Of a stretch of 64,000 nucleotides of DNA, positions 1 through 64,000 are shown one piece after another; within the stretch, counting starts at the first letter, position 1; every line of letters starts with the position of its first letter. Made by a program: the position numbers and the translations under genes. Source of the DNA: Candidatus Paceibacter sp. (lineage in GTDB: Bacteria; Patescibacteriota; Minisyncoccia; UBA6257; 02-FULL-45-10c). The DNA is taken from contig DYGE01000001.1 of NCBI GenBank assembly GCA_020724845.1, forward strand, positions 58,218-122,217, written 5' to 3'. The notes beneath the pieces were generated by a model. It was not told where the DNA came from and did no database searches. It worked only from the letters and a program-made list of their open reading frames with translations.

Positions 1-547
1 GTTCAATCGGTATGACTATCAATTTTGATTTTCGCCTGACGGTCAAAAAGATTTTACTACCGACAGGCCCTCTCAAAATATCCACGGCTTCCTCTAAGGG
101 AATGTCTTCCAAAGATATGCCTTTCTTACCATCCAAATGATTGGAAACTGCGACAAGCACATCGCCTTCCCGGATTCCCGCTTTTTCGGCCGAGTTTCCG
201 CTTGTGACCATTTCAACGGTAATTTGCCCGCCGGTTTTATTTTTTTGCCGTGTAATTCTTACACCTAGTCCGCCGAATTTCCCTTCGTTTTCGGCATTCT
301 CCTGCCTGGCTTCCATTGGCGGTAGGTATCTTGTGTACCGGTCTGTGCAGGCAGAGAGCCCGCGGGCCAGCGTCAGTTTCTGGCATTCTTCCATATCCAG
401 TTCGCGATAGTAGGCATTCTCCACGTAATAGAAAATCTCATCCATCAATGACATAGGCGAAAGCGTCCGCGCCAGCCAAGTAGAAATTGCCAAAGTCACC
501 AGTCCAAGCGTCGTCCATTGAAGAAGGCTTTTTAGTGTCTTCACTAG
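1..547 (-). CDS. S41 family C-terminal processing peptidase (partial; gene runs off the left edge)
   Basis: Minus-strand frame begins at a GTG at about 547, preceded by GGAGG 6 nt upstream. Translation gives an N-terminal TM helix then a PDZ-like segment (VTSGNSAEKAGIREGDVLVAV). Not in the ORF track because it is truncated by the window edge. Confidence 0.65.
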
Positions 548-617
548 CTCCTCCTATTTATTTGTCAAACGAGGATTTTGCTAGATTATGCCATAATTTT
601 TCCTCCGGAGCAAATTG

Positions 618-645
618 AAACCGCCCCGCAGTGCGGGGCGGTTTT
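618..645. terminator. Intrinsic terminator hairpin (aaaccgccccgcagtgcggggcggtttt)
   Basis: Perfect GC-rich stem followed by a T-run, immediately downstream of the minus-strand M50 protease stop. Confidence 0.6.
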
Positions 646-657
646 GTTGAGCGCCTC

Positions 658-1317
658 TTATGCTATGAAGCTATATAAGTTGTATATTATCGGGATAATC
701 AGTCCAAAGCCGAAGAATATAAAGAAGAGCAAGATGATCATTCCGTACTGCTCCAAAAATTGCTGGACTTTGTAGTAACTTGACGGAAGTATTGCAAACA
801 ACACTTTTGAGCCGTCCAGCGGCGGAATGGGAACTAAATTGAATACGCCAAGAAGGATGTTGATGAAAATTATCATCATAAAGGCGAAATAGAGCGCTTC
901 CATCGGAGAGCCGATTGCTTCCGCGTTTGCCAGCGGCGCTGATTGGGTTATGAAAAGTTTGGTCGCCTGGTCGAGAGGAATGAATCTTCCGAGCAATCCA
1001 AAGACCGCCGCTACAAAGAAATTGCTCAATGGCCCGGCGGCGCCAATCAAGGCGGCGCCTTTTTTAGGGTCGCGCAAATTGTAGGGGTTATAAGGCACCG
1101 GCTTAGCCCAGCCGAAAAGTATCGGGCTGCGGACCAGTATCAAGGTTAATGGCAGGAGCACCGAACCTACCGGGTCAATATGTTTTAAAGGGTTCAAATT
1201 CAACCGACCCATTACCTTTGCCGTGTCGTCCCCTAGCTTATAAGCGACTGCCCCGTGTGAGACTTCGTGAATCATCACGGAAAAAATAAGAACAATAAGA
1301 GAAAAAATTAAAATCAT
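658..1317 (-). CDS. Site-2 protease family (peptidase M50) membrane metalloprotease
   Basis: HEVSHG (HExxH) motif inside a polytopic membrane protein of 219 aa. Confidence 0.85.
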   Translation of the reverse strand: MILIFSLIVLIFSVMIHEVSHGAVAYKLGDDTAKVMGRLNLNPLKHIDPVGSVLLPLTLILVRSPILFGWAKPVPYNPYNLRDPKKGAALIGAAGPLSNFFVAAVFGLLGRFIPLDQATKLFITQSAPLANAEAIGSPMEALYFAFMMIIFINILLGVFNLVPIPPLDGSKVLFAILPSSYYKVQQFLEQYGMIILLFFIFFGFGLIIPIIYNLYSFIA

Positions 1318-1329
1318 GCCTTTAACTTA

Positions 1330-2274
1330 TTAAAGCAATGGCTTTCTATCCTCCAAATCGCGGTAAAGCTCCGGATCAATTATTCGCTGGAAGCAAGTTT
1401 CGCCGGCTTCGTGATCCCAGTTCTGCTGGTATTCGTAAAGCCTCTCCGGGTAAGGTATCGCCGCTTTGGGCCCGCCTAGCAGATCTTCTGAAGAGAGATC
1501 AAAGGTGGCGCAGAGTTCAAAAGCTAAATCTCCGTTTATAATGTATCTGTAAGGCAGGCCGGTGGCTGGATCGTTCGGTTGGGTGAATCCGGTGATGGTA
1601 TCTTCCAAATCAGAAAGTTCGCCGGGTAACTCATCTTTCTGTATCCAGTAGTTGACGATTCGGTCCTGCAGGGTTTGAAGGTCGCTGACGCGCCTTTGGT
1701 CAAATCTGTAAAGGCGAGCTTTGAGCGGAGATCCTGCGGTGAAGAACCCAAAAACGACGCTTACGAGCACGACCGCGCTGACCGCCCAAGTAAGATACTT
1801 TAATTTATTAGCTGGGAGCGTTTCTTTTAAATCTGACAGGTAGTACCAGAAAATCGTGCCAATGACTGCTAGGATAGATAAGACCTTGAGAAGAAACCTG
1901 GTCGTTAAATCTCCGCCCAGGAAATTAAATACTAAAGTAACTAAGTCGGTAATGATTATAATAGCCGCCAAGAAAAGAGTGAAATACAGCAGCCACTTTC
2001 TTATTTTTAAATTCCTTTTCTCGGGATTGCGCCGGTAATCCTGATTGAGCATCCGGGATACCAAGATGTAAACCGGGAAGATGATAATCAGCGAAGCCAT
2101 GGCCCAGCGGATTGATCCGGCAACGCTGTCATAATAAATCGGGCTTAATGGATCCGGGAAAAAGATATTGATGTACTGAAAAAGAAGGGCTAAAAGCCCG
2201 AAGGTGCTGATGTAAAGGGTAATAATGCCCAGTAAGTGAAGGAATACGTCCTTTGGCGCGTTATTTTGTTCCAT
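1330..2274 (-). CDS. DUF5671-like integral membrane protein
   Basis: Multi-TM N-terminal half with a charged C-terminal tail, an architecture typical of DUF5671 proteins in CPR genomes. The family name is from memory. Confidence 0.55.
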   Translation of the reverse strand: MEQNNAPKDVFLHLLGIITLYISTFGLLALLFQYINIFFPDPLSPIYYDSVAGSIRWAMASLIIIFPVYILVSRMLNQDYRRNPEKRNLKIRKWLLYFTLFLAAIIIITDLVTLVFNFLGGDLTTRFLLKVLSILAVIGTIFWYYLSDLKETLPANKLKYLTWAVSAVVLVSVVFGFFTAGSPLKARLYRFDQRRVSDLQTLQDRIVNYWIQKDELPGELSDLEDTITGFTQPNDPATGLPYRYIINGDLAFELCATFDLSSEDLLGGPKAAIPYPERLYEYQQNWDHEAGETCFQRIIDPELYRDLEDRKPLL

Positions 2275-2338
2275 ATATTTTAGTTCTGATTCTACCCTTC
2301 TAATAATAACATAAAATCCTCCGCAATTGGAGGATTAT

Positions 2339-2887
2339 TTAATCTTCTCTGATAACTTCCAGGCTTACTACAGGCTTGAACTCGGTAAAGTAATCCCTTT
2401 TCAAGAAAACAATCTCCACTTTATAAACCATCAGTTTTCCGCGAATCACTCTTTTCTGGTGGCGTATATCTTGCAGTTCATTTGGTCGCTTTATCCGCCA
2501 GTTGCTCTCATTCAGCCGTATCGCCGAAGCCAGGCGCGCCTTCCGGTCGTTGGTAGGCCACCATTCAAAATAAACTACCCCCTGGTCAAAAAAATCAATG
2601 GTAAATATGGATATTCCAAGCCCATCGTTTTCATATTCAGCGCCGGTGGCGATCTTCTTATCAAGCTCCGCGGTTCCAAAGGCGCAGCCGAAAAGCATTT
2701 GCTTCCCGGACTTCTTATCAACGTCAACGTACATATCCAGCTTGTTGGTTCTTATCCAGCCTTCCGTTTCGCATCTTTCTCTGCTGTCAAAATCAGGGAT
2801 TTTGAAATCTCTCCCCGGGACTAGCATCAGTCCTCGCAATGTGAAGGTTCTTATTTTTATAATGCTCCTTAAAAAAATCTCCGTCAA
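2339..2887 (-). CDS. Hypothetical protein
   Basis: 182-aa ORF in the same orientation as the flanking operon, starting (TTG) 3 nt after the upstream stop. The antisense 165-aa ORF on + has low-complexity composition. Confidence 0.45.
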   Translation of the reverse strand: MTEIFLRSIIKIRTFTLRGLMLVPGRDFKIPDFDSRERCETEGWIRTNKLDMYVDVDKKSGKQMLFGCAFGTAELDKKIATGAEYENDGLGISIFTIDFFDQGVVYFEWWPTNDRKARLASAIRLNESNWRIKRPNELQDIRHQKRVIRGKLMVYKVEIVFLKRDYFTEFKPVVSLEVIRED

Positions 2888-2889
2888 TG

Positions 2890-3351
2890 TTATTCAGCGG
2901 TTTTCTGGAACACTTTAAGCGCTTCAAGCTGCGCGTCTTGGAGGTGAGTGGCCGGCCGTTTTTCTTTTATTAGAGCGACGGCGCCTTCCACAGTTTTCCC
3001 CCGGCTGATTAAATACGCGGCAACCAACGTTGGCGCCCTGCCATGGCCGTGTTTACAATGCACGTACACTTTTTTATCCATCTTTATCAACTCTTCAATA
3101 AATCTAATGCCTAAACGCAATTGTTCCGGATTGGGTGGCGTGTGATCCTTAGTCGGCAGCCAAAGGTAAAATTTCACCCCAAACGGGGCATCCAGCTTTT
3201 CTTCTTCTAAAGATATGTCGGCGGTGATTCCTTGTTCCAGCAATTCTTCTTCAAAATGCGTCCGGCAGCACATATTGGTGCCAATGTAGATATTGGGAGT
3301 GATCTGGTTATATTCCAATTTGTTATGCTTTTTATCGTGATTGTTTTCCAT
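2890..3351 (-). CDS. Dual-specificity / protein-tyrosine phosphatase
   Basis: VHCKHGHGRAPT matches the CX5R P-loop signature. Confidence 0.8.
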   Translation of the reverse strand: MENNHDKKHNKLEYNQITPNIYIGTNMCCRTHFEEELLEQGITADISLEEEKLDAPFGVKFYLWLPTKDHTPPNPEQLRLGIRFIEELIKMDKKVYVHCKHGHGRAPTLVAAYLISRGKTVEGAVALIKEKRPATHLQDAQLEALKVFQKTAE

Positions 3352-3353
3352 AA

Positions 3354-4319
3354 CTATTTAATTAGTTTTTTAAACTCTTCTACCATTGGCACTTGCTCCG
3401 CCTCAACTCCGTATTCTTTGGCAGTATAATAAGCCGTCCAGTCCGCCAAAAGCAAGGAGGAAAAAATCTTATGGAAATGGTTTTTGCCATTTACGATTAC
3501 AACTTCGGACGGCAGACGCCTTTCGCGGTACAATCTTTCGGTGACGTTCATCCGTTTGGTTATCTTAGGCTGGTCGGCAACATCTTTTAGAAAAACGAAG
3601 TAAAAGTACTTGGAAAGCGCGCCAGTGGAATCTTTAACGTCAAAGCCGGTCATTTCGTTGTGGTTGAGTTCCGGGAAATAATTGATGAAAGCCGGTATCT
3701 TTCCGGTTTCATTGAATTTTATTTTCCAATTATAAGCTATTGGCATATTTCTTTCGGATGAATAAATTACCGGCACATGCCCTTTCAGTTTTCTGGCGAG
3801 GGCTTTGCCGATCCTTTCGGCTTCGTAAGATTTCATTAGTTTCGCCAGTTCGGTCAGCTCACTGCTGAATTTATTTTCTTTCATTACCGCCGCCAGTGAT
3901 TTTATTGAATATCCCAAGGCGGATCTCGGCTGGATTCCGGTAGCCGGCATTTGCACGTGCGGGACCTTGCTCTTCTTAGCGAGATCTAAGAGTTTCCCGC
4001 CGGTAGAAACAGCCGCTAAGGGATACTTCATTTTTGAGGCGAGCTTGAAGCCCTCAATAACTTCTTCGGTATTGCCCGAATACGAACTGGCGATAATTAA
4101 ACTTTGTTTTAAAACTGCGGGGCTAAGTTTCGGCAAGCCATAATTGCGGTGAGACATGACATCAAAATAGGGGTCGCGGATTTTGAATAGGTCCGCGGCC
4201 AGGTTGGAGCCGCCCATCCCAAGGACGATGAATTTCTTGAATTTTTTCAGCTTCCCGGCATTTTCAATAACCGGCTTGTATTCAAACTGTTTAGGAAAAT
4301 TTTTTATTGCTTCGTGCAT
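3354..4319 (-). CDS. Bifunctional phosphoglucose/phosphomannose isomerase (SIS-domain PGI/PMI family)
   Basis: GMGGSNLAADL SIS motif; the ~320-aa size fits archaeal-type bifunctional PGI/PMI. Confidence 0.75.
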   Translation of the reverse strand: MHEAIKNFPKQFEYKPVIENAGKLKKFKKFIVLGMGGSNLAADLFKIRDPYFDVMSHRNYGLPKLSPAVLKQSLIIASSYSGNTEEVIEGFKLASKMKYPLAAVSTGGKLLDLAKKSKVPHVQMPATGIQPRSALGYSIKSLAAVMKENKFSSELTELAKLMKSYEAERIGKALARKLKGHVPVIYSSERNMPIAYNWKIKFNETGKIPAFINYFPELNHNEMTGFDVKDSTGALSKYFYFVFLKDVADQPKITKRMNVTERLYRERRLPSEVVIVNGKNHFHKIFSSLLLADWTAYYTAKEYGVEAEQVPMVEEFKKLIK

Positions 4320-4323
4320 ATAA

Positions 4324-6678
4324 TTATTTTACCACATCGTGCCCGCCAAATTGATTGCGAAGCGCGGAAAGTATTTTGCCGACGTAACTCGGCGATTTCT
4401 CCGATTTTACTCGGAATCTGAAAGCGCCTTCAATGGCCGGAGTAGGAACTTTTAGTTTTTTCGCGGTTTTTACCGTCCATTCTCCTTCCCCGGTATGGCT
4501 CACTGAGCCGGATATCTTTTTCAAATTTTCCCCAAATTCTTCGTACGCGGATTTGATCCATCCTATTAGCCGTGACTCTATCACGCTTCCATGGTTGTAA
4601 ATCTCGGCGACTCTTTTAAGATCAAGCTTGAATGGCGATTTTTTCATCACGGCAAATCCTTCGGCAATTGCCTGCATCATTCCGTATTCAATTCCGTTAT
4701 GGACCATCTTCACAAAATGTCCGGCGCCGGATTTACCAATGTAGCCATACCCTCCTGGAGCGGCTAAGTCCTGGAATAGACCCTCCAAGGCGATAAATAT
4801 TTTTTTATCGCCGCCTATCATAAGCGAAGACCCGGCACGCGCTCCCTTTGGCCCGCCGGAAACTCCGACGTCCAGAAAATGGATGCCTCTTTTGTGAAAT
4901 TCTTTTGAACGCTTTATTGAGCTTTCGTAAAAGGAATTGCCTCCGTCAATTACTATATCTCCCTTGCTTAAAATTTTCAGTAAGCGCGCGGTTGTTTCTT
5001 CTATCGGTTTTCCGGCCGGTACCATTAACCACAACAACCTGGGCTGCCCCAGGTTCTTAGCCAATTCTTCTATCGCGTAAGCGCCGAGTAATCCTTCCCT
5101 TCCCAACTCTTTGGTTGCTTGCCCGTCCTTATTATACCCATGAACTTTCCATCCTTTTTCCATTAGCCTTCTCGCGAGGTTCCCTCCCATTTTCCCAAGG
5201 CCGATAATGCCGATCTCTTTTTTAATCGGCCTTGCCAAATGCGGCGCTTTTTCAACTGATTCTGATGATTTCCGGGCTTCGTCTGTGTTTGGCTGATAGC
5301 TTTTCAGCGGAACAAGATTTTTCTGCCAGGCATTTGTAATCGGATCAGTAAACCTCCACATCGCTTCAACTTCTTCGCTGCTTACGAAAAGCGTTTGGTC
5401 CCCGGCGATGCAATCCAGCAGTAATTTTTCATACTCTTCGGTGTATTGCGGCTTTCCGGATTTTTCGCGATAACTGAATTTAAAAATTCTCTCTTCAACT
5501 TCCATTTTTAGGCCGGGTTTTTTCGACCAAAAAGTCACAGTTATTTCTTCTTCCGGTTCCATTCGGATAAACAGCTTATTTTTTAGATGTTCCCCTGATG
5601 GGCAAAAGCATGGCGTAGGATGCTTGAAAGCGACCTCAATTTCTTTTCTTTGTTCTTTTAACTTCTTGCCGCTCTCTAAAATTATTGGCACTCCTTGCCA
5701 TTTAGGATCTTTCAAGAAAGCCTTAATTTTAAAGTAAGTTTCAGTGTCTGATTTTGGCCGGACGCCCTTTATGGTCTGGTAGCCGTCGTATTGAGCGCGG
5801 AAAGTGTTGCTTTTAACTTCTTTTAATTCTGGCAATTCCAGAGTCTTTAAAATTTTCGCCCGATTTTTTCTGATGGCGTCCGCTTCACCAAACTTTCCCG
5901 GATTTTCCATTGTGATCAGCGCGAGCATTTGCAGCAAATGATTCTGGCCGACATCGCGCAAAGCTCCGACCCCATCGTAAAAACTGCCTCGGTCTTCTAC
6001 CCCGATGTTTTCCAGTAATTTTATATGAACGCTTTCAATTAATTTGTTATCCCATCCCTTTTCCAAAAAATTATTCGCGAAACGAAAGGTCAAGATATTT
6101 TGAAGCATTTCCTTGGCAAGATAATGGTCTATGCGGTAAATTTGTATTTCTTGGAAGAGCTTGCTTAGCAGCCCATCAAGCTTTCTCGCGGTTTTCAAAT
6201 CTTTGCCGAATGGCTTTTCAACCAAAACCCTAGTCCATCCCTCTTCTTCGCTGCAGGGCCGGGTTAGCTTGGAGGCCGATAAATTTTTGAAAATAACCTC
6301 GTAAAATTGAGGAGGCACCGCGAGATAGAATAATTTATTGGCGCAAACTCCCCACTCGTCGTCAATTTTTTGCAATAATTCCGAGAGTGCCCGAAAATCT
6401 TTTAAACTTTGGAAACCTCCAGGCTGATAATCAAAAAGATCGCAAAAAGCCGAGCAGGTTTTTAAATCCCATCCTTTTTTAATCAAGTTGCTAAATACAT
6501 AGTCGTGGAACTCCTGCTTGGAATATTCCCTCCTGGAAAATCCGACTATTTTGAACTTTTTCGGCAGTTCTCCTTTTTGGAATAAATTAAAAAGCGCCGG
6601 CGTGATTTTTTTGGCCATTAAATCTCCAGTGGCTCCAAAAATAACAAAAATTGTTGGAATATTCGGATTTAGTTTCAT
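4324..6678 (-). CDS. Fused glucose-6-phosphate dehydrogenase / 6-phosphogluconate dehydrogenase (Gnd-like short form)
   Basis: N-terminal ~485 aa carry G6PD motifs (GATGDLAKKK, EKPFG, RIDHYLAKE). C-terminal ~285 aa carry the GLGKMGGNLARRL NAD(P)-binding motif and 6PGDH core, joined by a short linker in one uninterrupted 784-aa frame. Confidence 0.85.
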   Translation of the reverse strand: MKLNPNIPTIFVIFGATGDLMAKKITPALFNLFQKGELPKKFKIVGFSRREYSKQEFHDYVFSNLIKKGWDLKTCSAFCDLFDYQPGGFQSLKDFRALSELLQKIDDEWGVCANKLFYLAVPPQFYEVIFKNLSASKLTRPCSEEEGWTRVLVEKPFGKDLKTARKLDGLLSKLFQEIQIYRIDHYLAKEMLQNILTFRFANNFLEKGWDNKLIESVHIKLLENIGVEDRGSFYDGVGALRDVGQNHLLQMLALITMENPGKFGEADAIRKNRAKILKTLELPELKEVKSNTFRAQYDGYQTIKGVRPKSDTETYFKIKAFLKDPKWQGVPIILESGKKLKEQRKEIEVAFKHPTPCFCPSGEHLKNKLFIRMEPEEEITVTFWSKKPGLKMEVEERIFKFSYREKSGKPQYTEEYEKLLLDCIAGDQTLFVSSEEVEAMWRFTDPITNAWQKNLVPLKSYQPNTDEARKSSESVEKAPHLARPIKKEIGIIGLGKMGGNLARRLMEKGWKVHGYNKDGQATKELGREGLLGAYAIEELAKNLGQPRLLWLMVPAGKPIEETTARLLKILSKGDIVIDGGNSFYESSIKRSKEFHKRGIHFLDVGVSGGPKGARAGSSLMIGGDKKIFIALEGLFQDLAAPGGYGYIGKSGAGHFVKMVHNGIEYGMMQAIAEGFAVMKKSPFKLDLKRVAEIYNHGSVIESRLIGWIKSAYEEFGENLKKISGSVSHTGEGEWTVKTAKKLKVPTPAIEGAFRFRVKSEKSPSYVGKILSALRNQFGGHDVVK

Positions 6679-6710
6679 AAAATTTCTATCAATCCGCGCG
6701 CGGTATGCTT

Positions 6711-6920
6711 TTATAGCAATGAAGGCGCTTGCAACAAGTAGCCGAGAATAATGAGAGTGATGCCGGCTATGCCGATGTACCTTTCGCGCTTCATTTCGGT
6801 AAATACTTTTTCATCAACCTGATGTTCTTGCCAGAAGCGGTAATGAATCATAACGGCAGTGTAGGAAATCATAATTTTCCCTATAACGTCCAGCGTAAGC
6901 CCGATAAATTCTAAATTCAT
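6711..6920 (-). CDS. Small hypothetical membrane protein
   Basis: 69-aa ORF with two predicted TM helices; no clear Shine-Dalgarno. Confidence 0.3.
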   Translation of the reverse strand: MNLEFIGLTLDVIGKIMISYTAVMIHYRFWQEHQVDEKVFTEMKRERYIGIAGITLIILGYLLQAPSLL

Positions 6921-7042
6921 ACTGTTATAAAATTAAATTACAGGGCTTGTCGACTAAAGGCCCTTGATAATGCTTGGTTATATCTTGGATAAGATTATGC
7001 ATAGTTGTTAATTTTCTAACGGGATTCGCGCTTTTGGATTGA

Positions 7043-7807
7043 TTATAAATAATCTAATAATCTTTCGTATTCAATAAACCGGAAGATCTTGTATCCCCAG
7101 ATAATTAGCAAGTTCATATTATCGGTGAATAAAAGAATTCCTAAAAGAATTAAGAAAATCCCTCCGATAAAAGAAATAGCGTTAAGATATTTCGAAAATT
7201 TATTAATATACCCGCCGGCGGAACCAATGCCAACGGCGATGAGAAGAAATGGTATTGCCAATCCCAAGGAAAAGATTAGCAGCAGAGCTGCTCCTTGCAG
7301 GGCGGTAGCAGAAGTAGAGGCAAGGAAAAGTATGGACCCGAGAATCGGACCTACGCAGGGGGTCCAACCAAGGGCAAATGCTGATCCTAATATGAACGAA
7401 TTTAGCGTTTTGCCTCGTTGAAAAATTTGAGGGACTTTAAATTGTTTTTCTGATGTCAAAAAAGGAATCTTAATCGCGTTCATCATAAATAGCCCGAAGA
7501 TTACCACAAAAACTCCTCCGATTCTGGTCAGCCAGATTCGGTAAGGCACCAATCCCCTGCCAATGAATCCTGCCAAAGTCCCGAAGGCTATAAAAATTAC
7601 GCTAAACCCAATAACAAAGGCCAGGCCGTTCAATAATATCTTCCAGCGCGCAGCTTTTTTCTTCTCTGGATCTTTTAAGTCTTCTAATGAAACGCCACTG
7701 ATAAATCCTAAATACGCAGGAACCAGCGGCAAGGTGCAGGGAGCTAAGAATGTGAGTAGGCCGGCGATGAATGCCGGGATAGCTAATGAAAAAATTTGAG
7801 CCTCCAT
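7043..7807 (-). CDS. ccdA: Cytochrome c biogenesis / thiol-disulfide transporter CcdA (DsbD family)
   Basis: CTLPLVP motif in a polytopic membrane protein. Confidence 0.85.
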   Translation of the reverse strand: MEAQIFSLAIPAFIAGLLTFLAPCTLPLVPAYLGFISGVSLEDLKDPEKKKAARWKILLNGLAFVIGFSVIFIAFGTLAGFIGRGLVPYRIWLTRIGGVFVVIFGLFMMNAIKIPFLTSEKQFKVPQIFQRGKTLNSFILGSAFALGWTPCVGPILGSILFLASTSATALQGAALLLIFSLGLAIPFLLIAVGIGSAGGYINKFSKYLNAISFIGGIFLILLGILLFTDNMNLLIIWGYKIFRFIEYERLLDYL

Positions 7808-7837
7808 AGTCGTTGGTTGTTAGTCGTTGGTTGTTAG
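7808..7837. repeat. Tandem duplication (2 x 15 bp, agtcgttggttgtta) spanning the tlpA stop and ccdA start
   Basis: Direct tandem repeat read from the sequence; the first copy encodes the TlpA C-terminus and the second sits just before the ccdA ATG. Confidence 0.7.
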
Positions 7838-8356
7838 TTCTAAAATGCGTCTGCGAATCTCTTCTAAGTCCATCGGTCCGCGCTTGTGTTGTAGAATATT
7901 GCCAGCGGCATCCACAAAAATAGTTTCCGGCATTGAGAATCCGCCTATGGACCGATAAAAAGAGTCGTCCGGATCAAGAAGAAAAACTAAATCATTCGTT
8001 ACGTCCAATTCGTCAGTGTATTTTTTGGCGGTTTCCAGCGGTTCAGCGCGGTCGATGGCGATAATGATTACTTGATCGCCGAACTCTTTTTGCGCCGCGG
8101 CGAACGCGGGCAATTCTTCAACGCAAAAAGGGCACCAGGCGGCCCAAGAATTTATAACCAGCGGTTGGCCTTCAAAATCTGACAAGCGCACTATTTCCCC
8201 TTCATAATTTTGCAAGCTAAAAGCAGGCGCTTTATCAAGTCTGTCTTCTTCTGTAACAACGTTCGCGGCCTGCCTTTTAGCTACTCCTGAAGACAACAAA
8301 AAAACAACCGCGATAATTCCCAAAATTATGTATAATGATTTCTTCATATTACTCAA
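7820..8356 (-). CDS. TlpA/ResA-like thiol-disulfide oxidoreductase (thioredoxin fold, secreted)
   Basis: Signal/TM N-terminus and a WCPFC CxxC motif. Confidence 0.85.
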   Translation of the reverse strand: MSNMKKSLYIILGIIAVVFLLSSGVAKRQAANVVTEEDRLDKAPAFSLQNYEGEIVRLSDFEGQPLVINSWAAWCPFCVEELPAFAAAQKEFGDQVIIIAIDRAEPLETAKKYTDELDVTNDLVFLLDPDDSFYRSIGGFSMPETIFVDAAGNILQHKRGPMDLEEIRRRILELTTND

Positions 8357-8507
8357 AAAGACAATCTTATAATTCTCTTTTTGAGTAATGGCGAATTCTG
8401 AATTTCACGATTCGCCATTCTAGCTAGCGAGTTAGCACCCGCAAGGGGCTTTAGGGCCTTTCATAAATTTGTTGGTTATTAATTGGTAATGTGGATTTTC
8501 TTTGCAT

Positions 8508-8888
8508 TTATAATCCTATCGAGCCTCCTCCATTTAGAAGAATAGCAATGTTAGCTGCCAAGAGCGCTAGATCAAATTCCCAGCCGGTTTTATCGTGAGC
8601 CGCGAAGGCTACTCCCCATTTCATCGTCTTCATTCCGATCGCGCCAATCATCACTATTGCCAAAAGAAGGGCAGATAACTGCGCGTAAACCCCGAGTATC
8701 AATCCCGCGGAAGACAAAAGCTCTACTAGGCCGAGCATAAAGATCATTCCCGCTGGCATCGCCATCATCTGCGCCATACCGCCGGCGTTTTTTAACTTTG
8801 GCAGGGCGTGATAAGCGAAAATGACAGCCACAACTAGACGCAGAAGAAACAAACCTAAATCACTGTATTGCAGTAGTTGTTCAAACAT
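8508..8888 (-). CDS. DoxX family membrane protein
   Basis: Four-TM small protein of DoxX-like composition. Confidence 0.75.
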   Translation of the reverse strand: MFEQLLQYSDLGLFLLRLVVAVIFAYHALPKLKNAGGMAQMMAMPAGMIFMLGLVELLSSAGLILGVYAQLSALLLAIVMIGAIGMKTMKWGVAFAAHDKTGWEFDLALLAANIAILLNGGGSIGL

Positions 8889-8925
8889 TTGATTTTTTTA
8901 TTTTATTTTTCCGACCTTTTTAAAT

Positions 8926-9966
8926 CTATTTATATAATTCAGTATCGGGATGCGCCGAAGCCCAGCTGAACCAGAATCCGGAAACCGGATTGATTCTTTC
9001 TTCTGATCCGTCCGGAAGCCTTTTAAAAATCCTTACGACATCCAAATCTTTGTCGTGGCGTAAGATTATATTCTCCCCTTGAAATTCGTCCGTTACTTCC
9101 TCTTTTTCTTTAACCGCTTCAGTATGATACGCTTTTGCCTGTCCGTTGATTACGATTCCAAAAACAAACGCGTCGTTTGGCAATCTCGTGTCAGTAGGTT
9201 TGGCGAGCGAAAGCGCCAAATTAGTCGCCGAGAAATAATCTCCGTAGGGACTGTAGCCGTAAATCCTGGTAGCGCCAGTGTCACGAGAAAGCACCTCTCC
9301 ATTAGGAAATTGCTTTTTCCAATTTCCATATAATACCTGATCTGACGGCAGGACCGGCAATTTAGTTCCGGTCATTTCGCCCACTACGGCTTCTCCAAGG
9401 ACTTGCGGCCAAAGCGATTCGGTTTTACGGTCATACATCACTAAATTTGATTTCCAAAGCTTGCCGGAAGTTCCAAACTCTACGCGCTCTCCTTGTACGA
9501 TTGGGTCAAAGACGAAGCCGGTCAGGCAAAGCGGGCAGTATGTGACAAGTACTCGTCTTCCATCAATCTGGTCATTTACGATTTCATGCCATACCAAAAT
9601 TTGGTACGGGTAAAAGCGGTGCGCGCCAGCCAATGATAAGGCTACTCCCGGTTCGCTATCGTCAAGAAACTCATCCGCCTCTTGTATAGAAACGAACTTA
9701 GGATCATCAATCGGCGGAATGCCGTCTTTAGGCGGTCCGCCACTGATGATTTCTTCCAGCGGGATGCTGTGTTTTACGCCGCCAGTAACCATTATCTTTT
9801 TTTCTTCAATATTTCCGTTAGTTTCCACAATGATTGTTTTTTCGGTTGTTTCGCCACCGACCGGCAGTTCAATATCCGAAGCAAATCTCTGCCATAAAAG
9901 TAAACCGAGATATCCAACGGCTAAAACCAAAATTGTTGCATATACGATTTTTTTAGTCGCAAACAT
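8926..9966 (-). CDS. DUF3179-like secreted/anchored protein
   Basis: N-terminal anchor, then GGPPKDGIP and YCPLC motifs that I recall as DUF3179 features. Confidence 0.55.
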   Translation of the reverse strand: MFATKKIVYATILVLAVGYLGLLLWQRFASDIELPVGGETTEKTIIVETNGNIEEKKIMVTGGVKHSIPLEEIISGGPPKDGIPPIDDPKFVSIQEADEFLDDSEPGVALSLAGAHRFYPYQILVWHEIVNDQIDGRRVLVTYCPLCLTGFVFDPIVQGERVEFGTSGKLWKSNLVMYDRKTESLWPQVLGEAVVGEMTGTKLPVLPSDQVLYGNWKKQFPNGEVLSRDTGATRIYGYSPYGDYFSATNLALSLAKPTDTRLPNDAFVFGIVINGQAKAYHTEAVKEKEEVTDEFQGENIILRHDKDLDVVRIFKRLPDGSEERINPVSGFWFSWASAHPDTELYK

Positions 9967-10022
9967 GGACTAATATTTTAGATTAATGAATAATTAATCC
10001 CTTATTCTTAATTCCTGATTCT

Positions 10023-10286
10023 TTATTCTTTTGTTTTGATTGCCCATTCTTTTAATTCCTCGTAAGAGGCTTCTCCGCAAATATATTTTTCTGTATCGGT
10101 ATTAAAGAAAAATGGGACTCCTCCGCAGTATCCTTTATCGTATTCCCGCATCTTTTTGGCATTTTCTTCATTATGCCAAGTTTCGTATTGTTCAACCTTT
10201 ACCCCCTCTTCTTTTTCAAATTTTTCAACTAAGGGGCGCATTAGATTGCAATGGGGGCATTCTTCGCCATAGAACTCTAAAAGCAT
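10023..10286 (-). CDS. Thioredoxin-fold small protein (CPHC)
   Basis: 87 aa with a CPHC redox motif. Confidence 0.6.
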   Translation of the reverse strand: MLLEFYGEECPHCNLMRPLVEKFEKEEGVKVEQYETWHNEENAKKMREYDKGYCGGVPFFFNTDTEKYICGEASYEELKEWAIKTKE

Positions 10287-10289
10287 AAA

Positions 10290-10526
10290 TTATAGATTTA
10301 ATAAATCTGACAGTTTTTCTTTTTGGAAACCGACTACTAACTGGCCGTCAATGTCAATTACCGGCACCCCCATCTGCCCGGATTTTTGGATCATTTCGTT
10401 TCTCGCTCCCGCGTCTTCGGCTACATTTTTTTCCGAATAAGCGACATTGTGCTCCTTAAAAAATTCTTTAGTCATCTTGCAGTAGGCGCAAGTTGGCGTA
10501 GAATAAATTGTTACTTGGTTAGCCAT
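10290..10526 (-). CDS. Glutaredoxin (NrdH/GrxC-like)
   Basis: 78 aa; TCAYC CxxC motif and GVP sequence. Confidence 0.8.
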   Translation of the reverse strand: MANQVTIYSTPTCAYCKMTKEFFKEHNVAYSEKNVAEDAGARNEMIQKSGQMGVPVIDIDGQLVVGFQKEKLSDLLNL

Positions 10527-10545
10527 AGTTTTATTTTTTAATGAA

Positions 10546-10821
10546 TTATTCGACCATTTTAGTAATTAATTTTGTAAATCGATTTTGCGCGTTGACCTGA
10601 TAGCAGATCGATTGGCCTTTCCGTTCTCTGATAAGCAATTGCGCGTTTTCTAATATTTTTAAATGCTGGGATACAGCCGGCACAGATACTTTTAATATCG
10701 CCGCGATCTCGCTTACGCAGATATCTTTTTGCCTCAGTAGAATCTTAAATATCTTAAATCTTGTCTGGTCTCCCAAGGCATTGAAAATATTCGGCAGTGA
10801 TTTATTTTGCCTGAGATTCAT
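10546..10821 (-). CDS. ArsR/SmtB family transcriptional regulator
   Basis: Winged-HTH segment (ICVSEIAAILKVSVPAVSQHLKIL). Confidence 0.85.
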   Translation of the reverse strand: MNLRQNKSLPNIFNALGDQTRFKIFKILLRQKDICVSEIAAILKVSVPAVSQHLKILENAQLLIRERKGQSICYQVNAQNRFTKLITKMVE

Positions 10822-10836
10822 TTTATAAATTTTAAT

Positions 10837-11433
10837 TTAAATTCCCCCGCTTGCGCCTGGAACTCGTTCTGGGCCTTTGCCGAGGTATCTTTTGATGAAG
10901 TCGCTGATACGGTCAGTCGGTACTTGATCGTCTTCAATATTAAACGCATCCAAGCGTCCCCAAGCGGCAAGCGCGATATCAAATTCATTTGCTTCTCGGG
11001 GCGCGACAATGACTTTCGCGGCGCCGAATTTTTTCAGCTTATTCTTGACCTCGTCTGAAACCCGCGGATGGTATGATATCCAAACATCTCCATGCTCAAG
11101 ATTGTGAATAATGTATTGATCGGGAATTTCTTCATCACGGAATCCGGAACGCGCCGTTTGTCCGTAGTGCGGCCCTGATGTCGGCGGGTCTGAAGTATAT
11201 TCAGGCAGCCTGCTGCCCACCGGAATATGGCCTATATTTTCCATAATGGTAATCGCGCGGCTAAAATCTTCTCCCTGCGGACCAGAGATTTTGAGAGCAA
11301 AATAAGAGCCAAAAATTATTGCGCTTAATACGATGATTACAATTGAGTACTGGCGCAGCCCGCGCAAGAACCGCCTATTTTTTTGTTTTCGGAGCTCCGC
11401 TTCTTTTTTGATTTGATATAATTGTTTTTCCAT
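10837..11433 (-). CDS. DUF3105-like membrane-anchored protein
   Basis: N-terminal TM, then PTSGPH and NLEHG motifs. Confidence 0.55.
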   Translation of the reverse strand: MEKQLYQIKKEAELRKQKNRRFLRGLRQYSIVIIVLSAIIFGSYFALKISGPQGEDFSRAITIMENIGHIPVGSRLPEYTSDPPTSGPHYGQTARSGFRDEEIPDQYIIHNLEHGDVWISYHPRVSDEVKNKLKKFGAAKVIVAPREANEFDIALAAWGRLDAFNIEDDQVPTDRISDFIKRYLGKGPERVPGASGGI

Positions 11434-11536
11434 AAATAGTTAAGTATTTAAGCAATTACTTAAACTATATCACAACCTTGTGTAAGCGCAAGATGTAGTT
11501 ACTGTGGATAAGTTAGCATTCGCCTGTTTTATCCAG

Positions 11537-12142
11537 CTATGCAATCACTTTCTTTAATATTTTAAAATCTTTCTTCAGAACACTAATGTCTTGCCCATAA
11601 AGCGCGGTGGCCGGGTGGTATAAGGGAACTATTTGAACCTTTCCATAATCAGTGTCGGCTTCAAATGATTGGCCGTGCAATTGGCTGATGGATTTTAATT
11701 TATCCGCTAGCCCCAATCTTTCCATAATATATTGCATAGAAAACCGGCCAAGGGTCGCGATAACCTCCGGCTTGATAATGCTAATCTGCCTATCCAAAAA
11801 AGGCGCGTAAAATTCTATTTCTTCAGGAAGCGGGTCGCGGTTGTTCGGTGGGCGGTCTTTTACGATATTAGTGATATAAACATCCTTTCGATCTAATTTT
11901 ATAGAAGCTAGCAGCTTGTCCAAAACCTTTCCGGAAGCTCCGCAGAAAGGCCGGCCGGTCATTGCCTCATTTTTCCCTGGCGCTTCGCCGATGAACATGA
12001 TTTTGGCGTAATGATCTCCTTCCCCAATAACCGGGAAAACTTTGTTTTTCACCCTTTCTTTATATAAAGGAGATTTTTTAAGGTTAAGAACCTCCTCTTT
12101 GATTTTTCGCAATTCTTCAGTACGGTTATTGTCAGATGTCAT
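11537..12142 (-). CDS. Uracil-DNA glycosylase superfamily (family 4/5-type)
   Basis: GEAPG motif and a conserved C-terminal HPA segment. Confidence 0.8.
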   Translation of the reverse strand: MTSDNNRTEELRKIKEEVLNLKKSPLYKERVKNKVFPVIGEGDHYAKIMFIGEAPGKNEAMTGRPFCGASGKVLDKLLASIKLDRKDVYITNIVKDRPPNNRDPLPEEIEFYAPFLDRQISIIKPEVIATLGRFSMQYIMERLGLADKLKSISQLHGQSFEADTDYGKVQIVPLYHPATALYGQDISVLKKDFKILKKVIA

Positions 12143-12163
12143 ATTAAAAATACTTAAAGTATA

Positions 12164-12190
12164 ACAAAAACTGCCCCAGCTGGGCAGTTA
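12164..12190 (-). terminator. Intrinsic terminator (ctgccccagctgggcag + T-run on minus)
   Basis: Hairpin plus T-run immediately after the stop of the 106-aa Zn-ribbon gene. Confidence 0.6.
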
Positions 12191-12508
12191 CTTTGTATTG
12201 CGCTTTTCAAACTCATCCATTAATTTCTTTCTTGCCGCTTCCGAGGGCTTTCTACCGCGGAGTGTCAGGCCGGGATCTTCAATATCAGTTTCAATTCCGC
12301 ATTCGCAGCAGGTGAAAGTGGTATAATACTCGCTGCCGCCGGTATAGTCGTAGCTGGTAGTGCTATAGAGGTCAAACAGCGTGATTTCCAGCAGAGCTCC
12401 GCAGCCACCTCCGCCATTGCCGTTTCCACTACACTTTACTCTTTTAGTCCAGGCCAGCTTCTCACTCTTCTTGATGACTTTCATTCTGCGTCTCCTTTGG
12501 GATTTCAA
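12188..12508 (-). CDS. Small zinc-ribbon-like basic protein
   Basis: Paired Cys motifs (CSGNGNGGGGC ... CCECG) and a basic N-terminus. Confidence 0.5.
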   Translation of the reverse strand: MKSQRRRRMKVIKKSEKLAWTKRVKCSGNGNGGGGCGALLEITLFDLYSTTSYDYTGGSEYYTTFTCCECGIETDIEDPGLTLRGRKPSEAARKKLMDEFEKRNTK

Positions 12509-12559
12509 AGAACCACATCCTGATTCTAACTAAGGCGATAATTTCCGTCAGAAAATTAT

Positions 12560-12593
12560 ATAAATTTGTACCAAAAAAGGTACAAATATTTTT
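12560..12593. terminator. Bidirectional AT-rich hairpin terminator (ttgtacc aaaaaa ggtacaa)
   Basis: Hairpin flanked by A and T runs downstream of the rsuA-like gene. Confidence 0.5.
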
Positions 12594-12606
12594 AGCGCGA
12601 TAGCGT

Positions 12607-13323
12607 TTACTGAAATAACGCCCCAACTTCGTTTTGAGAAAGCTCACGAGTTTCGCCTGGTTTTAACTGGCCGAGCCGGATCGGCCCGATGCGTATTCGT
12701 TTCAATGCAGAAACTGTATAGCCAAGCTCTGCCAGCATCACCCGAATTTGATGGCGCTTTCCTTCCCGCAAGGAAACGGAAAGAGTGCGGTCGTCAATTA
12801 TTCTGGCTGCGGCGGGGAGCAATTTGCCGAGCGCCTCCGTATCCATGCCCTTTTGAAAGATTTTCACAATCCCCTCTTTTAATTTCTCTCTGGTTTTTAC
12901 CAGGTATTCTTTTTCAAATGTTTCTTTCCCGATGATTCTGTCGGGAGCCTCATCTTGCGTCGGAGCCTCAAGTAATCTAGTTGTCAATCTGCCATCATTA
13001 GTCAAAATGAGCAGGCCCTCTGATTCTTTATCTAACCGCCCTACCGGATATAGCCCCTTAGTTCTCCATTCATCAATGACGCTCGGAGACCCTTTTTGCG
13101 ACTGCGTTGCCAGTCCTCTGGGCTTGTAATAAGCAAGATACTTATATTCTTTTTCTCCGCCTTTCTTAATAGTTACTTTATCGCCTTTGTTTACTAACAT
13201 CCCCATTTGGGCCAGTTGGCCATTCACCAGAACTTTCCCGTCTTGTACAAGCTTATCCGCCTCTCTTCTCGAGGCAAGGCCGGAATCTCTTATGTATTTG
13301 TTAATGCGGATCGGATATTCCAT
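12607..13323 (-). CDS. RsuA/RluB-family pseudouridine synthase with S4 domain
   Basis: S4 RNA-binding N-terminus and GRLD catalytic motif. Confidence 0.85.
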   Translation of the reverse strand: MEYPIRINKYIRDSGLASRREADKLVQDGKVLVNGQLAQMGMLVNKGDKVTIKKGGEKEYKYLAYYKPRGLATQSQKGSPSVIDEWRTKGLYPVGRLDKESEGLLILTNDGRLTTRLLEAPTQDEAPDRIIGKETFEKEYLVKTREKLKEGIVKIFQKGMDTEALGKLLPAAARIIDDRTLSVSLREGKRHQIRVMLAELGYTVSALKRIRIGPIRLGQLKPGETRELSQNEVGALFQ

Positions 13324-13393
13324 TCATTTAATATAGCATCTGCGCGAAATTAACTAAAAGTAGATAAAAGACGACATAATAGAGATCATTGCA

Positions 13394-13428
13394 ATAAAAA
13401 ATCACCCCTTGCGGGGTGATTTTTTATT
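13394..13428 (-). terminator. Intrinsic terminator after the cold-shock gene (atcaccccttgcggggtgat + T-run)
   Basis: Perfect hairpin flanked by A-run and T-run. Confidence 0.7.
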
Positions 13429-13436
13429 GCTCGGCT

Positions 13437-13634
13437 TTACGCGCGAGAGACGTTAGTGGCCGCTGGGCCCTTATCGCTCTGAACAACTTCAAAGGTGACA
13501 TTATCGCCAACTTTCAAATCGTCAAATGCAACGCCGTTCAATTCCTTAGAGTGAAAGAAAAGGTCCTTCTCCTCGCCTTCGCGAGTGATGAACCCAAATC
13601 CTCTGTCTGTAAGAGTTTTGATTGTTCCGTTCAT
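13437..13634 (-). CDS. Cold-shock protein (CspA family)
   Basis: GFGFI RNP1 motif; 65 aa. Confidence 0.9.
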   Translation of the reverse strand: MNGTIKTLTDRGFGFITREGEEKDLFFHSKELNGVAFDDLKVGDNVTFEVVQSDKGPAATNVSRA

Positions 13635-13703
13635 AGTGATTCTGTTAATTATTTTACTCCGATAAACTCGACATGTTTTCGTCCATTCTCATTAACTTCT
13701 GTT

Positions 13704-13732
13704 AAGTATACACCATAAGCAAGGTTTTGTCA
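13704..13732 (-). promoter_or_regulatory. Sigma70-type promoter for csp (TTGACA-17-TATACT) with a ~75-nt 5'UTR
   Basis: Read on the minus strand: TTGACA, a 17-bp spacer, then TATACT upstream of the csp ATG. Confidence 0.55.
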
Positions 13733-13818
13733 ACCCCACTCAACGCATGTATTATGTTGCAAGTCCATCTTCATTTTGCTATCTTACATTGAGAACTCGT
13801 AAACCAGAGACGAAGCAT

Positions 13819-14529
13819 ATGGTCAAGGCGGTGCTGTTTGATTTGGGGAATACTCTTATTGAATACCCGACACCGGAAGCGTTGAGGGAAAACTACAAAA
13901 GATTCGCCCGCGGCGAGGCGCGCCTTGATGAGGTGTTACTTGACCGGATGCACAAACTTTTGATGGAAGAGAGACGCGTCGGCTTCAAAACTTTTGAAGA
14001 GGCTACGATCGTTCGGGCGCTTTCGCGCGCGTTACGGGAGCGAGGAATGTATACCAACACAGTAGAATTGTATAGGCAAGTGGGGGAAATTTACCATTAC
14101 GGATTCAGTAAGTCCGCTACGCTGATTGATGGCGCTCAAGAGCTGTTGGAATGTCTTGACATACTTGGAATAAAGTATCGCCCTAGAATAAAGATGGGCA
14201 TTGTGTCTAACACGCCATTTCCCGGCTACCTCTTCCAAGAGGAAATGGAACGATTTGGTATTGCAAAGTACTTCCGTACTTTTGTCTGGAGTTCCGAATT
14301 CGGAAAGCGAAAGCCTAGCCCTGACATTTTTCTTAAAGCGCTATGTAATCTAGGAGTAGCTCCAAACGAGGCCGCTTTTGTCGGCGACAAGCTGGATCGC
14401 GATGTTGCCGGTTCCCGCGGAGTCGGAATGACTTCTATCTGGTTTGACCGGAAAGGAACCGGACATGATCACGACGGTTACCGCGTGACCTCGCTGAAAG
14501 AAATTCCCGAGCTTCCAGGATTATTCTAA
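13819..14529 (+). CDS. HAD-superfamily hydrolase
   Basis: FDLGNTL (motif I DxG) and GDKLDRDV (motif IV). Start placed at the internal Met that immediately precedes motif I. Confidence 0.8.
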   Translation: MVKAVLFDLGNTLIEYPTPEALRENYKRFARGEARLDEVLLDRMHKLLMEERRVGFKTFEEATIVRALSRALRERGMYTNTVELYRQVGEIYHYGFSKSATLIDGAQELLECLDILGIKYRPRIKMGIVSNTPFPGYLFQEEMERFGIAKYFRTFVWSSEFGKRKPSPDIFLKALCNLGVAPNEAAFVGDKLDRDVAGSRGVGMTSIWFDRKGTGHDHDGYRVTSLKEIPELPGLF

Positions 14530-14554
14530 AACGACCGAAGGGTCGTTTTTAAAA
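14528..14554 (+). terminator. Intrinsic terminator (aacgaccgaagggtcgtt + TTTTT)
   Basis: Hairpin plus T-run 1 nt after the HAD stop. Confidence 0.7.
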
Positions 14555-14589
14555 TGGAGAAGCGTATCCATTTCCTGTATCATTAAGAA

Positions 14590-15840
14590 ATGGCTCCCAC
14601 TCCGACGAAAGTTAAGCTTACTTATTATCTTTTGACTCTTTTTTCCACGCTGTCCGCTTCTTTCATCTGGGGAATCAATACGCTGTTTCTTTTAGACGCG
14701 GGGCTTTCAAACACTGCGGCGTTTACCGCGAACGCTTTTTTTACCGGCGGCATGGTGCTTTTTGAAATACCCACTGGCGTGGTCGCGGATACGAAAGGAC
14801 GAAGCGTGTCTTACGCGCTTGGATCTGCCACTCTTCTGGTCGGTACGCTAGCTTATTGGTGGCTCTGGCAAATCCACGGGCCGCTCTGGTCATGGGCAGT
14901 TGTTTCTATAATTCTAGGGCTAGGGTTTACCTTGCTTTCCGGCGCGATGGAAGCCTGGCTTGTGGATGCTCTGAATGCCGTTCATTATGATGGCGCGTTG
15001 GAATCCGTGCTCGCGCGCGGAGAAGCTCTCGGCGGGGCAGCTATGCTTGCGGGTTCAGTCGCTGGGGGATACATTGCCCAACTAACTAATTTAGGAGTCC
15101 CCTATCTTTTTCGGGTAGGTTTTCTTGGCGCGACTCTTTTTATTAGCATTTTTATGATGCACGATCTCGGGTTCGCGCCGCAGAAAGGGCTTAGTTTTAA
15201 AAATCAAATAAAATCCGTGCTTACTGCCGCGGTAAAGGGCGGTTGGCAAAATCGCTCGGTGAAATTCATGATGCTGTCCGCGCCTTTCGCCGGCATTGGC
15301 ATTTACGTATTCTACGCTATGCAACCATATCTGCTGGAGCTCTATGGCAATCCGGAAGCGTACGGCATTGCCGGACTTGCCGCCGCCATCGTAGCTGGCG
15401 CTCAAATTGTCGGAGGGCTTTCGGTTGATTATGCCAGGAGTTTTTTCCGCACTCGAACAGATTTATTGATTATGGGCGAGGTCGCGGGAGTCGCGGTGAT
15501 CGCGCTTTTGGGACTTATTGCGAATTTTTGGGTAGCTATTGCCCTACTCACGCTTTGGGGGCTTATCTTTGCCATCACTGGACCGGTGCGAGAAGCGTAT
15601 TTAAACGGGCTTATTGACTCGCATCATCGGGCGACAGTACTCTCTTTTGACGCTTTGTTGGATAGCGCCGGAGGCGCTGTAACCCAGCCGGTGCTGGGCC
15701 GCTCCGCTGACGTGTTCAGCTATCCAATTTCATTTGTAATAAGTGCGGGGATACAATTAGGCGCGCTTCCGTTTCTTATCGCCGCAAAACGCACCCGCGC
15801 GCTGTCTGATCCGATTAAGAGAGTAGCATCCAAACACTAG
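14590..15840 (+). CDS. MFS transporter
   Basis: 12-TM protein of 416 aa with MFS-like loop motifs. Confidence 0.8.
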   Translation: MAPTPTKVKLTYYLLTLFSTLSASFIWGINTLFLLDAGLSNTAAFTANAFFTGGMVLFEIPTGVVADTKGRSVSYALGSATLLVGTLAYWWLWQIHGPLWSWAVVSIILGLGFTLLSGAMEAWLVDALNAVHYDGALESVLARGEALGGAAMLAGSVAGGYIAQLTNLGVPYLFRVGFLGATLFISIFMMHDLGFAPQKGLSFKNQIKSVLTAAVKGGWQNRSVKFMMLSAPFAGIGIYVFYAMQPYLLELYGNPEAYGIAGLAAAIVAGAQIVGGLSVDYARSFFRTRTDLLIMGEVAGVAVIALLGLIANFWVAIALLTLWGLIFAITGPVREAYLNGLIDSHHRATVLSFDALLDSAGGAVTQPVLGRSADVFSYPISFVISAGIQLGALPFLIAAKRTRALSDPIKRVASKH

Positions 15841-15870
15841 CATTCTTAATGTCTGATTTTTGTCTGAATA

Positions 15871-15918
15871 AAAAAAGAAGCCCCACACCGAAGCGCAAAG
15901 CTTCTTTGTGCGGGGCTA
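15871..15918 (-). terminator. Two-tier hairpin terminator immediately after the 32-codon small ORF
   Basis: The gccccacac/gtgcggggc stem with an inner gaagc/gcttc stem, followed by a T-run on the minus strand. Confidence 0.55.
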
Positions 15919-16014
15919 TGCGAGCAGGAAGGCGGCGATGACCGCAGCGGTTATGACATACGGATAGAAAGGCAGGTACAGATCGTAATACAGCTTATAG
16001 AGCAGGTTGTTCAT
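15916..16014 (-). CDS. Small ORF (32 aa): Tyr-rich N-terminus then hydrophobic tail; GC-rich
   Basis: GGAGGAAGT Shine-Dalgarno 0 nt upstream of ATG; its own TTGACA-17-TAAAAT promoter at 16062..16090 (minus); terminator directly after the stop. Sequence MNNLLYKLYYDLYLPFYPYVITAAVIAAFLLA. Below the 60-codon cutoff of the ORF track. Confidence 0.4.
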   Translation of the reverse strand: MNNLLYKLYYDLYLPFYPYVITAAVIAAFLLA

Positions 16015-16095
16015 ACTTCCTCCTTTACAGATTGGAATGCGCAGCTTTTCAGCTTGTATGCATTTTATCATATTTATGAGTTTATGTCAAGTGAA

Positions 16096-16126
16096 ATAAA
16101 AAACCCAAAATTTGGTGATTTTGGGC
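16096..16126 (-). terminator. Intrinsic terminator after the 160-aa gene (cccaaaatttggtgattttggg + T-run)
   Basis: Hairpin plus T-run directly after the stop at 16127. Confidence 0.6.
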
Positions 16127-16609
16127 TCATGGTTTGCTGTTCAATGCGTCCTTATATCTTTCCGCTGTTTTTCTGACGATATCCAGAATCTTCTCAACGC
16201 TCCACATTGGCGGCTGATATTTGCCGTGGCCGTCCGAAAGGGCCAGAGTCGGGCTTGGAAATTGAAGGTACGGAATACCTAATTTCAAAATCTCTATGCA
16301 AACCGCGTGAGCATCCTCGCTTCCGTCATGGTAAAGAAACAAGATAGGATTCCACTTGAGCCACGTAAGCGGCGTCTTCCCCTCTCCTTTCAGGCCGAGG
16401 CCGTAGGCCAGTTTGGCGGCGCTTTCGTAAGGGACGTTCCTGATTTCAAAAAGATTCTCCCCTCCTCGGCCATGATTGGCAGTCAGCGTCAGCTTTTCTT
16501 TCTCCGGATCGTAGGTTAGGAAATAATATGACTTACGAAGTTGTTGCTTAATTACTTCCGGGTAAAGTGTAACGTTGCCGATCAAGACCTTGTTCTGGAA
16601 GTCGTTCAT
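16127..16609 (-). CDS. Hypothetical protein
   Basis: 160-aa ORF with an AAGGAG Shine-Dalgarno; no recognisable motif. Confidence 0.5.
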   Translation of the reverse strand: MNDFQNKVLIGNVTLYPEVIKQQLRKSYYFLTYDPEKEKLTLTANHGRGGENLFEIRNVPYESAAKLAYGLGLKGEGKTPLTWLKWNPILFLYHDGSEDAHAVCIEILKLGIPYLQFPSPTLALSDGHGKYQPPMWSVEKILDIVRKTAERYKDALNSKP

Positions 16610-16690
16610 AATCGCTCCTTACTGCCTTTTTTGGATTATGCTGACTATATTCTAATAAATATTAGGAGTTTTAGCAAGATGATTGACGCC

Positions 16691-16732
16691 CCACAACATT
16701 CTAACATTCTGCAGAATGTTAGAATGTTGTGG
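16691..16732. repeat. 42-bp perfect palindrome (ccacaacattctaacattctgc | gcagaatgttagaatgttgtgg)
   Basis: Read directly; two 21-bp arms with no spacer, intergenic. Confidence 0.9.
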
Positions 16733-16751
16733 TAAAAGAAAAACCGCTCGG

Positions 16752-17708
16752 TTAAGAGCGGAGTGAAGGCAAAGCCAAGTCTGACTTAGCAAGGCCTTTT
16801 CGAACATTGTGCCTGGCAAGAAATCCAGATTTTTGAAGATATCTGCATTTGTGACAATCCTTGAAATTTTTACCAGTATGCGCAACTGCTAATATTGATG
16901 CAATCGTCGTAATACAGCCAATGGGGACCCCTATCCCGCCAAGAAAGAGACAGGGCACAAGAGCGCATAGAGAGCTTATAGACGCCGAGTAAAATGCAAC
17001 AACGCATTCAGCGATGAAGACACCGTATTTTCTTTCTACGCTATCCTCATCCCTTTTGATTCTTCCGAAGACGTTGGTCCAAAACCTATAAGACAAACAT
17101 GCTAACCCATGCCCCAACCCAATCTTTCTCTTAATCTGGGCATCCAGATATTGATACTCCTCCTCATCAGCTGTAACCAGATCCTTGGGTTTAAGGTGAA
17201 GCAGTTCTTGGGAGAGCCGTGGCACCAGGGAGGCATAGGCCTCTCTGGCTTCAGCTATTTCCCTATCCAGCTTCTCTCGGGTCTCTCTTTCCCAAGCTAG
17301 AAAAAGCTGTCTATTCTGTTCCATCTTTTCTTCTTTCCGCCTCTCCTCTGCCTTCCGAATCTTCTCCATCATCCTTTCCTGGCCGGTTTGGCGGATCAAA
17401 GCTGTTTCATTAACGTATCCACGACCCCAAATGGAAGCGGAAAAATTCCGAATATCGTTGGGTAAGGCTTTCTGTTTGGAGGTACGGAAGGTTAGACCAG
17501 GCGTGACCATCTCTGTAGCATATACTAAAGATACGGATATCAGCGCTATTGGTGATATTATGCCAGTAAGTATACACAAATCTTCGTCAGAGCGGTCGTA
17601 CTCCCAGCCCCTTCTCTTACACAACTCTATCCGGAGATTTTTCGAGAAACCGTAAGTAAACACCGCAGAAGCCAAGTAACCGCCGCCAATCATAAGCAGT
17701 TCCACCAT
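16752..17708 (-). CDS. Hypothetical membrane / coiled-coil protein
   Basis: Start moved to the ATG preceded by AAGGAGGA. N-terminal TM, central charged coiled coil, Cys-rich hydrophobic C-terminal region. Confidence 0.5.
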   Translation of the reverse strand: MVELLMIGGGYLASAVFTYGFSKNLRIELCKRRGWEYDRSDEDLCILTGIISPIALISVSLVYATEMVTPGLTFRTSKQKALPNDIRNFSASIWGRGYVNETALIRQTGQERMMEKIRKAEERRKEEKMEQNRQLFLAWERETREKLDREIAEAREAYASLVPRLSQELLHLKPKDLVTADEEEYQYLDAQIKRKIGLGHGLACLSYRFWTNVFGRIKRDEDSVERKYGVFIAECVVAFYSASISSLCALVPCLFLGGIGVPIGCITTIASILAVAHTGKNFKDCHKCRYLQKSGFLARHNVRKGLAKSDLALPSLRS

Positions 17709-17764
17709 AACTTTTCCTCCTTTCAAGGTTCTTTTGACTGCCTATATATTACCCTACAGGCGCT

Positions 17765-17810
17765 TAAAAGTCAAATGAAACTCCACGGCCTTACGGCCGT
17801 GGAGTTTCAT
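17765..17810 (-). terminator. Hairpin terminator with 15-bp perfect stem (tgaaactccacggcc ttac ggccgtggagtttca)
   Basis: Follows the stop of the 80-aa gene; T-rich on the minus strand. Confidence 0.55.
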
Positions 17811-17861
17811 TGTGTGTTTAAATAATATGTCAACCTATGCTGTACAAAAAGATTTGAATTC

Positions 17862-18104
17862 TTAGTACAAATCTACATCCAGAATACTCCCCTTTTCTTT
17901 ATCTGATTTATCTTCGCCCTTCTCCCCTCGCCTTTCCAATTCTTCATCAATCCTTTTTACTTGTTCTCTATGAAAAACTTTAGCATCAGTCACGTCGCTC
18001 AAACGCTTTTCTTGCTCGCGAAGCTCTTTCAGTTTTGCGGTATTCATCCCTTTATATTTCTTTTCAGGGCCTTCGATTTTAAATTCAAATCCAAAAAACT
18101 TCAT
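17862..18104 (-). CDS. Small highly charged hypothetical protein
   Basis: 80-aa K/E-rich ORF; weak Shine-Dalgarno. Confidence 0.4.
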   Translation of the reverse strand: MKFFGFEFKIEGPEKKYKGMNTAKLKELREQEKRLSDVTDAKVFHREQVKRIDEELERRGEKGEDKSDKEKGSILDVDLY

Positions 18105-18126
18105 ATTACTAATAATATCAGATATT

Positions 18127-18215
18127 GGCGGAAGGGGAGAGAATTACGAAGCTCGGAAACCCTCGGTTTTCCGACGTCCGCCAGCTGGCGGACTGCCTTC
18201 CTACACGGGAAACTC
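18127..18215 (-). other. Degenerate tRNA-like fragment, a partial copy of the tRNA-Ser 3' half
   Basis: ggcggaaggggagagaattacgaagctc resembles the tRNA acceptor/T-arm gcggagggggagagattcgaactctc at about 80% identity. It cannot fold into a full cloverleaf. Confidence 0.45.
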
Positions 18216-18294
18216 CCGTTTCCCGACCCCTTCCCTATCAAATCTCTCAACCAAAAATTTTAAAAATAGAATAGACTTCTATTTTTTAAATTTG

Positions 18295-18381
18295 CGGAGG
18301 GGGAGAGATTCGAACTCTCGATGCCCTTTCGGACATGCCGCCTTTCCAAGGCGGTGCACTAGACCACTATGCGACCCCTCC
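18295..18381 (-). tRNA. tRNA-Ser (anticodon GGA), type II with long variable arm
   Basis: Manual fold: 7-bp acceptor GGAGGGG/CCCCTCC, anticodon stem CCGCC/GGCGG with loop TTGGAAA, long variable arm, T-loop GTTCGAATC. Confidence 0.8.
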
Positions 18382-18460
18382 TCATGGTCATTTTAACTGA
18401 TATTATATTACAACAAAAAATATAACGATTACAACGTTTATAACATTTAGAACGCTTACC

Positions 18461-19354
18461 CTACATCTCTCGCAATGCCCTAACCCTCTCCTCTATCGGC
18501 GGATGGGTCATAAATAGTTTGTGCAGCCAAGAAGTTTTAGCCTTGCCTTTAAATGGGTCGGCAAGCCACAGGTGCGCGGTAGTGTTGTTGGCAACCCGAA
18601 GCGGAGTCGGATCGGAGGAAATTTTCTCCAGCGCTCTCGCAAGCCCTTCGGGGTAGCGGGTTAACAAAGCCCCGGACGCGTCTGCCAGATATTCCCTCTT
18701 CCGGGAAATAGCTAATTGCATCAAAGCGGCTCCAATCGGCGCGAGGATGGCGAAAGCCACCCCGATTAAAATCATTACCGGATGTAGATTGTCCCGATCG
18801 CGGCCGCCCATCCCCCGCCAAAAAAGAGATCTTAGAAAAAAATCAGAGGCAATAGAGATAAACCCCACTAAAATAACCGCCATAGTAGAGATGAGCATAT
18901 CCCGATTGCCAACGTGGGAGAGTTCGTGCGCCAAGACTCCTTCCAGCTCGGATCTGTCTAATCTCTGTAAAATTCCGGTGGTAACGGCTACGACCGCGTG
19001 CTTCGGATCCCGGCCTGTCGCGAAGGCATTCGGAGCCGGTTCGTTGATGATATAGATTTTCGGTACTGGCAGGCCGGCGGTAATCGCCAGATTTTCCACT
19101 ATATTATAAAGTTCGCGGGCATTTTCTCTGGTAACCGGCTGGGCATGGGCCATCTTCAAAACAATTTTATCAGAGAACCAATAACTAGTTATAGACATGC
19201 CAATACTAAAGATAACCGCAATATAAAGGATTGAGGGGTCGCCGAAAACTTGGGTAAACACCCAGCCGAGGCCGATGACTACAATTAGGAAGATAGTGAA
19301 CAGCGCCCACGTTTTACGAATGTTAGTGTCTTTGTGAGTATATAAATTGGCCAT
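18461..19354 (-). CDS. htpX: HtpX-family M48 zinc metalloprotease
   Basis: HELSH zinc motif and two N-terminal TM helices. Start set at the Met of MANLYTHK. Confidence 0.85.
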   Translation of the reverse strand: MANLYTHKDTNIRKTWALFTIFLIVVIGLGWVFTQVFGDPSILYIAVIFSIGMSITSYWFSDKIVLKMAHAQPVTRENARELYNIVENLAITAGLPVPKIYIINEPAPNAFATGRDPKHAVVAVTTGILQRLDRSELEGVLAHELSHVGNRDMLISTMAVILVGFISIASDFFLRSLFWRGMGGRDRDNLHPVMILIGVAFAILAPIGAALMQLAISRKREYLADASGALLTRYPEGLARALEKISSDPTPLRVANNTTAHLWLADPFKGKAKTSWLHKLFMTHPPIEERVRALREM

Positions 19355-19443
19355 ATTACAATGAATTATGAATAAGGAATTAAGAATTAGGAATGAATTC
19401 AAAAACCATGATTCATGATCCTTGATTCATAACTCGTGAAGTC

Positions 19444-20001
19444 CTAAAATTTCACCGCTACAAGTTCTCTCTCCGCCGCAGTCTCCACTTCAAAGAATTT
19501 TTCTTCGTGGAATCCGAAGGGTTTGGCAATTAAGTTGGTTGGAAAGCTTTGGATTTTGGTATTTAAGGACATAACCATCGTGTTGTAAAAGCGGCGAGAT
19601 GCCTGGATTTTATTTTCCGTATCGGAAAGCTCGCGCTGCAAATCTAAAAAGTTGGCGTTGGCTTTCAGATCCGGATAATTTTCCGAGACCGCGAAAAGAG
19701 TTTTGAGGGTGTTGGAAAGCTGGCTTTCCGCCTCTTCCCTATTGATCGGGTTGCCTCCAGCGCCAGCTACTGCCGCGCGCGCCTTGGTTACATTTTCCAG
19801 CACGGATTTTTCATGCTGCATATAGCCCTTGACCGTTTCTACTAAATTAGGGATTAGGTTAAAGCGCCGCTTTAGTTGCACGTCAATGTCGGAAAGGGCT
19901 TCTTTTGCCCGATTTCTCAATCGAACTAAGCTGTTAAATGTAAAAACTAGCCATAAGGCCGCGACCGCTAAAACTATTAATAAAATTGTGAGTGTATTCA
20001 T
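19444..20001 (-). CDS. lemA: LemA family protein
   Basis: N-terminal TM plus LemA-like conserved core; the usual partner directly upstream of htpX. Confidence 0.85.
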   Translation of the reverse strand: MNTLTILLIVLAVAALWLVFTFNSLVRLRNRAKEALSDIDVQLKRRFNLIPNLVETVKGYMQHEKSVLENVTKARAAVAGAGGNPINREEAESQLSNTLKTLFAVSENYPDLKANANFLDLQRELSDTENKIQASRRFYNTMVMSLNTKIQSFPTNLIAKPFGFHEEKFFEVETAAERELVAVKF

Positions 20002-20025
20002 ATGAATTTATTATAGTATTTTTCA

Positions 20026-20056
20026 GAAAAAATAAAAACCCTGACTATGTCAGGGC
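20026..20056 (-). terminator. Intrinsic terminator (ccctgactatgtcaggg + T-run)
   Basis: Hairpin with a long T-run on the minus strand after the stop at 20061. Confidence 0.65.
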
Positions 20057-20060
20057 TGGT

Positions 20061-20507
20061 TCACAGATCCTCCGGCGGCAGCACCCTCCGCGGCCTAAGC
20101 CGCTCTTTTCTCTCTTGTTCCTGTTTTTTCTTTAGCTTTTCAAGGAATTTTTGCCAGAGCCGGACGTCTTCCTTGCTGCGCACAACGACGATGGCTTTTT
20201 CGGCCATCAGCCAAATACTGATTGGCGGCTTGTCGTCGGCATTGGTAATGTCAAGGGTAGTATAGTTTTTCTCGCCATCTACCAGAATGACTTCAACGGC
20301 CTCTAGTGGAACGGATATGTTCAGCAGCCGACCGTCAACCAGGGCGTCTTTAAAGGTAACTGAAATTTTATCCAATCCAAGGTAGTCGGCGGAACGGAAG
20401 GTGATGCTGGAGTAGGAAACTTTTGCGGCATACGAGGGCGATGAAAGAGCAATCAGGCAAGCCATAAAAAGAGTTTTCAGCGGGATCCGGAGATGTTTTG
20501 CCATCAT
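20061..20507 (-). CDS. Secreted hypothetical protein
   Basis: Signal peptide (MAKHLRIPLKTLFMACLIALSSPSYA) and a K/E-rich C-terminal tail. Confidence 0.5.
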   Translation of the reverse strand: MMAKHLRIPLKTLFMACLIALSSPSYAAKVSYSSITFRSADYLGLDKISVTFKDALVDGRLLNISVPLEAVEVILVDGEKNYTTLDITNADDKPPISIWLMAEKAIVVVRSKEDVRLWQKFLEKLKKKQEQERKERLRPRRVLPPEDL

Positions 20508-20577
20508 TCGCCTCCTCTGGTCCGAACTAAGCAGTAGCTTATCTTAAAAATTCCGAACAGTCAACAAAAAACCCGCG

Positions 20578-21147
20578 TTACCGCGGGGATTTTTCTTCCT
20601 CAACTTCTGCTTTCTCCTCTTTCTTTTTTCCAGCAACTTTCCCATTCTTCTTTTTCCTGTAAGTCATAAATACGCATCTGACCTTTTTATCCTTCCCCTC
20701 CTTGCAATCTACCGCATCGCTTCTGATTTCTTCCCATTCGTCGCCGAATTCCGGGAAGTAAGCGTCTCCTTCGCATTCTCGGTCAACTAAAGTAAGAAAC
20801 ATCACATCCGCGGCTTCCATAGCTTGCTTGTAAATTTCCGCTCCGCCGATAACGTAAACGTTCCTATGCTGGGCGAATTCCAGGGCTCCGGCAAGAGTGC
20901 TGACCACAATACAGCTTTGTGGAACGCGATCCCGATAATCCAACTGCTTAGTCACGATAATGTTGACGCGGTTTGGCAATGGCTGGCCGATTGATTCATA
21001 AGTTTTCCGGCCCATAATCACGAATTTTCCATCTGTCAGCTGCCTGAAACGCTTCATGTCCTTGGCAATTTTGCCCCACGGAAGCTTGTTATCTTTGCCG
21101 ATAACTCTGTTTTTGGACATCGCGGCAACGATAAAGATTTTTTTCAT
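20578..21147 (-). CDS. folA: Dihydrofolate reductase with Lys-rich C-terminal extension
   Basis: IVAAMSKNRVIG...LPW and GGAEIY motifs. Confidence 0.9.
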   Translation of the reverse strand: MKKIFIVAAMSKNRVIGKDNKLPWGKIAKDMKRFRQLTDGKFVIMGRKTYESIGQPLPNRVNIIVTKQLDYRDRVPQSCIVVSTLAGALEFAQHRNVYVIGGAEIYKQAMEAADVMFLTLVDRECEGDAYFPEFGDEWEEIRSDAVDCKEGKDKKVRCVFMTYRKKKNGKVAGKKKEEKAEVEEEKSPR

Positions 21148-21941
21148 TAGACTGACACCTTCCCTTTAATGGCCGGGTGCGGGTCGTAGCCAATCAACTC
21201 AAAATCTTCGTAGCGGAAGTCAAAAATGGAATCTACTTTCCGTTTGATCAACATCCTCGGAAGAGGCCGCGGCTCTCTGGAGAGCTGCAGCTTAACCTGC
21301 TCAAAGTGATTTCGATAAATATGCGCGTCGCCGAGAGTGTGTACGAACTCTCCGAGTTCCAGATTAGTTACGTGCGCGACCATTTGAGTTAGAAGCGCGT
21401 AGGACGCGATATTAAACGGCACGCCCAGGAACATGTCGCAGCTTCTCTGATAAAGCAGGCAAGAAAGCCGGCCATTGGCTACGAAAAATTGGAAAAGGCA
21501 GTGGCATGGCGGAAGCGCCATCTGGTCAACGTCCGCGGGATTCCAAGCGCTGACGATAATTCGGCGGCTGTTAGGATTATTCTTAATCGTTTCAACCGCG
21601 TTAGCTATCTGGTCAATGCTTCTGCCGTCGGGCGCGGGCCAGGATCTCCACTGGTATCCATAAACCGGACCTAGGTTGCCGTTCTCGTCCGCCCATTCGT
21701 CCCAAATAGTAACTTTGTTCTCTTTAAGATATCTGATGTTAGTGTCCCCTTTCAGGAACCATAGAAGTTCGTGAACAATGCTTCGCAGATGGCATTTCTT
21801 GGTAGTAACAAGCGGGAAACCTTGTGAAAGGTCAAATCTCATTTGTCTTCCGAAAACTCCTCGGGTGCCGGTGCCGGTTCGGTCCGGCCGATCCACGCCG
21901 TTTTTCAGGATGTCATCCAACACTTCTAGGTATTGCTTCAT
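21147..21941 (-). CDS. thyA: Thymidylate synthase
   Basis: PPCHCLFQF active-site Cys, [16 protein letters not shown]. Confidence 0.95.
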
Positions 21942-22008
21942 TGCCTAGCCTCGTTTCTAGTTTTGTAGAGCTGTTAATTATTTTAAACTGGTCAAAAAAT
22001 AATGCAAA

Positions 22009-22054
22009 TTTACCTTATATTATCCCAGCCATGGCTGGGATAATATAAGGTAAA
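22009..22054. repeat. 46-bp perfect palindrome (tttaccttatattatcccagcc | ggctgggataatataaggtaaa)
   Basis: Read directly; 23-bp arms with no spacer, between thyA and the dCMP deaminase. Confidence 0.9.
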
Positions 22055-22074
22055 ACCCGCGTTTGGACGCGGGT
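22050..22074 (-). terminator. Intrinsic terminator after the dCMP deaminase (cccgcgtttggacgcggg)
   Basis: Hairpin followed by TTTTACC on the minus strand. Confidence 0.5.
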
Positions 22075-22080
22075 AATTAT

Positions 22081-22641
22081 TTACTCATTCCAGTCAGTCG
22101 GGAATTGCTCTTCAATTCGGAGAGGATGCTTCATGGTGAGGAGGCCGCCGGGGCCTTGGTGGAATTTAATTGCTTTCTGCATGATTTCCACTATGTTAGT
22201 ATCAAGCTTCTCCAAGGTTATCTCTTTCTCGGCGCAAATCCTCCGCTGCTCTCTATCAAATTCCTCGCTGCGGTATTCTTCAAGGTAATAAATATGCTTT
22301 ATTTCTTTGCTGACCAAAATATCAAAACATCTCTGGCATGGCCTGGTAGTGGCGAAAGCATAGCCGCCTCTTTTAGGGCAGCGCTTGCCGGCGAAAAGAA
22401 CCGCGTTTTTTTCCGCGTGAGTGATTCTCTCGCAGTGGCCGTTAACCATCAAGCATTCGTCTTCGTCGCATTGCGGCGCACCGGCTGGAGCCCCATTGTA
22501 TCCGGTAGAGACAATGACCTTGTGAATGTTAAACAATACGCAGCCAACGATTTTTCTACGACAAGTAGCGCGACAAGAAGCCGCGAAAGCCATGAACGCG
22601 CCGTACTCCAAAAAACTCAACCGCGGCGGATTTTCTGCCAT
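22081..22641 (-). CDS. Deoxycytidylate (dCMP) deaminase
   Basis: HAEKNA and PCQRC zinc-binding motifs. Start set at the Met of MAENPP. Confidence 0.85.
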   Translation of the reverse strand: MAENPPRLSFLEYGAFMAFAASCRATCRRKIVGCVLFNIHKVIVSTGYNGAPAGAPQCDEDECLMVNGHCERITHAEKNAVLFAGKRCPKRGGYAFATTRPCQRCFDILVSKEIKHIYYLEEYRSEEFDREQRRICAEKEITLEKLDTNIVEIMQKAIKFHQGPGGLLTMKHPLRIEEQFPTDWNE

Positions 22642-22722
22642 TATTATTCTCCTGAAGGAAGCTAGTAACACCATAAACTAAAAACCCGCCTGATTCAACA
22701 GGCGGGTTTTTATCAGAACGCC

Positions 22723-24384
22723 CTACATCCCCATCATTCCTCCTGGCGGCATAGCTGGTCCGGCATTCTTATCTTTCGGTTCCGGTTTGTCGGTTAGAGC
22801 CACGCCAGCTACAAGATAGTTTGTTGCAACCGAAAGTGCATTTAAGAATGCAGTCTTGGTAACTTTCAGCGGGTCAATAATTCCTGCTTTTTTGAGGTCG
22901 TCAATTTTATTCGTTCCGGCATTGAATCCAAGCCACAATTTTTCTTCACCTTCAGACTCTTCTTTCCGTTTTTTTAGTTCCGTAATGATTGTTGAGGTGG
23001 GTTCCCCACTGTTTTCGATGATGGAGGTTAATGGAGCCTCTAAAGCTCTGCGCATTATCCTCTTTACGGAATCTACCAATTCTTCAGTTTCTACAGAAGT
23101 ATTTAGGACTTCTGGTTTAATATTGAATAAAGCACTGCCTCCGCCTGGAACAATGCCCTCTTCCATAGCTGCTCGGGTCGCGTGAACCGCGTCCTCTACC
23201 CTTTGTTTTAATTCTTTTTGAGCGGATTCAGTGGGAGCGCCGACCTTGATGACAGCTACTCCGCCGGACAATTTGCCGATTCTTTCCTGTAGTTTTTCTT
23301 TGTCAAAATCGGAATCAGTTTTTTTCAGCTGCTGTTTGAGCTGTTCAACTCTTTTTTCAATATCTTCTTTAGAGCCCTTGCCGTCAACGATGGTGGTGTC
23401 GTCTTTAGTAGAAACCACTCGGTGAGCTTGCCCTAAATCGGCCAACTCAACGGAATCAAGTTTCTTATCGAGCTCTTTGGAGATGAAATTCGCTCCGGTG
23501 ACGGTGCAGATGTCTTGGAGCATCTCTTTTCGGCGATCGCCGAATCCCGGCGCCTTAACCGCCAAAACTGTAAAGATTCCGCGCAATCTGTTTACCACTA
23601 AAGTCGCGAGGGCTTCTCCCTCCACGTCTTCAGCCACTACCACCAGCTCTTTCCTCCCGGCTTGCACTAATTTTTCCAAAAGCGGCAGAAATTCCTGGAC
23701 AGAAGAGATTTTTTCATCAGTTACTAAAATATAAGGATTATCCAGAGCGGCCTCCATCCTTTCCGGATTAGTAACCATATATTGTGAGATGTAACCGCGG
23801 TCAAATCGCATACCTTCCACGAATTCGTAGGAATTGGAAATGGTGTTGGAATCTTCAACGGTCACTACTCCGTCTCCGCCTACTTTAGTCATAACTTCGG
23901 CGATCAGTTTGCCGATTTCTTTGTTTTTGGCGGAAAGAGTGGCGACTTCCTCAATTTTTTTGCTATCGTTGATAGTCTCTTTCTGTTTTTCTAATCCTTC
24001 AGTTACAGCTTTACTAGCCGCTTTTAGTTCTACAGCTAGCTGTATGACATTTAACCCCTTTTTTGCAATTTCCTTCTCTGCCTCATCAATCATGGCGTGC
24101 GCTAAAACTACCGAGGTGGTAGTTCCGTCGCCTACGTTATCATTGGTTTTATCGGCGGCCTGCTTAATAAGCTCGGCGCCAAGATTTTCGAATTTATCTT
24201 CCAGCTCAATTTCTTTAGCAACGGTTACACCGTCAAAAGTAACTTGCGGGGCTCCGTAGCCTTTTTCCATTACTGCCGCGCGCCCTCTTGGGCCGAGGGT
24301 CATTTTGACCGCGCTGGCCAGAGTATCTATTCCTTTTTTAAGCGCCGCTCGCGCTTCTTCGTTAAATAAAATTTGTTTTGCCAT
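22723..24384 (-). CDS. groL: Chaperonin GroEL
   Basis: 553 aa with GDGTTT motif and a GGM-type C-terminal tail. Confidence 0.97.
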   Translation of the reverse strand: MAKQILFNEEARAALKKGIDTLASAVKMTLGPRGRAAVMEKGYGAPQVTFDGVTVAKEIELEDKFENLGAELIKQAADKTNDNVGDGTTTSVVLAHAMIDEAEKEIAKKGLNVIQLAVELKAASKAVTEGLEKQKETINDSKKIEEVATLSAKNKEIGKLIAEVMTKVGGDGVVTVEDSNTISNSYEFVEGMRFDRGYISQYMVTNPERMEAALDNPYILVTDEKISSVQEFLPLLEKLVQAGRKELVVVAEDVEGEALATLVVNRLRGIFTVLAVKAPGFGDRRKEMLQDICTVTGANFISKELDKKLDSVELADLGQAHRVVSTKDDTTIVDGKGSKEDIEKRVEQLKQQLKKTDSDFDKEKLQERIGKLSGGVAVIKVGAPTESAQKELKQRVEDAVHATRAAMEEGIVPGGGSALFNIKPEVLNTSVETEELVDSVKRIMRRALEAPLTSIIENSGEPTSTIITELKKRKEESEGEEKLWLGFNAGTNKIDDLKKAGIIDPLKVTKTAFLNALSVATNYLVAGVALTDKPEPKDKNAGPAMPPGGMMGM

Positions 24385-24397
24385 TCTTTGGAGCGTA

Positions 24398-24470
24398 TAG
24401 CGGTTAGCGTATAGCGGTTAGGTTTTTTAAAAAACAGGTAATTTCCCAAACGCTTAACGCTTTACGCTGA
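24398..24470. repeat. groES-groEL spacer with tandem 15-mer (agcgtatagcggtta x2) and acgct-containing repeats
   Basis: Read directly; the 89-nt spacer is longer and more repetitive than typical. Confidence 0.6.
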
Positions 24471-24473
24471 ACG

Positions 24474-24764
24474 CTATTCTATTATTGCTAAAATGTCCGC
24501 TTCCTCCCCGACTAAATATTTTTTGCCGTCGACTTCCAGCTCATCGGGGCCGTATTTTTTAAATAAAACTAAATCTCCGACTTTCACTGACATTGGGACC
24601 CGTTTGCCATTTTCGTCCAGCTTGCCGGGACCAACAGCGACCACCTTGCCTTTAATCGGCTTTTCTTTTTCAGCTGTTTCAGGCAAGACGATGCCGGATT
24701 TAGTTGTTTTTTCTTCTTCGACTGATTCTATAAAAACGTGATCGTTTAATGGTTTTAGGTTCAT
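24474..24764 (-). CDS. groS: Co-chaperonin GroES
   Basis: 96 aa with mobile-loop region. Confidence 0.95.
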
Positions 24765-24808
24765 CTTTTTATATATTTTATTTTTACGACTAAGATAAAT
24801 TATAGCAA

Positions 24809-24835
24809 TTAGCAGTCAAGCGTCAAGAGTGCTAA
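24809..24835 (-). promoter_or_regulatory. CIRCE operator (TTAGCAGTC-N9-GAGTGCTAA)
   Basis: Inverted repeat one mismatch from the CIRCE consensus TTAGCACTC-N9-GAGTGCTAA, about 45 nt upstream of the groES ATG and directly downstream of a TATAAT -10. Confidence 0.8.
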
Positions 24836-24868
24836 TTTCTACGCATTATAAAACCCTCGCTTGAGGGT

Positions 24869-25555
24869 TTAGGTTGCTTGGGCGGATAGGGCCTTTTTAA
24901 TCAGCTGCGACCACTGCTCTCTTAGTTTTTTTACCTGTTTTTTCTGTTGAAAGAAGCTGCGCATGTCAACAATGCCGTCTCTGGTCATATTTACTACGAA
25001 AAACAACCTAACTTTAGGATATTTCTCTTCATGCACTACGGCCTTTTCAAAATAATCCAGATAATGCTCTAGCTCTTCATAGAGGTCCAGCAGAGTTTCA
25101 GGATTCTTGGCTGAATTTAACCTATAAAAAAAATTAGTGGAGTTTGCATGTTTATTGAATTCTTCCCATATGCAAGAATCGTTTTTCAGCAAATTTGACC
25201 TTCTGAAGTGATAAAGCAGGGTTCGGATATATTTTTTTATGAAATTAACGTGCAAAATGTTTTTTCGTTCTTTTGTCTTCAATTTGATCTTTTGCTTGCC
25301 GCTTTTGATTCTGCTCCGCTTCTCTTGCAGAGTTTTCTGGTCAAGTTTGCGGAAAACTTTGATTTGAATCGGCAGCGCCTTCCCGCCTTTTTGGGGAACT
25401 ACGAAAAAATCTTTGCCTTGTTTGTCTCTGGCGCTATTTGGTTCGGTATGGGTTACCAGCCAATAATTTTCTTTCTTAGCGATCCACTTAAGGATTTCGT
25501 GAGCTATCCTTTCAGCGGGCCGGTCGTGTGTTCTGCAAACCTGGCACTGGACCAA
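24869..25555 (-). CDS. Hypothetical basic protein
   Basis: 228-aa K/R-rich ORF with N-terminal CQVC. Preferred over the antisense low-complexity ORF. Confidence 0.45.
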   Translation of the reverse strand: MVQCQVCRTHDRPAERIAHEILKWIAKKENYWLVTHTEPNSARDKQGKDFFVVPQKGGKALPIQIKVFRKLDQKTLQEKRSRIKSGKQKIKLKTKERKNILHVNFIKKYIRTLLYHFRRSNLLKNDSCIWEEFNKHANSTNFFYRLNSAKNPETLLDLYEELEHYLDYFEKAVVHEEKYPKVRLFFVVNMTRDGIVDMRSFFQQKKQVKKLREQWSQLIKKALSAQAT

Positions 25556-25674
25556 GGCGAGCTCCTATGCGGTTTTCGAGGAAGAATAACTTTATCTTAT
25601 AGTCTTTCTGGTATTATTTCAATGCGGGGTAGCTCTCTCTTGGTCATTCGGGCTTCGCGGTGGGGACAAAGTGT

Positions 25675-25820
25675 CATAACCAGAAAGTATCCTCTTACCG
25701 GCACCAGCGTTCGCTGATTCCTGCGATCAGCGCCGCTTACGTCTCATCCTGATTTTCGCAAGCGAACCGAGCAAATCAGGATTCCGTCAGTTGCCGCACA
25801 GAGGATACTTTCTGGTTATG
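25675..25820. mobile_element. 146-bp element bounded by 21-bp perfect inverted repeats (cataaccagaaagtatcctct ... agaggatactttctggttatg) with two internal hairpins: MITE-like or structured RNA
   Basis: Read directly. Internal stems cgctgat/atcagcg and atcctgattt/aaatcaggat. Sits in a 300-bp intergenic gap. Confidence 0.5.
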
Positions 25821-25856
25821 CTTATCAGGTGGAGGTGTTATCCAAAAGAGAGCGCG

Positions 25857-26549
25857 CTACTCCAGGGTTCGCTTCAGGTATTCTTGTATTCTTTTAGTGT
25901 CAGGATGAAATTCTAATTCTTCGTCACTGATGATGATTCTGGGTTTGTATACGCTTGCCCGATTCGCAGCGATTTCTATTTTTTTAATTTGGATTTTCTT
26001 TAGTATTTTTTCCAGCCAGTCTCCAAGTGTCTCTTCTAAAAGCCATTCCAGCATTTTTTTTATTCGGCCGTCTTTTTTATACTTGTGCCGAGGATTTTCC
26101 TGATAAAGCCGGGCTTCGCCGATCCAATCTTCATTAGCGCGATAAAAGCGCTGAATTAGTGTAGTGTTGCCTAAAATTGGGATTACAGAGAGATATAGCT
26201 TTTTCCAATACTCATTATATGGAGGCGACAGCCGGTAAGATCGCGGCGAAACAAAGTGGCTGAAACACAGTTTGTCTTTAAAGTTGTCGGTTGTCGGTTG
26301 TCGGTTGTTAGCCGGATGTTTCGCCCACCAACCGAGCGGCTTGAAGATTAGAAAGCAGAAAAACCGCACCGTAAAAATCCTTTCCTCCCTGGCACCGACG
26401 ATTACATCAAAATCTGAATCTTCGCGCATATTTCCGGTTGCCAGCGATCCGGCAGCAAAGACAAAATCAATGAAAGGGATGTATTGAAGCGGCCAGCAGC
26501 GTTTTAGGAATTTATGCCACTTTTGTTCATGTAGGTTTTGTCTTGACAT
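25857..26549 (-). CDS. Nucleotidyltransferase-fold protein (Pol-beta-like NTase)
   Basis: GSLATGNMREDSDFDVIV matches the GS...D.D NTase signature. 230 aa with an internal in-frame triplicated heptamer. Confidence 0.65.
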   Translation of the reverse strand: MSRQNLHEQKWHKFLKRCWPLQYIPFIDFVFAAGSLATGNMREDSDFDVIVGAREERIFTVRFFCFLIFKPLGWWAKHPANNRQPTTDNFKDKLCFSHFVSPRSYRLSPPYNEYWKKLYLSVIPILGNTTLIQRFYRANEDWIGEARLYQENPRHKYKKDGRIKKMLEWLLEETLGDWLEKILKKIQIKKIEIAANRASVYKPRIIISDEELEFHPDTKRIQEYLKRTLE

Positions 26550-26688
26550 ATCCAGCTAGTATTGGTATCATGTGCTCGAGGTTAACAACGCTTGGTCATG
26601 TACCTTGCTTGGGTGCCCCATGTAAAGTGGGCGCTGTCCTCTCCGGTCCCCCCTGCACAAGCGCGCTTGTGCAGGGGGCATTTTTATT
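26543..26688 (+). ncRNA. Candidate small RNA (~110 nt): promoter TTGACA-17-TATCAT, then intrinsic terminator
   Basis: -35 TTGACA at 26543-26548, 17-bp spacer, -10 TATCAT at 26566-26571. Hairpin ccccctgcacaagc/gcttgtgcaggggg at 26649-26680 followed by TTTTTATT. No plus-strand ORF or downstream plus-strand gene. Confidence 0.4.
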
Positions 26689-27730
26689 CTTCTTGTAATA
26701 TTTCGGGGCGCCCTAAGAGTTCCGGCTCTATACCTACGGCCTGGTCGGTAATCTTTAGCACGTCTTTATCAATTTTGCCGAGTTCCTTATAGGCGCTGTT
26801 GTACATATTTACTGAAGTTCCCAGATGCGTTCCCAATTTTTGCATATATGATTCGTAGCTGGACAGATGTTTGCCAAGCGCTTCAACTCTCTTTCGGATT
26901 TCTTTTGCCGATTCTTCAATCTGCAAAGCTTTAAGGCCTTGAAGCACGGTCTGCAAATAAGCGAGGAAGGAAGTCGGAGAAACGATGATGACATGCCTAT
27001 CCTTAAAGGCGTATTGGATAAGATCCTGCGTATTTGCTTTAACCGCGCCTACTTTGTTGATCAGCAGATCGTAGTAAATCGCTTCGGCGGGAATAAACAT
27101 AAAAGCGAATTCCATCGTCCCCTCCTCCGGCTTTACATATTTAGCGGTTTCATCGATGCGGTTTTTTAAATCCTGCCGGAAAGCTTTTTCCAGCTCTTCT
27201 CGAGTTTCTTGGTCGCGCGCCTCTAAAATTCGGTTGTAATTTTCCAAACTGAATTTGGAGTCAATAGGGATTATTTTGTCCTGAACGAAAATAACCGCAT
27301 CCACGATAGTCCCATCCTTGAATGGATATTGCATCTGATATCGCCCCGGGGGAAGGACATTTTTAAGGAGCGTTTCCAGATAATATTCACCCAGCACTCC
27401 GCGCTGTTTCGGATTTTTGAGGATATCCTGCAAGTTCTGCAGCTGGTCGGCAAAGCTGACGACTTGCTTGTTGGTTTCATCCAATTTGGCGAGGCGTTCG
27501 GTAACATCCCGGATAATCCGGGCGCTTTCTGAAAATTGCCTCTGCATTGAACGGGTTGACTCGCCTATTTTGGAATCCAAAGTATTCCTAATTTCGTGAA
27601 GCTGGCTTTGGAGCATGACCAGAGACTGCTCATCTCTTCTTGTCTCCGGTTTTTGGCTGCGCAAAGCCCAAAATACAGTGGCGAATCCGAGCACTACAAC
27701 TATTAAAATTAATATTGAAAAAATATCCAC
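26684..27730 (-). CDS. rmuC: DNA recombination protein RmuC
   Basis: N-terminal TM, long coiled coil and RmuC core; GTG start. Confidence 0.85.
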   Translation of the reverse strand: MDIFSILILIVVVLGFATVFWALRSQKPETRRDEQSLVMLQSQLHEIRNTLDSKIGESTRSMQRQFSESARIIRDVTERLAKLDETNKQVVSFADQLQNLQDILKNPKQRGVLGEYYLETLLKNVLPPGRYQMQYPFKDGTIVDAVIFVQDKIIPIDSKFSLENYNRILEARDQETREELEKAFRQDLKNRIDETAKYVKPEEGTMEFAFMFIPAEAIYYDLLINKVGAVKANTQDLIQYAFKDRHVIIVSPTSFLAYLQTVLQGLKALQIEESAKEIRKRVEALGKHLSSYESYMQKLGTHLGTSVNMYNSAYKELGKIDKDVLKITDQAVGIEPELLGRPEILQEE

Positions 27731-27855
27731 CCCGTTAGAGCCAGGTCGTCTTTAGACGACCGTAACTCGGGCGGCTAAATTGTTTCTGGCGATTAATTAT
27801 GATTCTTAAAATAAAATATAGTTTAGCAGACATAGCTTGATTGGCTCTAACGGGG
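27730..27855 (-). promoter_or_regulatory. Structured rmuC 5' leader: 14-bp inverted repeat (ccccgttagagcca / tggctctaacgggg) spanning ~125 nt, with inner hairpin ggtcgtctttagacgacc
   Basis: Read directly; the proximal arm abuts the GTG start codon. Confidence 0.5.
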
Positions 27856-27885
27856 TCCATAGTCTTAATCTTTGAATTTTACCAT

Positions 27886-27912
27886 AAAAAAACCGCATGT
27901 AGAATGCGGCTA
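27886..27912 (-). terminator. Intrinsic terminator (ccgcatgtagaatgcgg + 7-T run on minus)
   Basis: Directly after the stop of the 54-aa ORF. Confidence 0.65.
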
Positions 27913-27916
27913 GGCT

Positions 27917-28081
27917 TTAAGCCCCGAAAAATCTCATCAGCAGCTTGGTCAATTCAACGGCGATATCTCTTATAACGTCAATCAATGCCGCATGAACAAG
28001 ATGCAAGATTGCGACTACTGGAAGAAGAAGGATTGCTAAAAGCACAATCTGCGCCCAACCGTTCTTTGATTCCATTATCAT
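27917..28081 (-). CDS. Small membrane protein (54 aa)
   Basis: Below the 60-codon ORF-track cutoff. MIMESKNGWAQIVLLAILLLPVVAILHLVHAALIDVIRDIAVELTKLLMRFFGA. Sits 41 nt downstream of the peptidase gene and is followed by a terminator. Confidence 0.4.
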   Translation of the reverse strand: MIMESKNGWAQIVLLAILLLPVVAILHLVHAALIDVIRDIAVELTKLLMRFFGA

Positions 28082-28122
28082 GACCCCGAGAAGAACTTAT
28101 TTAGAGGATAATACTAAATCAT

Positions 28123-28776
28123 TTATGAAACAAGGGTCGCGCCGATCATTAGGTAGTCCAGATCGGTGCCAGCACGTAAATCCAGAAAATGTCCTTCCGG
28201 GAAAAGCGGGTAAGAATGAACAACATTGTCGTAAAGGCCGAATCTCTCTTCCACGTAAGAAGGAGAGACGAATGCCTTTGGCTCGTATTTTCTGCCATTT
28301 TTCCAAGCGAGCAGCATATTCGGAATTATATCAATTACGGCAACTTTATTTTCCGGAGACGCGGTTATCAGCAGGCTGTCCGCAGCATGGAATTCAAGCG
28401 CTTTTTCCGCCAGGCCCGCGTAACAGCAATCATTAACGAAGATCAACCGACTTCCATGATGTGCAAGCGCCAGAGCCAATTCGGAGTAGAAGAGAATATC
28501 GTCGCAAGTGCCCTGAACCGCCCATCCTCCACCATCTTTTTTACTGCCGTGTCCTATGTAAAACAGGCACACATCCTCTTTTGAGCTTTCTATAAATACT
28601 TCTTCCAGTTTTTCAAAAATTTCAGCGCTGTCCGCGTTTCTAATAATCAGCAGATTCTGCAAGGGAACTTTGAAGTCAGTAGTAAGGCTACTAGTTAATT
28701 GTTTAGCAACTTTTTCAAATCTCTGGCCGTCAGTATCCTTGGAGTTGGTTTTTCCAAGCACTATTATGGCTTGCAT
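28123..28776 (-). CDS. Clan CD cysteine peptidase, C13 (legumain)-like core
   Basis: His-Gly (LFYIGHGSKKDGG) and Cys (LIFVNDCCYAGLA) dyad in the spacing and context of legumain (IYFTDHGAPG / FYIEACESGS). Confidence 0.55.
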   Translation of the reverse strand: MQAIIVLGKTNSKDTDGQRFEKVAKQLTSSLTTDFKVPLQNLLIIRNADSAEIFEKLEEVFIESSKEDVCLFYIGHGSKKDGGGWAVQGTCDDILFYSELALALAHHGSRLIFVNDCCYAGLAEKALEFHAADSLLITASPENKVAVIDIIPNMLLAWKNGRKYEPKAFVSPSYVEERFGLYDNVVHSYPLFPEGHFLDLRAGTDLDYLMIGATLVS

Positions 28777-28859
28777 CGGATCCCATTTTCAAAGAATGCA
28801 GTGATTATAAAACTTTCCTGACAAAAGTAAAGGAAAAAATTATAACATGGCAGCCTCGC

Positions 28860-29432
28860 TTAGCGCACCAACACTTCTATGCCGCTTAGAAGCAGAAATA
28901 TTCCTATAGAATTCAGAATGAATGAGAGGGCCGCGAATTGCTTATCCCCCAGTTTGTAAATGCCAAGCAATCCTACGCCCATCTCATCCGGAAACGGAGA
29001 CGCGATTAAAATAGCTCCCAATACCGGCCCGAGCCAGACGAAATATTTTGTGTGAATAACCCAATGGAATCTTAATAAGTTTTCTCCTCCGACTTTTCGG
29101 AATACGCTCTTTAATTCATCGGATAGGTCATCCTTCACAAATTTAAAGATAGTATAGTCGCCGATTACGGCTCCCAGGCCGGCAAGTACCGCGACTGCCG
29201 GGATATTCAAGCTCTCTCCTAATAAAAACAGCAAAGCTGTGGCGGGAACTACCGTAAAAGTGGAGACGAAGAAAATTCCTACCACAAAGGCGCTGAAATA
29301 CCCGAAAACCCCCAGAGATTCAATTATCTGATCAAAAAAACCAGTCTGGGAAAATAGGTAGGTTAAGATCAGGACGGAGAAGAATATCGCTAGGTTTGGA
29401 TATTGCAAGCTGTCTCTATGGCTCATAGTCAT
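28860..29432 (-). CDS. Hypothetical polytopic membrane protein
   Basis: 190 aa with 5-6 TM helices. Confidence 0.5.
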   Translation of the reverse strand: MTMSHRDSLQYPNLAIFFSVLILTYLFSQTGFFDQIIESLGVFGYFSAFVVGIFFVSTFTVVPATALLFLLGESLNIPAVAVLAGLGAVIGDYTIFKFVKDDLSDELKSVFRKVGGENLLRFHWVIHTKYFVWLGPVLGAILIASPFPDEMGVGLLGIYKLGDKQFAALSFILNSIGIFLLLSGIEVLVR

Positions 29433-30625
29433 ATTTCATTAAGCTGTTGCCGGTATTTTTCTTTCATCGCGTTAAATGCCGCCAAATCTGCTTCATTAAT
29501 CGGATCGCCTGGCGGGATGGTTTCGGTAAATGGATTCACTAGAGAGCCGAAGCGGTGCATTTCATAATGAAGATGCGGGCCGGTTGAAAGTCCGGTTGAG
29601 CCGACGTAACCTACTATCTGCCCCTGCCTCACCCGCGTGCCTACTTTAATTCCCTTGGCGATGCTGGAGAAATGCCCATAAACAGTGCTGTACATCTCGT
29701 TGTGCCGAACTTTGACCATTATTCCGTAATAACCGTTCCAGCCGGCCTGAACTACTGTGCCGTCGCCGACGGTAACTACCGGCGTCCCGGATGGCGCGGC
29801 GTAGTCAATTCCGCGATGCCTGGTAAATTTTTTGAGAATCGGATTAAAGCGATTTAAGCTGTAGCCGGAGCTAATGTACTTATATTGAAGCGGCGCCTTT
29901 AAAAATACTTTTTGAACTGAATTTCCCTCTTCATCGTAATGACCAGCTTTGGTTTCAGGGCTTTCAAAGTAATATCCTTGAAACTTTTCTCCGGCGTTAA
30001 TGAATTCTACCGCCAAGATTTTTCCAGGGTGATCGTAAACGCCTTCCCGATACCTTTTTTCATAAATTACCTTAAAACTGTCTCCTTTCTGGACTTGGGC
30101 AGCAAAATCAACCTGCCAAGCCAAAGTTTCAGCTATCGCGAGCGCCAAGCGCTCGTCCAAACCTTGGCTGGTTATCGTTTCGTACAACGAACTCTCGATC
30201 ACCCCCATAGCTTTGCTGATTTCCGTAGTGTACTCAATCGGTATTAATTTTGCTTCCCAGTTCTCAATACTGGTCGTGGAAGTGTTGGTGACCAGCAGTT
30301 TTTCTTCTTTGTTGATCTCATATTGCAATTCTTTTAAAGCGCCGGTAGTTTTGTCGTACGCGAAAGCAATCTGCTTACCGGCGACAATTTTAGCAAGGTC
30401 GTAAACCTCCTTCGCTTCCGCGAGGATGGCGCTGGCGGTGGAAGTCGCGACGCCCGCTTCGCTAGCAATAACGCTGAAGGTAGAGCCGGTCAGGATGTCT
30501 TTCCGGATTATATCCAACGATTCTTCCTGCTCTAAGCTAAAATGGTTATTCCCGCCAAGAAATAACAGGGATAAACCCAGCATTCCGGCAATTAAAAAAT
30601 TCCTTCTATTAAGAAATTTAGGCAT
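29429..30625 (-). CDS. M23 family peptidase (LytM-like)
   Basis: HRGIDYAAPSGTPV and GSTGLSTGPHLHYE zinc-ligand motifs; N-terminal anchor. Confidence 0.85.
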   Translation of the reverse strand: MPKFLNRRNFLIAGMLGLSLLFLGGNNHFSLEQEESLDIIRKDILTGSTFSVIASEAGVATSTASAILAEAKEVYDLAKIVAGKQIAFAYDKTTGALKELQYEINKEEKLLVTNTSTTSIENWEAKLIPIEYTTEISKAMGVIESSLYETITSQGLDERLALAIAETLAWQVDFAAQVQKGDSFKVIYEKRYREGVYDHPGKILAVEFINAGEKFQGYYFESPETKAGHYDEEGNSVQKVFLKAPLQYKYISSGYSLNRFNPILKKFTRHRGIDYAAPSGTPVVTVGDGTVVQAGWNGYYGIMVKVRHNEMYSTVYGHFSSIAKGIKVGTRVRQGQIVGYVGSTGLSTGPHLHYEMHRFGSLVNPFTETIPPGDPINEADLAAFNAMKEKYRQQLNEI

Positions 30626-30671
30626 AACTTAGTTATTTTATTCTATCAATATTTGTCCTGAATCCACAAAT

Positions 30672-30699
30672 CAAAAATCCGCCAGTTTGGCGGATTTTG
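30672..30699. terminator. Hairpin terminator (atccgccagtttggcggat + T-run)
   Basis: After the stop of the 65-aa gene. Confidence 0.6.
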
Positions 30700-30702
30700 A
30701 AT

Positions 30703-30900
30703 CTATCTTCCGAAACCTCCTCGGAAAGCCGGTCGGCGCTTTTTATTGCAATCGTAGCAATATAAGCGTCCGTAGGTGCCGTCTTGCCTTTTATTCGGCT
30801 CAAACGGTAATTCCTTGATCTGCGTGCCGCACTCGGTGCAAGTGATGTTCATGGCGGACACATCATGCATTTGGCGCTGGGGCCTGTTTTGCATCTCCAT
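30703..30900 (-). CDS. Small zinc-ribbon protein with RGG tail
   Basis: CTECG...CYDC four-Cys ribbon; C-terminal RPAFRGGFGR. Confidence 0.55.
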   Translation of the reverse strand: MEMQNRPQRQMHDVSAMNITCTECGTQIKELPFEPNKRQDGTYGRLYCYDCNKKRRPAFRGGFGR

Positions 30901-31032
30901 CGTTCGTTCCTAATTAATTTTTATTGTATTTAGGCGAACGACTAATAATATAATTAAACGCTAATTACTATCGCCTATTATTTAACTACAATAGTTAATA
31001 TTGTAGCAGATATTTTCTGATCTGGTCAATTA

Positions 31033-31061
31033 ATAAAAAAAGCGGCTTTATGATAGCCGCC
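31033..31061 (-). terminator. Terminator hairpin overlapping the stop codon (gcggctttatgatagccgc + 8-T run)
   Basis: Read directly. Confidence 0.6.
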
Positions 31062-31638
31062 GCGCTATTTCCAGAAACATTGTGTCTCGATCCTGGTGTT
31101 TAGAAATGAGTTTGTAGGATTGCCAGCATATTTGCTCGGGGGTATTGGAGAGCTTAGACGGTAAGGATCCAAGAAAGGAAACTATCCGTCTATTTGTTAA
31201 CTCTTCTATAATCATTACCAGTAAGCCAGAAATGAGACAAGTCGCCATGGTTATTAGCACAGAGAAAGTCATGGTTACCATAAACCGCTCAATGAGCGAA
31301 AGTGCTTGCGGAGCACTCTGCCAAAGAACTGCATTTACGAAGGCGAAGAGAGAAAACGGCAAAAGCCAAAGAGAGTGGAAAGCTGCCCGCTGAAGTAGGC
31401 CAGTTATTCTGGATCTCCTGGCTACCAAACCAACTAATTTCAAGAGAGCTTCCTTGCTAAGATCCTGCAAATTCCCCTTTTGTAAACCATATCGGGCGTA
31501 GCAGATCTTAGGGAAGTAAATGTCAAAGTCTCGGTAGGTTTCGTGAAGTTTTTCCTTAAGCTGCCGCGCTTTTGCTTCATTTAGCGCGCAAGCCAGCTCA
31601 TCTTGAGGCGTTTTCTTGACCAGGTTGTTTTCGACCAT
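31048..31638 (-). CDS. Hypothetical membrane protein
   Basis: 196 aa; soluble N-terminal domain then three TM helices. Confidence 0.5.
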   Translation of the reverse strand: MVENNLVKKTPQDELACALNEAKARQLKEKLHETYRDFDIYFPKICYARYGLQKGNLQDLSKEALLKLVGLVARRSRITGLLQRAAFHSLWLLPFSLFAFVNAVLWQSAPQALSLIERFMVTMTFSVLITMATCLISGLLVMIIEELTNRRIVSFLGSLPSKLSNTPEQICWQSYKLISKHQDRDTMFLEIARRLS

Positions 31639-31713
31639 CTTTATTCTCCTTTCAAGGATCGTTCTTGAACAGATGTTACTATAAAATCATCTTTTAGTCA
31701 ACAAAAATGCCGC

Positions 31714-32316
31714 TCATGGAGCGGCCTTAGATCGCGGAGTTACGGTAATCTTTCCTTTCATCCAAGGGTGCGGGCGGCAGTTATAAGGGTAAGCGCCCGT
31801 CTCAACAAATTGGATCGGCTTGGATTGCTTCCCTTTGGTAATGCCTCCGGTGTCAAAAAAATTCTTGGCGCCATCTTCCGCCGTTGCGGTATGGTACATC
31901 GCGGCGCTGCGGAAATCTTGATTGGTCCAGATTACTTTGTCGCAAGATTTAATTTTCAGATTTTTTGGTTCGTAGGCTTTATCTCTTAAATTCAGTTCCG
32001 GCGGAGACATGCCATACTTGGTGATTGTGACAGTATGCACGTTATAACTGACATCCTGACATTCCGGATTTTCGACTTTTGGCCGGCATTCGCCTCGGGA
32101 TTTGACTTCTACTTTAGCGACTGACGCCTTGCATTCGTTTGGATACGTCTTCCCATCCGCGCCGCAGACCGGAGCGTAATGTTCGGTGCAGATAGTTTTT
32201 CCATCGGGCGGTTTCGTTTCCGGCTGGCTGTTTTTAGCGCAACCGCTTAAAAGCCAGAGTAGGAGGAGCAAGATCGCGGCCATAATGAACGGCTTGGCGA
32301 TGATTAGCTTGTTCAT
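31714..32316 (-). CDS. Lipoprotein with Kazal-type inhibitor domain and cupredoxin-like (type-1 copper) domain
   Basis: Lipobox LLSGC. Kazal motif CTEHYAPVCGADGKTYPNECKA. C-terminal YPYNCRPHPWMKGKITV with Cys-His-Met ligands. Start at internal ATG. Confidence 0.6.
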   Translation of the reverse strand: MNKLIIAKPFIMAAILLLLLWLLSGCAKNSQPETKPPDGKTICTEHYAPVCGADGKTYPNECKASVAKVEVKSRGECRPKVENPECQDVSYNVHTVTITKYGMSPPELNLRDKAYEPKNLKIKSCDKVIWTNQDFRSAAMYHTATAEDGAKNFFDTGGITKGKQSKPIQFVETGAYPYNCRPHPWMKGKITVTPRSKAAP

Positions 32317-32380
32317 GTTATCCGCTGATTTCAAAGTTCAGATAAGTTCATCTTGGAAAATTTGGAACAGAAAGTCAAAT

Positions 32381-32407
32381 AAAAAAATCCCACCTATCAC
32401 AGGTGGG
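32381..32407 (-). terminator. Terminator hairpin overlapping the stop (cccacctatcacaggtggg + T-run)
   Basis: Read directly. Confidence 0.6.
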
Positions 32408-33110
32408 TGTTATAAGAGGCTAATTCCTGGGTCAGTTGCTTAATCCTTTCTCTGGAGAGGTACGCTTTCCCGCGATGCTTTTCAAGTGTCCTGGACAAAA
32501 CAAGATACAGGCACTCATCGCAATGGTTCGGAAGTTCTTCATTTGGTTTAGGATTGCAATGGGATTTTTCAAGCAAATAAGATCCAAAGACTACTAGGAA
32601 TGTTGCTATGCAGATCCAGTGGCTTTGAGTAAGGACAGTAAGCAAGGTAGTAATTCCTCCCGTAACTGCTAACCAAGAAAAAAAGGCGGTCATCTCGGAT
32701 TTATCATGGGGACCGCATCCTTCGTTCTCACGAATTTTTTTAGCCGGAACAAAAATGAAGCTTTCCCAAAATTTGTAGCAGAGCAGCGCCATCCGGTGCC
32801 TGATTCCGATTCTTCTGCCAAGAAGCTTTTCAAGGCATTGCAGCCCGTCATGGTCCAATTGCAAAACATCCGATCTGGTTAGAGGGAAATGTTTAACTGC
32901 TAGGTTTGAAAACAAATCAAAGGCCTTGCTAGATTTCCTATCCAGGCCAGCGTTAAAGCTCTCTTGCTCGGCGATGGCTCGTTCTTTGCTTCTAGTGTCC
33001 AGTAGAACCATCAGTTTCTCATTGCCCTTCATCTGTACCAGATTCTTGTTCTCACCCATCTCGCGCTCCTTTTTTGAATCAAAGTTCTGACTCTGCGCAT
33101 ATATTACCAA
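32397..33110 (-). CDS. Hypothetical membrane protein
   Basis: 237-aa ORF; the real start is possibly the internal Met of MGENKN; two TM helices; CxxC pairs. Confidence 0.45.
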   Translation of the reverse strand: MVIYAQSQNFDSKKEREMGENKNLVQMKGNEKLMVLLDTRSKERAIAEQESFNAGLDRKSSKAFDLFSNLAVKHFPLTRSDVLQLDHDGLQCLEKLLGRRIGIRHRMALLCYKFWESFIFVPAKKIRENEGCGPHDKSEMTAFFSWLAVTGGITTLLTVLTQSHWICIATFLVVFGSYLLEKSHCNPKPNEELPNHCDECLYLVLSRTLEKHRGKAYLSRERIKQLTQELASYNTHL

Positions 33111-33133
33111 ATAATATCGCTAGAGTCAAACAC

Positions 33134-33613
33134 CTATTTGGGCGGCGCAGACTTAATCTCTTCCCGCAATTTCATCCAGACTTTACCAAGTTCGTTTCTC
33201 CCCTTTTTGTCCGGTCCCCAGCCCCAGAAGCTGTCAACCGGAGAATCCTCAACCATAGGCCGGTCGCCTGTCTGGAGAAGCTTTCTTTTTACGTAGGGGT
33301 GCTGTTCTAGTTTAAGTCGGCAGATTTCTTCCATAACCTTAACTTTCTTGGCGTCCCAGTCGGATCGGACATACTCCCGATACTTTTCCGCGATTTTCTT
33401 GGATTCATAAGCGGAGCGGGCATAGAAAATTTCTTCGGCAATTTCCGGATGGTTATGCATAAACTTTGCCGCTTGGTAAGCATGTTCGGATGTCTGCCAC
33501 AGCCGGCCCATCCATTCAACCGCAAAGCTGGAAAAGTTAGAAAAGCAGAAGAATCTTCTCTCGTAAAATCCGATGGCCTCACTTGATTCCGGAATGCGCT
33601 GCTGGTCGTTCAT
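33134..33613 (-). CDS. NADAR (YbiA-like, DUF1768) domain protein
   Basis: FYERRFFCFSNFS...WQTSEHAYQAAKF matches the NADAR signature. Start at the Met of MNDQQ. Confidence 0.7.
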   Translation of the reverse strand: MNDQQRIPESSEAIGFYERRFFCFSNFSSFAVEWMGRLWQTSEHAYQAAKFMHNHPEIAEEIFYARSAYESKKIAEKYREYVRSDWDAKKVKVMEEICRLKLEQHPYVKRKLLQTGDRPMVEDSPVDSFWGWGPDKKGRNELGKVWMKLREEIKSAPPK

Positions 33614-33701
33614 ACTCCTCCTTTGTTGAACCTGCTGGAGGTGATGATAGCAGACAGGCAAGAAAAAGAAAAGGAGGCAACATTGCCTCCTTTAGTAAAG
33701 C

Positions 33702-34886
33702 TTAGTCATCAAGCTTGATAAGGGTGTTCGTTGGTAGATGTATCACCGCCGTCAACACCATCCATCCGAATGCCGCCCAGAAACTCATAGCTTGCAGTAT
33801 GCATACCGCAATGTACATTCCCGGCAAACCGCACCAAAACGTCCTTGACACGGCGCTGCCGCTTGCCCCTTTTTGCAAGAAAGTAAACAGAATGGCCAGC
33901 ACTAGTACTCGGTAGGACACGCTAGCAACGAAAATTCCCAGGAAATAATACACTCCGTAAAGAAGCCAGATTGCTAACGGGATGCCGATTAGATAGCCAA
34001 GCGGCCCTGGCTCATGCTCCGGATTTTTCCCGGCATTTCCTCGGTCGTAAAGCAGCGCTCCAAAAATTACACTCAGACATGCGGGTATGAATATAGAAAG
34101 CTTGAGATAATCCCAGAATCCCCAACCCGGCAAAACAAATGTCGGATTTTCCACAAACCACAGCATAGCGTCAGAAAGCGGCTTGGTCATCAGCGCGTAG
34201 CTGACTAAGGCGCATAGGCCGTCATAGCCTATGATCAAACCGTCAATCGCGTTGAATCTTTGGATTTTATGCATTGAAAATATCACCGCGTTTGAAGCAA
34301 AGTGCGCTAGAACAGAGGCCAGTAGACCGTACTTCACAAAGATGTAGGTAAAAAAGATTCCAGCCACGAATTGCGGGAGCACTCGCAGAATATTGCGATC
34401 CTCTTCTCTTTGGAAATTTTTCAGATGGACCAGTGCCCAAAAGCTGTTCCCTATCAGAAATAACAGATAAAACGCTATTGTCCCGGATATAAAGGGAATC
34501 TTAACTAATAAACCTAGGAAAAACCATCGCGCCAGAATTTCTTCCAAAAGAACCATAATGAAGAAAGTGCGGAAGTGATTTCCTTCCTGCATACTCCTAA
34601 AGAGTTCATTAATAGAATGCTTACCGCTCTGGCCAAGTATCGCGCCTTGCGCTAGTCCGGCGAAAATCGTGCACGGCAATTCTATCACCACCGTGGCGAG
34701 AATAACCAAAAACATCGTTAAGAAATTTTCCTGGCCGACAGCGATTTCGCTTACTTTGCCGGCCAGGAGCAGAATCAAGTCACTGCCTACTAGTCCGAAC
34801 AGCTGCGATTTCCAAGCTATCAGCCAAAGCAGACAAAACGTTCCGAGCATAGAAAATGCCCCAAGGCGGCCTTCTTTGCTTTCCAC
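33702..34886 (-). CDS. CPBP (CAAX protease / Abi) family intramembrane metalloprotease
   Basis: EEILARWF (EExxxR), FWALVHL (FxxxH) and HFASNAV (HxxxN) motifs within a polytopic protein. Confidence 0.8.
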   Translation of the reverse strand: MESKEGRLGAFSMLGTFCLLWLIAWKSQLFGLVGSDLILLLAGKVSEIAVGQENFLTMFLVILATVVIELPCTIFAGLAQGAILGQSGKHSINELFRSMQEGNHFRTFFIMVLLEEILARWFFLGLLVKIPFISGTIAFYLLFLIGNSFWALVHLKNFQREEDRNILRVLPQFVAGIFFTYIFVKYGLLASVLAHFASNAVIFSMHKIQRFNAIDGLIIGYDGLCALVSYALMTKPLSDAMLWFVENPTFVLPGWGFWDYLKLSIFIPACLSVIFGALLYDRGNAGKNPEHEPGPLGYLIGIPLAIWLLYGVYYFLGIFVASVSYRVLVLAILFTFLQKGASGSAVSRTFWCGLPGMYIAVCILQAMSFWAAFGWMVLTAVIHLPTNTLIKLDD

Positions 34887-34991
34887 CCATCATCTCCTTT
34901 GTGAAAGTGCTTATGTGCCTGGAGATATAATACAGGAAATTATTTACGTTGTCAAGAAAGCTGCGCGGCTGACAATTAGCCGCGTTTTTGA

Positions 34992-36629
34992 TTATTTAGC
35001 GGATTTTATCAGGTGTTCAAAGGCATAATCCATTTTAGCCCCTACTTTCTTGCCGGGGTTAAAAATATTATTAGGATCAAATATTTTCTTAGTTTTCTCA
35101 AAAAGTCCGTAGATTTTTTCCCCATACATTTTTTCCAAGTACGGGCTGCGTATCAGGCCGTCGTTGTGTTCGGCAGTAATTGAGCCGTCATACTTCAAAA
35201 CCAAATCATAAACCTTTTCTGAAAGGCTTTTAATGATTTCGTGGTTTTTGGGATCAGAAAGATCCATCAGCGGAATAATATGAAAGTTGCCGTCACCGAC
35301 ATGGCCGGCGATCGTGTAAATAATTTTATATTGGCCCAAAATCTTATACAGCTCCGGCAGAAATTCCGGAAGATCCTCAACTTTTACTATGAAATCGTCT
35401 ATAAATGGCGCGGTTCTTTTCCCTTTAATATGATGCCGGAGCAGATTAAAGCTTTCTCTTCTGATAACCCAGTATTTCCGCGCTTCTTCTTCGCTGGCAA
35501 GAACGCGGAAATTGGCGCTGCTTTTTTCCAGCTCTTTTTCCAAATCACCCAGTTTACTTTGTAATCTCTCCTCGCTGTCGTCAGTGAATTCAGCCAACAA
35601 TATCAATTTTGGCACTCCCCCGCTCAAAAGCATCCAAAATTCCGGCAGAAAATTCCACGCCAAGCTAAAAATATTCTTTTTGAGCAGCTTAACTAAGCTT
35701 GGCAAATAACGGAGGGCGATTTTCAGCGTGTTGTCATCAAAAGATTCAAAGCTCTCTGGCCGGAATTTCATTACGGCCTGCGCGATATTCGCTAACGGAT
35801 TCAGATCTTTCAGAAAAATTACTGCCATGCGCGAATGTTTCTTCGGCTTTATCAATTTGAATTTAATCTCAGTAATAATGCCTAAAGTTCCCTGTGAACC
35901 GACGAATAGTTTGGTTAAATCAAAGACTTTACCATTCCACACGTTCCACAAGTAATAACCGGCCGAATTTTTGGAAACTTGCGGCTTAGCCGCGTCCAAA
36001 TCTTCCTTGTGTTCCGTAACCAGGCTGTAAATTTCCTTATATAGCTTCCCCTCAAAGTCGTTTTGGGATAACTTACTGTCCAATTCTTGGCGATTTAACG
36101 GCTTAAAAGAATACTCAATGCCGTCAGCCAGTATGGCCTTAAGCCCCATTACGTAGTTCTCCGTCTTTCCGTAGGCCAGAGTTTTCTCTCCTCCGGCGTT
36201 GTTGGCGACCATTCCGCCAAGCGCGCAAATTTCCCGCGAAGCCGGATAAGATGGCAGAAGCAATCCCTTTTTCAAAGTTTCTTTTTCAAAATCGCGATAG
36301 AAAACTCCGGGTTCAGCTATCGCGTAATCTTCGCCGATTTCCAAAACGCGATTGAGATGTTTAGTGACATCAACTATCACTGACTCGGTAAGCGCCCCGC
36401 CGGTCATATCTGTTCCTCCGGAACGGGCAGTCAGAGTTAACATTTGATCCTTGCCTGGCTTTTGGCTAGCGAATTTAACTAAATTTTTGATGTCTTCCGC
36501 GTCTTTCGGACACACGACCACCTGCGGCCTAATTTCAAACAAACTAGCGTCGCGGCTGTATTTTTTTAGCGTATTCTCGTCAGCCAGCACATCCCCCTTA
36601 ATTATTTTTTTTAATTCTTCGAACAACAT
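34992..36629 (-). CDS. FAD-linked oxidase (GlcD/D-lactate dehydrogenase family)
   Basis: FAD-binding PCMH-type N-terminus (RSGGTDMTGGA) and a C-terminal FAD-oxidase domain; 545 aa. Confidence 0.85.
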   Translation of the reverse strand: MLFEELKKIIKGDVLADENTLKKYSRDASLFEIRPQVVVCPKDAEDIKNLVKFASQKPGKDQMLTLTARSGGTDMTGGALTESVIVDVTKHLNRVLEIGEDYAIAEPGVFYRDFEKETLKKGLLLPSYPASREICALGGMVANNAGGEKTLAYGKTENYVMGLKAILADGIEYSFKPLNRQELDSKLSQNDFEGKLYKEIYSLVTEHKEDLDAAKPQVSKNSAGYYLWNVWNGKVFDLTKLFVGSQGTLGIITEIKFKLIKPKKHSRMAVIFLKDLNPLANIAQAVMKFRPESFESFDDNTLKIALRYLPSLVKLLKKNIFSLAWNFLPEFWMLLSGGVPKLILLAEFTDDSEERLQSKLGDLEKELEKSSANFRVLASEEEARKYWVIRRESFNLLRHHIKGKRTAPFIDDFIVKVEDLPEFLPELYKILGQYKIIYTIAGHVGDGNFHIIPLMDLSDPKNHEIIKSLSEKVYDLVLKYDGSITAEHNDGLIRSPYLEKMYGEKIYGLFEKTKKIFDPNNIFNPGKKVGAKMDYAFEHLIKSAK

Positions 36630-36636
36630 ATTTCGT

Positions 36637-37356
36637 TTACCCTAAATTTTTATAGTAACGCGGCGCTACTTTAATTGCCAGAATCAACCCGAAAAGCAGC
36701 GCAAAGCCGCACATGATTGACGGGATAGCGTCTCTAGCCGGCGGAGATATCAGGTAAACGATACCCATTGGAAGCATAAAGGAAAGATAGCCGATAATCA
36801 GCCAAACGAGAGCTTTTCGTTCGCCTTTATTTTCCAGCAACCCTTCCAGCGCCTCCCAAATTCCCAATAAGAGAAATAGGAAGTAGTATCCCGCGTATAA
36901 CCAAGCCAGCTCTGTTTGGCTGTAGAAAACGATGTAATTCCCAGTGCAGACAGCGCTTGAAGTTACGGCATTTTCCGCGAAAGCGTAAATCAGAATGAAA
37001 GCGAACATCAGCACATACCCTAATTTCAGAAAATGGCGGCTTCCGGTAATCGTGTAAGTTAAATGCAGGGCAAGAACAGGCAAGATCGTGATGAATACAA
37101 ACCCAAGTCGTGTCAGGATCAAGCTATCTCCTATTTCGCAGATCTGATATTCAATGAATTGGAATCCGGCTAAAAGCAGCAGAATTGAAATCACAATCCT
37201 GCTAAACACGGTAGTTTTATATCGGAAAAAGACATAAATCGCGGCGGCTACCTCAATTAAAAAAGTCGCCAGCATAACTTCCGGCGAAAAACAGAAAAAA
37301 AGATTTTGGTTATTTTTATCGCAAAGAAAAAATATGCTCTTGCCCTGCTTATTCAT
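36637..37356 (-). CDS. Hypothetical polytopic membrane protein
   Basis: 239 aa with about 7 TM helices. Confidence 0.5.
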   Translation of the reverse strand: MNKQGKSIFFLCDKNNQNLFFCFSPEVMLATFLIEVAAAIYVFFRYKTTVFSRIVISILLLLAGFQFIEYQICEIGDSLILTRLGFVFITILPVLALHLTYTITGSRHFLKLGYVLMFAFILIYAFAENAVTSSAVCTGNYIVFYSQTELAWLYAGYYFLFLLLGIWEALEGLLENKGERKALVWLIIGYLSFMLPMGIVYLISPPARDAIPSIMCGFALLFGLILAIKVAPRYYKNLG

Positions 37357-37360
37357 TCCT

Positions 37361-38623
37361 TTATTCCGCGATGACTTCGATATTCGCTTTTAAGACGCCG
37401 GATGCCGGCCAATAAGAAGAAATAGTGAATGACTCATCGGCAACGAATTCTACCGTAGTTGAGCCGCCTGGTTTAACCGGATCCGTCTGAAATTTAGAAC
37501 TGCGAAAATCCAACCCCCCGAAATAAACATTAGCTTGCCTAACAACAAAAGTGAGCATAACTTTGGCGCCTTTTGGCACCTCTATGTTACCGGCCGGGTA
37601 AAAACCGCTATCATCCGCCTCTAACGTTAATTCTCGCGCGACTCCCTGCATTTCCGGAGTTCTTGATTCTGCCGGAGCTGGCGTTGTTGCGGCTTCCCGC
37701 TCCTTTTCTGGAATCGGGCATTCTCCTTTTGATTGAATTTCCACGCCGGCTACGCCAGCAGTACAGGAATTTGAATAGGTCTTACCGTCTTTGCCGCAAA
37801 CCGGCTCGTAGACCTGGATGCAAAGCACCTGATCTTCCTCCGGAGCCGGTTCCGGCATTTTTTCCGTTTCAGGAACAATAACAGGCGGGGCAGTCCTAGT
37901 TTCCGGAAATGCCGGCGCTTGGGCAGGCGCTATTTCCGTCTTGAGTTTTTCTATAACTTCGCTGACTCTGGAGGCAGCTTCTTCCGGCAGTTGTTCCACT
38001 AATGACTCAAGAACCTCTATGGATTGCAGTTCCGTTGCCGCTTTTACCGCTGTATCGGAAAATATAGCCGGATCGCTTTTTCTGGAAACATCTGCCAGCA
38101 TTTCTCCGAAACGGTTTTTGGAAAGTTTAATGGAATCTTGCAGTGGCTCATTCTCCACGAACTTGTCTTCCAGCTCTGCAAATAACCTGGCATGTCTTAG
38201 CGTTCTGTCAGTTATATTCTCCAGCAAAATGCTGACATTGGGATTTTCCGAGTGATCAGGCAGTGAAGCAATCCTATCTTTTAGGCGTTCTTGCGATGCT
38301 TGGTAGTTGGTTATAGCTTCATTAATCGCCTCGTAATTTTCTGGGAAGGTTTCAGCCACGGCATCAAGTTCAGCCGCCTTTTCATTATTAAAATTGGATT
38401 CCAATTCCGCTTTTTTAACTCTGTCAAAAGTCAGTAACAGCCGGAGGCTCCTCCTCCATTCTTTTAAGAAATAGAATGGGTTAGTTGGCAGAAGGCCGGG
38501 CTCTTCAATGCCCAAATTTACTGTTGCCGCCTGAATAGGCAGATTTTCTTCTTCATGAGCCAAGGCGGGATTTGTAGTTGATAGAACTGCTAGAGTTAAA
38601 AAAATAATGGAAAATTTGTTCAT
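37361..38623 (-). CDS. Secreted DUF5667-like helical protein with Kazal domain and C-terminal beta domain
   Basis: Signal peptide; NPFYFLKEWRRSL resembles the DUF5667 motif. Kazal motif CIQVYEPVCGKDGKTYSNSC. Pro/Thr/Ala linker. Confidence 0.6.
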   Translation of the reverse strand: MNKFSIIFLTLAVLSTTNPALAHEEENLPIQAATVNLGIEEPGLLPTNPFYFLKEWRRSLRLLLTFDRVKKAELESNFNNEKAAELDAVAETFPENYEAINEAITNYQASQERLKDRIASLPDHSENPNVSILLENITDRTLRHARLFAELEDKFVENEPLQDSIKLSKNRFGEMLADVSRKSDPAIFSDTAVKAATELQSIEVLESLVEQLPEEAASRVSEVIEKLKTEIAPAQAPAFPETRTAPPVIVPETEKMPEPAPEEDQVLCIQVYEPVCGKDGKTYSNSCTAGVAGVEIQSKGECPIPEKEREAATTPAPAESRTPEMQGVARELTLEADDSGFYPAGNIEVPKGAKVMLTFVVRQANVYFGGLDFRSSKFQTDPVKPGGSTTVEFVADESFTISSYWPASGVLKANIEVIAE

Positions 38624-38667
38624 ATAGTGATTATAACAGACAATACTTCAGTATCTTAATCCACCCA

Positions 38668-39429
38668 TTATTGCGCCAGCCAGCCGCCGTCCGCGTAGAA
38701 AGTTGAGCCAGTGATATAGCTTGATTCCTCGGAGGCAAGATAGACAACCAAAGAAGAGATCTCTTCTGGTCTGCCGATTCTTTTTAGCGGAACCCTGACA
38801 GATATTTCTTTGCTTACTTCCGGATTTAATTCCCCAACCCTTACCATTGGCGTGTCTATAGCTCCAGGCCCGATCACGTTAACCAAGATTCCATACTCCG
38901 CCCATTCGGACGCGAGAGTTTCGGTCATCCCGATTATACCTCCTTTAGAAGCCGCGTAAGCTGTGCCGCCGGCAAAACCTATCCCCGTCCCGCCGGAAGC
39001 GATGGAAGCAATATTAATGATCCTCCCCCACTTATTTTTCATCATCTCTTTAGCAGCTCGTTGGGCGCAAAGAAACTGGCCTTTAAGGTTTACGTTTAAA
39101 ACTTTATCCCAATCTTCTTCGGACATCTCAAGAGCCGGTTTCAAGTTGAGTACGCCGGCATTGTTAACTAAAATATCCAAGCTGCCGAAACGTCCTGCGA
39201 CTTCTCCAATCACTTTATCAACCTCCGCGGCGCTGGAAACATCTAATTTCCAGGCCGCCGCTTCTCCGCCGGCGGATTTTATTTCTTCAACTACTTTTTC
39301 GCATTCAGCGAGATCAATGTCCGTTACCGCCACTTTTGCTCCTTGTTTTGCCAAAGCCAACGCGTGGGTTCTCCCCATTCCCCGCCTTGCTCCGGTTACT
39401 AACGATATTTTACCGTCTAACTTAAACAT
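38668..39429 (-). CDS. SDR family oxidoreductase (FabG-like)
   Basis: TGARRGMG Rossmann motif, NNAG, YAASKGG catalytic motif. Confidence 0.85.
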   Translation of the reverse strand: MFKLDGKISLVTGARRGMGRTHALALAKQGAKVAVTDIDLAECEKVVEEIKSAGGEAAAWKLDVSSAAEVDKVIGEVAGRFGSLDILVNNAGVLNLKPALEMSEEDWDKVLNVNLKGQFLCAQRAAKEMMKNKWGRIINIASIASGGTGIGFAGGTAYAASKGGIIGMTETLASEWAEYGILVNVIGPGAIDTPMVRVGELNPEVSKEISVRVPLKRIGRPEEISSLVVYLASEESSYITGSTFYADGGWLAQ

Positions 39430-39514
39430 ATTTTTATTTTACCACAATCGCTGGAAAAACTTTCCCAAAACATATATTCTATAATTAGAATAGCTAAAAT
39501 CTGACGAAGCGCAG

Positions 39515-40000
39515 ATGCCCGACAGGCCCGTTAAGAAAGTTTCAGAGTCCTCCCTGGATAACCAGCAGTATATGATTTTCCCGGATGACTTAAATCCAAA
39601 CGGTACGGTATTCGGCGGGACAGTTATGGCAGAAGGCGATAAAATTGCCGCGTTGGTGGCTCGCCGGCATAGCGAACAGAACTGCGTCACTGCCTGCGTG
39701 GATTCCTGCCGATTCCTAGCTCCAGGCAGGCAAGGAGAAGTATTGGTTTTCAACGCTTCCGTGAATCGGGTCTGGAATTCCTCAATGGAAATCGGCGTCA
39801 AAGTTTTTTCAGAAAACTACAAGACTGGAGAGAAGCGGCACATAGTATCGGCCTACTACACTTTCGTTCCTATTAACGAGCAAGAGCGGCCGGTGCCGGT
39901 AAAATATGGTCTGCAACCGGAAACCGAAGATGCGAAGCGCCGTTACCGCCAAGCTGAAAGCCGCCGACAAAGGCGCCTGGCTGAAAGAGAGCAAAATTAA
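39515..40000 (+). CDS. Acyl-CoA thioesterase (hotdog fold)
   Basis: YciA-like: PDDLNPNGTVFGG motif. Confidence 0.8.
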   Translation: MPDRPVKKVSESSLDNQQYMIFPDDLNPNGTVFGGTVMAEGDKIAALVARRHSEQNCVTACVDSCRFLAPGRQGEVLVFNASVNRVWNSSMEIGVKVFSENYKTGEKRHIVSAYYTFVPINEQERPVPVKYGLQPETEDAKRRYRQAESRRQRRLAEREQN

Positions 40001-40027
40001 CAATCCCGCTAAGCGGGATTTTTTATT
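40001..40027. terminator. Bidirectional terminator (atcccgctaagcgggat + TTTTTATT)
   Basis: Between the convergent thioesterase and MFS genes. Confidence 0.7.
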
Positions 40028-41195
40028 AAGACATTCTTTCTTTCAGCCGCGAACTTAAGAAGGCAAAAAATAACATACTCAAAGAAAGTCCCAAAAAAGC
40101 GAATTTAAAAGGCAGAAATAATAAGATAAGGGCCGTGGCAAAATTTCCGGCGGCGCTTAAAACCGGGTGGCAAGTCAGGTAAGCCGGATAAAATCTTTCT
40201 TCATCCGCTTCGGATATTATCCTGAAGAAATAGGATTCCCGCGTTGATTCTATGCAAGCAGCGCCGAAGCTTGCCAAAACGAATGCCAACAGAATGGCAT
40301 ATACATTCTCAAGCGCGAAAGCCAGCAAACTAAAAATAGCCAATAGAGAAAATCCCGCTGTTAGGAAAATCTTAAAACCGGTTTTATCGGCTGTTTTTCC
40401 TATCAAATATTCTAAAAGCAGCGGAGTAGACACCAAGAACAAGAAAATCCCGACTGCCGCCTCATCTAAATTATTTTTTAAAATAAATAACGGCAAGTAA
40501 ATAAAGATTACCGACCACCACCAACCAATTCCTCCGCTGACAAGATAAATTTTCACAAGCTCCCTGTTCTCAAAATAGGCCTTAACATTCTTCCAAAAAT
40601 CAGGATGAATTTCTTTTGCGTGTATTAAATCCTTTAAGCCGGCAATGTATCTGAAAACAACCAAAGCTATAATCAATAATATCGCGGCCATTAGAAAAAC
40701 CGGCGAAAATCCGTAATATCTCAAAAGAAACCCCGCTAGCAGCGGACCAAAAATCCAACCCAAATTTTCCAGAGCGTACCTAAGGCCTTCCGCCTTGCCT
40801 ATCTCTCGGATGTCGGATTGATCCCTTAGAATGATACCGAAGGAGATGAAATAAAGCATTCGGGCAATGGCAAACGGAATTGCTACCGCAAGAAACACGT
40901 AGAAACTGCCGATAAAAGCAAAAGCTAAATATCCCAACGCAATTCCTGCAGCGGAATAGGAATAAACTTTAATCTTGGAGTGTTTCTCAAGCAGGGGAAT
41001 CAACAAAAAAGCTGAAAGAATGGAAATAACAATCAACCCGGCTGTGATAAAACCGACAGCTGCTTCGCTGCGCAAAAAACTATTCAAATAAATAGCCCAG
41101 ATAGCTTCAACTCCGGAAAACGCGATGCCGGATATGGAAGCGATAACGGCAAGCTGCCAGACTATATTAAAATACCCGCTTCTTTTGATCAGCAT
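40026..41195 (-). CDS. MFS transporter
   Basis: 389 aa, 12 TM helices. Confidence 0.8.
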   Translation of the reverse strand: MLIKRSGYFNIVWQLAVIASISGIAFSGVEAIWAIYLNSFLRSEAAVGFITAGLIVISILSAFLLIPLLEKHSKIKVYSYSAAGIALGYLAFAFIGSFYVFLAVAIPFAIARMLYFISFGIILRDQSDIREIGKAEGLRYALENLGWIFGPLLAGFLLRYYGFSPVFLMAAILLIIALVVFRYIAGLKDLIHAKEIHPDFWKNVKAYFENRELVKIYLVSGGIGWWWSVIFIYLPLFILKNNLDEAAVGIFLFLVSTPLLLEYLIGKTADKTGFKIFLTAGFSLLAIFSLLAFALENVYAILLAFVLASFGAACIESTRESYFFRIISEADEERFYPAYLTCHPVLSAAGNFATALILLFLPFKFAFLGLSLSMLFFAFLSSRLKERMS

Positions 41196-41210
41196 GCGCT
41201 TCTTTCACGG

Positions 41211-41630
41211 TTATTCTGTCTCCTTTTCGAGATCTAAGGCGGCAGAATTAATGCAGAATCTTTTTCCAGATGCCGGCCTGCCGTCAGGCATAGTGGTTGG
41301 GCCGTCATCAAAAACATGGCCGAGGTGCGAGCCGCACTTTTTACAAATCACTTCAGTTCTCCGCATTCCATAACTATCGTCCGGACGGAGCTCAACATTT
41401 TCCGTATTCGCTGGTTCGCAAAAGCTTGGCCAACCAGTCTTGGAATCAAACTTAGTATCCGAAGAAAATAACTCCGCCCCGCAAGCTGCGCATTTATACA
41501 TACCTTTAGAATGCTCGTCCCAATATTTTCCAGAAAATGGCGCTTCCGTACCTTTTTCCCTTAGGACTTTATACTGCTCCGGGGTAAGTTCTTCTTTCCA
41601 TTCCTCTTCGGTTTTGTCTAACTTCGTCAT
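41211..41630 (-). CDS. msrB: Peptide-methionine (R)-S-oxide reductase MsrB
   Basis: CxxC...CxxC zinc site and [21 protein letters not shown] catalytic motif. Start at the Met of MTKLD. Confidence 0.9.
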
Positions 41631-41650
41631 ATAAATTATGATAACACCCA

Positions 41651-41718
41651 TTGACAAATTGTACAATCTATGCTATAGTTCTCTGGTAAAGTAGCCGTCC
41701 CCTGTGAGGGGCGTTTTT
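41651..41718 (+). promoter_or_regulatory. Promoter TTGACA-17-TATAGT followed ~15 nt later by an intrinsic terminator hairpin (cgtcccctgtgaggggcg + TTTTT) in the 3D-domain gene leader
   Basis: -35 at 41651-41656, -10 at 41674-41679, hairpin at 41696-41713 then T-run; the ATG of the next gene is at 41731. Confidence 0.5.
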
Positions 41719-41730
41719 ATTAGCAAATTA

Positions 41731-42186
41731 ATGCAAAATATCAAAAAACAACTCTTAAAAGGACTCAACTATACCTTAGCCCTGGGAATCGCGGCTAACT
41801 TTGGTTCGCTCGCCCTTCCTGAAATGCCGAGTATTTTAGCCGAGCCGGCATTTTTTGAATCAGTGGCAACCACCTCTCTGGAAGCCCATTCGGCGACTAC
41901 TAGGGCGCTGGAAGTAACTTTAACGGGTTATTCTTCTACGCCGGATCAGACAGATGATACGCCCTTTATCGCGGCGTCCGGCAAGCACGTTTACGACGGA
42001 ATGATTGCGGCTAATTTCCTGCCTTTCGGAACCAAAGTGCAAATACCGGAACATTTCGGCGATAAGATTTTTGTGGTGGATGACAGGATGAATCGCCGAT
42101 ATTCCGACCGGGTAGATGTCTGGTTCCCGGATAGAAATTCCGCCATCAAATTTGGCATAAAAAAATCAACAATTATAATTCTTTAG
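41731..42186 (+). CDS. 3D-domain protein (MltA-like DPBB fold; cell-wall-associated)
   Basis: Signal/TM, then TGYSSTPDQTDDTPFIAASG ... VVDDRMNRRYSDRVDVWF with three conserved Asp. Confidence 0.7.
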   Translation: MQNIKKQLLKGLNYTLALGIAANFGSLALPEMPSILAEPAFFESVATTSLEAHSATTRALEVTLTGYSSTPDQTDDTPFIAASGKHVYDGMIAANFLPFGTKVQIPEHFGDKIFVVDDRMNRRYSDRVDVWFPDRNSAIKFGIKKSTIIIL

Positions 42187-42187
42187 A

Positions 42188-42214
42188 AAACCTCCGCTTA
42201 CGCGGGGTTTTTAA
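42188..42214. terminator. Bidirectional terminator (cctccgcttacgcgggg + TTTTT)
   Basis: Between the convergent 3D-domain gene and the small minus-strand ORF. Confidence 0.6.
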
Positions 42215-42239
42215 TTTGTCGGTTATTCCGTTAATGGGT

Positions 42240-42506
42240 TTATTCTTTTATATCTGACGCGTTAAGGTAGCCGGAGCTAAAATTATATTTTAAATTTTCA
42301 AGAAATTTTCTCCCGTCTTTGAAAAACAGCCGCCCTCGCCTCCCGGGAACTTCTCCGCTCAAATAATCAAGAATCCCTTCCGACTTTAAATTAGCGGTTA
42401 AATTTTCATCTCCCCCGCAAACAATTTCTCCATTTGCTAACTCGCACTTGGCAATCACCTCCTGCGAGCCGTCATTATTCAATTTGTAGAATTCTACGTA
42501 TGGCAT
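42240..42506 (-). CDS. Small hypothetical protein (88 aa) translationally coupled to the upstream kinase-like gene
   Basis: ATG 2 nt after the kinase stop codon; the TTG-extended version would overlap by 16 nt. Confidence 0.45.
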   Translation of the reverse strand: MPYVEFYKLNNDGSQEVIAKCELANGEIVCGGDENLTANLKSEGILDYLSGEVPGRRGRLFFKDGRKFLENLKYNFSSGYLNASDIKE

Positions 42507-42508
42507 TG

Positions 42509-43279
42509 TTATCTCGGCGCCCACATTAAGATATCTAATGACGATTCAGGGATAGCGCCGTATTGATTTATAACAGATCGAATCGCTTTTAACCGCGCGA
42601 AAACCTGGTTAACCGCTCCTCTTTCTAAAAGCTCCGTGAGTAATTCGTCTAACAGGTCTCGCATCTTCTGATCCAGCGCTAACCCGTTTATCTTCTCTTT
42701 CAGATCTTCTGGGACAGGTAGGTCAAGCACGCCTTTATATTCAAATTCCCTTGGAACATAGTCCCAGACAAAACTATGCCCGTGATCAATCGCGTAAATT
42801 TGGTTGCCTTTAAGCAGGTAGTTATTAAAACCCCGATCCGTATTGCCGATTATGTAGTCAAATATGCAAAGCTTCAGTATTTCTTCTTTCGGTATATTTT
42901 CGCGACCTTTGCGGCCAAGCTGCATAGGCAGCAAAGAGTTTTCAACAAATTGCTGTAAGCTTCCAAGCTTTCCGGATATTGACCTTATAATAGTCGGCGG
43001 CACGAAATTGAAACCAAGAAAGCGATCTACCAGATAAGCCGCCCGCTCGTTGCCAATGAATTTAATCCTGTCTCCGTAGTCCTGGTGAGTGTGCGGCTTA
43101 AATACCCCTAGGCCATCGTTCTTCAATTTCACTAATTCCGCGTCGCCGGTAAATCCGCCAAGCAATTCAACGGTTCTTTCTACTTCTCTGCTTTGCAAAA
43201 TTTCTTCCTCCGGAGACGCGAATTGAGTCGGGGTTTCCCGATGATATGACTCTTTTTTTGAAGCAGTTTCAAATGCCAT
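42509..43279 (-). CDS. PI3K/PI4K-like kinase-fold protein
   Basis: Catalytic-loop-like IGNTDRGFNNYLL and activation-loop-like AIDHGHSF (compare PI3K GDRHxxN / IDFGH); upstream Lys region VFKPHT. Confidence 0.55.
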   Translation of the reverse strand: MAFETASKKESYHRETPTQFASPEEEILQSREVERTVELLGGFTGDAELVKLKNDGLGVFKPHTHQDYGDRIKFIGNERAAYLVDRFLGFNFVPPTIIRSISGKLGSLQQFVENSLLPMQLGRKGRENIPKEEILKLCIFDYIIGNTDRGFNNYLLKGNQIYAIDHGHSFVWDYVPREFEYKGVLDLPVPEDLKEKINGLALDQKMRDLLDELLTELLERGAVNQVFARLKAIRSVINQYGAIPESSLDILMWAPR

Positions 43280-43351
43280 GATTTCATCATACTATACCGA
43301 ATTCCCACTGGAAAGATGCCGCAAAATATTATAAACTGACGCAAATACCGT

Positions 43352-44509
43352 ATGATAGAATTTGAAATTCTCAAAAAATCCAAAAAGAGCCGCGCCCGAT
43401 TAGGGCTTTTAAAAACCCCGCACGGGACCGTAGAAACTCCCGCTTTAGTGCCAGTGGCCACGCAGGCGGCAGTCAAAGCTTTAACCACTGAAGAAGTCCT
43501 TAAAACTAAGAGCCAGATTTTGATTTCCAACACTTTTCATCTTCATCTGAAACCAGGCGAGAAGTATCTCAAAGCCAATGGCGGAATACACAAGTTCATG
43601 AATTGGCCAAGGCCAGTGATGACCGATTCCGGCGGATTCCAAGTATTCAGTTTAGGGTTCGGCCATGATCTGAATGTAGGAAAAATCCTAAAATACTTCC
43701 CTAGCCAGAATGGCGAAGAAAGGCGTGAATTATTAGATAAAAACATCCAGCCAAAAAAGGTTAAGATTACCGACGACGGAGTTTACTTCCGTTCTCCATT
43801 AGACGGGAAAGAATTATTCATAGGTCCGAGGGAATCAATCAAAATACAAGAGAAAATAGGGGCTGATATGATTTTTGCTTTTGACGAATGCACTTCGCCA
43901 CTCTCAACTTATGAATATGTGAAGAACTCGCTGGAACGCACGCATAGATGGGCGAAAGTATGCCTGAAGGCTCTAAAAACGGATCAGGCGCTTTTTGGCA
44001 TCGTTCAAGGTTCGCGTTTTAAGGATTTGCGGGAAGAAAGCGCTAAGCTCATAAATTCCCTTGATTTCCCAGGTTACGGCATCGGCGGAGATCTCGGACA
44101 AGATAAGCAAACAATGTCTAAAATCCTGAATTGGGTAATGCCCTTATTAGATGAAGGCAAACCCAGGCACCTTTTAGGAATCGGCTATTTGGAAGATATG
44201 GAATCAATTATCAAAAGCGGCGTAGATACTTTTGACTGCACCGTTCCCACTCATTATGGAAGGCGAGGCATCGCCTTCACTAGCCAAGGGAAATTGGATT
44301 TAAGAAAATCACAATTCTTAACCGATAAAAAACCGCTTGATAAAAATTGCGGCTGCTATGTCTGCGAAAACTATAAGAGAAATTACATCTGCCACCTATT
44401 CAAGGCCAAAGAAATTACTCCGCTTAGCTTACTGACTTTTCATAATCTCTACTTCTTTAATACCTACGTAGAAAAAATAAGGGAAAAGATAAAAGAAGGG
44501 AAAATTTAA
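43352..44509 (+). CDS. tgt: Queuine tRNA-ribosyltransferase
   Basis: TIM-barrel TGT motifs and C-terminal zinc site CGCYVCENYKRNYICHL. Confidence 0.9.
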   Translation: MIEFEILKKSKKSRARLGLLKTPHGTVETPALVPVATQAAVKALTTEEVLKTKSQILISNTFHLHLKPGEKYLKANGGIHKFMNWPRPVMTDSGGFQVFSLGFGHDLNVGKILKYFPSQNGEERRELLDKNIQPKKVKITDDGVYFRSPLDGKELFIGPRESIKIQEKIGADMIFAFDECTSPLSTYEYVKNSLERTHRWAKVCLKALKTDQALFGIVQGSRFKDLREESAKLINSLDFPGYGIGGDLGQDKQTMSKILNWVMPLLDEGKPRHLLGIGYLEDMESIIKSGVDTFDCTVPTHYGRRGIAFTSQGKLDLRKSQFLTDKKPLDKNCGCYVCENYKRNYICHLFKAKEITPLSLLTFHNLYFFNTYVEKIREKIKEGKI

Positions 44510-44582
44510 CGTATTAAGCCTAGTCCCTTGCTATTGTTTACTATTGGCTGTTTTTTTAATATACTCCCAGTAGCAAATCGAC

Positions 44583-45566
44583 ATGGCAACTGGAATGTTA
44601 TCGGAAAATCCAGTAAGGGAAACTACGCTGGCGGTTCTCAAGCGGGCAAGGAACGTAAAAATTAGGAAGAGGCCTATTAAAGAATTGGCCGCTAGCTGGG
44701 CGCAGAGATCCCTGCGCCTGCCTGCTTGGCGGAGCGACATGCACTTCAGCGCGCCCCACGACGAAGAAGCGATGTTGGATTATCTGATCATACTTGATTC
44801 TTTAAACTTCTGTTTTTGGAACCCGGAAGGCAAACGGTGGCAAATCCTCTACAACGGCAAGCTTTACGACGGTTATTTCGCTCTTTCTCTCGCCTTAAAA
44901 GATTTTTTTGAAGCATATCCCGACAAAGCTAACCTTAAGTATTTTTCAAATATTTCCTTTAAAAAATTCCGCGAACTTCTTCAAGGAGGCAAAAACCTCC
45001 TGCTACTAAAAAAGCGCTGGGAAATCGTAAAAAAAGTAAGCCGACACTTGGTTGAAAACTACAAGGCAAGCTCCAAGCAATTCGTGCTTTCCGGCAACCG
45101 GCAATTCTCTATTTTAATTCCTAAAATCGCGGCTGAACTCTTCGCTTTTGACGATCAGGCTATCTATCAAGAAAGCAATGTCTATCTTTGGAAACGAGCG
45201 CAGATTCTGGCAGTGGACATCTGCGCGGCCCTAGGCGGGCGCGGAACCTATAAGTTCAAGGACCCCGGATATCCAACCACTTTCCCTGATTATCGCATTC
45301 CTCAAATCCTGGAACACCTGGATATTATTGAGTATTCGCCAAAGCTGAAAGGGTTAATAAAGAATCGCAGCCTTCTTCCGAAGGCTTCGCGAGAAGAGAT
45401 TGAGATTCGCGCCGCCACTGTTTGGGCGATAGAATATCTGAAAGAAGCGCTGAAAAGGAAAGGCAAAGAACTGCGATCTTTTGAAATAGATTGGCTGCTT
45501 TGGAATGAAAGCAAACTTGGGAAACTGCGGCTCCCTCATCATAGAACAGAAACTTGGTTTTACTGA
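44583..45566 (+). CDS. DUF2419-like queuosine salvage protein (Qng1 homologue)
   Basis: 327 aa with FCFWN and C-terminal LW/HHRT segments, immediately downstream of tgt. Family assignment is from memory. Confidence 0.55.
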   Translation: MATGMLSENPVRETTLAVLKRARNVKIRKRPIKELAASWAQRSLRLPAWRSDMHFSAPHDEEAMLDYLIILDSLNFCFWNPEGKRWQILYNGKLYDGYFALSLALKDFFEAYPDKANLKYFSNISFKKFRELLQGGKNLLLLKKRWEIVKKVSRHLVENYKASSKQFVLSGNRQFSILIPKIAAELFAFDDQAIYQESNVYLWKRAQILAVDICAALGGRGTYKFKDPGYPTTFPDYRIPQILEHLDIIEYSPKLKGLIKNRSLLPKASREEIEIRAATVWAIEYLKEALKRKGKELRSFEIDWLLWNESKLGKLRLPHHRTETWFY

Positions 45567-45596
45567 AAATCCCCCGTTCGGGGGATTTTATATTTC
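45566..45596. terminator. Bidirectional terminator (atcccccgttcgggggat + T-run)
   Basis: Read directly. Confidence 0.7.
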
Positions 45597-45809
45597 CAAA
45601 ACTTTCTCCCTGGCAGAGCTGCCCTTGATAATTTTTATGCTTGACTGCGGAACACCAAAGTATTCGGCCAAAGCCTCAATCAACGCCTTATTGGCCTTCC
45701 CCTTCTCCGGCGCGGCTTGAACGCGCACTTTATAAGTGCCTTCTTTGATTTTCTCTACCTTTGTGTTTTTAGATTTAGGATAAACTCTAGCAAAAATCTT
45801 ACGATTCAT
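45588..45809 (-). CDS. DUF167 (YggU/UPF0235) family protein
   Basis: YKVRVQAAPEKGKANKALIEALAEYFGV...SAREKV is a close match to the YggU consensus. Confidence 0.75.
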   Translation of the reverse strand: MNRKIFARVYPKSKNTKVEKIKEGTYKVRVQAAPEKGKANKALIEALAEYFGVPQSSIKIIKGSSAREKVLEI

Positions 45810-45821
45810 TATTTAATGATA

Positions 45822-45858
45822 ACAAAAATAAAACGCCCCGAGTTAATGGGGCGTTTTA
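45822..45858 (-). terminator. Terminator after DoxX gene (aacgccccgagttaatggggcgtt)
   Basis: Hairpin with T-run on the minus strand. Confidence 0.65.
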
Positions 45859-45869
45859 TATCCTCTTGT

Positions 45870-46334
45870 TTACCCAAGCCACTTCTTGTACCACTCAGAT
45901 TGGCCCATTGCCAGCCAGCCGTCCAGCCCCCAGACCCTGCCAGCCCGCAGTGATGCGAAAACAGCTAAAACCAGCGCGTAGACGATGTGTTCGTCCACTA
46001 AGTAAGAATGCGTGCTAATATACGGGAACTCTAGAACCGGGAAATAATAAAGAATCATCAGCAGGGCTCCTAATGAAGACCCTAATCGAACAGAAAAACC
46101 GAGCAATAATAAAACTCCCAATAGAGTCAATCCCCATTCATTTAGGAAATTTACTGCCGGCAATAAGTTGGATTGAGCCAGCCAACCGTAAAATCCTGAA
46201 AATGTTTTGGCAGCGTTTAGATAGCCAGCCGCGGACCACTCCGGATTCAAGACCTTGGTAATGCCGGCGTAGAACATCAACCAGCCCATAGCCAGCCGCA
46301 AGAGAACCCAGGATAATTTTTGCGCTTTAGTCAT
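45870..46334 (-). CDS. DoxX family membrane protein
   Basis: 154 aa, 4 TM helices. Confidence 0.75.
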   Translation of the reverse strand: MTKAQKLSWVLLRLAMGWLMFYAGITKVLNPEWSAAGYLNAAKTFSGFYGWLAQSNLLPAVNFLNEWGLTLLGVLLLLGFSVRLGSSLGALLMILYYFPVLEFPYISTHSYLVDEHIVYALVLAVFASLRAGRVWGLDGWLAMGQSEWYKKWLG

Positions 46335-46411
46335 TGTTATTTCAGTAAAAAACTAAAAAACGACCTTTGTATGTATTATAACAAATAGCCAGATTATAGT
46401 CGGAGTAAGAC

Positions 46412-47563
46412 TTAAGTTTGCTTATTGAGTAACTCTAGAATTAGCTTTGCTGTATAATGGCCATTGATAAAGGCGTCTTCCGTACTCGGTACGTCATGGT
46501 CGTTGGCTAAAAACACATTTGGCAAGGGGTTCGAATCAATATATTGATCTCCGTAGAAAAACAAAGCCGGCTCCCATTTATCGTGCGCAATTACTTCCCA
46601 GTTATCAAAATATTTCGAGACGTTGTCCCGTTCGCCGTAAAAATACAAGTAGCTGCCATCCCTTTCCCTGGAAATTACTGCCCCTTCTTCAATAGGGAAA
46701 AAGTTATACCATGAGACATCGTAAGGCTTCTTAAGCTTCCCCTGTAAGTGATAATAATTCACGTTTATCCCGCCTTTTATTTTTTGAGGTTTCACCACAT
46801 GGGACAAAAGATTGTTAGCAACGTCCATTGGAGTAGCTAAGACTAGGATATCGCACTGATAGACCTCCCCAGACTTTGATTCTAATCGGAATTTCTTTTC
46901 TGAACGGGTAATTTTAATAATTGAACCAAGAATGATATCACCTTTGAAGGGAGAGGTTAATTTTTCAAAATTGAACTTAAACGAATAGCTGGGGACTATA
47001 ACAGTGAGAAGCACTCCCAAGAAAACTGTTGCGGAGACATTTCTTGGATCGGTGAAAAAAGCGGCCCACAAAAACTGCTCTAAATATTCCCTAGTAAGTT
47101 TTTCCAAGCCGTGTTTTTTAATATAATCGCCCGCCTTTTGGTGATAAAGCTCTTTCAAATACGGATCGGCTTCTATAAGTTCTTGATAAGAAATATCTTT
47201 GGCCGATTTCCTGACTCGCTGGACATGCCGGCGAAATTTGAATAGCTCTATTAGCAGTCGTATACCCGCGGGTATATGCTTTACCATTCGCAGAGAGTAC
47301 GCGTGGTAATGCTTGCCGTCTTTATGAAAATGCGCCTTTCCAAAATGGACCAAATCAATCTTTTCAACATAAGAGAGAACATTATGGCAATCGGCGGTTA
47401 TATAATAAGCGCCATAATTAATCTCTCCATCCGGCGACGTCTTAACCCTGCCGCCTATATTTTCGGTGATAATTTTAAATGGTATTTTATTTTCCGAAAG
47501 CCGCTTCGCGCACCCTAAGCCGCTCAATCCCGCGCCAACTATAATAATATCCTGCTTCTTCAT
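46412..47563 (-). CDS. NAD(P)/FAD-dependent oxidoreductase (amine-oxidase/PPO-like Rossmann family)
   Basis: IIVGAGLSGLGCA dinucleotide-binding motif; 383 aa. Confidence 0.7.
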   Translation of the reverse strand: MKKQDIIIVGAGLSGLGCAKRLSENKIPFKIITENIGGRVKTSPDGEINYGAYYITADCHNVLSYVEKIDLVHFGKAHFHKDGKHYHAYSLRMVKHIPAGIRLLIELFKFRRHVQRVRKSAKDISYQELIEADPYLKELYHQKAGDYIKKHGLEKLTREYLEQFLWAAFFTDPRNVSATVFLGVLLTVIVPSYSFKFNFEKLTSPFKGDIILGSIIKITRSEKKFRLESKSGEVYQCDILVLATPMDVANNLLSHVVKPQKIKGGINVNYYHLQGKLKKPYDVSWYNFFPIEEGAVISRERDGSYLYFYGERDNVSKYFDNWEVIAHDKWEPALFFYGDQYIDSNPLPNVFLANDHDVPSTEDAFINGHYTAKLILELLNKQT

Positions 47564-47602
47564 GATTATATATTCATTGTAATATTACTCCGATTACATT
47601 TC

Positions 47603-47645
47603 AAAAATAAAATAACCGTCATCTGGAAGGTTATTTTATTTATTA
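47603..47645. terminator. AT-rich hairpin terminator (ataacc...ggttat)
   Basis: Flanked by A and T runs. Confidence 0.45.
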
Positions 47646-47656
47646 CTGGCGTTTGC

Positions 47657-48037
47657 TTATTTAAACCACTCCCTCCAATTCTGGGGCCATCCCCGCATCA
47701 AAAGGAGGGCTAAGGGCGCTCCCCAATTAGCAAATCTTTCAACGAAATCCCAGATCGGCTCCCCCGCGATCGGCCTAAGCAAGGCCGTCCATATCCCCCA
47801 GAAAGTCATCCAGAGAAGAGCTATGTTCACTGGGCGTACTAAAACTAAAACCGCGAGTAAAACATCCATCGCCCCGATTAATGGGAGCAGTGTCATGGCG
47901 GATTCCGGAGATAATCCTACGGCCGTAAAATAAGGTATCCAACCTTGTTTAGCTTGAAGAGCGAAAACACCGTGACCGAGAAATTCTCCAGCCACCGCTA
48001 TCCTCAACACCCACTCCGCTTTTTTTATCGAATCCAT
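47657..48037 (-). CDS. Small DoxX/MauE-like membrane protein
   Basis: 126 aa, 4 TM helices. Confidence 0.45.
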   Translation of the reverse strand: MDSIKKAEWVLRIAVAGEFLGHGVFALQAKQGWIPYFTAVGLSPESAMTLLPLIGAMDVLLAVLVLVRPVNIALLWMTFWGIWTALLRPIAGEPIWDFVERFANWGAPLALLLMRGWPQNWREWFK

Positions 48038-48049
48038 AATATAGTGCTT

Positions 48050-48550
48050 TTAATTATGCGACCTTTGTAAAGATTCCGGCTTGTTGAGTAGGTATAATAC
48101 CCCCATACCTAACAAAAATAGTAAAGTAGATGTAATAGCAGATAATATACAGTACAGACAGATAGCTTTAATAACAAAAATTTGAAGATAAACAAACCAG
48201 GCCGAGGCTAAAATTCCAAAAATTGTAAGGTGTGACGCGACTTTCAAAAATTTTATATCCCGAGTTTCCGCGTAGGCAATGCTAAGCAAGAAAATAGTTC
48301 CATAGTAAATCGCACCCGCTAAAGCTACCGGAATTCCAAAAACAACCGCGTACTCGCTGGTAGTAACCAATTCACATCCATTAAGTATCGAACATTGAAG
48401 CGGTACGCCAAAGTAGTGGGCTGCCGTCAAATAAGAAGCGTCTAAAAATCCTAAGAAACTTAAAATCAAAAAAGCATAACCAGGCCAGGCTGGAATTTTG
48501 AATACGCCGCTATTGGGTGGCGTTGATAATAATGTTTCTGAACTCATCAT
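48050..48550 (-). CDS. Vitamin K epoxide reductase (VKOR) family protein
   Basis: Polytopic with the CLYC active-site CxxC in the last TM helix and loop Cys pair; overlaps the DsbA gene by 41 nt. Confidence 0.8.
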   Translation of the reverse strand: MMSSETLLSTPPNSGVFKIPAWPGYAFLILSFLGFLDASYLTAAHYFGVPLQCSILNGCELVTTSEYAVVFGIPVALAGAIYYGTIFLLSIAYAETRDIKFLKVASHLTIFGILASAWFVYLQIFVIKAICLYCILSAITSTLLFLLGMGVLYLLNKPESLQRSHN

Positions 48551-49232
48551 AGCTTCTTGGGTTTTGAATTTGGACGCCGTTTAAAAAGAAGGTTGGCGTG
48601 CTATTAACCCCGCTCTTCAAGCCGCCCAGATAGTCCTCTCTCACCTTTTCCTTCACTTCCTTTGAATCAGTATCAATCCTGTACTGTTCCAAATTCAAAC
48701 CAAGCGATACGGCATATCCCTCAAATACCGATTCCGCATTTCGCAAGTTTGACCAACTGCTTTGGTTCTCAAAAATTAGATCGTGCATTTCCCAAAATTG
48801 CCCCTGCTTGCCGGCAGCCTCCGCGGCCCGCGCGGCTAATTCGGCATGAGGATGCTGCTGCAGCGGAAAATGGCGATAGATTAACCGAAGTTGAGCGCCA
48901 AATTCTTCAGAAAGCTGTTTTACTAACGGGAAATAAGCTCCGCATGCCGGGCATTGAAAATCACTGTACTCAACAAGTGTTAGCCGCGCTTCTGGGTTGC
49001 CTTTCAGTTGATCGTTGGAAGAAATCACTGAACCGAGCATTAGTGCCGGATCAGTGTTTTGGGTAAGCCGAACCATAAGAAAAAATACTCCGGCCAAAGC
49101 CCCGACAGCCAAAACTCCGACACTGGCGCGCCTTAAAAAGCGCTTTCTATGCCTCTGCTTATGCTCCGCTTCTTTTTCTTTTTGGCGAAGCTCCCGCTTC
49201 TCCTGTTTTGTAAGTTGCTCGTTATTATTCAT
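48510..49232 (-). CDS. DsbA-family thiol:disulfide oxidoreductase
   Basis: FQCPACGAYFP CxxC thioredoxin fold; N-terminal anchor. Confidence 0.85.
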   Translation of the reverse strand: MNNNEQLTKQEKRELRQKEKEAEHKQRHRKRFLRRASVGVLAVGALAGVFFLMVRLTQNTDPALMLGSVISSNDQLKGNPEARLTLVEYSDFQCPACGAYFPLVKQLSEEFGAQLRLIYRHFPLQQHPHAELAARAAEAAGKQGQFWEMHDLIFENQSSWSNLRNAESVFEGYAVSLGLNLEQYRIDTDSKEVKEKVREDYLGGLKSGVNSTPTFFLNGVQIQNPRSYDEFRNIIINATQ

Positions 49233-49257
49233 CGCGTAACTATATTAACATATATTT

Positions 49258-50454
49258 TTATAGTCTAACAACTTTATAAATCACCCCGGCTTTGTCATCC
49301 GATATGTATAACGAACCATCCGGCTGAACCAAAATATCGACTGGGCGCCCCAAAGCAGTGCCATCTTCTTGAAGCCACCCGCTTATAAAATCTTCCACCC
49401 CGATATAAGTACCGTCTTTGTCCAATTTGTATCTGACAATTTTGTATCCGGTAGGTTCGGTACGATTCCAAGAGCCGTGGAAAGCCACTAGAAGATCATG
49501 CCAATAATCCTCCGGCCAACCGTCGCTCTCCGGAATAAAAGCCAGCCCGAGAGGCGCTGAATGAGCCGGTATGTCTATATACGAAGGAGTCTCAAACGGC
49601 TCGGAGCAGGGATTGCGGATATAAGTATTTTTATCAAATTCAGCATCGTGAATGTTGTTGCCGTAACAAATGGGCCAACCATAATTCTCCCCTTCTTTAA
49701 TGACATTAATTTCGTCCGGGGGCAAATCATCGCCCAGTAAATCCCGGCCCATTTCTGTAGCCCATATTTCTTTAGTGACCGGGTGGATCGCCATGAAAAC
49801 CGAATTCCGCAAACCTCTGGCGAAAACGTCTAGATTGGTTCCGTCAGGACTGGCAGAAAGTATTTTTGCTCTCCTCCAGTCGGCTTCTTCGCAAACGTTG
49901 CAGCTGGAACCGACCGAGATAAGCAGCCGGCTATTGTCCGGAGTAAACAAAATAGTCCGCGTAAAATGATTGCCTCCGCCCGGCAGATTTACAATCGTCT
50001 TCTTGCCGGAGGCCTTAGAGTCGGCGTAAAGATACTCCGCCACCCGGTCTGCTTCAGCTATGTATAGTTTGCAGCCATTTACGCATCTGAATGCAAAACC
50101 ATGCGGACGGTTCAGTCCTTCGGCAATGGTTAGAATTTCATCAGCGGATCCGTCTTGGTCGCGATCCGGTAACGCCACTACCTTATTCTCCGAAAGCAGA
50201 CTGGCCACTAAATTTCCGTCCGGATCAAGCTGCAAAACTCGCGGCCTGCCTAAATTTTCAGCGTAAATAGAAATCCCAAATCCCCTAGCCAATTCAAGCG
50301 GCATATCAGTGGTATTAATAACTCTGCTGATATCCTCCGATGGAGGCCTGATCGCCGGGGCAATGCCGCGCAAATTATTCCAGGCAAAATAAGCTGCCCA
50401 AAGAATAGCCGCCATTAATGCCAGTAAAATTACAGACTTGAAGTATGGCCGCAT
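49258..50454 (-). CDS. PQQ-dependent sugar dehydrogenase (soluble aldose/sorbosone DH beta-propeller)
   Basis: GLRNSVFMAIHP, EMGRD, GENYGWP motifs. Confidence 0.85.
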   Translation of the reverse strand: MRPYFKSVILLALMAAILWAAYFAWNNLRGIAPAIRPPSEDISRVINTTDMPLELARGFGISIYAENLGRPRVLQLDPDGNLVASLLSENKVVALPDRDQDGSADEILTIAEGLNRPHGFAFRCVNGCKLYIAEADRVAEYLYADSKASGKKTIVNLPGGGNHFTRTILFTPDNSRLLISVGSSCNVCEEADWRRAKILSASPDGTNLDVFARGLRNSVFMAIHPVTKEIWATEMGRDLLGDDLPPDEINVIKEGENYGWPICYGNNIHDAEFDKNTYIRNPCSEPFETPSYIDIPAHSAPLGLAFIPESDGWPEDYWHDLLVAFHGSWNRTEPTGYKIVRYKLDKDGTYIGVEDFISGWLQEDGTALGRPVDILVQPDGSLYISDDKAGVIYKVVRL

Positions 50455-50532
50455 TTTAACTTAATAATACCACGCAAAACGTAATTTGCAGATTCAGCGA
50501 AATCGTGATATCTTATAGCAATTACTAAGCAT

Positions 50533-51777
50533 ATGGCTAAACTCTTTTATCACCGGATAGAAAACTTCAACCGGCTGGATGCTATCAAAGGCATCGAAGG
50601 CTACTGCAAGCGGGTGCTTACGATGACTTCTTCTTTGGAGGACATTGTTCTTCTGGATTGGTATGAAGACATTGTCTTCCCTCCGCCGGAACTTGCTTTG
50701 CTCAACAAGATGGGACTGGGAGTAAAAGAAGAAAATCTCTTTGTTGTAAAATTTGATCACCGGAAAAGTTGGCACGATAACCATTTGAATAACAAAGATG
50801 TCATTGAGGCGCTGAAGAAAAAGGATCTGGAAAAACTTCTTCCTTTTACCGGTAAATCAACAATCGCGCATCTGCTCGCGCAAGAGCTAGGCATCCCGAT
50901 AGCAAGCTGTCCGGCGGACATTGCCGTTTGGGCCGAAGACAAATCAACTCTGCCGCTTCTCACCGATCAAGACACAGTAACCAGGCGGTTTCTTTGCAGA
51001 AACAAGCAAGGGGTATTGGCTAAGTGGGAGAAATTGCAAAAACTCCCAGGCTTCCCGGGAATGGGCGTCATTAAAAATTGTCAAAGCGCTTCTGGCTTAG
51101 GCAGTTCAGTGGTGCGTGACAAAGAAGATATTGAATTGTTTCTAGGAACTTACGATTTCGGCGAGCTTGGCGAAGCAGTTATAGAAGAGTGGTATCACGA
51201 TGCCGACACCCGCGCTCCGAGCATCAACGCCTTCATAAAAAAGGACGGGGCCGCTAAAGAATTGTTTATTTCTGATCAGATCCTTGAGGAAAAAGTAGAT
51301 TTCGGGAAAGAAGGCACTAGGGTTCATATGGGAAACTTAAAGCCATCTACCTACCCAGAGGATGTTCAGGGGAAAATCCGAACTATAACGCTCGAATTAA
51401 TTGAAAAATTAAAGCAAAACGGATATTGGGGCCCGGTTGGTTTTGATACTATCGTGCTGCCGGATAATAGCGTTAGAGTGGTAGAAATTAACCCCAGAGT
51501 CACCGGGCCTCATTACGGCTTCCGTCCGGCAGAACGCTTTGGTTGCGGATATTTCAGGCTGCGAAACGAAGAGAATTTGAAAAAAGAAATCGATATCCAT
51601 AGGCTAGAAACCGCTCTTGGCGGCTTGATCTTTTCTCCAGGCAAAAGCGCCGGATATATTCCTTTTAACTTCTATTCGGGTAAAAAATTTACCGGCGTAG
51701 CAATCGCTAAAACTTTTGAAGAGCGAAATGAGCTTTGTAAAGAACTGGACGCGGTTCTTGAGAAAATCAAGCGGTAA
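50533..51777 (+). CDS. ATP-grasp fold protein with unknown N-terminal domain
   Basis: C-terminal VVEINPRVTGP (ExN loop) and an upstream GLGSSVV glycine-rich loop. Confidence 0.6.
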   Translation: MAKLFYHRIENFNRLDAIKGIEGYCKRVLTMTSSLEDIVLLDWYEDIVFPPPELALLNKMGLGVKEENLFVVKFDHRKSWHDNHLNNKDVIEALKKKDLEKLLPFTGKSTIAHLLAQELGIPIASCPADIAVWAEDKSTLPLLTDQDTVTRRFLCRNKQGVLAKWEKLQKLPGFPGMGVIKNCQSASGLGSSVVRDKEDIELFLGTYDFGELGEAVIEEWYHDADTRAPSINAFIKKDGAAKELFISDQILEEKVDFGKEGTRVHMGNLKPSTYPEDVQGKIRTITLELIEKLKQNGYWGPVGFDTIVLPDNSVRVVEINPRVTGPHYGFRPAERFGCGYFRLRNEENLKKEIDIHRLETALGGLIFSPGKSAGYIPFNFYSGKKFTGVAIAKTFEERNELCKELDAVLEKIKR

Positions 51778-51787
51778 CCAGCACGGA

Positions 51788-52639
51788 CTACACGGCGGAA
51801 TAAGAGGTTATCAGCAAGTAGGTTGCTATGGTAGTAATGACGTATAAAACCAGGCCGGTTGCCAAATCTGAGCGCAAAAATTTCCCGGCAAAGAGATAAA
51901 CAGCAATTGTACTGAAAGCAAAAGGGATAAACCCCAAATAACCGAAAACTGGCATTTCAAATAAACGCGGCATATCCGGCCAGATTATATACCGCCACTT
52001 GCCGCCGGCCCAAAAGTTCAAAAATTCCCACAAGAACCCGCTGACCAGCCCGCTCACAACTAAAGACAGCCAAAAGCTCGCTTTTTTCGAATCGGCGGAG
52101 GTAATTACAAACGGTAAAAGAATGAAAAAAGGGCCGGCCCACATAAAATTATTCAGCCAAACCGATCCGGTGAAAAATATAGGTACCATGCAAAAAGCTC
52201 CAAATAGTATGAAAATAACTCTGTATTTTAATACGAAATTTTTCCCGGCACCTGAAACCGGAAAAGCGCTGAATGGTCCGGTAAAAAACCAAACTATTTC
52301 CGCGATGATCGGGATCACGGTCCCAAATGACAGAAAGCTAAGCAGCAGCCTGTTAGCAACTCCCGGAACAATCCCCTCGTAAACCCACTGTGGGGTTATC
52401 AAATTTACAAATTCGTAATAAACCCAAAAAAGAGTAGAAAGGGGTATGATCACCAATAAAAATTTTTTAAAGTCACTGATAAGGAGTGACTTTTTCCAGC
52501 GCCAGAGATTAATCTCGTCCGCTATCAATATCAAACCCCACCAAATAATTGGATAAACTACCAGCGACAGGTTTTCAAAACTGCCAAATAATACAGACGC
52601 GCCAAAAACAGCAAGTATGGTGCTAATTAGAAGCCGCAT
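51788..52639 (-). CDS. Hypothetical polytopic membrane protein
   Basis: 283 aa, 8 or more TM helices. Confidence 0.5.
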   Translation of the reverse strand: MRLLISTILAVFGASVLFGSFENLSLVVYPIIWWGLILIADEINLWRWKKSLLISDFKKFLLVIIPLSTLFWVYYEFVNLITPQWVYEGIVPGVANRLLLSFLSFGTVIPIIAEIVWFFTGPFSAFPVSGAGKNFVLKYRVIFILFGAFCMVPIFFTGSVWLNNFMWAGPFFILLPFVITSADSKKASFWLSLVVSGLVSGFLWEFLNFWAGGKWRYIIWPDMPRLFEMPVFGYLGFIPFAFSTIAVYLFAGKFLRSDLATGLVLYVITTIATYLLITSYSAV

Positions 52640-52913
52640 CGCTCTTTTGCAATAAGCGCATAATATAAATGGTAACCACCACTACTACGATAGTAATGCC
52701 AATGGCATATATGAATTTGGCCAACAGAGTGTTCTTTTCAATCGGGAAGAGGTAGTTGATTAAGGAGATCACCGCGTCATTCCAGGCCAAGCCGGCAACC
52801 AGACCAAGTCCTCCGGCTAAGTAGCCGGCTACTTTCTGTCGCACCTCCTTAGCTACCCTCTCACTGTCCTGCTTCATATCAAAAATAGATGTTTTAGGAT
52901 CCTTTATTGCCAT
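52623..52913 (-). CDS. Small membrane protein
   Basis: 96 aa, two TM helices. Confidence 0.45.
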   Translation of the reverse strand: MAIKDPKTSIFDMKQDSERVAKEVRQKVAGYLAGGLGLVAGLAWNDAVISLINYLFPIEKNTLLAKFIYAIGITIVVVVVTIYIMRLLQKSDAASN

Positions 52914-52926
52914 ATTGTTTTTCTAT

Positions 52927-53649
52927 TTATTTTTCTTTCTCTTTTTCCTTTTGCTCCTCTTTGGCTGCCTTTTCTTGTTCTTTTTCGATCTCTTTTCCCT
53001 TGGCCAGAACCTTGCTTTCCGCTTTATAAAACTTTAAAAGAGAAAATACTACAAAGCTGCCGAGAATGATCCCAACCAGGTTGGAAAAGAAGACCAGGAA
53101 ATAAAACCGCGCGGTGGCGAGATCTAATGTGCTTAACCAAATCCCCACCAAGCTAAGCGGCGGCACTAAAGAGACGGCAATCGCTATGCCAGGAAGCACA
53201 TCCGCTATTTCCTTTCTTATCCAGGCGAAAGTAGCCGCCGCGCCGGAGGCTGCCGCTATAATGAAATATAAAACTGCCGCTCGGAAAGTATTCTCTAAAA
53301 TCTGCGAACTTTCAGCAGTGCCAAAAAGAAGAGCCAATATAGCTGAAATTGCGATTACTAAGGCAAAGGACTTGCCCATTAAAGCTGCCACGCTTCTTAT
53401 CGCCCCAACCTCTCCGACAACCAGGCCTAGCGCTACAACCAAAATCGGCGTAAGTACTGGCGTGACCAACATGCCGCCAATAACAATTGAGGCATTATTA
53501 ATTAAAAGACCGGAGGCGATAATAATGATTGAAAGAATAAGCAGCGTGTAATAAACCGTATTGGACTGGCTTCTCTTAAAAAGCTCGTCAATAGTTTTAT
53601 ATTGTTCTGTCCTGCTTATTTCCAGAATTTTCCCTTCGGTTTTCTCCAT
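52927..53649 (-). CDS. DUF389-like hydrophobic-domain protein with KE-rich tail
   Basis: IGGMLVTPVLTPILVVALG pattern; C-terminal EKEQEKAAKEEQKEKEKEK. Confidence 0.5.
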   Translation of the reverse strand: MEKTEGKILEISRTEQYKTIDELFKRSQSNTVYYTLLILSIIIIASGLLINNASIVIGGMLVTPVLTPILVVALGLVVGEVGAIRSVAALMGKSFALVIAISAILALLFGTAESSQILENTFRAAVLYFIIAAASGAAATFAWIRKEIADVLPGIAIAVSLVPPLSLVGIWLSTLDLATARFYFLVFFSNLVGIILGSFVVFSLLKFYKAESKVLAKGKEIEKEQEKAAKEEQKEKEKEK

Positions 53650-53668
53650 AAATTTAATAATACAACAT

Positions 53669-54832
53669 TTAAGCCACTATTTCACTCTCGCCCCTGTTGA
53701 AATAAGCGATAAGGACCGGAGCAAAAAATACTGTAGCGACGCTTAGTATCACCATAGCCGTGATCAATTCGGGACCCAAAATTCCTAGTTTTACCCCGGT
53801 AAATACCACGGCTAGGGTAGTTGAAAGTTGCGGCATGGTAGCCGCGCCCACTAAGGCGCTTTGTAAGGAAGTGAGGCCGATTATTCTGCCGCCGATCCAG
53901 CCGCTGATGAATTTAGATAGCATCGATCCTAGAAGGATAACCGCAGTAATTACAACTGCGTTACCGCCAAAATTCTCGAAGACGCTAAGATCAGTTTCGG
54001 TGCCGATAATAATGAAAAAGGTCGGAATAAAAACTCCGTAACTTATAGTTCGCAGCTTATCTTCCAACGATTCACTAGTGAGGCTTCCAGAAAGAACTAG
54101 TCCGGAGAAGAACCCGGCAATAATCGGATGCAGTCCTAATAGTTCAAAAACTATGACCGTACCTACTAAAATTGCAATAGTCGCTCTTAGGTTCTGCTGA
54201 AAAATATCCTTTTCGTTCCCATGCAATGAGAGTATCCAATGGAGTTTCGGCAAAACCCAGCGAAGCGCATAAAGGGCGATAAAAAGTAGAAGATAAAAAA
54301 TAGGCAAAGGCAGCTTTGTTATCGGGTCAATGGTTTGAAGCAAAATGGAAAAGGCGATCAAACTTGCTGTGTCTTCGAGGATAGTTGCCGCAACTATGGA
54401 TTTGCCTATCCGAGTCTCAATGAGACCTCGCGCTTCTAAAGACGGTATGATAACAGCAATAGAAGAAGAAATAAAAATGATGCCGAGGAGCAGCGCCGGA
54501 ACCCAACCATAACCAAAATAAAATCCAATTCCCAGGCCGATAAGAAAAGGAATCAGACCATTGATAAATGACAAGGCATAAATATCCTTCCCTAATTCCC
54601 GGAAGCTGCTTAACTTCGTTTCCAGCCCTGCCATGAACATCAAAAATACCAGGCCAATGCTTCCGATAAAGGTTATCGTTGAGTTTGGCTCAAAAAGATC
54701 AAGCCCATGCGGACCGATTATTATGCCGCCTAATATCAACGCAATAACCCAAGGAAAGTGGAGGCGGCGAAACACGGTAGAAAAAAATACGGCCGCAAAG
54801 ACTACCAAAAAGAAAGGGTAAAATTCCGCCAT
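53669..54832 (-). CDS. Cation:proton antiporter (CPA family, Kef/NhaP-like)
   Basis: 387 aa, 11-12 TM helices, GxxIIGPxGL motif. Confidence 0.8.
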   Translation of the reverse strand: MAEFYPFFLVVFAAVFFSTVFRRLHFPWVIALILGGIIIGPHGLDLFEPNSTITFIGSIGLVFLMFMAGLETKLSSFRELGKDIYALSFINGLIPFLIGLGIGFYFGYGWVPALLLGIIFISSSIAVIIPSLEARGLIETRIGKSIVAATILEDTASLIAFSILLQTIDPITKLPLPIFYLLLFIALYALRWVLPKLHWILSLHGNEKDIFQQNLRATIAILVGTVIVFELLGLHPIIAGFFSGLVLSGSLTSESLEDKLRTISYGVFIPTFFIIIGTETDLSVFENFGGNAVVITAVILLGSMLSKFISGWIGGRIIGLTSLQSALVGAATMPQLSTTLAVVFTGVKLGILGPELITAMVILSVATVFFAPVLIAYFNRGESEIVA

Positions 54833-54861
54833 AACTTTTATTATAGCAGACGAATCTTGAA

Positions 54862-57800
54862 TTACCTGGCTAACGGGCTTAATAGGCGAATTATATCTTC
54901 GCGCCTTTGGGAAAGCGCCTTCTTCAAATAAGGCGCTTCCCCGCCTGACTTTATCGCCGCTGAATAAGTTTCAACAGCATCTAGAAGCTTTGCTCTATCT
55001 CGGTAACTAGCTTCTCCGATTGATAATATGGCTCTCAATTCGGAAATCCTTTCTGTCAAATCGCGTGTTGAATCTTCACCGTCCTTGAAGCCGGCAGATG
55101 TAATAATCTCATCAATAAAAGCGTCATCAATATCTTCCAATTTTTTAAGCATTTTTTGGAGAAGAATCTGGTTTTTAACTATTACCCTCCCCTCTCTAAC
55201 TTCCAAAAGATTATGATAGGCCTCATTGACCGGCTTCCCGGCGAATTGAGGGTTAGCCAAAACCTCTTGCAGTTGAGAAATTCCAAAATGCTCCGGGAAA
55301 CCCTTATATCCGCCCCTTGCTCTGGAAAATAAACTAGCTCCATTATCAATAAAAGCAACTTTGTCTCCTTTAAACATCAAATTCCAAGCCGTTCGGTCAT
55401 ATTGGCCAAGTAGGGCGTCTACCAAAAGGCCTTCCTGAATTTTTTGATTCTGGTGATGTTCTTCCGGCAATGTCAGGCCGCCTTCCTTCCAGCCCTCCAA
55501 AAGCTCCATTTTTAATTTCGGCACCCTTTCAATGGCCACTAAGTCAGTTTTGGGAGTAAGAAGTCCGGCTCTTTCAAGAAATTTCTGCCCGACAAAATCA
55601 GCTTGTACGGTATGGCGCGGACCGCCTTTCAACAAGAATTTTTTGCCTTTCTTATCTTCCCAAAGCTGAAGACGATGAGTGCCAATATAATTACCCCGGA
55701 ATTCCTGAATAAATTTCAATCCCTCAAGCGGATTTTGACTATTAATTCTTATCCGCTGTTCCGGGTCAAGTTTGGGGGAGAAATTTCGCATAACCGCGTG
55801 CTCTACCGTCCAGGCAAGCAGTTGTTGATCTATAGATTTTGGTTTACTTTCCGGTTTTAATTTGCCTTTTTCGTCTAGAATAAAAAGTGCGGGCTTATAG
55901 ATACTCTTTGGACGACCCTCTAAGAAATCCAATTCTCTTGATGGCCCTGAATCTCTAAGCCGACGGGACAATTCTTTTCGGGTCGGATTGCTGGAAGAAA
56001 ATAACATGATTTTTTCATCAACCTCTTGCGAGGATATCCCAATGCCTCCAGTCTCTGCCAAAGATCTTATAGCGAACTCCGGTATTGAGCCAGCATATCC
56101 GGTATCAATAAAAGCAAATTCCAAACCGACTCCATTTTCCTTGAGATACCGGGCTACCTTACTTTGATTCTTTTGGGACGCCATAGATCTAGTCACTACT
56201 ACATATTTTAACTCTTTTCTTTTTAACCCGATTTCATTGGCTTTGATGGCTGTAAAGAAATACCGGCCATCGCGTCCAAAAACCGCCAACTTTTCTGCTC
56301 CGAAATCTTCCAACTTTTCTTTGGCTTCCCAATAAAGCGGCACGTCCTTCTCCTCCACACTTTTATACATTTGCAAATTCTCCTGGTAATGACCAATAAT
56401 TTCTTGTAATTTTTCAAAATACGAATCAGGATACGATTTATCATCACGATTAGCCAGATCTTGGGCAAGGTAATAGCGGATTTTTTCCGCTAAAAGAGTG
56501 CGGAAATCCGGGATCTGCCTACTTCTTTTAAGGGTTGGATGATAAAGCAAAAAAGGATTAGCGCTTTCTGGCATATCTAGAGGCGTTTCCCACCGTACTC
56601 TTTCAATGAAATCTACAAGCTTATCTAGATTTAAGGCGAGATGGGCGATTGATTGCCCGTCTGGAGTCTCTGAATCTACTGACCTACCTAGGAAATACTG
56701 CAGAGCCCTAATTTCACTTATGGCGTTTTCCGGGCGATTTTCCAGAGACGCCAGCGACAACGCTCTCGCGTATGATAGAGCAGCCATGCCGTACGCTTCT
56801 TCATAATTCACCTCTTCCGGAAGATTAGATTCTAAATCCTTCTCCTCCATTACCCCGAAAAGAAAATTTAAATAACTGTCAACATTTTCAAATCCGGCGT
56901 TACGCCTAGAGATAATTCCAAAAAGACCGGCTAAATAATTTTCCGGGGTCAATACTACCCCTTTTTCAAGCTTCGGAGTAAAGCGTCCATAGAAATTTAT
57001 TAACTTCCCAGCTTCCCAGGCGCTTGACGACGGTTGGGGTATAGGAGGTAAAATGGGACCTTCGTCAAAATCGTCATAGTCACCGTCATAGTTAAAGCCA
57101 TAGCCATCGTCATAGACATCATCTTCGCCCATGTCTTCAGCAGGCATATTTTCTACTTCTTTTCTCAACTCCTCCAACCTATTTTTTTCAACGGATTCCT
57201 CAAATTCCTCAAATTCTGGTTTTTCTTCGCTTAAAGTTTCGTTCCAGGAAGATATCGTTTTTGACAGTATTGCAAGCCATCCAGAAAATTCCGGATTATT
57301 TTCAGCCGTCTCCACTAAAACTTTTTTTGCTTCTTCTGTCCCTAATATGCCCGCAAGCGCGGAGGCTGCCACGCGTAAATCGCTATCTAGGTGCATCTTA
57401 CGCGCGTAGTCTTCGGTAACCGCATTATTAATAAACTGGACTATAGCCGGAGCCAAGCTCGGATCTTTTGATCTTCTTAATAATTCTAAAATTTGATGTA
57501 GATTGCTGCCATCAACGTTATCCAAAATAGCTGGTTTTTCTAGAATAGTTGCCGCAAATTTTGCTGAATCTTTGTAGCCGAGGCTAAGGTAGAGGTTAAT
57601 ATACCAATAAATCCCCTCGCCCCTTGATGATGCTGCTGAGTTAATTTTCTTCTCAAAAAACTGCTTAAACGCTGGCCCTGCCTTTTTCATATCAAACCAA
57701 TACTCTCGCTCGACCAAATAAAGGTTCTTACCGCCTTGCGCTCTAGAAAATTTATTTAAAAAAGCTCTATAACTTGTGTAATCTTCCCAAGCAAATCCAG

Positions 57801-57930
57801 TTCCGGAAGAGGAGAGTAGAATCTCAATCCTTCCCTGTAGCAAATCCTCAAACTTCTGCTTTTCTTCCGGAGAAAGCCCCAGTTCAGATTCCCGCTTAGG
57901 CGCTTTATCAAATTTTTCCCTGACCTCCAT
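54862..57930 (-). CDS. Large multidomain protein: N-terminal HEAT-like repeats, acidic linker, C-terminal PI3K/PI4K-like kinase-fold domain
   Basis: 1022 aa. C-terminus LLGQYDRTAWNLMF and AFIDNGASLF align with the 256-aa protein at 42509..43279 and resemble the PI3K catalytic DRHxxN and DFG loops. N-terminal helical repeats are HEAT-like. Confidence 0.6.
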   Translation of the reverse strand: MEVREKFDKAPKRESELGLSPEEKQKFEDLLQGRIEILLSSSGTGFAWEDYTSYRAFLNKFSRAQGGKNLYLVEREYWFDMKKAGPAFKQFFEKKINSAASSRGEGIYWYINLYLSLGYKDSAKFAATILEKPAILDNVDGSNLHQILELLRRSKDPSLAPAIVQFINNAVTEDYARKMHLDSDLRVAASALAGILGTEEAKKVLVETAENNPEFSGWLAILSKTISSWNETLSEEKPEFEEFEESVEKNRLEELRKEVENMPAEDMGEDDVYDDGYGFNYDGDYDDFDEGPILPPIPQPSSSAWEAGKLINFYGRFTPKLEKGVVLTPENYLAGLFGIISRRNAGFENVDSYLNFLFGVMEEKDLESNLPEEVNYEEAYGMAALSYARALSLASLENRPENAISEIRALQYFLGRSVDSETPDGQSIAHLALNLDKLVDFIERVRWETPLDMPESANPFLLYHPTLKRSRQIPDFRTLLAEKIRYYLAQDLANRDDKSYPDSYFEKLQEIIGHYQENLQMYKSVEEKDVPLYWEAKEKLEDFGAEKLAVFGRDGRYFFTAIKANEIGLKRKELKYVVVTRSMASQKNQSKVARYLKENGVGLEFAFIDTGYAGSIPEFAIRSLAETGGIGISSQEVDEKIMLFSSSNPTRKELSRRLRDSGPSRELDFLEGRPKSIYKPALFILDEKGKLKPESKPKSIDQQLLAWTVEHAVMRNFSPKLDPEQRIRINSQNPLEGLKFIQEFRGNYIGTHRLQLWEDKKGKKFLLKGGPRHTVQADFVGQKFLERAGLLTPKTDLVAIERVPKLKMELLEGWKEGGLTLPEEHHQNQKIQEGLLVDALLGQYDRTAWNLMFKGDKVAFIDNGASLFSRARGGYKGFPEHFGISQLQEVLANPQFAGKPVNEAYHNLLEVREGRVIVKNQILLQKMLKKLEDIDDAFIDEIITSAGFKDGEDSTRDLTERISELRAILSIGEASYRDRAKLLDAVETYSAAIKSGGEAPYLKKALSQRREDIIRLLSPLAR

Positions 57931-57937
57931 AAGCCGA

Positions 57938-58302
57938 TTACTTTAAATAAGATTTTATCTTGCTGATAACCTGTTTCATGGAAAAATTCGCTTTTACCAT
58001 GTAGTCGTCAGCCCCCAAGTCCATCGCTCTTTTAACGTCGGCATCCTGGCCGAGATTGGATAAAACAAGTACCGGAATATTTTTCCATGCCTCACCGGCT
58101 TTTATTTCCTTCAAGAAATCAAAACCGTTTTTTGATGGAAGCATTAAATCAAGTAAAATAAGATCGAAGGAATCGCCCATCACCTTTCCCGTCATAAGCA
58201 ATATCAACCTCAAAACCCTCCCGCTCCAAGGCGGTTTTATAAACCATCACCAAATATTTATCATCTTCCACCAAGAGAATCCTCTTTTTTTCTTTTGCCA
58301 TA
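57938..58302 (-). pseudogene. CheY-like receiver domain gene interrupted by a frameshift
   Basis: Frame A MAKEKKRILLVEDDKYLVMVYKTALEREGFEVDIAYDGK then stops. Frame +1 continues SFDLILLDLMLP...DYMVK through the rest of the receiver. The switch is at a GGGAAAGG run near 58190. Confidence 0.5.
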
Positions 58303-58377
58303 GTATCTATATACTAACTCCAATAAATCCTATTTTCCAGGGGCCTCACTTCACATTATATTCTTCAAGTTTATATC

Positions 58378-58785
58378 TTAGCCCATGGCAATTTTTTGAA
58401 AATCTCCATTCAATACTGCCGGGTTCATTGCCTCGATCTCGTCTTTATAGCTCATTTCCGGAACCGGATTCAGTAAATAGATCTTCTTATCGAGAACATG
58501 CGCGTACGCCATTTCTATCAATGCGTTGCCTCCAACATAATTTGGAATTCCATTCTTCGCAATATTGACTATCAATACCGCATCCGAGGACTTTATTTCA
58601 TTCCAGTAGTTTTTTAATAGATCGCCTTCCTGTTTTTCCCACTTGTCCTCAACGCTTTTCTCTCCCGCTGCGTACTTCTCCGCATCTTTTGGCAACGCTA
58701 CCTCATAGCCAAGAACCTCAAGTTTTGACTTGATTTCCAGCATTTCCTTCCCGAATTGCATACTTCCGCAAATTGCTATTTTCAT
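58378..58785 (-). CDS. Rossmann-like small protein (nucleoside 2-deoxyribosyltransferase-like fold?)
   Basis: MKIAICGSMQF...DAVLIVNIAKNGIPNYVGGNALIEMAYA pattern. Start set at the internal Met to avoid overlap with secA. Confidence 0.35.
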   Translation of the reverse strand: MKIAICGSMQFGKEMLEIKSKLEVLGYEVALPKDAEKYAAGEKSVEDKWEKQEGDLLKNYWNEIKSSDAVLIVNIAKNGIPNYVGGNALIEMAYAHVLDKKIYLLNPVPEMSYKDEIEAMNPAVLNGDFQKIAMG

Positions 58786-58807
58786 ATTTCTTAGTTGTAT
58801 CCCATTC

Positions 58808-61159
58808 TCATTGCCCATGGCACTTTTTATATTTTTTACCGCTGCCGCACGGGCAGGGGTCATTACGGCCAACTTTTTCGAAATTGTTGTTTTTCCCGGT
58901 ATCATAGATCCCGCCTGGATGCTTGGCTTCCAAGTTAACGCCGTTGCCTAATTCTTTCTGCTCATTTCGGGCCTGCTTTAATTTCTCCGAATTTTCGCTC
59001 ATCCACTTTTCAAAATCCTCAAGCATTCTCTGAAACAGTATCCGGCTTTCGCGCTTGTATTCCACTAAAGGATCATGCTGGCCGTAAGCTCTAAGGCGCA
59101 CCGATTCGCGGAGCGCTTCCATGTCTTCCAGGTGATTCATCCAGAAGCTGTCCAGTACCATCAAAATCTGCGGATGAGCCTTTTCCTTCATTAGCGTCTC
59201 CCTCTTTTCGTAAATGGACAGTCTATGCTTGTTCAAGATATCGTCATAATCCAAAAGATGCTTTCGCCCGTCAAAACTGAAGCCTTCTACCCGCGATTGC
59301 GCTTGGGAAACCGCCTTGGAAACCATTCCCGACTCTATAGGCGTGTCTTCCGGAACATCCAGAGTTTCCATTAAACTTTTTATTCTCCCGCCGCCGAAGA
59401 TGCGCATCAAGTCATCTTCCAGAGACAGGTAAAATTGAGATGAACCGGGATCCCCTTGCCTTCCGGAACGTCCGCGAAGCTGGTTATCAATTCTCCGGGC
59501 ATCGTGTCTTTCAGTGCCAATCACGTGCAGGCCGCCCAGATCTTTCACTTTTTCGCTCTGCAGTATATCCGGAGGATTTCCGCCAAGCACGATATCCACT
59601 CCCCGGCCGGCCATATTGGTGGCGACCGTCACCGCGCCCACCTTTCCCGCTTGAGCGATGATGGAAGCCTCTCGTTCATTATTTTTAGCATTCAAAACCT
59701 CGTGCCTCACTCCGGCGCGATTCAAATATTGGGACAGCAATTCGTTTTTTTCTATGGAGATCGTGCCAATCAGCACCGGCTGCCCTTTCTGCTGGCGCCT
59801 TTTAACCTCTTCCGCTACTGCTCGGAATTTCGCGTCAGCTGTTTTGTAGATTACATCCGGCAAATCCTGCCGCTGCACCGGCCTATTGGTCGGGATGCCG
59901 ACCACCTGTAATTTATAGACCTTATCAAATTCCTCCGCGGAAGTTTGGGCCGTGCCGGTCATACCGGCTAGTTTTTTATAAAGACGGAAATAATTCTGAA
60001 TGGTAATTTGGGCGTAAGTCCGAGACTCCTGCTGTATTGGCACGCCTTCTTTCGCCTCCAACGCTTGATGCAGCCCTCCAGAATATCGTCGCCCCGGCAT
60101 CAGCCTGCCGGTATTTTGGTCCACGATAATGACTTCGCTATTTTTTACCACGTAATCTTTGTCGCGCTTAAAAAGGGCTTTTGCTTTCAAGCTTTCTTCC
60201 AAATAATGGGTTAGCCGCAGATTTTCTGGGTCGTAGATATTTTTAATCTTTAAAGACTTTTCCACTTTATCAATCCCGGATTCCAGAATCTGAACAGACC
60301 GGAATTTTTCATCTACCAGATAGTCTTCATCTTGATTTAAAATAGCGGCTACCTGCTTGAATATTTTATAAAAATTGCTGGACTCGGCATCCGGAGCAGA
60401 AATGATGAGCGGCGTTCTCGCTTCATCTATTAAAACGCTGTCAATTTCATCAATAATGGCAAAATTGTGCCCGCGCGATTGGACTTGTTTATCTTCAGAG
60501 TGAGCCAGGTTATCCCGTAGATAATCAAAGCCAAACTCATGGTTGGTTCCGTAAGTGACATCCGCTTCATAGGCCTCCTTTCTGGAAATCGGCCGCAGAT
60601 ATTCTTCCTGAATCCTAAAACTTCCAGTCGAGTCCCTTTCTTTGTCTAATAAATCGTCAGCTTGTTTTGATATGTACGCCGGATCGTACATCAGCGCCCC
60701 TTGATGCACTAAACAAGCGACTCTCAATCCTAATAGGTGATAAATTTGACCCATCCAAACAGCGTCTCTTTTTGCCAAGTATTCATTGACCGTAACCACA
60801 TGCACCCCCTCGCCTGCCAAGGCATTTAAATAAATCGGCGAAGTGGACGATAAAGTTTTACCTTCTCCGGTAGCCATCTCCGCTATTTTACCTTCATGCA
60901 AAGCCATGCCGCCCATCAACTGTACGTCAAAGTGCCGCTGTTTCAAGGTTCTTTTAGCGGCCTCCCTTACCAGAGCAAACGCTTCCGGAAGCGCCATATC
61001 CAAAGAAAGTCCGTCCGCTACCCTACTCCGCAAGTCCCGGCTTTTTTCCTGAAGTTCCGCGTCGCTTAACTCCCCAATCTCTTTTTCCAGATTGTTTATT
61101 TCCTCAACTCGTTTTTTCAATTTTTTGGTCTGATCAAATAAGAAATTAAAAAACTTCAT
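58808..61159 (-). CDS. secA: Preprotein translocase ATPase SecA
   Basis: Walker A MATGEGKTL, DEAD-like motor domain, C-terminal zinc finger CPCGSGKKYKKCHG. Confidence 0.97.
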   Translation of the reverse strand: MKFFNFLFDQTKKLKKRVEEINNLEKEIGELSDAELQEKSRDLRSRVADGLSLDMALPEAFALVREAAKRTLKQRHFDVQLMGGMALHEGKIAEMATGEGKTLSSTSPIYLNALAGEGVHVVTVNEYLAKRDAVWMGQIYHLLGLRVACLVHQGALMYDPAYISKQADDLLDKERDSTGSFRIQEEYLRPISRKEAYEADVTYGTNHEFGFDYLRDNLAHSEDKQVQSRGHNFAIIDEIDSVLIDEARTPLIISAPDAESSNFYKIFKQVAAILNQDEDYLVDEKFRSVQILESGIDKVEKSLKIKNIYDPENLRLTHYLEESLKAKALFKRDKDYVVKNSEVIIVDQNTGRLMPGRRYSGGLHQALEAKEGVPIQQESRTYAQITIQNYFRLYKKLAGMTGTAQTSAEEFDKVYKLQVVGIPTNRPVQRQDLPDVIYKTADAKFRAVAEEVKRRQQKGQPVLIGTISIEKNELLSQYLNRAGVRHEVLNAKNNEREASIIAQAGKVGAVTVATNMAGRGVDIVLGGNPPDILQSEKVKDLGGLHVIGTERHDARRIDNQLRGRSGRQGDPGSSQFYLSLEDDLMRIFGGGRIKSLMETLDVPEDTPIESGMVSKAVSQAQSRVEGFSFDGRKHLLDYDDILNKHRLSIYEKRETLMKEKAHPQILMVLDSFWMNHLEDMEALRESVRLRAYGQHDPLVEYKRESRILFQRMLEDFEKWMSENSEKLKQARNEQKELGNGVNLEAKHPGGIYDTGKNNNFEKVGRNDPCPCGSGKKYKKCHGQ

Positions 61160-61181
61160 ACAATTTAAAAAGGGCTGATCT

Positions 61182-61505
61182 TTAGTGATCAGCCAATTTG
61201 TCTTTCAGCCGCAAAAGGTCTTTTTTTAGGCGGTCTTTTACCCTATCAATCGCCGCGTGCATATCTTCGTTTGTTTCTTCAATCCTAAGCAGCGGATTGC
61301 CAGGCAATTGCAAATTCGCCTCGGCATAAAAAACATCTCCTTTATTGTGATGATTGGTAGTCCTGGAAACTTCTACGTCCAAAACAACCGCGTCATCCTT
61401 GTCCCATCGCCCTAAAAATTTCTCCAAGCCGCCCATTTTCTCTTCAACGAATTGGGTCAAGGCCGGAGTTAATTCAAAATTCTTTGCCTTAATTTGTAAT
61501 CTCAT
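61182..61505 (-). CDS. hpf: Ribosome hibernation-promoting factor / RaiA family
   Basis: 107 aa with YfiA/HPF fold signature; the usual hpf-secA arrangement. Confidence 0.9.
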   Translation of the reverse strand: MRLQIKAKNFELTPALTQFVEEKMGGLEKFLGRWDKDDAVVLDVEVSRTTNHHNKGDVFYAEANLQLPGNPLLRIEETNEDMHAAIDRVKDRLKKDLLRLKDKLADH

Positions 61506-61522
61506 AATAATAATCTATTAAT

Positions 61523-61575
61523 TTACCACCCGTTAAGAACACAACATTTTTAGTTATATGCTTAACGGGTGGTAA
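61523..61575 (-). promoter_or_regulatory. hpf 5' leader hairpin: 15-bp inverted repeat (ttaccacccgttaag / cttaacgggtggtaa) with 23-nt loop
   Basis: Read directly; starts 18 nt upstream of the hpf ATG. Confidence 0.5.
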
Positions 61576-61645
61576 TGGTGACCTCCAAATGCTATTTGTA
61601 TTTAGTGAGTGCTCTCTTACCACCCAAGTCAAGTATAAAACATTC

Positions 61646-61692
61646 CTAAAAAAATAAAAGAGCCCTGATCCTTAACAAGGAAAAGGGCTCTG
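61646..61692 (-). terminator. Terminator (agagccctgatccttaacaaggaaaagggctct + long T-run on minus)
   Basis: About 20 nt after the stop of the 48-codon ORF. Confidence 0.6.
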
Positions 61693-61709
61693 GGTAGGGC
61701 GCTGGAGTT

Positions 61710-61856
61710 TTACGGCGCCTGCGGTGGCTTAGCTACCTCGCTGCCTCTCCGCAGTTCCGCGAGTTGCAAGCACTCCTTCAGCTCATGCAGGCTGTAACCT
61801 TTGCCGAGGTAATAGCTGAACTGCTCCACGACTTCCTGCTTATCCGGCTTAGCCAT
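61710..61856 (-). CDS. Small ORF (48 aa), GC-rich, soluble
   Basis: GGAGGG Shine-Dalgarno 4 nt upstream of ATG. Own promoter TTGACA-17-TAACAT (TG-extended) at 61893..61921 (minus). Terminator downstream. Sequence MAKPDKQEVVEQFSYYLGKGYSLHELKECLQLAELRRGSEVAKPPQAP. Confidence 0.4.
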   Translation of the reverse strand: MAKPDKQEVVEQFSYYLGKGYSLHELKECLQLAELRRGSEVAKPPQAP

Positions 61857-61932
61857 CGATCCCTCCATACTCCTAAGATGTACTTACGGTAAATGTTATC
61901 ATATTTTTAACATTTTGTCAATATGAAAACCT

Positions 61933-61960
61933 AAGAGCCCCCGAAGGGGCTCTTAGGCTA
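61933..61960 (-). terminator. Hairpin (cctaagagcccc cgaa ggggctcttagg) with T-run on minus
   Basis: 12-bp perfect stem, immediately upstream of the small-ORF promoter. Confidence 0.45.
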
Positions 61961-62092
61961 CAAATAGCGGAGTAACATTCCTTTGTCGATATCATCGCAA
62001 AGGAATACTTACACTCACTATGCGTAGTATAGCATACTTCTCTCAATAAAGCAAGGGTCTCATAGACAATGTAATAGAGCGACGTTAAAATC

Positions 62093-62698
62093 TCACTTCT
62101 TAAACACAATAAACTTCATACCGATAAAGTTCCAGAAAAGGGCCACAATAGCCGCAGTAGCTGCGCCGGCATTAGCCCACAATTCGCCGGACACGCCAAC
62201 CGGAGCCCCAACCGTATTGACCACAAAAGAAGCGGTACTCACATTGATGCCGAATCCGATTAAATTGACTGTGAAAAATTTTATAAATTCCACTGTCCTT
62301 GGCCCATTGCCGGCATGAAAAGTCCAGTACTTGTTCCAAAAATAACTGTTAATTACAGCCACAATAAAAGAACTGGCTTTAAAAACCGAATAGTAAAAGC
62401 CGGCAGTTATGCCAGTTAAAAAAATCAGCAGATTTAAAATACCGAGGTCAACCAAAAAATTAAGTCCGCCGACTATGCCGAATTTAACGAATTGAAGCAT
62501 CACCGGCCACCGGCGGCTAAGCCAGTATCCGACCAAATAACCTAACGGGGTTATAACAGCCAGCGACAAGACCGCCGCGGCCCCGGCCGCGCTTCCGGTA
62601 AGAAGCCCTATATTTTTAAGAACCAGCCAAAAGAGAAAGCCGGCAACAATGCCCACCAAAAAACTTATTTTCAGATCTTGCTTGAAGAAATTATCCAT
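62093..62698 (-). CDS. GtrA-family membrane protein
   Basis: FVKFGIVGGLNFLVD ... NSYFWNKYWTF GtrA signature, plus extra N-terminal TM helices. Confidence 0.7.
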   Translation of the reverse strand: MDNFFKQDLKISFLVGIVAGFLFWLVLKNIGLLTGSAAGAAAVLSLAVITPLGYLVGYWLSRRWPVMLQFVKFGIVGGLNFLVDLGILNLLIFLTGITAGFYYSVFKASSFIVAVINSYFWNKYWTFHAGNGPRTVEFIKFFTVNLIGFGINVSTASFVVNTVGAPVGVSGELWANAGAATAAIVALFWNFIGMKFIVFKK

Positions 62699-63359
62699 TT
62701 AAGAATTCTTTTATTGTTTGGGTCAAGTCGGGACCATCAGAAAAACTTAGAAAATCAGTTCCGTGTCCGGCTGGCTCATAAACAACCAGCTTCTTGTTTT
62801 GAGAAGGCGCCAGATTATAATACTGGCGGTTCTGGTCCGCGTTGTTCCCTGCCGCCCTTTCGTCTTTCTTGCTAGCAGCTAAAAGAAGTTTCTGGCCCGG
62901 CGAGAGCTGGCGAACCAAGAGCGCGCTGTCCAGGCCTTTATAATCTCCGGGAGATAATAAAATTCCTCCCCGAATTTCCTGGTTCTTAGTCAGAAAAAGA
63001 AGACTTAGATTCGCCCCGATAGATGCCCCCACTAAAACGGTCTTTTCCGGCACGGCGCCGCGGGATTTTAAAAATTCCCAGCCGGCGGCAATATCTTGGA
63101 TGCTAGCTTGATGTTCTGCGTCGCCAAAATTTTTAAATCCACCAGGACCGCCTTCGGATTCGCCATGTCCCCTTAAATCAATAGCTAGACCCTCGTACCC
63201 ATAGGACTGCAATTCAATAGCAAGATTCCGCCAAGATTCTTTCGTAGCGGGCATCATATGTGAAAATAGCAGCCACCCTTCCGGTTTTTCAACCGGATAC
63301 AAATCTGCTGCTATTTTCTTATTATCAGAAGTTATCAGTTCAACCCTATCTGATTTCAT
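62691..63359 (-). CDS. Alpha/beta hydrolase
   Basis: GASIGA nucleophile elbow and HGESEG motif. Confidence 0.8.
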   Translation of the reverse strand: MKSDRVELITSDNKKIAADLYPVEKPEGWLLFSHMMPATKESWRNLAIELQSYGYEGLAIDLRGHGESEGGPGGFKNFGDAEHQASIQDIAAGWEFLKSRGAVPEKTVLVGASIGANLSLLFLTKNQEIRGGILLSPGDYKGLDSALLVRQLSPGQKLLLAASKKDERAAGNNADQNRQYYNLAPSQNKKLVVYEPAGHGTDFLSFSDGPDLTQTIKEFLNG

Positions 63360-64000
63360 AGGTAACACTCACGTTCACAGTCAATTCCTGGCTTCCCGGC
63401 TCCACGCTCGGGGCAGGAGCTGTCGCGAAATCTCCACCCATTCCAAATGCCGCCTCTCGATAAACCGGAATCGGAGGATATCCTCCTTGACTCTCAAAGA
63501 AAGTCACTACTCTTTTAATCTTGACCCCGTTCTGTTCGGCCATCGTTTCCGCTTTTTCCCTGGCCTTATTAAAGGCCTCTTCCCTGGCTTCATTCAACAG
63601 CTTATCAGGATCATCAATATCAAAGCTTAAAGAGCTGACTTGGTTAATTCCAAAACCAGGCAATGCTCCGAGTATCTCGCCTATCTTGGCAAAATCTCTA
63701 ATCTTAACCGAAACTGTCTGGGTGAGAGTGTATCCAGTGATAAAACTTTGCCTCCTATTCCTGTCATATTCGTACCTTGGAGCCAGATTGTAGCCGGAAG
63801 TTTTTATGTCCTCGTCCTCTACTCCCTGTTTTTTTACGAAATCAATCGCCGCGTTCATGATCAGCGTATTTTCCCTTGCCACATCTTCCGGGCTCTCGCC
63901 TTCGGTCACGACCGAAAATGAAAATTGCGCTATGTCCGGAACGGCCACCGCTTCACCTGTCGCGCTCACATTGATCGTTCTAGATGGATACGAAGAACCC
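63346..64000 (-). CDS. SIMPL (DUF541) domain protein, 5' end beyond the window
   Basis: VSATGEAVAVPDIAQFSFSV is the typical SIMPL N-terminal motif. The frame stays open to the right edge of the window. Confidence 0.7.
   Translation of the reverse strand, partial: GSSYPSRTINVSATGEAVAVPDIAQFSFSVVTEGESPEDVARENTLIMNAAIDFVKKQGVEDEDIKTSGYNLAPRYEYDRNRRQSFITGYTLTQTVSVKIRDFAKIGEILGALPGFGINQVSSLSFDIDDPDKLLNEAREEAFNKAREKAETMAEQNGVKIKRVVTFFESQGGYPPIPVYREAAFGMGGDFATAPAPSVEPGSQELTVNVSVTYEIR

Follow-up and report, generated by a model that had tools for sequence, protein, structure and literature searches.

The open reading frame found at positions 4324-6678 of the analysed window (the whole 64-kb stretch of DNA) encodes a single polypeptide chain in which a glucose-6-phosphate dehydrogenase (G6PD, Zwf) is followed by a short-form 6-phosphogluconate dehydrogenase (6PGDH, Gnd-like). 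Such a G6PD-6PGDH fusion is already known, and the window protein is a real member; with a probability of about 85%, it is part of a family of such fusions which is widespread in the CPR/Patescibacteria and also present in DPANN archaea and some Actinomycetota. The sequence-only reading had allowed that the fusion might prove to be an already widespread family, and this is what the closest relatives and the fused loci show. The best 120 matches in a collection of 5.8 billion proteins, which stem from many independent assemblies, all display the same four-domain fusion (56-85% identity, 757-848 aa). Fused genes were localized at 16 loci: the window, one archaeal locus and 14 of the 80 loci of a genome scan, 13 of these 14 being complete and the remaining one truncated by the end of its contig. 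The context of the archaeal locus is genuinely archaeal, with neighbours such as Fibrillarin, Nop and TFIIE, and the fusion also occurs on Actinomycetota contigs of 64-68% GC. Among 50%-identity representatives, searched exhaustively, about 30 sequences span the junction covered by a 141-aa query and about 11 are full length, to be taken as a rough lower bound; a word-indexed search with the 141-aa junction query gave 43 candidates and 2 matches, and yields no family count. That CPR, DPANN and Actinomycetota all carry this fusion shows inter-domain transfer. The labels given to fused proteins in the sources mostly read just "glucose-6-phosphate dehydrogenase"; genomes so labelled therefore look devoid of gnd, and the mislabelled fusions distort metabolic reconstructions in both the CPR and DPANN.

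Architecture of the fused gene and of its two modules

The gene and the modules of its product comprise the following features, all of them on the minus strand:

4324..6678, minus: zwf-gnd fusion ORF, 784 codons plus the stop codon (4324-4326), from the ORF listing, Pfam and NCBIfam
5248..6678, minus: G6PD (Zwf) module, aa 1-477 (TIGR00871, Pfam G6PD_N and G6PD_C)
6619-6636, minus: GATGDL, aa 15-20, dinucleotide fingerprint GxxGDL
aa 154-158, minus: EKPFG
6109-6135, minus: RIDHYLAKE, aa 182-190
5938-5940, minus: catalytic His247 in GQNHLLQ
GK338, minus: in the G6PD module
5218..5283, minus: inter-module region, aa 466-487, delimited by conservation and overlapping the G6PD module by aa 466-477
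5218-5247, minus: 10-residue linker between the Pfam envelopes, aa 478-487
4327..5217, minus: short-form 6PGDH (Gnd-like) module, aa 488-784 (NF007161, TIGR00872)
aa 493-505, minus: GLGKMGGNLARRL
aa 493-500, minus: GLGKMGGN
5125-5133, minus: cofactor-discriminating N516-K517-D518
aa 605-609, minus: GVSGG
4681-4710, minus: catalytic K657 and E664 in KMVHNGIEYG
R774..FGGH780, minus: C-terminal motif of the 6PGDH module

The uninterrupted 784-codon frame, as previously proposed, was found exactly on the minus strand, starting with an ATG which is the first start codon past the upstream stop. The gene call deposited for the same organism begins at Met21, which cuts off the NADP-binding GxxGDL motif. 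The domains follow one another along the chain in the order G6PD_N, G6PD_C, NAD_binding_2 and 6PGD, and the matches to Pfam and NCBIfam models over both halves agree with the earlier description of a complete G6PD and a complete short-form 6PGDH connected by a short linker. The unassigned segments of the 784-aa protein are all at most about 10-20 residues long. Its AlphaFold model displays a mean pLDDT of 88.5, with no segment below 50 (confidence per residue), and a pTM of 0.69.

The N-terminal module matches TIGR00871 (zwf) over aa 9-477 with 472.8 bits, the cut-off being 400.6, for a model of 486 positions, together with Pfam G6PD_N (aa 12-194, 1.9e-56) and G6PD_C (aa 196-477, 1.5e-85). Its best solved relative is 9emm (5e-88), and the alignment to 9emm and 7e6h agrees with the assignment of the G6PD motifs. 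Among the motifs quoted beforehand, EKPFG, RIDHYLAKE and GLGKMGGNLARRL occur verbatim, but the fingerprint given as GATGDLAKKK really reads GATGDLMAKKI (aa 15-25). The Ala which takes the place of Gly in RIDHYLAKE (RIDHYLGKE) is shared by 115 of the 120 fused homologues. With respect to the cofactor, Arg49 (GFSRR) corresponds in position to the Arg that binds the 2'-phosphate in known G6PD structures, which suggests the use of NADP+.

The C-terminal module exceeds the cut-offs of both short-form models within aa 488-782, NF007161 (367.1 bits versus 271, model positions 2-298 of 302) and TIGR00872 gnd_rel (349.2 bits versus 297.2), whereas the long-form models TIGR00873 and NF006765 score below their own cut-offs. 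It comprises the Pfam domains NAD_binding_2 (aa 488-640, 1.5e-41) and 6PGD (aa 653-762, 3.8e-20), and its nearest solved structures are short 6PGDHs, e.g., 8ihe (7e-61), 6xeq and 4e21. The N-K-D motif is atypical and resembles the NADP-type N-R-T/S, a likeness that suggests NADP+ or dual specificity. In this motif, 92 of the 120 relatives exhibit Asn, 74 Arg, 24 Lys and 26 Asp, and those with the Asp (NAD) type include the 85%-identical relative P0002.

Predicted reactions, the lactone step and the gene neighbourhood

As far as can be read from the motifs of both modules, the N-terminal module would convert glucose-6-phosphate into 6-phosphoglucono-delta-lactone with the reduction of NADP+, as predicted from Arg49 in GFSRR. 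The lactone would then be hydrolysed off the enzyme, spontaneously or with the help of an enzyme whose gene lies elsewhere, and the C-terminal short-form 6PGDH module would convert 6-phosphogluconate into ribulose-5-phosphate by oxidative decarboxylation. The activity of the fusion enzyme, its cofactor preference and its selective advantage are thus presented here as predictions; no enzymology of any member of the family was found in the literature searched. The probable benefit is that, in a minimal genome, both NADPH-producing steps are co-expressed at a fixed 1:1 ratio and co-localised, and the fusion may be viewed as a predicted compact two-step NADPH generator. As the reactions of the two modules do not directly follow each other in the pathway, strict substrate channelling is unlikely.

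The enzyme of the intermediate step, 6-phosphogluconolactonase, had been reported as missing from the vicinity of the gene, and none is recognisable in the 64-kb window by Pfam or by a local HMM. No lactonase was detected in the Pfam scan of the 20 ORFs in the window that measure 200-350 aa, which is also the only set in which β-propeller (YbhE-type) lactonases were checked, nor in the five ORFs without a match and the 182-aa ORF at 2339..2887 rescanned with Pfam at E 0.1, nor with a local HMM, made from 5 CPR lactonases and applied to all window ORFs of at least 70 aa. This HMM likewise detected no lactonase among the ORFs of at least 70 aa at the fused loci (L001-L084 set). A pgl gene is adjacent at none of the 16 fused loci versus 6 of the 13 split CPR-type loci (Fisher p = 0.004, or 0.015 with both-flank loci only), a contrast which is phylogenetically confounded and represents a modest lead.

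It is conceivable, in this respect, that the fusion offsets a missing 6-phosphogluconolactonase, the tethered 6PGDH dealing with the lactone before isomerisation or damage to proteins can set in, or that a non-orthologous hydrolase acts instead. Apart from the distribution of pgl, with no Glucosamine_iso-type lactonase in the window or in the flanks of the 16 fused loci, this explanation draws on a PF04199 metal-hydrolase gene which occupies the pgl slot at several loci, including the fused loci L020 (at 1357-1971) and L008. It is quite improbable, however: the split loci linked to pgl mostly cluster together in the neighbour-joining (NJ) tree, hence the confounding, the search was confined to the locus flanks, neither module contains an extra domain or insertion able to supply a hydrolase, and placing two active sites close together does not alone accelerate hydrolysis. 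The broader proposal that the fused clade is devoid of a canonical 6-phosphogluconolactonase, either because tethering makes one unnecessary or because an unrecognised hydrolase fills the step, seems unlikely as well; the PF04199 "cyclase" family, or the HAD/DSP hydrolases recurring beside fused genes, may provide candidate lactone hydrolases.

The fused gene opens a tight same-strand cluster, the other genes of which are listed here together with a nearby hairpin:

3354..4319, minus: bifunctional phosphoglucose/phosphomannose isomerase (PGI/PMI), Pfam bact-PGI_C 2.6e-37
2890..3351, minus: dual-specificity (PTP-fold) phosphatase (DSP), Pfam DSPc 2.6e-15 and related PTP families
2339..2887, minus: ORF without assigned family, 182 aa from a TTG (162 aa in the JGI call), from the ORF listing
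2315..2336, no strand assigned: hairpin with a following T-run on both strands, from a consensus scan only

The grouping of the fusion with a PGI/PMI and a phosphatase agrees with the earlier description, since the three genes share the same strand and are separated by gaps of 4 nt (fusion to PGI/PMI) and 2 nt (PGI/PMI to phosphatase). The gene at 3354..4319 matches the NCBIfam PGI/PMI models with 1e-64 to 1e-57, yet stays below their cut-offs, and its product would be a source of glucose-6-phosphate from fructose-6-phosphate. The last gene of the cluster (2339..2887) has no Pfam match even at E 0.1 and no homologue in the related loci. The hairpin could represent a terminator-like structure at the end of the four-gene cluster, and both the promoter and the terminator scans gave background levels. 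A PGI/PMI neighbour follows gnd at two other loci (L028 and L042), and a DSP homologue occurs at L009 only, 3 kb downstream of the fusion; these neighbours being only sporadically conserved, the "operon" is therefore not a trait of the family. The 10 kb past the left edge of the window contain ribosomal and EF-G genes and no PPP genes.

Linker, catalytic residues and origin of the fusion

The inter-module region consists of the variable C-terminal tail of G6PD and of the 10-residue linker. The junction had been placed around 5180-5230, a range that is somewhat displaced and takes in the beginning of the 6PGDH Rossmann fold; the real linker is located at nt 5218-5247. Along aa 466-485, the commonest residue occurs in only about 15-55% of the sequences, compared with over 90% in the motifs on either side, and the distance from Y461 to G493 in the 120 fused homologues is most often 31-32 residues and varies from 22 to 56.

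That the chain might be made whole and subsequently cleaved into two free enzymes, as suggested for some diatom fusions, is very unlikely: Kroth et al. mention evidence of cleaved diatom fusion proteins in some cases (PMC2173943), and the linker sequence is indeed variable, but it is also short, without any conserved cleavage motif, and it is modelled, short helices included, at a pLDDT which falls to 75-86 and not below 50. Just as unlikely is the idea that one half is catalytically dead or repurposed, for example as a regulatory NADP(H) sensor or as a β-hydroxyacid dehydrogenase acting on another substrate. The broad β-hydroxyacid dehydrogenase superfamily does include the 6PGDH fold, and weak matches to the HIBADH and tartronate semialdehyde reductase models occur; these models, however, remain far below their cut-offs whereas the gnd-specific models exceed theirs. 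In addition, residues K657, H660, N661, E664, S607, R756, R774 and H780 of the 6PGDH half, the catalytic and substrate-binding ones among them, are invariant in the 120 fused homologues and in a 101-sequence alignment, and the motif residues of the G6PD half, including D184, H185, K189 and H247, are invariant or near-invariant in the same homologues and the same alignment.

Finally, an assembly or sequencing artefact, in which a lost stop or a frameshift joined two adjacent genes, can be regarded as effectively refuted already, in spite of the related CPR genomes with split zwf>gnd neighbours, some of them one codon short of being fused, since an identical 784-aa protein occurs in an independent Logan assembly (P0121) and identical DNA of the fusion gene in a JGI contig (L081), the frame being the same in the JGI, NCBI and Logan assemblies, and since the best 120 relatives are all fused, 15 further fused loci (14 from the genome scan and one archaeal) belong to different species and the linker length is conserved.

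The fusion most likely originated from an adjacent zwf-gnd pair by the loss of a stop codon. Split zwf>gnd pairs occur at 24 related loci; these split genes are adjacent or overlapping, and at L002 both genes share the same frame with one TAG codon between them. The reversed order, gnd>zwf, occurs in Chloroflexota, Nitrospirota, Ignavibacteria and others. In NJ trees of both halves, distance-based and without support values, the fused and split CPR-type sequences form one clade, and the window protein groups with fusions from Wolfebacteria and Diapherotrites; these crude trees served for coarse grouping only. The family represents a clean case of fusion/fission between adjacent pathway genes.

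Relation to known enzymes and fusions

The solved short-form 6PGDHs (8ihe Gnd2, 6xeq, 4e21 and 6vpb) share the fold and the catalytic motifs of the C-terminal module (7e-61 to 1e-59) but stand alone, measure 332-358 aa and have insertions absent from the window module, and the closest of them exhibit Asp (NAD type) at the cofactor position where the window module possesses Asn-Lys. Orthologous G6PD and short-form Gnd also occur in CPR and other bacteria as split clusters, zwf-gnd(-pgl) or gnd-zwf(-pgl); there they are separate polypeptides, often with pgl as the next gene, in contrast to the one chain encoded in the window.

G6PD is also joined to another enzyme of the oxidative PPP in Plasmodium GluPho, in the G6PD::6PGL fusions of Giardia and Trichomonas and in metazoan H6PD, and such G6PD::6PGL fusions have multiple independent origins (PMC3148214). 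Their partner, however, is the lactonase (Glucosamine_iso fold) of the consecutive step, whereas that of the window protein is the dehydrogenase of step 3. H6PD (8em2) aligns with the window protein over the G6PD part only, and Pfam detects no PF01182 (Glucosamine_iso) lactonase domain in the 784-aa protein, which is thus not of the GluPho/H6PD type.

The assumption that only G6PD-lactonase fusions were known is contradicted by three papers (PMC11237513, PMC2173943 and PMC3148214), and the novelty claimed for the fusion has to be abandoned, the same fusion having appeared in a 2024 survey (PMC11237513) and a diatom G6PDH/6PGDH fusion in 2008 and 2011 (PMC2173943, PMC3148214). The latter, protein 54663 of Phaeodactylum tricornutum, resembles the window protein in uniting G6PD and 6PGDH in one reading frame with a short spacer (39 nt), but it is eukaryotic, reported as confined to that diatom and its close relatives, and its gene model is disputed. 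It presumably results from an event independent of the CPR fusion, the likeness being known from the architecture alone.

The closest counterpart is the G6pd-Pgd fusion reported from Diapherotrites and 60 candidate-phyla bacterial assemblies in a survey of archaeal fusions (mSystems 2024, cluster 1367; PMC11237513), which devotes one sentence to it and no biochemistry. Its single chain contains both enzymes in the order seen here, and more than 100 such fusions, including some named Diapherotrites and Micrarchaeota, share 56-85% identity with the window protein. No structural difference distinguishes this fusion of the CPR and Diapherotrites from the window protein, which is a member of the same family.

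The fused chain and its two halves

The 784-codon frame that the sequence-only reading had placed at 4324..6678 was recovered exactly in the ORF listing, on the minus strand and with an ATG that is the earliest start codon past the upstream stop. Four Pfam domains succeed each other along the chain:

aa 12-194, G6PD_N
aa 196-477, G6PD_C
aa 488-640, NAD_binding_2
aa 653-762, 6PGD helical domain

Among the NCBIfam models, TIGR00871 (zwf) matches aa 9-477 with 472.8 bits (cut-off 400.6), and aa 488-782 are matched by two models of short-form 6PGDH, NF007161 at 367 bits (cut-off 271) and TIGR00872 at 349 bits (cut-off 297), the scores against the long-form gnd models falling below their cut-offs. 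The two halves meet at aa 478-487 (nt 5218-5247), within the weakly conserved stretch aa 466-487 and a little upstream, in gene sense, of the 5180-5230 first proposed. The motifs quoted earlier are present, except that GATGDLMAKKI had been misread as GATGDLAKKK.

The fusion is not an artefact. A separate Logan assembly yields the same 784-aa protein, a JGI contig carries identical gene DNA, and all of the 120 best matches in a 5.8-billion-protein collection (56-85% identity) likewise combine these four domains in a single chain, 757-848 aa long. The deposited NCBI/JGI call (P0001, 764 aa) begins at Met21, dropping aa 1-20 (window 6619-6678) and with them strand beta-1 and the GATGDL (GxxGDL) NADP-binding fingerprint. 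The 784-aa form agrees with all homologues and with the Logan-derived call, and the homologue alignment shows this longer form to be right.

Across the 120 fused proteins, the invariant residues comprise G15, G18, E154-K155-P156, H185, Y186, K189, Q245-N246-H247 and G337-K338 in the G6PD half (D184 being near-invariant, 119/120), and N581, S607-G608-G609, K657, H660, N661, E664, R756, R774 and H780 in the 6PGDH half. The closest solved relatives are ordinary G6PDs for the former (9emm, 5e-88) and the short-form 6PGDHs 8ihe, 6xeq and 4e21 for the latter (about 1e-60). Confidence is high along the whole AlphaFold model, for which 101 homologues were used (mean pLDDT 88.5, pTM 0.69, linker 75-86). 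Both halves look active. Arg49 would be compatible with the use of NADP+ by the G6PD half. The 6PGDH half possesses N516-K517-D518 at a site where most family members exhibit the NADP-type N-R-T/S, and a NAD-type Asp occurs there in 26 of the 120 fused proteins, including the 85%-identical homologue P0002.

Occurrence and possible origin

With one genome scanned per GTDB species, at least 600 stretches matched. ORF and profile analysis served to classify the 80 best of them, together with an archaeal locus (L082) and the window.

Arrangement of zwf and gnd at the 82 loci
Fused, single ORF: 16 (14 scan loci, the archaeal locus, the window); Wolfe-, Magasanik-, Doudna-, Sacchari- and Paceibacteria; Coriobacteriia, Slackia and Actinomycetes contigs of 64-68% GC
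Split, zwf then gnd, adjacent: 24; other CPR lineages, Fictibacillus, Brevibacillus, mycobacteria
Split, gnd then zwf, adjacent: 35; Chloroflexota, Nitrospirota, Ignavibacteria, Betaproteobacteria
Partial or indeterminate: 7; contig ends or gnd-only matches

Copies of the same fusion at 49-51% identity occur on the Coriobacteriia, Actinomycetes and Slackia contigs of 64-68% GC (L012, L013, L014; match 8001-10330), extending its range past CPR and DPANN. The Diapherotrites fusion is truly archaeal, judging from its Fibrillarin, Nop and TFIIE neighbours. In neighbour-joining distance trees, which carry no support values, one clade per half holds the CPR-type fused and split sequences. The fusions from the archaeon and from actinobacteria branch inside this clade, suggesting that CPR were the source of a transfer. 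In a parcubacterial locus (L002:4861-5040), zwf and gnd share one frame, with one TAG and three more codons before the gnd ATG; one substitution would switch split to fused or back.

Neighbouring genes and the lactone step

Genes downstream of the fusion
PGI/PMI, 4 nt after the fusion
PTP-fold dual-specificity phosphatase, 2 nt after PGI/PMI
Unassigned ORF, 2 nt after the phosphatase gene
2315-2336, terminator-like hairpin past the unassigned ORF

This tight packing is consistent with the operon proposed earlier; its partners recur at few of the loci examined, PGI/PMI following gnd elsewhere in L028 and L042 only and a phosphatase homologue occurring in L009 only. Neighbours of other fused genes vary, e.g., transketolase (L008, L010) or HAD hydrolases (L003, L009, the archaeon). 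Small phosphatase-type hydrolases, HAD or, in the window, DSP, stand beside fused genes of unrelated lineages including the archaeon (L003:2455-3066; L082:11608-12324; L009:10391-11326; window 2890-3351 and 13747-14529); a sugar-phosphate phosphatase or beta-phosphoglucomutase-like role is possible. Directly upstream of the fusion, about 32 nt from its ATG, lies a JGI-called 69-aa gene devoid of Pfam matches (6711-6920, minus strand).

As previously noted, no recognisable lactonase lies near the fusion: Pfam scans of the window ORFs of 200-350 aa and a local profile scan of those of 70 aa or more found neither Glucosamine_iso nor another lactonase family in the window, nor was a lactonase found within 10 kb past its left edge. 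The lactonase gene pgl adjoins 6 of 13 split CPR-type pairs versus 0 of 16 fused genes (Fisher p = 0.004; 0.015 for loci flanked on both sides), a suggestive contrast that concerns flanks only and is phylogenetically confounded. Spontaneous hydrolysis of the delta-lactone also occurs. In several clusters, fused ones included, the pgl position is taken by a PF04199 'putative cyclase' metal-hydrolase gene:

L025, 10376-10996
L030, 10554-11180
L037, 1875-2501
L020, 1357-1971
L008, 12118-12792
L021, 5679-6314 and 11357-12043

The positions taken by this gene (metal-dependent hydrolase/esterase family) include one directly 3' of a fused zwf-gnd gene. The PF04199 protein is a candidate non-orthologous 6-phosphogluconolactonase; the literature search found no PF04199-6PGL link.

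Elsewhere in the window, two predicted proteins (31714-32334 and 37361-38623, minus strand) contain Kazal-type serine-protease-inhibitor domains, one together with a cupredoxin and the other with a DUF5667 domain. Kazal domains have been described mostly in eukaryotic proteins. A 256-aa ORF (42509-43279, minus strand) matches the catalytic domain of PI3/PI4-kinases (1.2e-08) and shows a weak match to HipA-like kinases, and a 1022-aa ORF (54862-57930, minus strand) has no Pfam match at E 0.001.

Probable mode of action and known counterparts

The Zwf-Gnd chain is complete and conserved. In the oxidative branch its modules would carry out steps 1 and 3, the lactone presumably being hydrolysed off-enzyme in between, and the fusion may serve mainly to keep the two activities close together and in a fixed ratio. 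Since steps 1 and 3 are not consecutive, true channelling is unlikely. The remaining interest resides in the enzymology of the fusion and in its lactone handling, the literature search having found no biochemical characterisation of the prokaryotic fusion.

The observation is confirmed and its interpretation partly supported. The fusion is already known and widespread, and its supposed novelty fails by the sequence-only reading's own yardstick, a widespread family. A 2024 survey of archaeal fusions (PMC11237513) had recorded G6pd-Pgd in Diapherotrites and in 60 bacterial assemblies of candidate phyla. The view that known fusions join G6PD to the lactonase only was mistaken, the G6PDH/6PGDH fusion of Phaeodactylum tricornutum having been described in 2008 (PMC2173943) and 2011 (PMC3148214). 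With respect to the cofactor site, the closest solved short forms exhibit a NAD-type Asp, where the window fusion displays N516-K517-D518.

Follow-up and report, generated by a model that had tools for sequence, protein, structure and literature searches.

The question raised by this locus is whether a 32-codon ORF on the minus strand of the window (the whole 64-kb stretch of DNA analysed here) is a small gene in its own right or something else; an initial annotation had presented it as a self-contained unit encoding a Tyr-rich, type I toxin-like peptide. All of the minus-strand signals on which that description was built were present, and they are arranged as follows, in the order of transcription.

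16101..16128, minus strand: intrinsic terminator of the upstream 160-aa gene (16609..16127), a hairpin followed by a T-run.
16062..16090, minus strand: sigma-70-type promoter, TTGACA-17-TAAAAT with an extended -10 (TGaTAAAAT), 11/12 matches.
16015..16055, minus strand: 5' leader, with a small hairpin AGCU-GAAA-AGCU (16054-16043) and the Shine-Dalgarno sequence GGAGG (16023-16019).
16014..15916, minus strand: the 32-codon ORF, ATG at 16014-16012 and TAG at 15918-15916.
15870..15917, minus strand: two-tier intrinsic terminator, hairpin 15917-15879 and T-run 15878-15870.

The product of the ORF is MNNLLYKLYYDLYLPFYPYVITAAVIAAFLLA, in which six Tyr do fall within the first 19 residues (positions 6, 9, 10, 13, 17 and 19). 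The terminator hairpin has a 10-bp outer and a 5-bp inner stem, begins at the AG of TAG, and so opens inside the stop codon as described, and is followed by UCUUUUUUU. In the promoter-like site at 16090-16062 the TG sits one base before the -10; sites with at least 11 of 12 promoter matches number 7 in the 64-kb window, against 1.4 in shuffled sequence. The GGAGG is separated from the ATG by four bases. The end of the -10 and the ATG are 47 nt apart, which gives a leader of about 41 nt when counted from a likely transcription start.

The ORF had also been singled out as GC-richer than its surroundings. In total GC the excess is only mild (49.5%, versus 44.5% for the window and 45.3 +/- 2.8% for the window's genes); the true anomaly lies in GC3, which reaches 72.7% versus 48 +/- 5%. 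All seven Leu codons are CTG or CTC, codons that account for 30% of the Leu codons in the window's genes.

Over this region, the window is 100% identical to contigs of two assemblies, a JGI contig (L001/L010) and a Logan contig (L011). The exact peptide is called as a gene on the 40-kb JGI metagenome contig, and a 51-codon version is called on the 3.4-kb Logan contig. The longer version, which would start at an ATG at 16071, was rejected: this ATG lies inside the -10 element, and in the homologous locus described below (L069) the matching frame runs into a stop 11 codons before the ATG, which supports the 32-codon start and disfavours the 51-codon one. Comparison with known families yielded no assignment. 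Rfam, run on the whole window at gathering thresholds, returned only a tRNA-Ser and chance-level matches, and at E<=10 over 15750-16200 it returned no family and chance-level matches only; Pfam gave no match to the 32-aa peptide at E<=0.1, and the fold of the window transcript was not significantly better than those of shuffled sequences (z -1.5).

In order to find relatives of the peptide, 1.84 billion representative proteins were searched with phmmer. Besides the peptide itself, one true homologue was recovered, a 44-aa protein (P0013) with 77% identity over residues 3-28 and an E value of 3.8e-5 for the whole library; two further matches were long repetitive proteins and were discarded. A search with the 44-aa homologue retrieved only itself, and no other homologue of the small ORF was found among 15 billion predicted proteins. 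Metagenome contigs were also scanned with a back-translated degenerate pattern, in which TWY for Tyr/Phe proved too permissive, over a collection that held neither the source contig nor that of the homologue; all 16 matches were T-rich, low-complexity chance matches and were dismissed. No matches were obtained in viral contigs with either a leader pattern or a strict peptide pattern, nor by blastn of the plasmid collection with the whole cassette of the homologous locus.

The homologue is encoded on L069, a short metagenome contig (1,383 bp) from an automatic assembly, and its surroundings there are longer than those in the window. A promoter and leader are followed by the small ORF (306-440, 44 codons), a 15-nt spacer with GGAGG, and a 135-aa ORF (456-863) that ends in ...GFIAAAIAAFLLA-TAG-CCCCGC..., after which comes a terminator. 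Beyond the shared part, the small-ORF peptide continues with a polar, Pro-rich tail, KGYEFTPLPPLGIW (its PLPPLGIW stretch is proline-rich), and its stop lies 3 nt before the Shine-Dalgarno sequence of the downstream gene. The promoter hexamers, the spacing of 17 and the TG are identical between L069 and the window. From promoter to ATG, 61/76 positions are identical (80%), a higher conservation than at synonymous sites within the ORF (pS 0.49), and the outer stem and T-run of the terminator are kept (TAGCCCCGC...GGGGCTTCTTTTTT). The signals in the window are more than chance, since this independent locus has kept the whole set, from promoter and leader through Shine-Dalgarno sequence and start codon to the terminator.

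When the two loci were compared by blastn, two separate matches were obtained: window 16099-15932 with L069 221-391 (77% identity), and window 15949-15907 with L069 830-872 (86% identity, E 2e-8). In the window these matches overlap by 18 nt (15932-15949), and the 456 nt of L069 that lie between them have no counterpart. Both ends of the window ORF are collinear with the longer arrangement of L069, the interior of which is absent, and the ORF can be divided accordingly into three segments.

15940..16014, minus strand: codons 1-25 (MNNLLYKLYYDLYLPFYPYVITAAV), the 5' part of the ancestral small ORF.
15931..15939, minus strand: codons 26-28, ATC GCC GCC (Ile-Ala-Ala), the deletion junction, with microhomology.
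15916..15930, minus strand: codons 29-32 and the stop, TTC CTG CTC GCA TAG (FLLA*), the last codons of the lost 135-aa EamA/DMT-type gene.

The microhomology at the junction is ATCGCCGCC, a short repeat of the form AT(C/T)GC(C/G)GC(C/G); codons 26-28 agree with the 3' copy, in the transporter gene, at 9/9 positions and with the 5' copy, in the small ORF, at 6/9. In L069, the endpoints of the deletion are contained in an inverted repeat of 20 nt, with arms at 377-396 and 829-848, which is the geometry expected for a slipped-strand deletion. Since the two ORFs of L069 share the same frame (306 and 456), the loss of 152 codons is in frame. We consider the window ORF, with a probability of about 0.8, to be the chimeric scar of a 456-bp in-frame deletion, in which the start of the small ORF was fused to the end of the transporter gene. 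What had been taken for a self-contained gene would then be a chimera from which the 3' third of the small ORF and nearly the whole EamA-like gene have been removed; only FLLA, or at most IAAFLLA, of the transporter is kept, and no five-helix EamA repeat is encoded. The small ORF is known from two loci, and the polarity assigned to the deletion follows from parsimony and the family membership of the 135-aa gene, not from phylogeny; the two assemblies that confirm the junction may stem from the same sample.

The direction of the change depends on the identity of the interior gene. The 135-aa protein of L069 comes from a conserved family of proteins, 21 in number and 131-178 aa long, that share invariant motifs. 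The C-terminus of the family, AAxLL, is conserved, and AAFLLA itself recurs in two other members (P0015 and P0017). Pfam EamA is matched by 7/18 family members, the L069 protein itself scoring below the cut-off (18.9 vs 28.2 bits), and an AlphaFold model built on the family alignment has five helices (pLDDT 81.6) and a DMT fold. These data identify the lost gene as a single-repeat, five-helix EamA/DMT-type membrane transporter. Foldseek and a sequence profile search returned no matches, and no DMT-like gene was found elsewhere in the 64-kb window. It is not credible that an insertion should have turned the end of a 32-codon ORF into a whole member of the family; as the interior gene is part of a conserved family in its own right, the longer arrangement is taken to be ancestral and the window to carry the deletion. 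Four other genes of the DMT family are preceded directly by a promoter and short leader, with no small ORF in between, and hence the small ORF is not a widespread module.

Some features of these loci were recorded in passing. L069 contains an exact 12-nt repeat, GCTGTTCTTCAA, once in the small ORF (317-328, encoding KLFFK) and once in the DMT gene (680-691, at the conserved LLFFN motif); roughly 0.003-0.01 such repeats are expected by chance, and the window allele lacks it. The repeat could hint that the small ORF was derived from a fragment of the DMT gene, or it could be a coincidence. Another member of the DMT family (L075, 2836-3000) has a leader of about 90 nt with a five-codon mini-ORF (ATG GTA GCA ACT GCC TGA) after GAGGA, which may represent a further, unrelated leader ORF of this gene family. 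At L071 (943-1392) and L072 (3430-4032), an unannotated ORF of 149 or 200 aa begins 10-25 nt after the half-size DMT gene, and these second ORFs could encode putative heterodimer partners.

The substitutions between the window and L069 bear on whether the shared 5' part encodes a protein at all. Over the 27 aligned codons, third positions account for 14/20 of the nucleotide differences (binomial p = 9e-4). Nine codons differ synonymously only; seven change the residue, mostly conservatively (D/E, I/V, Y/F, L/F) and mostly near the N-terminus. Nei-Gojobori dN/dS was 0.22 over codons 2-25 and only 0.12 when codons 7-25 were taken; the other two frames of the same DNA gave ratios >1 and contain stops. 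The sole indel is 3 nt long. Frame conservation had been named beforehand as the comparison that could undo the coding claim, and the claim withstood it, the differences being mostly synonymous and the only indel a multiple of one codon; judged by its pattern of substitution, the shared 5' part is genuine coding sequence. This pattern weighs directly on the notion that the locus produces a non-coding small RNA of about 185 nt in which the ORF is incidental. A promoter-to-terminator unit with no downstream gene and a leader conserved at 80% would suit such an RNA, but the differences follow the coding frame, the Shine-Dalgarno sequence and ATG are themselves conserved, Rfam gave no match and the folding energy was not significant, which together make a small RNA very improbable.

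An AlphaFold model of the 44-aa form predicted one helix over residues 2-30 (29 residues, pLDDT ~79) and a disordered tail; as the helix spans the conserved residues, the conserved part is exactly the helix. Read from the sequence, Tyr/Phe at i, i+3/4, i+7 and i+11 form an aromatic stripe along it, and two of the Tyr positions of the window are Phe in L069. The C-terminal half of the peptide is hydrophobic, and the hydrophobic moment rises towards the C-terminus. When the peptide was used in tblastn, weak matches (E 0.24-3) were obtained to loci L020-L064 at ~4244-4321, corresponding to residues ~82-107 of an MFS orthologue (for example LLYVLLWQVHAPFWAWAVVS vs LLYKLYYDLYLPFYPYVITA, one transmembrane segment). 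All of these loci are orthologous and so represent a single event; homology was rejected in favour of a chance likeness of aromatic and hydrophobic segments.

These properties raise the alternative that the window ORF encodes a small membrane protein with a function: the Tyr-rich helix would have a role of its own at the membrane, as a regulator or peptide, would survive the loss of the transporter, and would merely have had a dispensable tail swapped by the fusion. None of its expression signals is damaged, and they rank with the best of the window; the deletion preserves the frame; comparison of the two loci shows purifying selection on the first 28 codons; and the single predicted 29-residue helix, with its rising hydrophobic moment, coincides with the conserved part (pLDDT ~79). 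The selection signal, however, is not assignable to the window branch after the deletion, a single short allele being known, sixteen C-terminal residues have been lost, and an in-frame outcome, given that both ORFs of L069 share a frame, would arise in 1 of 3 cases anyway. No other homologue exists among the 15 billion predicted proteins, and the ORF is missing upstream of the four other family members. We regard this explanation as unlikely, while giving it some weight.

The toxin reading fares worse. Under it, the ORF would encode a type I or other toxic hydrophobic peptide restrained by an antisense RNA, and the short peptide, its hydrophobic C-terminal half, the strong promoter and the strong Shine-Dalgarno sequence are in keeping with that; moreover, the convergent MFS gene ends at 15840 with no plus-strand T-run terminator, so that read-through could give an antisense RNA. 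A consensus scan of the plus strand revealed no promoter-like site in 15500-16500, Pfam and Rfam gave no match, no homology to toxins was found and the fold of the transcript is not unusual. The C-terminal half on which the toxin likeness leaned is hydrophobic, but its end (FLLA, within the last 4-7 residues) came from the fusion, the ancestral tail being polar, and the ancestral form was the first gene of a transporter operon. A toxin at this locus is thus highly unlikely.

The genes that flank the ORF decide against a further possibility, a working leader peptide or attenuator in which translation of the Tyr-rich ORF controls read-through of the terminator and senses Tyr or charged tRNA-Tyr. 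In outline the locus resembles an attenuator (promoter, leader, a short ORF rich in one amino acid, and a terminator abutting its stop), and in L069 the position of the small ORF 15 nt upstream of a gene makes a cis-regulatory role in the intact cassette plausible. Downstream of the window ORF, however, lie an MFS gene (14590-15840) and an HAD gene (13747-14529), both on the plus strand, and no minus-strand gene follows; without a co-directional gene, an active attenuator is excluded for the window. The terminator, furthermore, is that of the lost transporter gene itself, the Tyr codons are dispersed (i, i+3/4, i+7) instead of tandem, the amino-acid sequence itself is conserved, and the 5' region of L069 folds no better than shuffles (z +0.8), with no significant alternative structure in its leader. 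We assign this explanation next to no probability.

Returning to the deletion scar, the extent of the homology between the two loci defines the unit in which it arose. Similarity runs from the -35 hexamer to past the T-run of the terminator, and there is none upstream of TTGACA; the terminator at 16101..16128 marks the 5' limit of the cassette, and similarity to L069 begins just past it. The flanks are wholly different, consisting in L069 of OmdA/YdeI-type and exonuclease III-type genes and in the window of the 160-aa gene and the convergent MFS gene, and no homologue of either L069 flank gene was found in the window. Within L069, the small ORF has 56% GC (GC3 80%) and the DMT gene 64% GC (GC3 82%), against flanks of 44-45% GC and a promoter and leader region of 35% GC. 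What the two loci have in common is a cassette, from promoter to terminator, whose coding composition is foreign. This composition points to horizontal acquisition, presumably from a GC-rich donor, and explains the GC3 anomaly of the window ORF. No repeats suggestive of the ends of a mobile element were found around the cassette.

Synteny was followed from both neighbours. Through the convergent MFS gene, 57 genome loci were collected, the closest being a Parcubacteria MAG (82% amino-acid identity), in which a 232-aa ORF adjoins the MFS gene at the would-be position of the cassette. With such a relative, the bacterium from which the window comes is probably of the CPR type. The other best matches of the MFS gene (14590-15840, plus strand) come from Actinomycetota, Solirubrobacterales and Gemmatimonadales at 52-60%, and its GC content is 51.8% versus a gene mean of 45.3 +/- 2.8%; the MFS gene was probably acquired horizontally, and with the cassette remnant beside it this stretch has the look of a site where foreign DNA lands. 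The upstream 160-aa gene led to 8 homologues and 10 loci, whose contexts differ and hold no trace of the peptide.

The 160-aa ORF (16127-16609, minus strand) has no Pfam match, and its only 8 homologues are 48-60% identical. Some of them adjoin tRNA genes (L002 3789-3875, L006 4743-4814 and L007 3669-3752), and in L007-L009 the homologue lies beside a tyrosine-recombinase (Phage_integrase) gene; the window has a tRNA-Ser(GGA) at 18294-18381. The 160-aa gene may be cargo of an integrative element. Three other regions of these loci were noted: 1.3 kb downstream of the 160-aa homologue with no called genes and only a tRNA (L007 2893-4179, also L008 and L009); 0.6 kb with no called genes and no Rfam match, upstream of a class II ribonucleotide reductase gene (L002 4486-5120); and, on the downstream side of that reductase gene, an ordinary bacterial RNase P class A RNA (L002 7531-7896, 120.7 bits).

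The history that best accounts for the locus is as follows. The ancestral cassette would have comprised a strong promoter, a leader of about 41 nt, a Tyr/Phe-rich 44-codon ORF, a 15-nt spacer with GGAGG, the 135-aa DMT gene and a terminator. In the lineage of the window, a 456-bp deletion would then have fused the small ORF at codon 25-28, with the frame kept, to the final 4-7 codons of the transporter gene, taking with it the polar C-terminal tail of the small ORF, the spacer and essentially all of the transporter gene. An intact promoter, leader, ribosome-binding site and terminator would have been left around a chimeric 32-codon ORF. Given that the expression signals are undamaged, the remnant is probably still transcribed and translated, giving an RNA of about 185 nt and perhaps the 32-aa chimeric peptide. 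The function of the transporter would have gone, and most likely with it whatever the small ORF did in connection with the transporter; in the intact cassette the small ORF could have acted as a cis-acting leader peptide or, equally, have encoded a small subunit. The likeliest state of affairs is a decayed, horizontally acquired cassette, whose decay may be recent; the undamaged promoter, Shine-Dalgarno sequence, start and frame are equally compatible with a retained function.

A bolder proposal is that the Tyr/Phe-striped 28-residue helix (KLYYxLYLxFYPYVxTAAVIAA) defines a new CPR-type small-protein family carried on a mobile cassette, serving either as a nascent-peptide sensor for half-size DMT genes or as a free-standing membrane peptide. 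We put this forward as a doubtful idea; were the peptide to stay useful on its own after the loss of the exporter, the pristine expression signals of the window would be explained. The two-member family of the small ORF is undescribed, and no matching description was found in the literature. What the two loci offer is a small ORF under purifying selection before a single-repeat DMT transporter in uncultivated bacteria, annotated in some assemblies only, and a compact, compositionally foreign promoter-to-terminator cassette in two unrelated neighbourhoods. The case is instructive for the annotation of small ORFs, cautioning that a textbook promoter, Shine-Dalgarno sequence and terminator around a plausible membrane peptide can still be a deletion scar; part of the toxin-like look arose through the fusion, which supplied the last residues of the hydrophobic tail. 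Should the remnant prove to be maintained, it would offer a natural case of gene fusion giving rise to a new micro-protein.

Several known systems invite comparison. The type I toxins (Hok, TisB, Ibs, Ldr and Fst) are similar to the window peptide in length and in their hydrophobic C-terminal half, but the window peptide is accompanied by no antisense signal and no homology, and it differs from them in its origin as a first cistron and in having received FLLA from a fusion. Small membrane proteins accompany transporters elsewhere, AcrZ with AcrB and KdpF with KdpABC. The features in common would be a length of 30-50 residues, one predicted helix and a gene that lies upstream of, and adjoins, that of a transporter; AcrZ and KdpF have no sequence similarity to the peptide of the window and L069, and the partner gene of the window has been deleted.

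Leader peptides upstream of efflux and resistance genes, of which ermCL/ermBL and tnaC-type nascent-peptide sensors are examples (PMC8274638, PMC5499644, PMC8429421), resemble the intact arrangement in layout: in L069 a conserved short ORF ends 15 nt before the transporter gene, with the Shine-Dalgarno sequence right after its stop. L069 differs from them in having no demonstrated stalling motif or alternative structure and, at 44 codons, in an ORF that is long for leaders of this sort; the small ORF is absent from the four other family members, and in the window the gene that would be regulated is gone. To the single-repeat EamA/DMT proteins the window ORF owes its last 4-7 codons, stop and terminator, all derived from such a gene, but that stub is all it keeps.

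The remnants of microhomology-mediated (slipped-strand) deletions provide the comparison that matches the main reading, and deletion relics as such are nothing unusual. As in such remnants, the ends match the intact two-gene arrangement of a relative, a short and imperfect repeat contains the junction, the endpoints fall in L069 in the arms of an inverted repeat, and most of the coding sequence has been lost. The window differs from them, and its relic takes on the look of a purpose-built small gene, in that its deletion is in frame and has left a full set of expression signals around a new 32-codon ORF.

Follow-up and report, generated by a model that had tools for sequence, protein, structure and literature searches.

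The 21-bp inverted repeat at 25675-25820 of the window (the whole stretch of 64,000 nucleotides from Candidatus Paceibacter sp. analysed here) is the three-way junction (3WJ) domain of a dispersed, multi-copy, mosaic repeat of Paceibacteria, a group of ultra-small CPR bacteria. It occupies the tip of a second palindrome, an outer repeat which we will call the shell. Comparison of the copies indicates that the minus strand folds into a long closing helix P1, followed by a short P2 and a junction carrying hairpins P3 and P4, with the junction conserved and the helices covarying. The copies sit in intergenic spacers in either orientation and the stems P1, P3 and P4 are exchanged between them. The family is apparently undescribed, and its unusual trait is that copies keep the interior junction but vary freely in, and swap, their terminal arms and hairpin stems. 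As an overall reading we favour, with moderate confidence, a REP/BIME-like mosaic repeat that is selected for structure and acts in read-through transcripts.

The original prediction, of a 21-bp perfect inverted repeat enclosing two perfect hairpins, is borne out by the coordinates and by a shuffle test. Read in reverse complement, CATAACCAGAAAGTATCCTCT at 25675-25695 matches 25800-25820 at every position, and at 90% complementarity the arms reach 29 nt (25675-25703 with 25792-25820). Allowing up to three mismatches, this 21-mer has only these two sites in the window, with 0 matches expected from shuffles. The enclosed hairpins are of 7 bp (25712-25718 with 25726-25732) and 10 bp (25746-25755 with 25773-25782). 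The minus strand folds with -78.7 kcal/mol (z -7.3 against shuffles) and the plus strand with -68.9 kcal/mol (z -5.2). All the neighbouring genes are on the minus strand, in the order RmuC, a nucleotidyltransferase (NTase)-like ORF, the element, a 228-aa ORF, groES and groEL. The palindrome is on their coding strand, separated by 36 nt from the NTase stop and by 119 nt from the 228-aa ORF that follows, so that the ORF positions agree with the proposed placement on the minus strand between the NTase gene and the downstream ORF. Relatives of the NTase carry the annotation Candidatus Harrisonbacteria or Paceibacterota, which marks the source as a CPR bacterium.

The palindrome is enclosed by an outer helix (25842-25853 with 25632-25643), which had been missed earlier, and the resulting composite at 25632-25853 begins 3 nt past the NTase stop codon (Table 1). 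On the minus strand the flanks of the palindrome are the C-rich linkers CACCUCCACC and CCCCACCGC of this outer element. The weak direct similarity of the flanks noticed before is real, but it is no target duplication: the similar flanks are these linkers. The sigma-70-like promoter listed in the table is context and lies outside the element.

Table 1. Parts of the composite element and adjacent features, in minus-strand order
Feature	Coordinates	Strand	Basis or remark
RmuC	26684-27730	minus	
Nucleotidyltransferase (NTase)-like ORF, 230 aa	25857-26549	minus	
Shell outer helix P0, 5' arm (GCUCUCUUUUGG)	25842-25853	minus	Inverted repeat; paired in MFE fold of 25615-25870
Shell 5' linker AUAACACCUCCACCUGAUAAG, C-rich	25821-25841	minus	Matches CAUCGCCUCCAUUUAUAA of relatives
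P1 5' arm, perfect 21-nt arm	25800-25820	minus	Pairing covaries across family
Internal loop GUG, then P2 5' strand CGGCA	25792-25799	minus	Model alignment
Junction ACUGACGGA, hairpin P3, start of GAGAC junction	25742-25791	minus	
P3: 10-bp stem, conserved GCUCGG bulge, apical UCG-CUUG-CGA mini-hairpin	25773-25782/25746-25755 (stem)	minus	
Junction GACGUAAG, then hairpin P4	25704-25741	minus	
P4: GCGG/CGCU and CUGAU/AUCAG stem, loop CGCAGGA	within 25704-25741	minus	
P2 3' strand UGCCG, then internal loop GUA	25696-25703	minus	Model alignment
P1 3' arm, second perfect 21-nt arm	25675-25695	minus	
Shell 3' linker ACACUUUGUCCCCACCGCGAAGCCCGAAUGA	25644-25674	minus	Matches shell motif CCCACYGCCAGCCCGA
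Shell outer helix P0, 3' arm (CCAAGAGAGAGC)	25632-25643	minus	Inverted repeat; MFE fold
Sigma-70-like promoter TTGAAA-17-TAAGAT	25594-25622	minus	Directly after shell; faces 228-aa ORF and groES/groEL
228-aa ORF, no Pfam match	24869-25555	minus	

Homologues were sought in a starting set of 80 loci around NTase relatives from species-representative genomes. BLASTN-short with the 146-base unit returned only chance matches in these loci; the first true homologue, found by nhmmer, is in locus L019, between RmuC and the NTase gene and on the opposite strand. It has the junction sequences in common with the window copy, yet every stem is different, with 15 compensatory pairs between the two. A covariance model built from these two sequences (R1) and a later one built from seven (R2) identified copies in 11 protein-anchored loci. 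With a structure-aware pattern based on the closest members, 102 metagenome stretches were retrieved, groundwater being their main source, and R2 placed 91 copies in the first 80 of these metagenome loci and 31 in the remainder, as well as 2 further copies in extended sequence of the source organism. The total comes to about 135 covariance-model matches on Paceibacteria contigs, more than 100 of them distinct. That the element might be single-copy and without homologues, a possibility raised with the original prediction, is clearly contradicted by these copies.

None of the known families that we scanned accounts for the element. The Rfam search that had been suggested matched no family to it: the 4227 models of Rfam 15, at E up to 10, gave nothing relevant over 24500-27000, the whole window at gathering threshold gave only a tRNA, and 13 loci with about 25 copies gave only tRNAs and a 16S rRNA. 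ARAGORN reported only tRNA-Ser at 18294 in the window. Viral contigs yielded no matching copy, and in the literature searched, including recent preprints on the discovery of intergenic elements, we found nothing similar reported for CPR. Two local resemblances were considered and dropped: one to 5S rRNA (GCGAGAGUAGG, CCCACC...CCGAA), where the order of the elements is unsuitable and Rfam reports nothing, and one of the shell linker to a tRNA 3' half, where the order is again unsuitable and neither Rfam nor ARAGORN finds a match. A single-copy housekeeping RNA such as 6S, SRP or Y RNA was abandoned because several copies occur per contig.

The compensatory changes that had been proposed as a check support every helix beyond the shuffle and slid-partner controls. 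In an alignment of 78 distinct sequences with 35 base pairs (A8), compensatory changes are found in 33 of the 35 pairs, against about 28 in 500 shuffles and 13-21 when the partners are slid; standard pairs fill 96.5% of the paired cells (68.6% in the 500 shuffles, 33-49% with slid partners); and the covariation score is 0.741, compared with 0.219 in the 500 shuffles and at most 0.09 with slid partners. All seven modelled pairs of P3 covary, as do 12 of the 13 in P4. On the same alignment RNAalifold predicts 33 pairs, 31 of them supported, and an independent analysis by mutual information arrives at the same helices. It further detects two pairs in the junction, between alignment columns 21 and 125 (CG 49, UA 20, UG 7) and between columns 24 and 121 (UA 41, AG 24, CG 10), which lengthen the P3 arm beyond an apparent tandem G-A motif. 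The internal loop and the P2 5' strand are conserved among copies as GU(G/A)CGGCAA, but since the metagenome pattern fixes several junction motifs, the conservation of junction motifs in A8 is partly imposed, and covariance-model alignments lean toward the structure of the model. The protein-anchored set (A7) shows the same architecture and is more diverged.

Which strand is folded can be judged from the mismatch types that distinguish the two strands. G-U pairs outnumber A-C combinations by 18 to 4 in A7, and by 15 to 1 in the outer part of P1, which lies outside the model and was scored symmetrically. This large excess of G-U identifies the folded strand as the minus strand of the window, and the asymmetry points to one and the same strand regardless of the orientation of the neighbouring genes. 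The structured-RNA reading of the original prediction is therefore upheld as far as the compensatory changes in every helix and the strand-specific G-U pairs are concerned, but its version as a leader between the NTase gene and the downstream ORF is unsupported, because the homologues lie beside unrelated genes and in either orientation.

What varies and what is conserved in this family is the opposite of what is expected for a miniature transposable element. The conserved portion is the interior junction and not the termini, and the terminal arms are the part least conserved in sequence: the P1 arms vary in both sequence and length, with 59 different 10-mers among 78 sequences, and P1 extends up to 18 further bp beyond the model. 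The proposed MITE reading therefore holds only in part. MITEs occur as multiple dispersed copies in one genome, as is the case here, but their terminal inverted repeats are conserved among copies, in contrast to the variable P1 arms; the target-site duplication typical of them is not found, the window copy being without one; and the ORFs examined in the window, like loci L155 and L115, contain no transposase. A classical MITE with conserved termini and a target-site duplication, for which the perfect 21-bp terminal repeat and the several copies could be cited, is thus barely credible given arms that differ in sequence and length around a conserved interior junction, and a chance palindrome, the other trivial explanation, is excluded by the folding z-scores together with the roughly 135 homologues. 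In one subfamily the sequence GCGAGC flanks the copy on both sides and continues into an outer helix. We considered it as a target duplication and rejected it, since within the outer element these direct repeats can pair, as G-A/A-G, at the base of P1. The outer helix of this subfamily resembles a stripped-down copy of the 3WJ family.

The stems behave as modules. One P3 variant is found with many different P4 and P1 variants, in free combination, and copies within one contig have completely different stems. The copies in L009 and L100 are instructive: shell, linkers and P1 are almost base-identical (judged by eye), P3 and P4 are entirely different, and the flanks outside the shell are unrelated. 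The free combination of modules and the pattern in this pair fit recombination or gene conversion via the junctions, and not a slow compensatory drift.

Nesting is likewise a general feature, as many copies are enclosed in a further long helix. The window copy forms a subfamily with those in L094, L111, L113 and L158. Its layout is an outer helix, the 5' linker CAUCGCCUCCAUUUAUAA (AUAACACCUCCACCUGAUAAG in the window), the 3WJ domain and a 3' linker that contains CCCACYGCCAGCCCGA, of which CCCCACCGCGAAGCCCGA is the window version. The outer helices are roughly 12-28 bp long (about 15-28 bp, by eye, in the homologous shells) and differ in sequence in each copy. In L009 and L105 the shell also occurs alone, with a 13-nt hairpin in place of the 3WJ domain, and these shell-only copies indicate that the window locus is one repeat inserted in the tip of another. 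In L111 (about 385-420) the 5' linker of the shell itself contains an inserted 32-nt hairpin (CCCCCACAUAAAUACUUAUGUGGGGG plus AUCCAU) with CCAU on both sides, which suggests, as far as sequence can tell, that small hairpins insert into other repeats. It belongs to a third hairpin type, with arms that begin CCCC(C)AC, which we also noticed in L030 (3733-3817), L035 (3127-3246), L048 (3226-3522) and L031 (3822-3933). Separately, L137 (4973-5160) and L113 (8480-8765) are identical in the 5' shell arm and the inner 3WJ, and have different 3' shell arms. The outer helix of L137 is unable to pair, so either two copies have recombined or the assembly is chimeric at this repeat.

Clusters of two or three copies spanning a few kb occur on several contigs. 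The densest, Ga0209541_10000705, has 6 copies in the 39 kb retrieved, about one per 6.5 kb, placed between genes for FtsH, a NUDIX protein, ribosomal protein S1, an MBL-fold protein and GyrA. Across copies the flanking genes are unrelated housekeeping genes, including those for FtsH, NUDIX, S1, GyrA, EF-G and a PBP, and the orientation relative to the two neighbours is evenly spread (25 the same as both, 24 opposite to both, 24 mixed), so that about a third of the copies are antisense to both. An association with the NTase gene was tested and rejected: copies are present in 11 of 88 NTase loci (about one in eight), with no fixed side or strand, as random dispersal would give. A cis-regulatory role, as leader, riboswitch or terminator of the NTase gene or of the 228-aa/groES-groEL operon, is suggested by the position of the window copy, on the coding strand between those genes, but we regard it as very improbable. 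Homologues lie beside genes as unrelated as those for FtsH and a PBP, in both orientations; the count among NTase loci is roughly at chance level for dispersed copies; and the closest NTase relatives, L084 and L085, are without a copy. Nor is there a U-tract after the stems. P1 is followed by ACACUU and P0 by CUACCC, unlike in an intrinsic terminator, and a terminator scan of the window predicted none at the element.

How would such copies be transcribed? Scanning of 78 copies revealed no positioned -35/-10 promoter signal upstream of P1. Past the end of P1, TTGACA-like hexamers cluster at 10-13 nt in 12 of the 78, and -10-like hexamers are commonest at 30-40 nt. Terminator-like hairpins are found about 25 nt before the 5' side in 19 of 104 copies on the same strand and in 13 on the opposite strand, and after the 3' side in 7 and 8, respectively, so the association with terminators is weak and on the 5' side. 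With terminator signals upstream and promoter signals downstream, many copies occupy the spacer between the two. This bears directly on whether the copies are independently transcribed genes for trans-acting small RNAs, with their own promoters and a shared protein partner that binds the junction, and with variable stems that supply only stability or processing sites. Such genes would have their G-U pairs on the same strand whatever the orientation of the neighbours, as observed; the junction covariation and the G-A motif are RNA-like; and where the downstream gene is convergent, the 3' end of the copy abuts the stop codon of that gene, as expected of a separate gene in a compact genome. However, no promoter signal is positioned upstream of P1, and a terminator often only about 25 nt upstream leaves no room for one. 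A density of up to one copy per 6.5 kb also speaks against small RNA genes, and nesting in other palindromes together with wholesale swaps of modules would be unusual for RNA genes. We therefore consider this a possible but unlikely explanation.

For the source organism, sequence that lengthens the window by about 10 kb on its left and 4 kb on its right brings the count to at least three copies in about 78 kb, the window copy included. A near-identical copy lies about 4 kb past the right end of the window and a diverged one about 4 kb past the left end. One of the two additional copies lies on the strand opposite to the EF-G gene, 14 nt past its stop. The other, with which a JGI contig begins, has a P1 arm and P3 stem identical to those of the window copy, but a longer P3 tip and a different P4. 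Logan contigs end 10 nt before the window copy and resume inside its last arm, the JGI scaffold of the same organism (contig L001) has an N run, that is, an assembly gap, exactly at P3, and both assemblies end inside the second copy. The presence of repeat copies in the organism explains why independent assemblies break or gap here. Among the loci retrieved, neither empty sites nor insertion boundaries were recovered.

The multiple copies, their different positions in different genera, their nesting and their effect on assemblies would all be expected of a non-autonomous mobile DNA that moves as a folded single strand and has no RNA function. Its junction would be recognised by a REPIN/RAYT-like or IS200/IS605-like Y1 transposase, or by a hairpin-loop enzyme, encoded elsewhere. 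The near-identical paralogues in the source genome can be read in the same way, a strand-specific fold that tolerates G-T suits a single-stranded DNA intermediate, and insertion into palindrome tips recalls IS1397 and ISKpn1, which insert into the loops of REP sequences. Single-strand transposons are, however, strongly strand-biased, whereas the copies here are unbiased relative to gene direction, which we used as a proxy for replication. In addition, the (G/A)UA(G/A)G motif covaries with its pairing partner and so is not a fixed cleavage tag, copies on the same contig differ wholly in their stems, unlike recently amplified MITEs or REPINs, and there is neither a transposase in the loci examined nor a target duplication. 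On balance this reading is doubtful, though together with the small RNA genes it is one of the two serious alternatives.

In its genomic behaviour the family appears, by analogy, to be most like REP/BIME, ERIC or Correia elements. REP/BIME and REPIN sequences are high-copy extragenic palindromes found between genes in both orientations; BIMEs are mosaics of modules and REPINs keep their hairpins by paired changes, as in this family. They are thought to be transcript stabilisers or terminators, and are insertion targets for other elements. A REP is, however, a simple GC-rich hairpin of 20-40 nt, with a sequence conserved genome-wide, an invariant GTAG/CGTC tag and a tie to RAYT transposases, whereas the Paceibacteria unit is a three-way junction of 120-150 nt in which the junction and not the stems are conserved. 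The GUAG-like (G/A)UA(G/A)G is not constant here: changes of its first base are matched at alignment column 21, so a GTAG-tagged REP was rejected. Correia elements of Neisseria, ERIC and BOX are likewise intergenic repeats of about 100-150 bp whose transcripts fold into long stems, which RNase III cleaves in the case of Correia; BOX is modular, and some of these repeats carry or create promoters. Their primary sequence and termini are conserved, and Correia has a TA duplication, in contrast to the variable termini, undetectable duplication and branched conserved core of the Paceibacteria family. Rickettsia palindromic elements (RPE) and the mitochondrial hairpin elements (double-hairpin and repetitive hairpin-forming) are small palindromes that have multiplied in reduced genomes, where they interrupt genes or one another, with no associated transposase, but they are simple or double hairpins recognised by sequence, and none has been described with a covarying three-way junction. 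A better analogue of RPE is a different palindrome family of these same genomes (CCCGTTAGA).

More distant likenesses concern the fold itself. As in integron attC sites, structure is conserved over sequence, one strand folds and the length varies; attC, however, is a single imperfect hairpin with conserved R''/R' at the base of the stem, in arrays of one orientation beside an integrase (intI), whereas here conservation is found in the interior junction and not at the stem base, and the copies are scattered among housekeeping genes in both orientations. Riboswitch aptamers and large ncRNAs share the complex fold, the conserved junction nucleotides, the covarying helices and the likely tandem G-A, but copy density, nesting and module exchange are unlike those of known ncRNA genes or riboswitches, and a riboswitch or 5' leader would keep a constant orientation upstream of a coherent set of genes, which is not the case here. 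Retron msr-msd has inverted repeats at its flanks and an adjacent reverse transcriptase (RT) gene; the neighbours of the window copy are the NTase-like ORF and the 228-aa ORF, with no RT domain.

We therefore return to the favoured REP/BIME-like, structure-selected repeat and outline how it might work. The element would probably be read as RNA when flanking or read-through transcription crosses a copy. Because no terminator separates the NTase gene from the element, we propose that the window copy would be carried as the 3' tail of the NTase transcript. Its long perfect helices would act as an RNase III site or as a barrier to exonucleases, while proteins would bind at the conserved junction, which likely has a tandem G-A motif. 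Recombination or gene conversion via the conserved junctions would keep the copies alike and reshuffle them, and new copies would arise preferentially in the tips of existing hairpins, giving rise to the nested arrangement. The main argument against this reading comes from the copies, about a third, that are antisense to both neighbours, as there the flanking mRNAs would carry the wrong strand. Furthermore, the DNA between an upstream terminator and a downstream -35 box, where many copies sit, may be poorly transcribed.

A more radical scenario, which we rate as distinctly doubtful, is that of a mobile 3WJ module that copies itself into hairpin tips via an RNA or single-stranded intermediate, or else of a large family of small RNAs. 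The mobile module would either be catalytic itself or depend on a CPR-specific protein that recognises the junction. Its targets would be terminators and other palindromes, and its activity would yield Russian-doll nests and let tens of copies exchange hairpin modules; extrapolation from the densest contig puts their number at perhaps about 100 in a genome. In a related version, paralogous small RNAs would serve one CPR-specific ribonucleoprotein.

CPR genomes are very small and gene-dense, with little space for selfish DNA, and to our knowledge almost nothing is known of their non-coding RNA. The family is either a major unrecognised RNA component of CPR, or a style of repeat in which structure is inherited and not sequence. 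There are also practical consequences. Assemblies break or gap at all three source-organism copies that have examinable contig context, and such breaks at copies explain some of the fragmentation and the chimeras in CPR genome bins. The covariance model is a ready marker for surveys of the family, and the conserved junction is a defined target in a search for partner proteins.

Other palindromes were seen along the way. A second, unrelated family has arms of the form (A/U)CCCGUUAGA(G/A) and is found in the window at 27704-27881 and in L019 (3002-3076 and 3869-3985), L030 (2987-3055), L034 (3242-3356), L049 (752-871), L157 (1080-1148), L172 (347-464) and L177 (656-764). At the window site the arms are of 15 bp with 98 nt between them, and the repeat lies immediately before the RmuC start and overlaps it. 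A short version (75 nt in L019, 69 nt in L030) is in frame at the same site of the NTase ORF, which it lengthens by about 25 residues (PVRGS...ASNGI) in the manner of RPE. The window also contains two perfect palindromes without a spacer, at 22009-22054 (46 bp), between thyA and a dCMP deaminase gene, and at 16691-16732 (42 bp); loop-less perfect palindromes of this length are unusual.

Finally, some of the neighbouring genes deserve mention. The 228-aa ORF between the element and groES has a TTG start and is lysine-rich; an exact-sequence look-up finds it in only one other contig, of the same organism, and the closest NTase relatives have other genes at its position. In the NTase homologue of L019 (2501-3322), besides the palindrome insertion, a segment of 14 residues directly behind the conserved GSLAT motif is repeated exactly in tandem (GNPRTQRAEQSSYD twice). 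A 217-aa ORF (28123-28776, minus strand), which lies two genes upstream of the NTase-like ORF, has weak matches, below curated cut-offs, to a caspase domain (E 0.004) and to the Nucleotidyltransferase-Associated Rossmannoid Fold (E 0.023).

Follow-up and report, generated by a model that had tools for sequence, protein, structure and literature searches.

The rmuC gene and the nucleotidyltransferase (NTase) gene downstream of it lie on the same strand of the 64-kb stretch of Candidatus Paceibacter sp. DNA analyzed here (hereafter the window), and the 134-nt spacer between them carries, on the opposite strand, a promoter-like sequence and a terminator-like hairpin. The question raised by this locus is whether these two signals delimit a small non-coding RNA, as a previous reading made from the sequence alone had proposed, or whether they are the vestige of a small gene or the by-product of other constraints.

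Transcription signals in the rmuC-NTase spacer

The upstream partner of the pair, rmuC (26684-27730, minus strand), was identified by its match to Pfam RmuC (E = 1e-57), while the downstream partner (25857-26549, minus strand) encodes a nucleotidyltransferase of the Pol-beta superfamily and begins with ATG-TCA-AGA behind a weak Shine-Dalgarno (SD) sequence. On the plus strand, a -35 hexamer TTGACA (26543-26548) overlaps the start codon of the NTase gene (26547-26549, minus strand) by 2 nt and is followed, after a spacer of 17 bp, by an extended -10 element TGgTATCAT (26563-26571; hexamer TATCAT at 26566-26571, TG at 26563-26564). This candidate promoter matches the sigma-70 consensus at 11 of 12 positions. 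The sequence-only reading was thus right about the near-consensus promoter TTGACA-17-TATCAT and about its overlap with an NTase start codon on the other strand; it made no mention of the TG.

Sites of this quality are rare enough to be informative, since the window contains seven promoter sites matching at 11 or more of 12 positions when only 0.7 are expected from first-order Markov simulations. Five of the six other 11/12 sites are located 18-66 nt upstream of real starts, namely those of groES, of csp (encoding a cold-shock protein), of a 32-aa ORF endowed with an AAGGAGG motif and its own terminator, and of the genes starting at 34886 and 41704; the last one (42152, plus strand) is inside a gene and may be spurious. 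This approximately tenfold enrichment, mostly before genes, indicates that such sites are canonical promoters used by this genome. As a sequence prediction, the rmuC|NTase unit therefore possesses a promoter of its own, as a stand-alone small RNA (sRNA) gene should.

The other end of the unit is a terminator hairpin (26649-26678, plus strand) that starts about 70 nt past the predicted transcript start and consists of a perfect 30-nt palindrome, i.e., a 13-bp stem including nine G-C pairs closed by a 4-nt loop. It is followed by the T run CATTTTTATT (26679-26688, plus strand), which overlaps the stop codon of rmuC (26684-26686). The perfect, GC-rich pairing and the T run lying on the rmuC stop codon agree with what had been described previously, except that the stem has 13 bp and not 14. 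Read on the minus strand, the hairpin has AAUAAAAAUG before it and GACCGGAGAGG after it; since a T run is found on the plus strand alone, the hairpin is expected to terminate plus-strand transcription only. A census of the hairpin-plus-T-run sites in the window showed that this hairpin has the most G-C pairs of any terminator and that nearly all strong terminators lie no more than about 15 nt from a gene end on the same strand. The hairpin 26649-26678 is the sole strong plus-strand terminator that is explained neither by a plus-strand gene nor by an adjacent minus-strand gene end. Besides its promoter, the unit has a Rho-independent terminator of its own in the same orientation, another attribute of stand-alone sRNA genes. 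On the longest-ORF map, the next plus-strand gene starts at 39515, in agreement with the claim that no plus-strand gene follows the unit.

According to the positions of these signals, transcription would start at G26578 or A26579 and end at about 26686, producing an RNA of 105-110 nt, which fits the transcript of about 110 nt proposed earlier. The unit is oriented opposite to, and located between, two co-directional genes, as is typical of antisense RNAs encoded in spacers. Overall, judging from its signals, the rmuC|NTase unit is very probably transcribed from its plus strand.

Coding potential, folding and family of the predicted RNA

The predicted 5′ body of this RNA (26578-26648, plus strand; its start being deduced from the position of the -10 element) has a length of about 71 nt and is G+C-rich. 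The G+C content across the unit (0.53-0.56) is much higher than that of the neighboring intergenic DNA (0.24-0.39). No usable ORF was found in the plus-strand frames of 26572-26688. The only ATG preceded by an SD-like sequence in the unit (ATG at 26620, 4 nt after GGGTG at 26611-26615) is immediately followed by a TAA stop codon, the whole motif extending from 26611 to 26625 on the plus strand, and this ATG-TAA is placed in a hairpin loop of the predicted fold. Another ATG, at 26598, has neither an SD sequence nor a stop codon ahead of the terminator, and the other frames are also devoid of SD and run through the terminator. In particular, these frames do not contain any ribosome-binding site (RBS) followed by an intact ORF of about 50-65 aa encoding hydrophobic helices, of the kind found at the same place in two related loci (L003 and L122, see below). 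The previous claim that no ORF with a ribosome-binding site lies between the two signals is therefore confirmed, with the nuance that GGGTG and the ATG-TAA may be what remains of an ORF start. When compared with the RBS and start codon of the L122 ORF, GGGTG-ATG shows a likeness that is statistically not significant.

The full predicted RNA folds better than shuffled sequences (z = -3.1), a result that is entirely due to the terminator. For the 5′ 73 nt, folding does not exceed that of shuffled sequences (z = -0.6), the weak predicted fold consisting of two small hairpins closed by GAGG/CCUC.

The search for known RNA families used Rfam 15 on the whole window at gathering thresholds and on both strands of 26000-27200 at E values up to 10. 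At gathering thresholds, only a tRNA-Ser (18294-18381) was matched in the whole window. The permissive cmscan search of 26000-27200 returned only chance matches of 15-18 bits on the terminator hairpin, ARAGORN did not detect any tRNA or tmRNA at the locus, and the Rfam scan of six related loci, including their cassettes, did not match any family. Identification as an SRP RNA, a 6S RNA, a riboswitch or a leader RNA was rejected since no Rfam match was obtained. The sequence-only reading had also set aside SRP and 6S RNAs, which is in agreement with the lack of an Rfam match, with a length that is too short for 6S RNA and with ends that are unpaired, unlike those of SRP RNA. A strongly diverged relative of a known housekeeping or regulatory RNA (SRP, 6S, riboswitch or similar) might still be envisaged because CPR RNAs are often divergent and because the SRP, 6S, RNase P and tmRNA genes of this genome lie outside the 64-kb window. 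However, as even the permissive search of both strands gave nothing but chance hairpin matches, and as the size and the ends of the RNA fit neither 6S nor SRP RNA, we consider this identity highly improbable; the same holds for a gene encoding a micro-peptide, as the sole SD-preceded ATG stops at once and all remaining frames run through the terminator.

Other identities were considered and rejected. A type I toxin-antitoxin system does not fit because the unit contains no toxin ORF and PADLOC gave no match for the NTase. More generally, the analyses of the locus with PADLOC and NCBIfam gave only generic RmuC and Pol-beta NTase signals and did not point to a defense or toxin-antitoxin context. 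The sole repeat flanking the NTase gene has 17 nt with an 82% match and probably occurs by chance, so that the locus was not considered as a mobile element.

A recurrent frame with unrelated contents in related loci

The locus was compared with 80 loci encoding relatives of RmuC, 33 metagenomic loci encoding relatives of the NTase and the contigs carrying the genes of nine of the closest NTase proteins (about 125 loci). The organism belongs to the Parcubacteria group of the CPR, and its nearest RmuC match (85%) comes from a Candidatus Harrisonbacteria MAG. The protein search with the NTase retrieved one identical protein, all other matches having at most 66% identity; the identical copy originates from a second sample holding this organism, and its contig is 100% identical, without any SNP and hence without a population signal. 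The rmuC and NTase genes form a conserved and usually abutting pair in Parcubacteria, and were found side by side in 58 rows of related loci. These genes overlap or are separated by at most 55 nt in 26 of these rows, whereas the remaining ones carry insertions of about 75 to 1,760 nt. This tight linkage implies an ancestral co-transcription, the pair having the appearance of an ancestral operon, and the rmuC|NTase junction is an insertion hot spot in Parcubacteria.

No homologue of the RNA body was found in these about 125 loci using blastn (word size 7) and nhmmer, run on the 80 rmuC loci and then on 113 or more loci, and local alignment, a comparison that has little power since the NTase of the nearest other genome shares only 66% identity. 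Conservation of the RNA itself, as opposed to that of its signals, was not found. Likewise, the body was not detected in phage collections, whether viral contigs were scanned for exact patterns or phage genomes were searched by distant blastn.

By contrast with the body, the signals recur. Three relatives (L001, L003 and L122) carry a backwards cassette at the same junction, with unrelated contents. In L001, the promoter TTGACA-17-TATAGT precedes an ORF-less body of about 190 nt and the terminator GCCCCC...GGGGGC followed by TTCTTTTTATT. In L003, the promoter TTGACA-17-TATATT is followed by AAGGAGG and an ORF encoding a 63-aa protein with two helices, and then by the terminator CCCCCTACC-GAAA-GGTAGGGGG followed by TTGTTTTTTATT. 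In L122, the promoter TTGACA-17-TATAGT is followed by GGGGGTGA and an ORF encoding a 56-aa protein with two helices, and then by a hairpin and TTTTATT. Each of the three promoters matches the consensus at 11 of 12 positions with a 17-bp spacer. The window and all three relatives share a -35 hexamer placed on the ATG-TCA-AG start of the NTase gene and a terminator that is directed toward the plus strand, with its T run over the rmuC stop codon. Conservation of the promoter hexamers in related genomes, on which the sequence-only reading had made its proposal depend, was thus observed in these three loci, at the same position and with the same strength, together with that of a terminator pointing toward the plus strand at the rmuC stop codon.

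The overlap between TTGACAT and ATG-TCA-A is found in L001, L003 and L122 as well as in a fourth relative, L002, which has kept TTGACAT but has lost any recognizable -10 element and terminator. The decay of L002 provides a picture of what an unselected copy of the cassette looks like. Furthermore, the NTases of cassette-free genomes start differently (MN.., MD.. or MI..), indicating that TTGACA is not dictated by the protein.

While the frame is shared, the contents of the four cassettes could not be related to each other. The cassettes of L003 and L122 resemble the unit of the window in that their promoters have the same position and strength and overlap the NTase ATG, and in that their terminators lie on the rmuC stop codon, but they differ from it by the presence of AAGGAGG or GGGGGTGA and of complete two-helix ORFs in place of an ATG-TAA within a body of about 71 nt, which is the shortest among the four cassettes. 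The fold of the ORF-less L001 body has a z value of -1.9. The small proteins of L003 and L122 do not give any BLASTP alignment with each other, and tblastn searches with all small cassette ORFs gave only self matches, the proteins of the relatives having no match in the unit of the window. Smith-Waterman comparisons with shuffling detected two weak local matches: TCCGG(A)TCCCCCCT between the window and L003, located at the end of the L003 ORF and the foot of its terminator (p = 0.03, uncorrected), and TTCTGGGG..CCGCCATG between L003 and L122 (p = 0.006, uncorrected). Both fail correction for the ten comparisons made. Only the promoter and the T run could be aligned when the four cassettes were submitted to MAFFT.

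The distribution of the cassette is patchy. In a bootstrapped neighbor-joining tree based on RmuC plus NTase, L122 is the sister of L128, which has no spacer (100% bootstrap); L001 is the sister of L120, which carries a different, sense-oriented small ORF (100%); and L003 is the sister of L015, which harbors a 700-nt insertion (84%). Two spacer-free loci, L116 and L117, pair together (100%), and the branch position of the window is without resolution in this tree. A single origin of the cassette could not be shown, as the cassette-bearing genomes are not monophyletic, and several gains or losses of the cassette would be needed to explain the observed pattern.

Proposed antisense transcription in cis and alternative explanations

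Given its orphan promoter and terminator, the rmuC|NTase unit is best filed as a lineage-specific intergenic antisense small transcription unit, and a lineage-specific small RNA is a plausible product. The earlier description of a self-contained non-coding transcript is supported by the predicted promoter and terminator of the unit and by the lack of any usable ORF, but has to be qualified since the same frame holds protein genes in two of the three relatives. Its suggestion that the RNA could act as an antisense on its neighbors does not apply to the coding region of the NTase gene: this is impossible for an RNA transcribed divergently, which could be antisense only to a minus-strand transcript crossing the spacer. 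Such a transcript may exist. As no U tract follows the hairpin on the minus strand, rmuC transcripts have no canonical terminator and must traverse the spacer before arriving at the NTase gene. A candidate promoter of rmuC was found upstream of this gene (TCTACA-16-TAAAAT with TG, 27903-27876, 9/12), whereas no minus-strand promoter matching at 9 or more of 12 positions was found within the 134-nt spacer; the weak candidate NTase promoter that could be read by eye (TTAACC-16-AATACT, 8/12) would yield a nearly leaderless mRNA. Considering the rmuC promoter, the absence of an rmuC terminator and of a spacer promoter, and the weak SD of the NTase gene, read-through from rmuC appears to be the simplest route of NTase expression.

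The explanation that we tentatively prefer, while giving it somewhat less than an even chance, is that the unit produces an autonomous ORF-less transcript whose action, if any, is in cis, as antisense to, or convergent with, the read-through from rmuC to the NTase gene. The convergent plus-strand promoter would then cause collisions with minus-strand read-through coming from rmuC, the plus-strand RNA would be a perfect complement of the NTase leader, stopping 29 nt short of the ATG, and RNA polymerase bound at the plus-strand promoter would cover the start region of the NTase gene. Collision or antisense pairing could lower the expression of the NTase or uncouple it from that of rmuC. This explanation is in agreement with the 11/12 promoter and its extended -10 element, which belong to a class of sites enriched tenfold and mostly found before genes, and with a plus-only terminator that has the most G-C pairs in the window and serves no other plus-strand gene. 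It is also consistent with the close spacing or overlap of rmuC and NTase in 26 of 58 rows, with the lack of a minus-strand promoter reaching 9/12 in the spacer, and with the frame shared by L001, L003 and L122 when that of L002 is decayed. Since the match of a cis-antisense RNA to its target does not depend on its sequence, such an RNA would account for the maintenance of the frame around bodies that cannot be aligned, transcription and not its product being what is maintained. On the other hand, selection on the body cannot be shown, as it has no homologue among the related loci, and the 5′ domain lacks significant structure. In two of the three relatives, the frame clearly serves to express a small membrane protein; it may persist in them for the sake of this protein and may simply not have decayed yet in the window. 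Furthermore, the patchy distribution of the cassette, lacking in sister genomes (84-100% bootstrap), indicates that it is dispensable, and the weak promoter of the NTase gene (8/12), if used, would shorten or remove the antisense overlap.

A broader proposal is that the frame is kept in this Parcubacteria clade while its content turns over completely, with unrelated small membrane ORFs in some genomes and ORF-less RNAs in others, either because antisense transcription itself is selected, as a brake on the NTase that does not depend on sequence, or because the frame is a cradle for the birth and decay of small genes. We regard this as a rather unlikely generalization; in the second case, small genes would be born from, or would decay into, non-coding transcripts in ultra-small CPR genomes.

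The presence of two-helix ORFs of 63 and 56 aa with good RBSs in the identical frame of L003 and L122 raises the possibility that the unit is a functionless transcribed remnant of a small membrane-protein cassette, whose ORF would have been lost by internal deletion, leaving the promoter, the RBS-ATG and the terminator. This scenario, the main rival of the cis-acting one, is possible but on the unlikely side. It would explain the SD-like GGGTG and the ATG followed by TAA, as well as the body of the window being the shortest of the four, and it is consistent with the weak matches between the window and L003 (p = 0.03) and between L003 and L122 (p = 0.006), both uncorrected, and with the outright loss of the cassette in sister genomes, a sign that decay or deletion is ongoing. 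However, neither of these matches survives correction for the ten comparisons, and no homology could be detected between the proteins of L003 and L122, or between either of them and the window, so that the ancestral ORF is unproven. Moreover, the -10 element and the hairpin have stayed nearly perfect although they are free of coding constraint, unlike those of L002, and neutral decay would not produce a G+C content (0.53-0.56) above the coding and intergenic levels of the window. Overall, a regulatory sRNA and a transcribed gene remnant are comparably likely.

It is quite unlikely, by contrast, that the RNA acts in trans in the manner of C-rich sRNAs such as RsaE/RoxS, by pairing its CU-rich stretch (CCUCUCC, 26640-26646, plus strand, just 5′ of the terminator) or its C-rich loop with the SD regions of distant mRNAs. 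The stand-alone promoter and terminator architecture, the 3′ U tail and these CU- and C-rich motifs would suit such a mode of action, and the ORF-less cassette of L001 has CCACCUCCCC directly before its terminator. Nevertheless, the duplex energies calculated against 72 start regions of the window are not more favorable than those of shuffled RNAs (p = 0.19 for the minimum and 0.35 for the mean), no extended complementarity was found elsewhere within the 64-kb window, conservation is lacking and the CU motif is partly paired in the predicted fold. Even less likely is the absence of any plus-strand RNA, in which case the hairpin would be a 3′ stabilizer or a pause site for rmuC and the promoter-like site a by-product of the NTase start in AT-rich DNA. 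TTGACAT is indeed partly fixed by the ATG-TCA codons, and one of the seven 11/12 sites of the window, that at 42152, is intragenic and might itself be spurious. However, no coding sequence imposes the -10 element, the TG or the 17-bp spacing, and the different starts of cassette-free NTases (MN.., MD.., MI..) show that the protein does not require TTGACA. In addition, all four cassettes have their T run on the plus side, the signals of L003 and L122 plainly serve plus-strand genes, and the co-orientation within 134 nt of an 11/12 promoter and of the most G-C-rich terminator of the window is very unlikely to occur by chance.

Comparison with known antisense RNAs

The classical screens for sRNAs in Escherichia coli relied on orphan promoters and Rho-independent terminators in intergenic, ORF-less regions conserved in related genomes. 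The evidence gathered here is of the same type, except that conservation concerns the signals and not the RNA body. Among intra-operonic antisense sRNAs, GadY is encoded in the gadX-gadW spacer and influences the abundance of the operon transcript. By its arrangement, the rmuC|NTase unit resembles this type of sRNA, to which SraG and scr4677 also belong, and may work like them, the analogy being limited to arrangement: membership of any of these three families was rejected because no sequence or covariance-model relationship was found.

In E. coli, the antisense sRNA SraG is encoded between the co-transcribed genes rpsO and pnp, forms base pairs with the downstream gene's leader and reduces the expression of that gene (PMC5029454). 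Its gene is reversed in the spacer of a co-directional pair, as is the unit located between rmuC and the NTase gene. However, SraG has been shown experimentally and is conserved in enterobacteria, whereas the rmuC|NTase unit is known from signals in the DNA and the co-transcription of its neighbors is deduced. In Streptomyces coelicolor, the intra-operonic antisense sRNA scr4677 is encoded near the translation start of the downstream gene, influences the abundance of the operon transcript and is conserved across Streptomyces species (PMC3896431). It shares with the rmuC|NTase unit the position of an antisense RNA in a spacer close to the start of the downstream gene, but the latter has no conserved body and is patchy among genomes. 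These experimentally studied parallels, SraG (PMC5029454) and scr4677 (PMC3896431), argue for the cis-antisense explanation.

Our literature search found no study of regulatory sRNAs in CPR/Patescibacteria bacteria. A verified regulatory sRNA would therefore be a useful first example in CPR bacteria, as well as evidence that canonical sigma-70 promoters, intrinsic terminators and antisense control are at work in their reduced genomes. The value of this single locus is at present modest, and the comparative pattern is more interesting. A frame that is kept while its content is replaced is a tractable case in which to ask whether transcription or its product is under selection, and it also suits the study of the turnover of small ORFs and non-coding RNAs.

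Conservation of the rmuC-NTase pair and apparent origin of the NTase start codon

The succession of rmuC and a gene encoding a Pol-beta-fold nucleotidyltransferase (NTase) of about 220-230 aa is kept across Parcubacteria, the two genes mostly abutting or overlapping (25857-27730 in the window and about 58 related loci among L001-L128). In these related loci, the junction between the two genes is an insertion hot spot, with inserts of about 75 to 1,760 nt that include small ORFs in both orientations. The Pfam match of the NTase partner is limited to the NTase core, and PADLOC gave no match for this protein.

All the NTases that adjoin the backwards cassette, i.e., the plus-strand promoter-terminator unit lying between rmuC and the NTase gene, or its remnant (window, 26541-26549; L001, L002, L003 and L122), have the N-terminus M-S-(S/R/N). 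The codons for their M-S start lie in ATG-TCA-A, which reads TTGACAT on the opposite strand. NTases devoid of an adjoining cassette (L116, L117, L120, L124 and L128) start with MN, MD, MG, MI or MSD. Judging from these N-termini, the -35 region of the cassette appears to supply the start codon of the NTase gene as well as one or two additional residues of the protein.

G+C-rich elements next to the NTase gene

The closest RmuC relative, from a Candidatus Harrisonbacteria MAG (L001), carries the same promoter-terminator frame but with a content that differs from that of the window: a G+C-rich body of about 190 nt devoid of ORF (4048-4294, minus strand of the locus), with CCACCUCCCC directly 5′ of the terminator. 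This body has a fold z-score of -1.9 and no match in Rfam. It is a second candidate for an orphan small RNA.

Another G+C-rich element, of about 150 nt (25675-25826), is located just 3′ of the NTase stop codon, inside the intergenic region 25556-25856. Two inner hairpins are enclosed by its outer stem, which is 21-29 bp long, nearly perfect and made of the arms CATAACCAGAAAGTATCCTCT and AGAGGATACTTTCTGGTTATG. It could be either a structured RNA outside Rfam, where no match to it was found, or a foldback (MITE-like) insertion. The predicted RNA fold reaches -78.7 kcal/mol (z = -7.8) on the minus strand, with z = -4.4 on the plus strand. Only about 40 nt are present at the matching position of L001, and no second copy was found in the rest of the window nor in the related loci. 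In an independent JGI assembly of the same organism (L114, 2190-2400), a 10-N scaffold gap takes the place of one inner hairpin (25744-25783 of the window). Since the outer arms are identical in both assemblies and the gap falls at this hairpin, the element is real, though difficult to assemble.

Repeats, unpaired signals and small ORFs

An imperfect 17-nt repeat, AGCGCGCT-NNNNN-AGGG (82% match), flanks the NTase gene, one copy spanning its stop codon (25851-25867) and the other forming the 3′ arm of the hairpin in the cassette terminator (26660-26676); this is probably due to chance. The only promoter-like site scoring 11/12 in the window that is not followed by a gene (42152-42179, plus strand) falls within the 3′-terminal part of the ORF 41704-42186 and faces the minus-strand gene 42240-42524. 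This site may be spurious or may be the source of an antisense transcript.

A complete small gene (15874-16090, minus strand) is absent from the longest-ORF gene map, whose cut-off is 90 aa. It encodes a hydrophobic 32-aa product, MNNLLYKLYYDLYLPFYPYVITAAVIAAFLLA, and has an 11/12 promoter (TTGACA-17-TAAAAT), an AAGGAGG motif and a strong terminator; neither a Pfam match nor a homologue among the fetched loci was found. A 54-aa membrane ORF (27891-28081, minus strand) is located just upstream of rmuC, and in L116, L117 and L120 this position is taken by weak homologues (tblastn E of about 0.004-0.007). The ORF of the window has its own terminator (27911-27891), which the rmuC promoter candidate overlaps.
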